Origin: Gonapodya sp. JEL0774 | Lineage: Eukaryota | Assembly: GCA_027604505.1 (NCBI GenBank) | Contig: JADIIX010000119.1 | Coordinates: 48,808 to 68,807 of the forward strand | Direction: 5' to 3' | Length of the DNA: 20,000 nt | The notes under the pieces: generated by a model | Told to the model about the DNA's origin: nothing | The model's input: only the letters and a program-made list of their open reading frames with translations | Databases searched by the model: none | In this document: positions 1-20,000 of the stretch, piece after piece | Layout: each line of letters begins with the position of its first letter | How positions within the stretch are numbered: the first letter of the stretch is position 1 | Made by a program: the position numbers and the translations under genes

Positions 1-110
1 CCTGGATGGTCCCCCGGATCAACCACTGACCCACATCCCACATTTCACAATTCGCTTGAACTCTTCATGATACGTCGCACATTCCACATTCACAATTCGC
101 ATCAACTCAG

Positions 111-1360
111 GGTTCCCAAGCGGGATCGGATCTCCTCCAGGTCCTCCCGCGTCTCCTTCCACCACTTTGCCTGCAGTCTCAACAACCACAGCCCCTCCTG
201 TTCCTCCCCCGACCTCCCCACGCCCGGCCACAACCACACCCTCCCCACCACCACCATCCGTCGTGCGAACATGCGATACCATCCACGCCGCGTACGTAAC
301 TGGAGGCGCGGCGGCGATGAAGGCGGGAGATTATGCGGACTGGACAGCATGGTGCGTAGGGAACCACTCAGGTGTTTGAGCCCACAGCGCGGCGGCTTAT
401 ACTCCACCTTGTTGTTTGCCACACCAGGTCGTGCAACACATGTGCGTGGTTTTGTTTATTCACTGTTGTGTTTCGAAATCGCACCACGGACCGGAGCCAC
501 TCACTGAAACACATCCCATATCCCACCTTCACAACTTACCTGAAATCGTGATACGTCCTACTTCCAGGGTTCCCATCCGGCATTGGAGCCCCCCCAACTA
601 CGTCCACATCCCTGCCTGCTCCTGCTCCGGCCACCACCACGACCCGCACCGCCACAACCACACCGCCTCCGCCTCCTTCTCCTTCCACGACCACTGCACG
701 CGCACCCACGACTACGACGGTAGCGGTGGTGCGAACATGCGACACCATCTACGCCGCGTACGTAGCAGGAGGCGCGGCGGCGATGTCGGCCGGAGATTAT
801 GCGGACTGGGCGGCGTGGTGAGTTTTGTGTGTTTGGAGAGGCAGGCCAACTGTCTTCGAATGAGGATGGGGGTAGAGGTGTGGTCGGAGACTGACCAAAC
901 CCGCTTTTTTGCGGATGTAAATCGTAGGTCATGCAACACATGTACGTCGTTCGAACCTCGTGTCGCATTAATCCCTCTCTCATTCTCTCTTATCACTGGG
1001 CCGTGTGGGTTGCAATCGGCATACTAAGGGTTCCCCTCCGGAATCGGCTCCCCACCACGCACAACAACAACAGTCGCCATTGTCAGGACGTGCGACAGTA
1101 TATACGCGAGCTACATTGCGGGTAGGCAGTTGACGGCGGCGGACTATGCCGATTGGGGAAGTTGGTGAGTGGTGCGAAACATTGTCCTCGCCGCAGTCCG
1201 CAGTCGTTTTCATACACGCTTGACATTCCTCCTTTCACAACACAGGAAGTGCAGCACTTGTGCGTATGCGTCCGGCGAGCACGCGTATCTCACGCACGAT
1301 GGGCTATGATATTCATCTCGTCTTGTTGAGCTAGGGTTTCCTCAAGGAATCGGCACCCCA
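111..1360 (+). repeat. Tandem ~40-aa protein module (3 complete copies plus the tail of a 4th) separated by Pro/Thr linkers
   Basis: Spliced copies read VRTCDTIHAAYVTGGAAAMKAGDYADWTAWSCNTWFPSGIG, VRTCDTIYAAYVAGGAAAMSAGDYADWAAWSCNTWFPSGIG and VRTCDSIYASYIAGRQLTAADYADWGSWKCSTWFPQGIG. Intron positions and phases are the same in each copy. Confidence 0.9.
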
Positions 1361-3388
1361 CCACCGACTACAACGATTCTCGCGTCCCTTCCACCTCCTC
1401 CTACCACGATCACGTGAGTCTCACAGAGCGCGCATGCATCGGCGCCCATTTTAAACTCATAATACTTGCATTTTTGCAATGCAAACCGCCAGCAGCGCCG
1501 CGGTGCCGTCCACATCCACAACGCCTGCCCAACTCCAAGGTAAAACGTCCACGACAACAGGCCCTCCTGCAACCACCACCGGCACCACATCCCAAAGCAA
1601 AACGGACACGGCCACGACCTCTACTCTCGCCGCCACCACTATCAGAACGACCTCGCAGACGGAAACGCAGCGAACGAGTGCAAGCACCCGCTCAACGTCC
1701 ACGCTGACCATGTCTTTTACCACCAGCCAGGCTGCCACCACGTCTCAAACCACAAGCAAAACCGCTACTGTCAGCACCACTTCCTCCACCTTGACAACGT
1801 CCCCCACTACCAGCCAAACACGCACGAGCACCAGCTCTTCATCCACGCTGACGACCTCCCTGACCACCAAAACGACTTCCTCGACGCCAACTACTTCCCG
1901 GACCACCAGTCGGACAGCCACCACCCCCTCCTCTTCCACAACAACCCGAACAACAACCCAAACCTCCTCAACCGCTTCAACAACCACCACCTCGCCACTC
2001 CCGACCTACTACTCCACGTCGCCCGGTATCGTCGGATACTATCCCAACTGGGCGCTCTACTCTCGCTCGGGTGTGCGCGCCATGAGTTTCTCTGGTCTCA
2101 ACTTCGTCCTGTACGCGTTCTGGCAGCCCAACGCCGACGGGACAATCTCGTCGCTCGACACGTGGGCCGACCTGCAGACCGGCGGCAACGGGATGATGCT
2201 TCAACTCAACACGGAGGTGAAGCCCCAATACCCCGGGATGAAGACCCTCCTTGCTGTTGGGGGGTACACGCTGTCAAGCAGATTCGCGGCAATCGCGGCC
2301 TCTAAAAGTTTGAGGGACGCATTTGCGGAGTCGTGTTTGAGTGCGGTCAAGACGTACGGGTTTGACGGGATTGATATCGATTGGGAATGTGAGTGTGTTT
2401 GTGCGTGATAGGATGTTGGCGGGACACAGTTCACCACCTTCTGCTCTGCTCATCCGCACACGGCCAGTCCCCGCATCCGCAACCGAGGCGAGCAACTTTG
2501 CACTCTTAGTTGCCGCACTGCGCTCTCGTCTCGGTACAAAGTACTACATCAGTCTCGCCATGAGCGTCAACCTCTCATTCTATGGAGCGTCCCTGTTGGA
2601 CATCACCAAGTGGGCTGACTTTGTGAACCTCATGACGTACGATTTCGGCGGACCCTGGGACACGTACACATCTCTCAACGCGCCGCTGTATCACGACACA
2701 GCTACCGACCCGAATGGGGATCGAGGCAACGTCGCAGGAGTGGTGAACGCGTATAAGAGTGCTGGAGTTGCAGCGTCCAAGATGACGGTTGGCGTTGCGC
2801 TTTATGGGCATTCGGTACGAGTAAATTGCGGTGTGCGTGGGTTTGTTTTTCAGTGACTGACTTGGTTGCTTTGCGTTCTCTTTTTTACAGTGGCGAACAA
2901 ATTCGATTTCTAACGGTGGACTGTACCAAACGTGTGCCCCACAGCCAGGAGGATCTCTCTCGGCGTGCATTTCCCCGCAGGGAGACTTCCTTGACACCGT
3001 GGCCCGTACGTAGATGAGGCTGTAGGGTCAAGAATCCAAAACTCACCGTTTTCTTTTCACCACTTTGCCGTTAGCTTACACGGGAGCGTGGACGTATCTC
3101 GGAATGCGAGGTGGCGGACTTCTAGACGGCCCAGACGTGGCAGGCGCAGGGTGGAACAGGACGTATAGAACCACCACCCGTGTTCCCACCTTGATCTCAT
3201 CCGCACCTGCAAATTCCACGTCGGGAAATTATACTTTTATTTCCTATGACGACCCAATTTCAGCTGGTGAAAAGGCGGCCTTTGCAAAGGGCGCAGGACT
3301 TGGTGGAGTGATGATGTGGGAGGTGACTGTGGACTACTCGTGGGAAATGGTTACAGCCATCGTCAAGGGCTTTGGCTTGTCTCTGTGA
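111..3388 (+). CDS. GH18 chitinase with N-terminal tandem Cys/Trp modules and long Thr/Ser/Pro linker (5' end outside window)
   Basis: Hand-spliced exons 111-351, 428-441, 568-817, 928-941, 1029-1164, 1246-1259, 1335-1413, 1493-2388, 2468-2814, 2891-3005 and 3075-3388, all GT-AG and in frame. GH18 motifs: VGYYPNW, LAVGGY, catalytic FDGIDIDWE|FP (DxxDxDxE intact), DFVNLMTYDF, GVALYGHS|W, ISYDDP, LGGVMMWE. Confidence 0.93.
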
Positions 3389-3601
3389 TGCTGGACATTA
3401 CAAATAGCTAGAAGAAAAGTTTTGGAATCTTTATCGAAGAAACTATTTATTCTGAACTTGGAGTAGGCACAAAAAGACCTGATAAGGTTGCTCGCTCGAT
3501 TGAATGCTCTCGTGGATACGGGAATAATACATCTGTATTCGGTTGATCGAATAATCTAGGTTACACTGTGCTCACACAGGAACAAAACACACTTGTACTG
3601 A

Positions 3602-4738
3602 CTACTCCAAATAATTGAGTCCGTTATCGGGCAAATTCCGTGCGTCCAAAATGTCGACATGTAATTCATTCTCCGACACGATCGCTGCTCGAGCCACAGC
3701 GGGATCGCCCCTCCATGTTGCGTCGACGCGGAATCCGTACTGTGGGGTTGTGGTGTGCCAGTCGCGCCGTGCGCCACCTCGCAGGTCACGAAGGCTCTTA
3801 TTCCCCAGACCCAAGTTGGCCGCCAGGTCTTGTGCGAGGAGTCTTAAGGCCAGTTTTGTTCCCGAAAAGCGGATGGATGCGCCGTAGAATTTGGAGGAGG
3901 TGTCGGAATCTCGCTTAAAGAAGAATGCGGTGTAGCACCATTCTGAATCGATGCCTTCCCGCCGACGAGCATCTGCGATGAACGATGAGAAGGCAGGAGA
4001 AAGTAAAGATTGAAATGCATCCGCTCGAAGCCTAGTAAAAGAGCAGTGACAGGAGTTTTTTCGGGTTTGGTCAGAGTTCAGCAATCTCCTCACCACCAAT
4101 ACGTGCTTCGAAAGTTTTTCACTTCTGGAGCGGCAGGAAGTCGTTCACCAAAGTCTTGGCTGCCATTCGCATTTGGGTAGAGTTGTTGTACGATTCGCGT
4201 TGGCGACATTCCAAGGCACAGGGACGGAAACAAATCATTGACTTCCACGATCCTGTTCACGTCCTTGTGTGCTGTTTCCAGGTGGCCATCCAGCCCTTCT
4301 CGTGTACCGATCCACCTGCAATCCGGGGAATGTATACATCGCACCCTTAGCGATGCCAGGATGGATTTTACGAGAATGGCACTGTCACGAAGCTGGGATT
4401 CGCTCAGGGAAGCGCGCGAATGTGGACAAGTTGCATTTCGTTGGAGCCCTAAGCAAGTCATTAATACGATGTCTTGGGTACGATAAATTGCAGCGCCTGT
4501 GACACCTACAGAGGCGAATACACTGTCTGCAAAACGTGTGCGGCTGGGCGCATCCATCATCGACGGGATCGACGACTGGACGGAAGTGGGGGAAAGAAGG
4601 AGTATATTCAGAAATCGAAGAACTGCAGCGAGCTTCCCCCGTTTTTCACGTACTAGGGCACTGGCACACGATGCACACAAGATGCGGCGATGGTGGGTCG
4701 ATGTACTCGAGCTCTTGCGAGGTGTAACTGATGTCCAT
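3602..4738 (-). CDS. RING-finger + TRAF/SIAH-type zinc-finger protein (putative E3 ubiquitin ligase), ~311 aa
   Basis: Exons 4738-4654, 4575-4510, 4448-4094 and 4031-3602 (936 nt, GT-AG introns). They give MDISYTSQELEYIDPPSPHLVCIVCQCPIVDPVDDGCAQPHTFCRQCIRLWLQRNATCPHSR...LASLRVRCIHSPDCRWIGTREGLDGHLETAH, the RING followed by C-x4-C-x11-H layout of TRAF-like proteins. Confidence 0.85.
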
Positions 4739-4950
4739 TATGTTACAGCAATATACTGTCGGACTAATCCTGCAACCTCATCGAATAAAGCACTGCACTT
4801 TCCCAAAACGCCAGCAACACTTTCACAAAACGATCTATGTCTTTTATATATGGTAGACTGACAGTACGTATATCGTAGCTATTATGAAGTGCACAATTCT
4901 TGAATGCAGCTTGTCCTTGCACAGTCACACAAAGGAGGATCTACTGCAAT

Positions 4951-6196
4951 CTAATCAAATGTCCTACTGACCAAATCTGCTTCCTCATCATCCTCTGGAA
5001 CGCTTGCGATCCGCTGCAGATCTTCAAGTACATGTCTGTTCGCCCCTCGAGCCAACAAGTGCTCCACCACTTCTTCGTGCCAACGGCCGCGTGCATTGAC
5101 GAGCGCTTCGTCGTCACATGCATGAATATTGGCACCACGGTCCAACAAAAGTCGCACTGCGTCCAAGCTTCCACCCAGGGCTGACACGCGAAGTGCCTCA
5201 TCTTCTCCTGCGTGAATGTCCGCGCCCCGGTCGAAGAGGAGCTCGAGAACTCCAACGTGGCGACGCTGGGCGGCAATGACGAGCGGCTCTGCATTTGTGA
5301 TGTCGCCTGCTCCACGATCCAGCAGGAGCTGTGTCAAAGTGACGTTCCCTGTGACAGCGGCACTTGCAAGGACGGAACGAGCATGAAGGTTGGCTCCCCG
5401 GTTGATGAGACACTCAGCTACCTCACTCCGACCAAAACAGACGGCATTAAAGAGTACTACATCATTGTCGAGGTGAATGTCAGCTCCATTGTCCAAAAGC
5501 AGCTCCACAACCGCCACATGTCCGCACCTGGCTGCTCCTACTGTGGCCCTAAGGCCATTCTCATTGTTCAGATCAACGTCAGTCCCAGAGTCCAAGAGAA
5601 ACTTCACCATTTCGAGGCGACCCAGCCGTGCTGCTTCATAGAGAAGCTGCTCCGGGGAGACGTGACCGTTCCTACCCAGGTCCAGAAACAGTCGAACAAC
5701 TTCAATCCTTCCATCCTGTGCCGAAAACCGGAGTGCTTTGGCTTCCTCAAATTCGTCTAGCCCACCGTTGTCTAAGAGAAGCTCGACCACCTTCATATGG
5801 CCCGCTACAGCGGGCCAAATGGAGGGCGTTTGACCCCCGAGGGCTCACCCCTGCTCGTAATAGCACCTGAAGTACAGCCAGACGTCCATCCCGTGCCAAT
5901 CGAGAAATAAGTTTGACGAGCTTTGCCTCGGACTGAACGGATGATTTCTTCAGCAGGTACGTGACAACATCTGCTCTGTATTCCTCGCTCCTTCCAGCCT
6001 CGGCGATGAGCGCTGACATCCCCGAAGGGTAGCGCCGAAGAGCTCTCTCGGCTATTCCTTCAGGGAGAGAGAAGACCGCGTAGAGCATTCGGTTGAGGGT
6101 AGGGAGGCCCAAGCGGTGGGGGAGGAAGTGACCCATTGCCTGGAGGACTTCAGTAGGAAAACTTTGCAGCTGGAACGTGGAAACGCGATCCGACAT
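4951..6196 (-). pseudogene. Intronless F-box-like N-terminus + ankyrin-repeat protein, frameshifted (or sequencing error)
   Basis: N-terminus LQSFPTEVLQAMGHFL is F-box-like. About 9-10 ankyrin repeats follow (e.g. AARCGHVAVVELLLDNGADIH, AAQRRHVGVLELLFDRGADIH). ORFs 5747-6196 and 4951-5796 join as NALHLAAVAGHMKVVELLLDNG if one base of 5812-5814 is removed. Confidence 0.85.
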
Positions 6197-6585
6197 CTAT
6201 CAAGGTGGGGCTACACAATTTTCAGGCCAACGAAGAATGCAGCGGGGATCCCACGTTCAGTGTGCTGGACCTCTCACACAAGTGAGTTTGAGGTGATGGC
6301 AGTTGAGGGTCACTTTCAATGAAAAGTTCATGGCGACTTCTTAAAGTGGAGGCACTCCTGGGTTGAGTTAGCCGACATTGAGCATTGCGGGCTGGAATCC
6401 GTCACTGTGGGGGGCGCGCATGTGCAGGTTTGTGTGCCCTTGTGAGTGCGAGTGCGACGGAACAGATCACGTTGATCACAGGACAGACACCGTCTTCGTG
6501 GGCATCAGGGTGCTTGATTTCTCATTGTCTCTCTCCGATGGTCATTTTCGCATGCGCACTTCAAGTGGCTGCCCCCGCAACACAG

Positions 6586-7271
6586 CCCGAACCTCGATCG
6601 CAACGCGCTCCAACCCCTCCGACACCTACCCTCTCTGCGGAGACTCAATGTCGTCGGCGCCACCCTCGGTCAAACGGCGAAATATCGAGAGTTTTTGCTC
6701 GAACTCAACCCGCATCTCGAGGTCGTGGACGCGTTTACCCGGACAGGTGGGGTCGTTGAAGACTCGGCATCAGAAGACGACAAAGTCTTCGATGACCCGG
6801 ACGACGCGGACAGTGATTCCAGTGATGATGACGACAGCGCAGGGAATAACATGCGCCATCAAAACCCTCCGCGGTTCTCCCAAACCATCGTGGGTCGCAG
6901 GGCGCTGACACCTGGTTCACTGGGATTCAGGGAGGGGCAAAAGCGGCGACCAGCCCCTGAACCCGAAGACGAACCTCTCGGACGGAGGACCATGTGGTCT
7001 GGTGGGAGGGACATGTGGTCTGGTAGGAGGGTCGCAGGACAGGCAAGGGATAAACAGCAAGAGACAGACAAGGCGGGCGGATCCCGAGAGGTCCATCGAA
7101 GCGACTCATTGGAGGAAGAGTTTGGTGAGTCAGGGGTGTTATATTCGCATGACTGGTATCGCCTCATCCTATTACATAACACCCGCTCCCCCACTGCCAC
7201 AATTCCATGTACTTCGCTCCCAAAACTCAAGCGACGGAACTTGATTCTATGTTGTCGCAGATGCTGGATAA
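6586..7271 (+). CDS. ANP32/U2A'-like LRR-cap + acidic tail gene fragment (5' exons not resolved; may be a pseudogene)
   Basis: After acceptor cacag (6585) the frame reads PNLDRNALQPLRHLPSLRRLNVVGATLGQTAKYREFLLELNPHLEVVDAFTRTG, an LRR plus LRRcap YR..L...P.L..+D. A D/S-rich acidic stretch and GQKRRPAPEPEDE follow. Donor gtgagt at 7125, acceptor at 7260, stop at 7269-7271. Confidence 0.55.
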
Positions 7272-8258
7272 GGAAGAAGGGCCTCAGAGGCGGACACGTG
7301 AGTGCTGATTGGGGGGTGGTGCTGGCAATTGTTGTGGGTGGAAGTCGTTGACTTGTCTCAAGATCCAATATTGCATCAAACAAGTAATTTTTGACCTCCC
7401 TCATGCGTCATCCCTGGCAGCAATGGGCAGTCTGCGTTTTCTAACTTCCTCCCCGTTTCCTCCTCCGGTCTCAAATCCACTCTCCAAATCTTCTGCCGCA
7501 TCCCGCATAACCATAGCCTCAGCTCTCCTAGACTCTTCTCCCTCATCGTCCGACACAACCACCCCCGAAACAACCACCCCCGAACTGAATCCACTTGATG
7601 ACGCAGCCACCACTGGCCCAGGCCCCCTTGCCCCTGGCCCATCCTACCCGTTCCTCCCGGAACCTTCCCTTCATTTTCTGGCCACAGCACCTGCCCCAGT
7701 CGATCGCCCCACTCCCGTCATGCCCCATTCAAGGGACGAAGAGGAGACGGGAGTCTGAAGATAAAGAGGAGGGCAGTGGTGAGGAGGAGGGACGGGAGGT
7801 AGGGGAGACTGCCGAAGACCAGGAAGGCATGGGAGGTGAGTGGTGGTATGTGATCTTTCAATGTTAATTCGACTGATCTGATCTTTTGTCGCTTTGTAAT
7901 TAACGCATATTCCACGCAATCCCTCTGGTGCTCCATCCTCCCTGCCACAACACAACTTGACACGAAATTTCTCAACCCACTCAACATTGGTTCAACATTT
8001 GAAGGTGGCGGCGACAGCGACAATGGCGACGGGCGGACTTTGAAAAAGCAACGGAAGGAAGGGTTTTAGTACACAGTACTTCTATTAAAGAGCGAAGCAA
8101 TTACAAATCGATTTTACTTTACGTGTTCAATATTCAATGCCGTTTGAGTAATGGTGAGTTGGTGAGATGTGACGCACTACGACCAAGGACTGATGTATCT
8201 GTGCCAGAGAAGAAAACAGCAATGAAATCTCGCGCTCATATGTTATATCATTTTCTTC

Positions 8259-10385
8259 ATGGATTCCTGTGATCGTAGGTGTTTCCAATTAATCTCCCTC
8301 CCCCTCTTCGTCTCCGCCGCTCCCATCAACCCAGCGTGGGCTGTCCAACAGCTCCAGACCTACAACCTCACCGCAGCCCTCCTCGCCCTCACCACGGACC
8401 CCACCAGACTCTCGGATTCGTTGAGGTTTCTCTCTTGGAATATGGTGGAGGACTAGGTCGAGGCGGTGGGCGCCATGAACGTGTCCAGCAAGTGGTCGGC
8501 AGGAACAACGAGTGGGTCAAGCTGACCGCGGCGTGTAGGGGATTTAAATGTGAGGGACACGTTTCAGGTGAGTCCAGGGGTGAGCCTCTGTCCCGACCGG
8601 CGGGTGTGAGTCCGCCGGAGTCCAATGAACCTTCCCCGTCCGGAGGCCAACAACCGTCCACTCATCACAAGTCATACTCTTATGGGTCTCTATCACCGGA
8701 ACGAGGCGAACTATGCACACGTTTTACTCATCTTATTCGATCAATTTGACGTTCACTCGTCTTACCCGCCCGTCCCATCCCACCCAACCACCTACCAGTC
8801 CCCTCTGCCTCCGACCCAACTCTCCAACGCCTCGTACGTCTCCCACACCTACCTCGACCCGGTGTGCTCCGCCCGCGACGATTGCCGCGACCCCATGAGG
8901 AGGTTTCACGGACGGGCGTACACGGTGAGTCAGTCGCGACCAGGGCGAGATTGGGATGAGGGGTATAGGGTGATGGGTTGATGAGGGGTTGATGGGTGGT
9001 GGTTCGGGACACGAACTTCGTTTTTGACATGGCAAATCGGTCCGCCTTTGGGTTGACGGACGGTGGTTCGGGACACCACTTCACTTTCCACGTCGCAATT
9101 TGAACCGCCTTGGGTTCACCTAGGCCTGCGCCAACTAAATCGTTCTCGACAACCACGCGCTCCCCGCCCTCCCAGTCGGACTGCTCAACCAAACGGTGGC
9201 CAACTACTCGGTGCCGGCGGGGGATGGGGATGGGAGAGTGGGCCAGTAAGTAGATTGTTGTGGGAGTTTGGGGGGGTGGGGTCTTTCGTGAGGGGGTTTT
9301 GACGCTTTGGCGTTTGGGGGGTTCCGTCGTGTTGGCGTTACCGGGGTAGTGCACGCAACACACTTGTCACCTGTCCTCACCCCATGCCACCTCCACCCCA
9401 CCAGATATCTCCTCCCCGTCCTACGCCCTCAAATTTAAGGTCACCGAAGTGTACTTTGTCCTGTCGACCTCGCTCGACCTGGTGTGCGCACAGGATAACA
9501 CGACAACGGCTTCTGTTTCTGTCAAAGCGGACTGTTGTCTCGTCAAAGTAGCGGCGCCAGTGGGCCCCGCGGTGGTCGAAATCGTCGAGCAGGTGATGTC
9601 CAGTACGTATCTCTCACCTACCACCTCCCTCCTCTCCTCTTGGTTTTCCCCTCCTGCTCCGCTTTGCCTCTTCTCACCCACCACCACGGTGTCCCCCTCA
9701 GACGGCCCCTGACTCCCACCTCCCCTCCCCCCCCGTCCTCGACCCGTCCTTCCTGCGCTCCAAGCATGTGACCAACTTGGTCGGCACCCCGCATCGTGAT
9801 CCAGCACAGGAACGATTCCGTGGTGGGGAGGTTGCCGGGGGTCCATGCGGTCGTGGATATGATGGAGGCTTTGAGGGGGGGGGGGGGGGGGGGGGGGGGT
9901 TACGGGTGTGTTTGTGGTTGGGTGGGTGTTGTGTTGTGTGGAGTGTTGTTTTTTGATGTGATTGTTGTGGTGTGTTGTGGGGGGGGGGGGGGGGGTGGGG
10001 GTGTGGGGGGGTGTTGGGGGGGGGGGGGGGGGGGGGGAGGGGGGTTAGGGTTGGAAGGGGCGAGGTGACTGGGGAGTGGAGGGGAATCGCTGATCTGACG
10101 GTACTCGAGTGGTCCACCGCCCCCCCCCCCTTGCACACCCCTTGCACACCACGAACCCATGTGTAGGGTTGCAACACCACGATGACGCTCCCCGTGTCGG
10201 GGGATTCCTCAGCGGCAACGGTGAAGGTGCAGGGTCGATATCGAGGTCGAGCGTATACCCCCGAGCGATACCCGTGGCACACCGCACCACCCATGATACC
10301 TGCACCACCTGCAAACCCTCTATGTATACCTGTTCAACTTGTGTTTCTTGTCCCTAGTATCACCATCCCCGTACATACTTTGTAA
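8259..10385 (+). pseudogene. Decayed multi-exon gene, possibly GT61/DUF563-like glycosyltransferase
   Basis: Coding-like segments with splice sites (donor 8925, acceptor 9404), interrupted by stops and frameshifts. Fragments GHHFTFH, WAS(K)YLLPVLRP, PRPRPVL, VHAVVDMMEAL and WRGIADL fall in an order reminiscent of GT61 proteins. The family call is weak. Confidence 0.3.
9876..10040. other. Poly-G / GT low-complexity tract, probably low-quality consensus
   Basis: Three G runs of about 20 nt with GT-only sequence between them, lying where coding sequence would be expected. Confidence 0.7.
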
Positions 10386-10721
10386 TACCCCTCCCCTTAT
10401 TAACAAGTTTCTCGTTTATGCAATTTTATTGAGTTGGTAAAACTAGCGATTCAAGCTTTGTTGAGTAGAGAGAGCGCGGGGGGAGGTGGAAGGGGTGTTG
10501 GGGGTTTTGGAGAAGGTTGGGGGGGGGCATGTTTACCCGGCGTTCCTGCCAGATGTGCGAACTCGTGCCACGAACGTTGCTGTAAGCGCCCAATGTTTTT
10601 TTTTCAGAGCAATAATAAGATAAGCAAGATACACAGCGTTTTGTGAGTCATGCATGTGTGGCACAGGCTGTCAACAAGGATAGAGCGCGCATACAGATTT
10701 CTCTTCCAAGACCGAGAGCAA

Positions 10722-11843
10722 ATGGCGTCTTCATCCGCCGCCGCCGCCGCCGCCACCGCCGCTGACGAGAACCAGCCACCTCAGCGGAAGGAGCCTCGCT
10801 TCGTCCGAACCCTACAGCTCACACACAGCGCCTTCCTCTTCGCCCAGTCGATCCTCGCACCCCAAAATGCAGATTCGAACCTGGTCAGCCTCGCAAGTCT
10901 GATCAATAAACCGGAGGGATACGATCTTCAGGTCCTTGTGCACAATTTGAGCCGAACTCTGGCAACGGTGATAGAGTCTTGTTCCCGCAACCACAACATT
11001 CGAATTCTCCAGTTCGTGTTTTTCAAGCGTAAAAACATGCTACCCCGAGCCCCGGAATCAAATATTGAGCCCTGGGTAAAAGAGGTGACAACAAAACTGG
11101 CTGCAAACATCAATATTTTCCCGGGGCTGGTCATTGCGTTAGTCCCCTTCAAAGCAACTCTCCGAGCAATCCTTCGAGCGGCTGGCCATACAATACCCAA
11201 TACAGCGTCTTCAATGATAGAAATCGGAGGCTCTGGCGGCCCCGTCATTATGGAGGACACACTATGCTTGGTTGCAGCCCTCTGGACCAACAGGTCGGCC
11301 ATGTCGAGTGCATCCTCCCTCAAGGTTCTCAAAATCGAAGCATGTGGATTTCTTTGCTCATATGGCTGGCTTGCGCAAGCAGTGCGGGCCTGGTGGCGGT
11401 CCTCAGGGTCCAACTGTGACTATGTGCGAAACAGAAATGCTGTGATTCTGGTTTGGTCCAGACCTGGTCCCACGAATATTACAATAAGTGTGATAAAAGT
11501 GCACTCAACAAATCGACTTGACATTGGAGCAATATGAAATACTCCTGTCTGGAGCAATATGAAAACTGCAAGAAATCGTTTTGAGATTGCTCCAGGCTGG
11601 AGCAATATGAAAAATGCACTTTTTGACAAATCCTTCCAAGGGTCTCTATTCGACTCTATCCCACAGGCCATCTTGCTGAACCGACAGTGGCTGCTGACTG
11701 TAGATATCCCTCTGGGCGTAGAGTACGTTGAAGCGGAAGAAATCCGCCAGTTCGGCGGCCCAGCTAAGATTCTCATCTGGGACCCCTTCTGGAAAGTGGT
11801 TTATCTGCGTTCAGCAGGACCAGACAACACTTGTGGCAGATGA
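10722..11843 (+). CDS. Unknown globular domain ORF interrupted by a 144-nt repeat insertion; possibly the first exon(s) of the kinase-LRR gene
   Basis: ORFs 10650-11537 and 11559-11843 are in the same frame. The only stop between them (11535-11537) lies within the inserted repeat 11487-11630. Likely start is MASSSAAAAAA at 10722. No family recognised. Confidence 0.55.
11487..11631 (+). repeat. Dispersed single unit of the CTGGAGCAATATGAAA repeat family
   Basis: Near-identical to sequence at 16988-17065 and 16857-16976. Contains the hairpin attgctccag-g-ctggagcaat (11586-11606). Confidence 0.9.
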
Positions 11844-11866
11844 GGTTGAATACCAGTGATGTGTAG

Positions 11867-14800
11867 TGCTGGGCACTCTCGAGAGAAGCCTTCCCGACGA
11901 GCATCGGTATGTTGTTGGAGACACCGACCCGTTTGGGGTGGGCCTCAGCAAGCTGTGGTCACAAACACACTCTCCCGGTAGAATCCCCAACCACCAATTT
12001 CATCCTCGATGCTCATGTCCGCTGACTCCCCCAGCTCTCCTCCTGTGGAAAACGCGGTCGATGGGTCACCTCACCCCCATGATGATGCCACAGAACGGAC
12101 TCTTGACCCGCCGACCACTCCACATGTGCCTCCATTCACGCTTGCGGAACTAGAGAATCGCTGTGGGATGGGTATTTCTGAATTCCTGAACGCCGTCGCC
12201 ATGTCTGGCGACAATGGCCCCCTGAAAGTGAGCAATGTCTGCAGCTGTTTACCATTCAAAATCCTGAGTGACTGTGGTTCTAATTGCATAGCTAGCCAAA
12301 TGGCTCATAGATGAACGTGGCATATTTCAAGTACTGGATGGGCCAGGTGCGTCAAGGCTACTAGAACTTCTTGCCGTCGACCATCACAAAGCCAGTACTC
12401 TGTACTCTCATTCCGACCAAGCGTGTCTTGCTCTAACACTCAATCATCCTGATAGACCATGGCAGAATGCGTTTCTCGAACAGCGCCTCTCGTAGATATA
12501 CCAACAACGCCACCAACACATGTTCAGATGTCAACCGCAAAGAAACCAGATTGGGAGATCCCACCTGGAGAAGTGGAGTATGCGGAGAAAAAGGTACTCG
12601 GCAAAGGAGGATACGGTTCAGTATGCGAAGGCGTGTACAGGAAGCAGACTCCTGTGGCAGTCAAGAAAGTTGCAATCTCTGGGACCTATTTGCTGGAGGT
12701 CTGTGTTAGTGCCTCACAGCATGGTCATGTTTTGTTGTTTTTAAATTGAGTTTGCTCCAGGACTATCGGAACGAAGTTGAAGTGTGGTACAGGCTTCGAC
12801 ACCCCAATGTTCTGCAGCTCCTTGGAGTCATCCTAGACAGTGATCATGTCCTTTTCATATCTCCTCTGATGTCCAAAGGAGATTGCGCGAACTATTTGAC
12901 ATCATTTTCCGATGGAAATGAGCGTCAATGTAAAGCCGTTGCCTTGGTATGTTGTGGTTGAGGCAATGCGCTCGGGTTGCGTTTAAACTCACAGTCGAAC
13001 ACAGCTTCGAGATATTGCCATTGGGATGGACGCTCTTCACGCCAAAGGCGTCGTTCATACAGACCTTAAACCTGCTAATGTTCTCGTGAATGATTTGGGT
13101 ATTGGTGTCATCACAGATTTTGGCTTTGCAAAGAACTCGCCACTTGACGACAATGACCTTCTAGTGACCGGATCAGGGAAACTTAGGGTTGAAGCCACAA
13201 AAATCCCATACCATACGTTGTTCCGTATGCCAAACTCACAGGAGCGTCCAGGGACTGCTTTCTACATGCCACCAGAACGCCTAGAACGACGGGGCACAAC
13301 TAAGCAAGGCGATGTTTATGCATTTGGAATCATGATTGTCACGGTGAGTGAGACGGCAATCGATTACGGGTGAGCGAGCTCTAAAGTTACCCCTTCTTGC
13401 TGCGCCAGATGTGGACAGATGAAACAGCCTACCCAGTGTCATCCACGGGAATATTTGATGATATTTGCTTCAAAAACCTCAGGCCAAGTATCCCAGACGA
13501 TATGCCCGAAGAGCTGGTGTCACTCATGAAAAGTTGCTGGGATGAAGATCCATCAAAGCGACCTAACTTCACCCAGATTGCAGAGACGATGAAGAGCATT
13601 GCGTTGGTAGTTCTGAGTAATTGTCGGCAGAAACGGCACACACTGATCTGCATCTATAGGAATCAGATCAGCGACCTTCTGGGACAACATCTGGCCCGTC
13701 TTTACTTTGTACAGAATCCTTCCGAACATACAATGAAAATGCAAGGTAAAGCCTCAGTACCACAGTTTTGAGTGCTGTGTTTTAAAAGGAGTTTTTCTCT
13801 AGACGGACAATTCCAAAGACTGAGGTTCGAGTACTTGCCAGAAGTACTCAAGACCAACACTGTGCTGACGAGTCTGAATCTTTACGGTGAGTGTCGTGAA
13901 TGTGTGTTTGCAAGCCCGAATCAAGGTCACATGGTCCCTCTTGCCACTGGTGCCACTGGTCCCGCCAAATGAACAGACAACAAGATTGGAGCTGACGGTG
14001 CCAAGGCACTGGCCGAGGCGCTCAAGAACAACACTGCTCTGACGAGTTTGGACCTGGGTGGTGAGTGTCGAGAATGTGTGTTTGCAAGCCTGAATCAAGG
14101 TCACATGGTCCCGCGAAATGAACAGACAACGAGATTGGTGCTAACGGTGCCAAGGCGCTGGCCGAGGCGCTCAAGACCAACACTGCGCTGACGAGTTTGA
14201 ACCTGGGTGGTGAGTGTCGTGAATGTGTGTTTGCAAGCCCGAGGCAAATTCACACGGTCTCTCTTGCCACTGGTGCCACTGGTGCCACGAAATGAACAGT
14301 CAACAAGACTGGCGCTGACGGTGCTACGGCGCTGGCCGAGGCGCTCAAGACCAACACTGCGCTGACGAGTCTTGACCTGACCAGTGAGTGTCGTGAATGT
14401 GTGTTTGCAAGCCCGAATCAAGGTCACATGGTCCCTCTTGCCACTGGTGCCACTGGTCCCGNNNNNNNNNNNNNNNNNNNNNNNNNNNNNNNNNNNNNNN
14501 NNNNNNNNNNNNNNNNNNNNNNNNNNNNNNNNNNNNNNNNNNNNNNNNNNNNNNNNNNCCGCGAAATGAACAGGGAACGGGATTGACGCTGACAGTGCCA
14601 AAGCACTGGCCGAGGCGCTCAAGACCAACACTGCGCTGACGAGTCTTAACCTGTCATGTGAGTGTCGTGAATGTGTGTATGCAAGCCCGAATCAAGGTCA
14701 CATGGTTTGTCTTGCCTCTGGTGCCACTGATCCCACGAAATGAACAGTCAACAGTATTGGCGCTGACGGTGCGAAGGCGCTGGCCGAGGCACTCAAGACC

Positions 14801-16387
14801 AACACTGCGCTAACGAGTCTGAATCTTTACGGTGAGTGTCGTGAATGTATGTTTGCAAGGCCGAATCAAGGTCACATTGTCCCTCTTGCCACTGTTGCCA
14901 CTGGTCCCGCGAAATGAACAGGGAACAAGATTGAAGATGACGGTGCCAAGGCGCTGACCGAGGTGCTCAAGACCAACACTGCGCTGACAACTTTGAATCT
15001 GCAATGTGAGTGTCGTGAATGTGTGTTTGCAAGGCCGAATCAAGGTCACATGGTCCCTCTTGCCACTGGTGCCCCTGGTCCCGCGAAATGAACAGATAAC
15101 GCGATTGGTTCTGACGGTGCCAAGGCGCTGGCCGAGGCGCTCAAGACCAACACTGCGCTGACAACTTTGAATGTGCAATGTGAGTGTCGTGAATGTGTGT
15201 TTGCAAGCCTGAATCAAGGTCACATGGTCCCTCTTGCCACTGGTGCCCCTGGTCCCGCAAAATGAACAGATAACGCGATTGGTTCTGACGGTGCCAAGGC
15301 GCTGGCCGAGGCGCTCAAGATCAACACTGTGCTGACGAGTCTCAATCTCGCAGGTGAGTGTCGTGAATGTGTGTTTGCAAGGCCGAATCAAGGTCACATG
15401 GTCCCTCTTGCCACTGGTGCCCCTGGTCCCGTGAAATGAACAGCCAACGCGATTGGTTCTGACGGTGCCAAGGCACTGGCCGAGGCACTCAAGACCAACA
15501 CTGCGTTAACGAGTCTGAATCTTTACGGTGAGTGTCGTGAATGTGTGTTTGCAAGCCTGAATCAAGGTCACATGGTCTCTCTTGCCACTGGTCCCCCTGG
15601 TCCCGCGAAATGAACAGATAACGCGATTGGTTCTGACGGTGCCAAGGCGCTGGCCGATGCGCTCAAGACCAACACTGTGCTGACGAGTCTGAATCTCGCA
15701 GGTGAGTGTCGTGAATGTGTGTTTGCAAGGCCGAATCAAGGTCACATGGTCCCTCTTGCCACTGGTCCCCCTGGTCCCGCGAAATGAACAGGGAACAAGA
15801 TTGAAGATGACGGTGCCAAGGCACTGGCCCAGGCACTCAAGACCAACACTGCGCTAACGAGTCTGAATCTTTACGGTGAGTGTCGTGAATGTGTGTTTGC
15901 AAGCCTGAATCAAGGTCACATGGTCCCTCTTGCCACTGGTGCCACTGGTCCCGCGAAATGAACAGGGAACAAGATTGAAGATGACGGTGCCAAGGCGCTG
16001 GCCGAGGCGCTCAAGACCAACACCGCACTGACAATTTTGAATCTGCAATGTGAGTGTCGTGAATGTGTGTTTGCAAGCCCGAATCAAGGTCATATGGTCC
16101 CTCTTGCCACTGGTGCCCCTGGTCCCGCGAAATGAACAGATAACGCGATTGGTTCTGACGGTGCCAAGGCGCTGGCCGAGGCGCTCAAGACCAACACTGT
16201 GCTGACGAGTCTGAATCTCGCAGGTGAGTGTCGTGAATGTGTGTATGCAAGCCCGAATCAAGGTCACATGGTCCCTCTTGCCACTGGTGCCACTTGTCCC
16301 GCGAAATGAGCAGGGAACGAGATTGGTGCTGACGGTGCCAAGGCACTCAAAGACCTTGCAAATTCCAGCTGTGCAATTAATCTGTGA
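11867..16387 (+). CDS. TKL-type (non-RD) protein kinase fused to C-terminal RI-like/NLRC3-like 28-aa LRR array
   Basis: Kinase exons ~12466-12698, 12761-12946, 13005-13343 and 13409-13602 carry LGKGGYGSV, VAVK, EVEVW..LRHPNVL, HTDLKPANVL, DFG, GTAFYMPPE, DVYAFG and CW..DP..RP. Linker exon 13660-13745, then fourteen visible 84-nt LRR exons from 13803 to 16223 (e.g. NKIGADGAKALAEALKNNTALTSLDLG) and terminal exon 16314-16387. Upstream exons 11867-11906, 12035-12227 and 12292-12347 are tentative. Confidence 0.9.
13803..16350 (+). repeat. 174-bp tandem array = 84-nt LRR exon + 90-nt intron
   Basis: Exons start at 13803, 13977, 14126, 14300, [gap], 14574, 14748, 14922, 15096, 15270, 15444, 15618, 15792, 15966, 16140 and 16314. 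Every intron begins gtgagtgtcg and ends aaatgaacag (last one aaatgagcag). Confidence 0.97.
14462..14558. other. Assembly gap (97 N) inside the LRR array
   Basis: Run of N flanked on both sides by the same intron position (...tggtcccg / ccgcgaaatgaacag). Confidence 0.99.
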
Positions 16388-16854
16388 ACCTCATAGTCTG
16401 TCTCTTTTGATATGTTTGGGGCAAATAGGAAAATTTGTATGCATCACGAAGTGTCATGCACCCCCCACCCGTCATGAACTGAAAAAGATTTGAAATAGCC
16501 AGCGCAGTATTGAGCGTTTCCCTTTTTTTGAAGTGAGTACATTGCGATTGATTATTTGGAAATCACATTGATCGGCCATCGATCGCAGAGACAGAAGAAA
16601 TTGGGCGCAGCCTCGATGAACACGATCGGCAGAAGTATGAAATGCATATTGCGGAATTGCTCTTCCAAAAATGGATGCAGCAAGCAGACCTGATCTTATT
16701 CTGCTGCGGTCATGTTGCACCGCCGCGGCGCTGTCAGTTGATCGAGGGCTGTGCATCCTGATTTATTCCGTGATTTAATCGATTCAAAAAGTCTTTGAGA
16801 TTGGTATTTTGTCAAGTCTGGCTCCGCTGCAACTTCTCTCATCGCACATCTCCT

Positions 16855-17115
16855 TGAAATACTCCTGGCTGGAGCAATATGAAAACTGCAAGAAATCATT
16901 TTGAGATTGCTCCAGGCTGGAGCAGTATGAAGTATTCCTGTCTGGAGCAATATGAAAAATGCACTTTTTGACAAATGATGATATTTTAGTGTGATAAAAG
17001 TGCACTCAACAAATCGACTTGAAATTGGAGCAATATGAAATACTCCTGGCTGGAGCAATATGAAAAATGCACTTCTTGATGAATGATGATATTCAAGTGT
17101 GATAAATGTGCACTC
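16855..17115 (+). repeat. Complex AT-rich tandem repeat with TGGAGCAATATGAAA sub-repeats and hairpin
   Basis: Five copies of (c/t)tggagca(a/g)tatgaa, two copies of tgatgatatt..agtgtgataaa.gtgcactca, and the inverted repeat tgctccag-g-ctggagca. Confidence 0.85.
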
Positions 17116-17301
17116 ATCCGTCTTGAAACGTTGAGTTGAATCAATGTTGCACTTTTGATTGATCTCAAATTGATTAAATCATTGCAATATGACATGCATT
17201 ATATCTTCATCTATCAAAAGTGCACCTTTTCACTTAAAATCACGCATGGTGCAAAAATAACACACACCGTTTTTCAGCTGACCTGTACTCTCATTCCCAC
17301 A

Positions 17302-17635
17302 TTTTGTTCACTTTTGTTTGTTTATTCTACTCATCTCTCTGTCGATATCTTCATCTATCAATACTGCTCTGTTTCAAATCTTCTTCACTTCAAGTCATCC
17401 ATAGTGCAAAAAATAAGACTCCCCATTTTTCAGCAAAGCTGGAATCGCTTTCCCGGGTTTTGTTCATTTTTGTTTGTTTATTCTACTCATCTCTCTGTCG
17501 ATATCTTCATCTATCAATACTTCTCTGTTTCAAATCTTGTTGACTTCAACTCATCCATAGTGCAAAAAGTAAGACTCCCCGTTTTTCAGCAAAGCTGTAA
17601 TCGCTTTCCCGGGTTTTGTTCACTTTTGTTTGTTT
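17302..17635 (+). repeat. 156-bp direct tandem repeat (2 full units + partial third)
   Basis: Units start at 17302, 17458 and 17614 (ttttgttca.ttttgtttgttt...cgctttcccggg) and differ by few substitutions. Confidence 0.95.
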
Positions 17636-17679
17636 GCACTAATGGTCCATATAAACCTAGTGGAGAGTCCTCCACCTTA

Positions 17680-18952
17680 ATGCCAAAACAATCACAGCCT
17701 CAGAGAAAGGAGGCCAGACAACAATGGGAGAAGGCCAAAAAACTGGACCAAACCACAGTCGCACCAACAAAGGAATCTACAACCTCAGTCAGTTGAAAGA
17801 TTTGAACGGAAGAGAACCCAGATGACCGTTTGCTCCAAGCATTAAAAGAACTACTTTGTAAATATGAAGACCTCACAAAACAGGAGCAAGCAAAAAGGGA
17901 ACAATTATTAAAACGAGAGCAAGCGAACACGTAACAATTATTAAAGCAGGAACAAGCAAAAAGGGAACTATTGTTAAAACAGGAGCAAGCGAAAAGTGAA
18001 CAATTCGAACGATAGATTGGAATTCGAGAAAAAACAATAGAAGGAGATATAAAAACACAGCTTCAACGTTTTTGGGATGCCAATATTATAGCGTTTCCAA
18101 TATCAATCTACTATGATAAATTCACACGTCGCATTTGCGGAAATGAACCTACAATCGATGAGTTGTACGATCTCACAATCGACAGCACGAAACAGATGGA
18201 TATTTCAGGTTCTCAAGGAGTTGGAGTAATAACAGGACCAACATCCGAAATATTCATGCTCAAAGTTTTGGATATGGTGTGGTGGACAAAGCTCTTGACA
18301 AGAAGGAAATATACAATCCCAATGACTGCCACGTCACGAAGTGATGATGGTCTCTACACCTATTATTTCAGAACAAACGATTAGACACCTTATTTGAGAC
18401 GTGACCTTCAATTATTTGACAAAATTGCCCAAACCAGTCCGTATTGGAGAGTTGTCCTTGCACCTCCATCCTATGGTGTTGTGTCAGATATGTTTGAAAT
18501 AAAGGACCAAAAATGGTTACCTGGTCGAACGATACAGGATGGGATATCACCCCCCCCTCAATGGTTGTTACAAGCAGTTCACATTCATGAAGACAAATTG
18601 GAAGATGAGGAAGAACATATAAAACTCCGAATGTACAGAAATGTCTGAGGAACATCATAGAGTAGAGCACGATGTAATGAGGAAATTTGGTTTGCTATGT
18701 TGCTAAGATGAAATTGATGAGTCTGATCATAGAGCATATCATATCAGACTGAGGAAAAGTCGAGACACTATTCACTGCTGCGATTATAAGTTTGAAGAAG
18801 ATATTGCTGCTGACGATAAACAAAACCCCATCATGGTAAATGATACTGACAAGGGAGGAGAAGTAACTGAAAGCAAGGACCACGCAGTACAGATACAAGG
18901 TGAAGTATCATCAGGAGTACACGATGAAGGATCCGCTACTAGGGGTGTGTGA
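17680..18952 (+). pseudogene. Decayed intronless AT-rich ORF with 11-aa coiled-coil repeat; unknown family (possible mobile/viral cargo)
   Basis: One frame from ATG 17680 runs through ORFs 18163 and 18394 with isolated stops at 17794, 17803, 17932, 18013, 18382 and 18646. A 33-nt repeat QEQAKREQLLK occurs about 3.7 times at 17881-18003. An acidic tail continues in another frame to 18952. Confidence 0.65.
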
Positions 18953-19099
18953 ATGTGAATCGATTCTGTGATCCCCTCCAAACTGTCCCAAACTCTCCCA
19001 GCCCACTCCCCATATATAGTAAAAGGTTTTTTGTGAGTGGGGAAGTACAGTTACCCCTGTGAAATGGGGGCTTTTTGGACCCAAACTGGCGATAGGGTC

Positions 19100-19935
19100 C
19101 AAAACTTTGAATTTGTAACTAGGTACTTTAAACACTCATAATTCCCCATTTTCTTCCTCAAACCATCACAATATATATCAATGTTGACGCTAGAGGTGTT
19201 AGGAGTGTTGAAATATGCTCAAATTGTTGCTAATTGTGATGGGTGGTGGTGTTGATTGCCAGGTACTTTGAATTTGTAACTCCACACATTCTACATATTA
19301 ACATCCCTATTTTCTAGTCAAAAGCAACACACTACATTCTAAAGTTGATATTTATCTACATGGGATTGGGTTTTCATGATCCCATGGTGACCAACTGTGA
19401 TGGGAACTTGTGTGGTTTGTCGAACCTTTGAATTTGTAAATCCACACATTTTACGTATTAAAACCCCAATTTTCATGCACAGCCCAACATTTCATATAGT
19501 GAAATTGATGTGAGAAATGTTTTTGGGCTGTGAACCAGCCAATGAATGGCAGAAATGCAAAGGGACTTCGCTGCTGGCTTGGTTCAGACTTTGCACATAT
19601 GAATCCACACATTCTACATATTGGAACCCAAATTTTCATCTTTTAGCCAGTAAGTATTGTGTTTGGATTGGGGCTGAACATATTCAATCTAATATTAAAT
19701 GCTCTCATGTGTCAAAGTCAAAGAACAAGTGCTTCAAATTCCATCCCAATCCCCATCTGTAACTCCACAGATTTCACATATCAAAATTGCCTCTTTAAGT
19801 ATGTCACAATCATAAAAATATACTCATTTATGTGTGAGGTGTTTAGTGTACTAATGGGTTGCATTTTGGTGTTCAATTTCTCTCGAGGATGCAGAGACTG
19901 TCCACCTGCCTAGAATCAGTAACTCACTACATTGG
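19100..19935 (+). repeat. Degenerate ~160-bp periodic repeat (about 6 units)
   Basis: Core actttgaatttgtaactccacacattctacatatt recurs with anchors at 19120, 19281, 19441, 19604, 19764 and 19924 (spacing 160-163). Confidence 0.75.
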
Positions 19936-20000
19936 ACTGATAGCAGAAACCACCAACCATTTCACACAACCATGAAATACAATGAGCTCCTTGGTTTAAA

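What the first reader, a model, noticed from the sequence alone, without database searches (positions are those of the whole stretch)
13803..16387. One-LRR-per-exon cassette array with homogenised introns and hypervariable exon edges: candidate diversifying receptor system
Seen: each 28-aa LRR is one 84-nt exon with phase-1 introns on both sides, so any exon can be duplicated, lost, skipped or reordered in frame. The 90-nt introns and the exon core (GAKALAEALKTNT) are almost invariant. The codons next to the splice sites vary strongly: 3' ends LNLY, LDLG, LNLG, LDLT, LNLS, LNLQ, LNVQ, LNLA; 5' ends NKIGAD, NEIGAN, NKTGAD, NGIDAD, NSIGAD, NKIEDD, NAIGSD. Established: these are the x positions of LxxLxLxxN on the concave ligand-binding face of RI-like LRRs. 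A comparable exon-per-repeat shuffling was described for brown-algal (Ectocarpus) LRR-ROCO and NB-ARC-TPR genes. Inference: a kinase-coupled non-self receptor whose binding surface diversifies by recombination through conserved introns. I do not know this architecture as a described system in fungi.
Basis: partly seen in the sequence, partly recalled or inferred. Interest (0 to 1): 0.9.

Follow-up and report, generated by a model that had tools for sequence, protein, structure and literature searches.

The report
Fungal kinase with one-exon-per-repeat LRR array
In an early-diverging fungus, a predicted gene joins a protein kinase to at least 15 leucine-rich repeats, each on its own small exon, whose copies have been mixed by recombination and differ mainly at a few predicted surface positions, so it is likely a variable sensor protein of a design known from brown algae and animals but not found described for fungi.

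Summary
There are 14 exons of 84 nt plus a terminal exon, joined by phase-1 GT-AG introns, downstream of an intact TKL-like, non-RD kinase, with no membrane segment. The source names the identical kinase as Gonapodya sp. Introns are 93% alike, exon cores 91%, exon edges 71% and 61%. Codon models find positive selection at repeat positions 2 and 27, also after allowing for the main breakpoint; simple counting gives pN/pS near 1. Recombination breakpoints lie in the exon core as well as in the intron, so the exon is not the only unit of exchange. The same positions vary in 45 other LRR arrays and in intronless bacterial ones, so the variation follows the protein surface, not the splice sites. 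The closest mechanism is concerted evolution with diversifying selection, as in Podospora NWD repeats. The same intron position occurs in an unrelated, misbinned eukaryote (L075, L077). Expression, copy-number variation, paralogues and ligand are untested, and a gap hides the true repeat number.

The parts
12009..12346 (+). Possible first two exons (12009-12227, 12292-12346); start codon and the 3' splice site of intron 2 are uncertain
   Evidence: Open in my model; no Pfam match; the annotated protein P0001 starts further downstream
12466..13602 (+). Four kinase exons (12466-12698, 12761-12946, 13005-13343, 13409-13602): TKL-like, non-RD (HTD) kinase with all catalytic motifs
   Evidence: Identical to P0001; Pfam Pkinase 8e-45 and PK_Tyr_Ser-Thr 2e-44; motifs; best solved-structure matches are Src/Abl, EGFR and RIPK1 kinases
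13660..13745 (+). Linker exon, 86 nt, possibly a degenerate repeat
   Evidence: In frame between kinase and LRRs in the model; no Pfam match; the likeness to a repeat is by eye
13803..13886 (+). First 84-nt LRR exon; only its 3' half matches the other units
13887..16313 (+). Tandem array of 174-nt units: 13 LRR exons of 84 nt (starts 13977, 14126, 14300, 14574, 14748, 14922, 15096, 15270, 15444, 15618, 15792, 15966, 16140) and 14 phase-1 introns (12 x 90 nt, 1 x 65 nt, 1 across the gap)
14462..14558 (.). Assembly gap of 97 N inside an intron; the flanks overlap by 3 nt in unit coordinates, so zero or more whole units may be missing
16314..16387 (+). Last exon: half a repeat, a short cap and the stop codon
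11487..11631 (.). Copy of a short repeated element with internal inverted repeats upstream of the gene
   Evidence: 96% match to 16855-17071
16855..17128 (.). Second, longer copy of the same element downstream of the gene, in the same orientation

Best explanation
This is a predicted intracellular kinase-LRR gene whose repeat array grew by copying one exon plus one intron, has been mixed by recombination, and likely keeps a few surface residues diverse under selection to act as a variable sensor. Shown in the sequence: 174-nt units in tandem, an open spliced frame of 853 residues from kinase to stop, purifying selection on the repeat core, and mosaic units. Inferred: unequal crossing-over or gene conversion uses both conserved stretches, the intron and the helix-coding exon core, as landing sites. 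This separates the two halves of the variable patch, which straddles the intron, and recombines them; the codon split by the intron then takes new residues. Inferred from family knowledge: the patch (end of the strand plus the following loop) binds a ligand or a modified self protein, and the kinase signals. What it senses is unknown; a non-self role is the most likely.
For: Intact frame and canonical splice sites; retained introns carry stops. Core pN/pS 0.30, buried positions 0.15. Neighbouring-site compatibility test: p=0.0006 within exons (23 informative sites, 13 exons), p=0.0002 across introns (26 sites, 12 units); all four combinations of two 5' types and two 3' types occur both within exons and across introns; adjacent units are no more alike than distant ones (19.3 differences at distance 1, 15.8 at distance 6). 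Site models: one tree M8a-M8 p=7e-5 (positions 2, 5, 27; omega 4.0); two trees p=0.008 (positions 2, 27; omega 3.7); 0 of 81 null simulations reach the observed M1a-M2a statistic 7.26. 8 3' ends x 9 5' ends could give 72 stop-free patches, 11 are present. Strand at unit positions 23-27 and helix at 4-17 in a model of the related protein P0016. Same logic shown for Podospora NWD repeats (PMC1805685, passages). No hydrophobic segment above 1.39.
Against: No RNA, second isolate or whole genome could be examined, so splicing and ongoing change are not shown. The annotated protein P0001 stops after the kinase ('partial') and does not include the repeats. Counting gives pN/pS 0.96 for the six most variable codons pooled, and pS exceeds pN at the 3' edge. 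The codon models are my own code on 13-14 short sequences, and do not model multi-base changes or further breakpoints, both known to inflate such tests. Surface positions vary in nearly any LRR array, which relaxed constraint could also give. Introns are not significantly more uniform than four-fold sites of the core (25 of 81 against 7 of 12 sites variable, p=0.10). The non-RD motif is shared by all 5 longer kinase relatives, none with an LRR domain listed, so it is no sign of immunity here. An assembly gap lies inside the array.
Confidence: 0.6

Rival explanations
1. A young tandem expansion without diversifying selection: the introns and core are alike because the copies are recent and converting, and surface positions differ only because they are unconstrained.
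For: Pooled pN/pS 0.96 at the variable codons; high pS at the 3' edge; the same positions vary in other arrays; an earlier scan note reached this kind of reading for a euglenid array (unchecked).
Against: Unconstrained sites should vary like intron sites (0.32 minimum changes per site), but the last four exon bases need 3, 2, 2, 2 and the first two 3, 2; site models reject neutrality; intron bases 7-17 next to the most variable codon are invariant in 12 of 12 90-nt introns (p=0.012).
Confidence: 0.22
2. A programmed diversifier: exon skipping or somatic rearrangement makes many isoforms per individual, as proposed for brown-algal ROCO genes.
For: Every skip keeps the frame, all donors and acceptors are near-identical, and 72 of 72 possible junction patches are stop-free; LRR exon skipping is reported for brown-algal ROCO genes (PMC11378527, passages) and human NLRP3 (PMC6642158).
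Against: No orphan or inverted cassettes in the 20-kb window, unlike Ectocarpus ROCO loci; breakpoints inside exons are not what splicing gives; no recombinase gene recognised in the window.
Confidence: 0.1
3. The mosaic order or the unit similarity is an assembly artefact (chimeric paths or merged haplotypes).
For: A 97-N gap in the array; read type unknown.
Against: No two exons or two introns are identical (maximum 98.8% and 98.9%); the longest exact internal repeat is 106 nt and only 5 pairs reach 70 nt; the same layout occurs in independent assemblies L075 and L077.
Confidence: 0.05
4. A structural or housekeeping LRR protein (flagellar or actin-related), or repeats that are not joined to the kinase.
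For: Best solved-structure matches of the repeat include dynein regulatory complex subunit 5, LRRC34 and tropomodulin; P0001 ends after the kinase.
Against: Those proteins have divergent repeats; P0001 is marked partial and ends at my predicted donor, with no stop; the joining introns are canonical and in frame.
Confidence: 0.03

Closest known systems
Podospora NWD/HNWD genes and other fungal NLRs with highly conserved repeats (PMC1805685, PMC4986451, PMC13449251; passages)
   Same: Near-identical repeats, concerted evolution by unequal crossing-over or conversion, a few positively selected codons per repeat on the binding surface.
   Different: Those use WD40, ANK or TPR repeats on a NACHT or NB-ARC core; Dyrka et al. 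found no LRR types. Here the repeats are LRRs, each on an exon, attached to a kinase with no NTPase domain.
[quoted passage not shown]
   Same: One repeat per symmetric exon, recombined repeat domain, positive selection on the concave face; 12 LRR-kinase loci with repeat exons are described.
   Different: 72-nt, 24-residue exons (phase 2 in ROCO genes); orphan and inverted exons in introns; no shuffling was seen at the kinase loci. Here 84-nt phase-1 exons, short look-alike introns, no orphans in the window.
Human NOD/NLRC genes (PMC6642158 section 6)
   Same: RI-type LRR, one 28-residue repeat per frame-preserving exon, border at a fixed place in the strand.
   Different: NACHT proteins. From recall, not from a call: their repeats and introns are diverged and the border lies about two codons earlier.
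Intracellular LRR-kinase genes of chytrids (PMC2939053: four genes in Batrachochytrium; PMC13618815: high-copy LRR-kinase groups in a chytrid genome; passages)
   Same: LRR plus kinase in zoosporic fungi, role in sensing proposed.
   Different: No repeat-per-exon layout, homogenised introns or selection described in the passages read; repeat class not stated there.
Uncharacterised proteins with the same 28-residue repeat: Mortierella alpina P0010, P0016, P0163; Dissophora P0019; P0086 (kinase then LRRs); loci L075 and L077
   Same: Repeat consensus 81-86% like the window's at fixed positions for P0016, P0163, P0019; L075 and L077 share the 84-nt exon, phase and intron position.
   Different: Exon structure of the proteins is unknown; L075 has Sel1 repeats instead of a kinase; its introns (70-77 nt, 78% alike) show no similarity to the window's intron.

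Membership tests
RI-like LRR (Pfam LRR_6) | 28-residue repeat with LxxLxLxxN, strand then helix | tested here: met
   Motif in all 13 units; single units match LRR_6 at E 0.001-0.02, below the curated cut-off because each was scanned alone (3 of 13 scanned); profile hits 27 solved sequences of RI-type proteins; strand-helix pattern in a stand-in model
TKL-like protein kinase | Kinase fold with intact Gly loop, VAVK, HxD, DFG, APE-like motifs | tested here: met
   the TKL label is inferred from these matches, no tree was built
NLR / STAND receptor | NACHT or NB-ARC domain | tested here: not met
   No such Pfam match in the kinase, first two exons, linker or first LRR exon; the 853-residue model has no room for one
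ROCO | Roc-COR tandem | tested here: not met
LRR receptor-like kinase | Signal peptide, outside LRRs, membrane helix, inner kinase | tested here: not met
   Kinase precedes the LRRs; no 19-residue window above 1.6 hydropathy
Ectocarpus-type exon-shuffling receptor | One repeat per symmetric exon | tested here: met
Ectocarpus-type exon-shuffling receptor | Orphan or inverted repeat exons in introns | tested here: not met
   None in the window on either strand; the gap is unseen
Ectocarpus-type exon-shuffling receptor | Exchange between loci; alternative splicing | not testable with these tools
   No genome held; no run listed
Fungal high-internal-conservation sensor (NWD type) | Repeats over 85% identical | tested here: inconclusive
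   Mean pairwise identity 79% in protein, 82% in DNA; mean column identity 86%
Fungal high-internal-conservation sensor (NWD type) | Recombination among repeats and positive selection at a few codons | tested here: met
   counting method neutral
Fungal high-internal-conservation sensor (NWD type) | Repeat-number polymorphism between strains; role in non-self recognition | not testable with these tools
   One assembly only

The most novel reading that the evidence does not exclude
Early-diverging fungi carry an undescribed class of intracellular LRR-kinase immune receptors built from an old, shared exon cassette whose intron cuts through the ligand-binding patch, so that recombination or exon skipping creates new junction residues within an individual, a form of junctional diversity. 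The same cassette position in L075/L077 and the scan's unchecked notes on Endogone-like fungi would then reflect one widespread design.
Probability: 0.15. Interest if true: 0.87.

Novelty: new variant of a known kind. Interest (0 to 1): 0.55.

Why it matters
Surveys state that fungi lack LRR pattern receptors and use WD40, ANK and TPR sensors instead (PMC2939053, PMC4986451; passages). A recombining LRR array under selection on a fungal kinase would extend fungal non-self sensing to LRRs in a zoosporic lineage. It also shows why such genes are missed: the public annotation stops after the kinase. The short, distinguishable units make the locus a small and testable model for how conversion tracts and selection keep a binding patch diverse.

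Tried and rejected
Whole genome: none held, so paralogues and orphan cassettes outside the window were not searched. Sequencing runs: none was listed; no reads were laid. Metagenome scan with a 17-nt intron motif: 70 loci, 0 of 70 with a BLAST match to the unit or the repeat; chance matches. Homologue searches: kinase exon, 1 hit of 1103 candidates; whole kinase, 5 of 4763, none with an LRR domain listed; repeat, 2 of only 26 candidates; all are weak evidence on paralogues. Protein atlas: no answer. The first parse control used a wrong motif and found nothing even in the array; corrected. Rejected: the long minus-strand open frames over the array, taken as shadows of the repeat because the plus frame shows the LRR motif and purifying selection; a 58-residue unspliced repeat, because of the stop in each intron; the intron as a mobile element, because it sits only at this one position in the window (not excluded genome-wide); a mechanism aimed at splice sites. 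The spliced protein itself was not folded; P0016 served as a stand-in (single sequence, mean pLDDT 61, repeats mostly 70-89). Literature: nine searches listed no paper on this layout in fungi; the library lacks most subscription journals. One supplement of PMC6642158 gave no exon-border detail; figures and other supplements were not seen and could fix the human border position.
Full report
1. What is there. The window holds a 174-nt tandem array at about 13850-16350. Parsing by splice motifs gives 13 internal exons of 84 nt, a further 84-nt exon at 13803-13886 and a last exon at 16314-16387; the 14 introns between them are GT..AG and phase 1, 12 of 90 nt, one of 65 nt, one across a 97-N gap. 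No such exon occurs outside the array, on the minus strand, or in 200 shuffled windows. Each 90-nt intron holds an in-frame stop. The gap's flanks overlap by 3 nt in unit coordinates, so 15 repeat exons is a minimum.

2. The gene. Seven upstream exons join the array in one open frame of 853 residues (the first two exons are uncertain). The kinase part is identical to P0001, which its source names a partial hypothetical protein of Gonapodya sp.. P0001 ends at the donor that my model predicts and has no repeats. The kinase has all catalytic motifs, with HTD in place of HRD, matches Pfam kinase families and is nearest to Src/Abl, EGFR and RIPK1 among solved structures. There is no membrane segment and no NACHT, NB-ARC or Roc domain. 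Its 5 longer relatives among 4763 candidates are all from Gonapodya, 35-38% identical, also non-RD, and carry other domains. The repeats are RI-type.

3. Where the units differ. Mean identity is 0.934 for introns, 0.910 for the exon core, 0.706 and 0.607 for the exon edges. Numbering the repeat from the conserved Asn, position 27 has 6 residues in 13 exons, position 28 (split by the intron) 6 in 13 junctions, position 2 has 5, positions 4 and 5 have 3 each. In a single-sequence model of the related protein P0016, positions 23-27 form the strand, 28-3 the loop and 4-17 the helix. That this strand-and-loop face binds ligands is established knowledge of RI-type LRRs, recalled and not tested here.

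4. Selection. The core is under purifying selection (pN/pS 0.30). Counting does not show an excess at the edges: the six most variable codons pooled give 0.96, and at codons 24-27 pS (0.69) exceeds pN (0.26). Site models in my own code give omega near 4 at positions 2, 5 and 27 on one tree (M1a-M2a p=4e-4; M8a-M8 p=7e-5) and 3.7 at positions 2 and 27 when the two halves get separate trees (p=0.03 and 0.008); 0 of 81 null simulations reached the observed statistic. The split codon was left out of these models. Multi-base changes and further breakpoints are not modelled, so the result is suggestive. Introns are not significantly more uniform than four-fold core sites (25 of 81 against 7 of 12, p=0.10), but intron bases 7-17 are invariant in the 12 full-length introns (p=0.012, a test chosen after seeing the data; the 65-nt intron differs at one of these bases). 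The high synonymous diversity on the exon side and its absence on the intron side of the same donor is unexplained.

5. Recombination. Neighbouring informative sites are more compatible than distant ones within exons (p=0.0006) and across introns (p=0.0002); all four combinations of two 5' types with two 3' types occur within exons and across introns; similarity does not fall with distance along the array. So both conserved stretches serve as exchange sites, and the exon is not the sole cassette. The 8 3' ends and 9 5' ends could form 72 junction patches, none with a stop; 11 are present. The longest exact internal repeat is 106 nt, which makes a collapsed consensus unlikely but does not exclude a chimeric order.

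6. Controls from elsewhere. A search of 1.84 billion representatives with one repeat found 2787 proteins. Of the best 150, 45 have at least 6 consecutive 28-residue units with at least 65% internal identity; their most variable positions are, in order, 28, 27, 25, 2 and 5 (rank correlation with the window 0.69). Their exon structure is unknown. In an intronless array from a bacterial bin (L072 and L074, overlapping pieces of one contig) pN at positions 27, 28, 2, 5 is 0.65-0.66 against 0.23-0.25 in the core. The pattern therefore follows the protein surface. Of 40 of the 150 scanned, 9 carry NACHT; at least 6 of the 150 carry a kinase, only P0086 with the kinase first. Of 20 looked up by name, 3 are from Mortierellaceae, and P0163 is a fourth. 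Of 22 loci from prokaryote bins, 2 (L075, L077) have repeats spaced at 154-161 nt: 17 exons of 84 nt with GT..AG introns in the same phase and at the same codon as in the window, introns 78% alike, core 83%, 3' edge 59%. Their cores are as alike between the two genes as within each. They look like a misbinned eukaryote, unidentified; L075 has Sel1 repeats upstream. Their introns do not resemble the window's.

7. What is known. [quoted passage not shown] One 28-residue repeat per exon is described for human NOD/NLRC genes (PMC6642158, passages and section 6). Concerted evolution with a few selected codons is the established mechanism for fungal NWD and related repeats (PMC1805685, PMC4986451, passages; PMC13449251, passages and section 12). 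Introns more alike than coding regions are reported for gall-midge secreted proteins (PMC2955719, abstract). LRR receptors are reported as nearly absent from fungi, with four LRR-kinase genes in Batrachochytrium (PMC2939053, passages) and high-copy LRR-kinase groups in another chytrid (PMC13618815, passages). PMC12258605, PMC8778642, PMC3268121 and PMC10197012 (passages) added nothing on this layout. Nine searches listed no description of it in fungi. Earlier scan notes report kinase genes with 19-33 one-exon LRRs in Endogone-like fungi; these are unchecked, and no look-alike of this window's sequence was found among them.

8. Verdict. Real, well formed and recombined; each ingredient is known, the combination in a fungus is not found described. 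It works like an NWD-type variable sensor and is built like a NOD/NLRC or ROCO repeat domain, but it is a member of none of these families. Function is inferred. Interest 0.55.

Noticed in passing
L077 131-2078 and L075 1197-1911: Two contigs filed in prokaryote bins are eukaryotic genes with one 28-residue LRR per 84-nt exon and the same intron phase and position as the window; their 3' flanks are 214 of 240 aligned bases alike; L075 begins with Sel1 repeats; L077 has a 199-nt intron that looks interrupted by an insertion.
   Followed up: partly
window 11487-11631 and 16855-17128: The same short element with inner inverted repeats flanks the kinase-LRR gene on both sides in direct orientation; it could let the whole gene be duplicated or lost.
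   Followed up: partly
window 14061-14125: The 65-nt intron lacks 25 nt between two copies of a 7-base repeat, a deletion that keeps both splice sites.
   Followed up: partly
window 13005-13343: The kinase has an insertion of about 20 residues in its activation segment compared with P0006; a 65-nt stretch in it ends in an acceptor-like sequence but has no GT donor.
   Followed up: no
window 10722-11537: A 271-codon open frame just upstream of the kinase on the same strand, with no Pfam match; atlas look-up failed.
   Followed up: partly
window 4951-5844 (minus): Ankyrin-repeat gene (Pfam Ank_2, 8e-40).
   Followed up: partly
window about 260-3388 (plus): GH18 chitinase with a long Thr/Ser-rich linker and, by eye, several short upstream repeats that may be LysM-like modules.
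   Followed up: partly
window 17201-18694: GC falls to 36-42%; 156-nt and 33-nt tandem repeats; an open frame at 18016-18384 with only a weak, below-cut-off Pfam match (TraU).
   Followed up: no
P0011, P0065: Proteins from unnamed assemblies join the same repeat to a following kinase; P0011 also has a SidE phosphodiesterase domain, suggesting an intracellular bacterium and raising the question of transfer of this repeat type between hosts and symbionts.
   Followed up: partly

What the first reader, a model, noticed from the sequence alone, without database searches (positions are those of the whole stretch)
14748..16350. LRR half-modules are combinatorially re-assorted along the array
Seen within exons: NKIEDD pairs with LNLQ (14922, 15966) and LNLY (15792). 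NAIGSD pairs with LNVQ (15096), LNLA (15270, 15618, 16140) and LNLY (15444). Seen across introns: LY is followed by GNKIED (twice) or DNAIGS, and LA by ANAIGS, GNKIED or GNEIGA. A higher-order block LY|KIED-LQ|AIGS occurs at 14748-15179 and again at 15792-16223. Inference: crossovers or gene conversion happen both in the conserved exon core and in the intron, giving mosaics rather than simple duplications.
Basis: seen in the sequence. Interest (0 to 1): 0.75.

Follow-up and report, generated by a model that had tools for sequence, protein, structure and literature searches.

The report
Reshuffled repeat halves in chytrid kinase
In a chytrid fungus, a kinase gene likely continues into at least fourteen near-identical leucine-rich repeats whose variable halves occur in mixed combinations, likely because ordinary recombination between the copies swaps them while selection keeps them different, a pattern already known from fungal and algal recognition genes.

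Summary
The pairings are real. Fourteen 84-nt phase-1 exons (RI-type LRRs) alternate with near-identical introns, mostly 90 nt, behind a TKL-like kinase whose protein record is named Gonapodya. Recombination is strong (PHI p about 1e-4 or lower). 5' halves, 3' halves and introns are uncorrelated, and the exon mosaics survive re-assembly at k>=55.

But 'mosaics rather than simple duplications' is a false contrast. In-register duplications and deletions make hybrids, and six of them reproduce the order of half-types; SNP-level mixing also needs short conversions. The 'higher-order block' is narrower (14787-15155) and weak.

Diversity is 0.27 at the exon ends, which encode the strand and loop, against 0.058 in the core and 0.046 in introns. 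Neutral simulations never gave this ratio (0 of 853); selection for diversity did under one of three mutation/conversion regimes.

This is the Podospora HNWD regime (homogenised repeats with hypervariable sites), here in an exon-per-LRR kinase gene, with an intron splitting a variable codon. No reads were available, and an N gap leaves unit number and order unconfirmed.

The parts
12528..13603 (+). TKL-like protein kinase coding exons (12528-12698, 12761-12946, 13005-13343, 13409-13603); GxGxxG, VAVK, HTDLK, DFG, PPE motifs
   Evidence: Pfam PK_Tyr_Ser-Thr/Pkinase; P0001, named by its source as a partial Gonapodya sp. protein, is 100% identical and kinase-only
13604..13802 (+). Linker: frame stays open from the kinase to a phase-1 donor at 13746; 57-nt GT-AG intron 13746-13802. 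The kinase-LRR join is inferred.
   Evidence: ORF 13385-13771; spliced model without stops; intron text
13803..13886 (+). First, divergent 84-nt LRR exon; array-like from position 44; Y-type 3' half with a short A-type patch at positions 61-65
13977..14383 (+). Three 84-nt LRR exons left of the gap (13977, 14126, 14300); intron 14061-14125 is 65 nt, 25 nt shorter than the others
14462..14558 (.). Assembly gap of 97 N inside an intron. Edges are at intron positions 78 and 76, so the true gap is -3 + n x 174 and the number of missing units is unknown.
14574..16313 (+). Ten gap-free 174-bp units (84-nt phase-1 exon + 90-nt intron): GIDA-LS, SIGA-LY, KIED-LQ, AIGS-VQ, AIGS-LA, AIGS-LY, AIGS-LA, KIED-LY, KIED-LQ, AIGS-LA. 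Each intron carries an in-frame TGA if retained.
   Evidence: stop visible
14787..15155 (+).
16314..16387 (+). Terminal exon: array-like 5' half to position 34, then a unique tail and stop

Best explanation
This is a tandem array of one-LRR exons and near-identical introns, likely joined to the upstream kinase, in which ordinary in-register unequal crossover and short gene conversion likely homogenise the helix-coding exon core and the intron, while selection likely keeps the exposed strand and loop residues different, so that two islands of variation persist and are re-assorted.

Shown: the anatomy, the recombination signal, the uneven diversity, and that an intron splits a variable codon (D, V, F, G, Y, A seen).

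Inferred: (1) misaligned copies recombine anywhere in the 174-bp register. (2) Exchanges that end in the 42-bp core or the 90-bp intron survive and make new 5'/3' combinations. (3) Exchanges that erase a variable codon are selected against, so linked synonymous sites stay divergent. (4) The protein is probably a cytosolic sensor whose LRR surface binds a changing ligand and regulates the kinase. Both array edges lie in the exon core (positions 44 and 34), so the copied unit was probably 3' half + intron + 5' half, one whole variable motif.
For: PHI and four gametes; Mantel incongruence. For three mosaic exons, two parents cut mismatches from 9-10 to 1-4, with 9-18 bp breakpoint windows in the core. 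Six-event history with a 3:3 core/intron split. Short patch in the first exon.

Diversity in 9 units: exon 1-17 0.299, core 0.058, exon 60-84 0.258, intron 0.046. pN at codons 2, 5, 27 is 0.585 vs pS 0.124; core pN is 0.036. Neutral arrays reached ends/intron >=6 in 0 of 853 kept (of 1502 run) and exon/intron >=3.6 in 1 of 853. With selection for diversity and a low mutation rate the ratio was 3.0-10.3 (6 of 10 at >=5.9) and 3.4-6.1 (8 runs), with intron pi 0.04-0.045. Without selection it was at most 1.9 in 10 runs.

A single-sequence model of homologue P0005 (pLDDT about 70-88 over the repeats) puts the core on the helix and the ends on strand and loop (ticket, result). Ends vary more than core in 13 of 13 homologous arrays. 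Chimeric repeats from deletion, unequal crossover and an 88-bp conversion were seen experimentally in Podospora hnwd genes (PMC2873952, passages).
Against: Selection runs at a higher mutation rate failed (0 of 38 reached ratio 3), and so did selection with mismatch-sensitive conversion (18 runs, ratio at most 1.0); the fit needed tuning. The fitting runs gave synonymous diversity of 0.14-0.17 at four 3' sites against 0.49 observed. Intron positions 7-17 are invariant beside the most variable codon, so hitch-hiking there is lopsided. The 'ends' and selected codons were chosen after seeing the data. Over seven exposed codons pN/pS is only 0.87 (13 exons) or 1.36 (9 exons). At protein level only 1 of 13 homologous arrays showed four gametes and 2 of 13 a PHI-like p<0.05. 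The database model stops at the kinase. There is one haplotype, with a gap in the array.
Confidence: 0.65

Rival explanations
1. Assembly or allele mixing created part of the mosaic and the unit order.
For: There is an N gap inside the array. At k=55-63 the same k-mers allow 708 and 80 paths and 4 different sets of across-intron junctions; at k=77 two orders remain. Short-read assemblies of Podospora WD40 arrays lost, added and made chimeric repeats (PMC12222747, passages). Ploidy is unknown.
Against: The longest exact repeat is 106 bp. The set of within-exon pairings is the same in all 708 paths at k=55 and above (3 sets at k=41, search cut at 20,001 paths). Intron pairings are unique from k=77 and order from k=99. 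The 5' and 3' diagnostic sites lie 53-77 bp apart, within one read. The test assumes the assembled k-mers are real and complete.
Confidence: 0.12
2. Neutral concerted evolution with only relaxed constraint at the exposed residues, or one past burst of copying with the introns as passengers.
For: The mosaic alone needs no selection. The numbers of junction types (6 and 6) sit at the mode of random shuffles.
Against: Neutral and purifying-only runs keep exon ends about as variable as introns (medians 0.9-1.1), against 6.0 observed. Synonymous pS at codons 21, 22, 24, 26 is 0.59 vs intron pi 0.046, which one recent burst would not give. A burst model was not itself simulated.
Confidence: 0.08
3. 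The contrast arises because the introns are themselves constrained, or because divergent exon halves were imported by conversion from LRR exons elsewhere in the genome.
For: High synonymous divergence stops abruptly at the donor site. Intergenic exchange is reported for Ectocarpus ROCO LRRs (PMC3341825, results) and suggested for Podospora NWD genes (PMC13449251, passage).
Against: The introns show no special fold (z +2.35 to -0.98 in 6 of 6). One intron lost 25 nt and two differ from the rest by 8-12 of 90 bases. No near-identical paralogue turned up among 61 LRR hits. The genome could not be searched.
Confidence: 0.08
4. A dedicated diversifier: somatic or hot-spot recombination, or exon skipping that uses the split codon to make new residues.
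For: All exons are frame-symmetric. The 15 possible donor-acceptor codons give 12 amino acids and no stop. Exon skipping is reported for brown algal ROCO LRRs (PMC11378527, passages) and human NLRs (PMC6642158, passages).
Against: Breakpoints are spread over core and intron. There are no inverted repeats of 25 bp or more in 11400-17700, and no inverted or orphan exons were seen in the introns. Avoiding a stop has about a 0.29 chance anyway (hand count, C(13,5)/C(16,5)).
Confidence: 0.07

Closest known systems
Podospora HNWD/HET-E, -D, -R WD40 repeats with high internal conservation (PMC2873952, PMC12222747, PMC13449251, PMC4986451; passages read, plus one section of PMC13449251)
   Same: Repeats 80-100% identical with a few hypervariable codons; chimeric repeats from deletion, unequal crossover and short conversion; hard to assemble from short reads.
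   Different: RI-type LRR, not WD40; kinase instead of HET-NACHT; a 90-bp intron in nearly every repeat, cutting the variable motif; chytrid, not ascomycete; no function or allele series known.
Ectocarpus/brown algal ROCO and LRR-kinase genes with one LRR per exon (PMC3341825, parts 2-5 of 7 read; PMC11378527, passages)
   Same: One repeat per frame-symmetric exon, intragenic recombination, selection on concave-face residues, LRR fused to a signalling enzyme.
   Different: 72-nt, 24-residue, phase-2 exons there; 84-nt, 28-residue, phase-1 here. Inverted or inactivated intronic exons there, none seen here. Zambounis found no shuffling in Ectocarpus LRR-kinases. Here the breakpoints also fall inside exons.
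Human NOD/NLRC genes, one 28-residue RI-type LRR per exon (PMC6642158, passages)
   Same: Same repeat class and exon length; frame-preserving exons with the border at a fixed place near the strand.
   Different: No NACHT domain here; repeats and introns here are recently homogenised; the paper places the border within the beta-sheet, while here it is just after the last L of the strand.
Iterated homogenised introns of spider silk genes, MaSp2 and Flag (PMC9779670, passages)
   Same: Near-identical introns delimit the repeat units and are proposed to aid unequal crossover.
   Different: Structural protein, homogenisation without hypervariable binding residues.
Mortierellaceae RNI-like proteins and Gonapodya kinase-LRR proteins P0082, P0152
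   Same: Same 28-residue motif (58-88% identity to the query repeat among the Mortierellaceae hits) with the same variable positions; kinase + LRR_6 architecture occurs in G. prolifera.
   Different: No kinase Pfam domain is listed for the Mortierellaceae hits; the G. prolifera kinase-LRR repeats are visibly divergent, not homogenised.

Membership tests
RI-like LRR (LRR_6) | 28-residue LxxLxLxxNxIxxxG...L repeat with strand-loop-helix | tested here: met
   Alignment; weak Pfam LRR_6 hits below cut-off on 2 of 4 single full exons; profile hits to 15 PDB sequences incl. DRC5 and tropomodulin; homologue model
HIC hypervariable repeat regime (HNWD-like) | Repeat identity above 80-85% | tested here: met
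   86-91% in-register DNA identity; 86% mean column identity
HIC hypervariable repeat regime (HNWD-like) | Chimeric repeats from recombination | tested here: met
HIC hypervariable repeat regime (HNWD-like) | A few codons under diversifying selection | tested here: inconclusive
   pN 0.585 vs pS 0.124 at three post-hoc codons; 0.87-1.36 over seven exposed codons; simulations mixed
HIC hypervariable repeat regime (HNWD-like) | Length and order polymorphism between isolates | not testable with these tools
Fungal NLR/STAND receptor | Central NACHT or NB-ARC domain | tested here: not met
   Only kinase and LRR between 12459 and 16387; the kinase-LRR linker is about 50 codons
Ectocarpus-type exon shuffling | Equal-length frame-symmetric LRR exons | tested here: met
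   14 exons of 84 nt, phase 1
Ectocarpus-type exon shuffling | Inverted or inactivated spare exons in introns; intergenic donors | tested here: not met
   No spare exons or inverted repeats in the array; intergenic donors untestable without the genome
Alternatively spliced LRR receptor | Exon-skipping isoforms in RNA | not testable with these tools
   needs transcript reads of this gene

The most novel reading that the evidence does not exclude
A chytrid cytosolic LRR-kinase immune receptor with its own diversity generator: a homogenised intron kept inside the hypervariable strand-loop motif serves as a recombination spacer, and its phase-1 split codon makes new residues by DNA exchange or exon skipping fast enough to vary within a clone. 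It would be a fungal counterpart of VLR-like LRR diversification in a kingdom whose NLRs were reported to lack LRRs.
Probability: 0.08. Interest if true: 0.8.

Novelty: new member of a known kind. Interest (0 to 1): 0.35.

Why it matters
The re-assortment itself is what any homogenised tandem array does and has been shown experimentally in Podospora. The useful part is a candidate recognition protein in an early-diverging fungus: a kinase with LRRs that evolve like immune-receptor sensors. A survey of fungal NLRs found no LRR sensors (PMC4986451, passages). The introns also give a built-in near-neutral yardstick, which intronless HIC repeats lack, for separating homogenisation from selection within one gene. 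If somatic variation or exon skipping were shown, interest would rise sharply.

Tried and rejected
No whole genome is held. No sequencing run was listed, and no RNA holder, so no reads were laid.

An intron motif found 0 metagenome matches. An exon motif found 28 loci, 5 with two or more LRR units, none with six or more and none a close relative. The look-up of earlier findings by place and by sequence was empty.

Intron RNA structure: rejected. Mismatch-sensitive conversion as the cause of the pattern: rejected, introns diverged instead (36 runs). 'Q is always followed by AIGS' (3 of 3) was not treated as a rule; junction-type counts match shuffles. CpG decay explains 8 of 30 derived alleles in core and intron, not the pattern.

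Kinase searches found kinase + RI-type LRR in 2 of 170 proteins scanned, both G. prolifera. The spliced LRR domain was not folded or searched; a homologue stood in, so the structural mapping is indirect.

Paper searches: Gonapodya + leucine-rich repeat gave 2 unrelated listings; two five-term searches on LRR exons with conversion gave 0; some searches gave the papers cited or nothing specific to this gene. Subscription journals are not covered and no supplements were opened, so absence from print is not established.
Full report
Anatomy. The finding lies in a spliced eukaryotic gene on the + strand. Four exons at 12528-13603 encode a TKL-like kinase; a protein record named Gonapodya sp. matches them exactly but ends with the kinase and is marked partial. 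The frame stays open to a phase-1 donor at 13746, and a spliced model through the LRR exons has no stop before 16385 on either side of the gap, so the join is likely but not shown by RNA. Fourteen 84-nt phase-1 exons follow, then a terminal exon. The introns are 90 nt (one is 65, one holds the gap) and carry an in-frame stop. A run of 97 N interrupts the array; its edges overlap by 3 bases in register, so an unknown whole number of units may be missing. The repeat is the 28-residue RI type. In a model of homologue P0005 the conserved middle is the helix and the ends are strand and loop. The intron cuts the codon after LxLx.

Observation. In the nine units, 134 of 276 informative site pairs are incompatible, none within 10 bp and about 70% beyond 50 bp; PHI p is 5e-5 to 1e-4. 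Exons 15096, 15444 and 15792 differ from their nearest single neighbour by 9, 9 and 10 bases, but from a two-parent model by 1, 4 and 2. The higher-order block shrinks to 14787-15155 (12 of 369 mismatches). It is the best such window, yet an equally long repeat of labels occurs in 36% of shuffles, and its introns are not closer than average. It may be an old duplication, since eroded.

Artefact check. No reads could be laid, so I asked which orders the assembled k-mers allow. The longest exact repeat is 106 bp. Within-exon pairings are fixed from k=55, across-intron pairings from k=77 and the order from k=99. The exon mosaics are therefore hard to blame on a graph assembler; order and copy number are less safe. 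Short-read assemblies did create chimeric repeats in Podospora (PMC12222747, passages), and mixed alleles cannot be excluded.

Mechanism of the mosaic. A duplication or deletion between misaligned copies makes one hybrid junction unless it breaks at a fixed phase. From an ancestor holding each half-type once, six plain events give the observed order, or five if conversion is allowed (label level, one assumed ancestor). Three new junctions are in the core and three in the intron. Whole-unit duplication gave PHI p<0.01 in 0 of 100 simulated arrays and random-phase events in 51 of 88 (480 run, filtered to similar diversity). The observed incompatibility of 0.49 needed short conversion: 0 of 150 without it, 45 of 150 and 76 of 150 with mostly or only 50-bp tracts. 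The first exon carries a patch of another half-type at positions 61-65. Both array edges are in the exon core, so the copied unit is probably one intron with its two flanking half-exons.

Why halves exist. Diversity is 0.299 and 0.258 at the exon ends, 0.058 in the core and 0.046 in introns. Neutral arrays never reached the sixfold ends/intron ratio (0 of 853), nor did purifying selection alone. Selection for diversity at six codons reproduced it at low mutation (ratios 3.0-10.3 and 3.4-6.1). It failed at higher mutation (0 of 38) and with mismatch-sensitive conversion, and it under-predicted synonymous divergence (0.14-0.17 vs 0.49). pN exceeds pS at codons 2, 5 and 27 (0.585 vs 0.124), but these were picked after the fact. 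I take selection plus homogenisation as the likeliest cause; intron constraint or import from paralogues stays open. The introns show no special fold. The split codon could give 12 residues and no stop from the 15 possible joins, but nothing shows skipping.

Function. Not tested. The closest kinase relatives in Gonapodya carry Sel1 repeats in the same position, and two G. prolifera proteins have kinase + LRR_6, so this kinase family takes different repeat domains. The catalytic loop reads HTD, not HRD; the link between non-RD kinases and recognition receptors is recalled, not checked. No membrane segment is apparent in the translations (no predictor run). A cytosolic sensor-kinase is my inference.

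Comparison. It works like the Podospora HNWD repeats: near-identical units, a few hypervariable codons, and chimeras from deletion, unequal crossover and short conversion (PMC2873952 passages; PMC13449251 passages and one section). It is not an NLR, as there is no NACHT or NB-ARC. One LRR per exon is known from brown algal ROCO genes (PMC3341825 parts 2-5; PMC11378527 passages) and human NOD/NLRC genes (PMC6642158 passages); homogenised iterated introns from silk genes (PMC9779670 passages). Thirteen homologous arrays vary at the same positions, though only 1 of 13 showed four gametes at protein level (13 of 61 hits had eight or more matching units). Metagenome locus L028 also has look-alike introns in such an array, at a different position. 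Two unchecked earlier notes of this scan describe similar fungal LRR genes.

Verdict. Observation confirmed, interpretation partly supported, new member of a known kind. Interest 0.35.

Noticed in passing
window 11487-11611 and 16855-17116: The kinase-LRR gene is bracketed by copies of one AT-rich repeat, 96% identical over 77-84 bp; possibly a mobile-element remnant or dispersed minisatellite.
   Followed up: no
window 17229-17635 and 17877-18005: A 156-bp tandem repeat (2.6 copies) and a 33-bp tandem repeat (3.9 copies) in the AT-rich right end, before an ORF at 18016-18384 with only a sub-threshold TraU hit.
   Followed up: no
window 14061-14125: One intron is 25 nt shorter, the loss lying between two short direct repeats, consistent with slippage or microhomology repair.
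   Followed up: partly
proteins P0110, P0108, P0198, P0152, P0082: Gonapodya TKL-like kinases carry different C-terminal repeats: Sel1 in the closest relatives (49% and 41% identity), LRR_6 in others.
   Followed up: partly
window 1455-3388 (+): GH18 chitinase-like gene with a long Ser/Thr-rich stretch before the catalytic domain.
   Followed up: no
window 4951-6196 (-): Ankyrin-repeat ORF of 297 residues with an adjoining ORF in another frame at 5747-6196; may be one spliced or frameshifted gene.
   Followed up: no
window 10647-11537 (+): 296-residue intron-free ORF with no Pfam match, ending inside the left flanking repeat.
   Followed up: no
L028:330-1500: RI-type LRR array of an unnamed eukaryote with four look-alike introns in only some units, at a phase-2 position about two codons upstream of the one here (read by eye).
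   Followed up: partly
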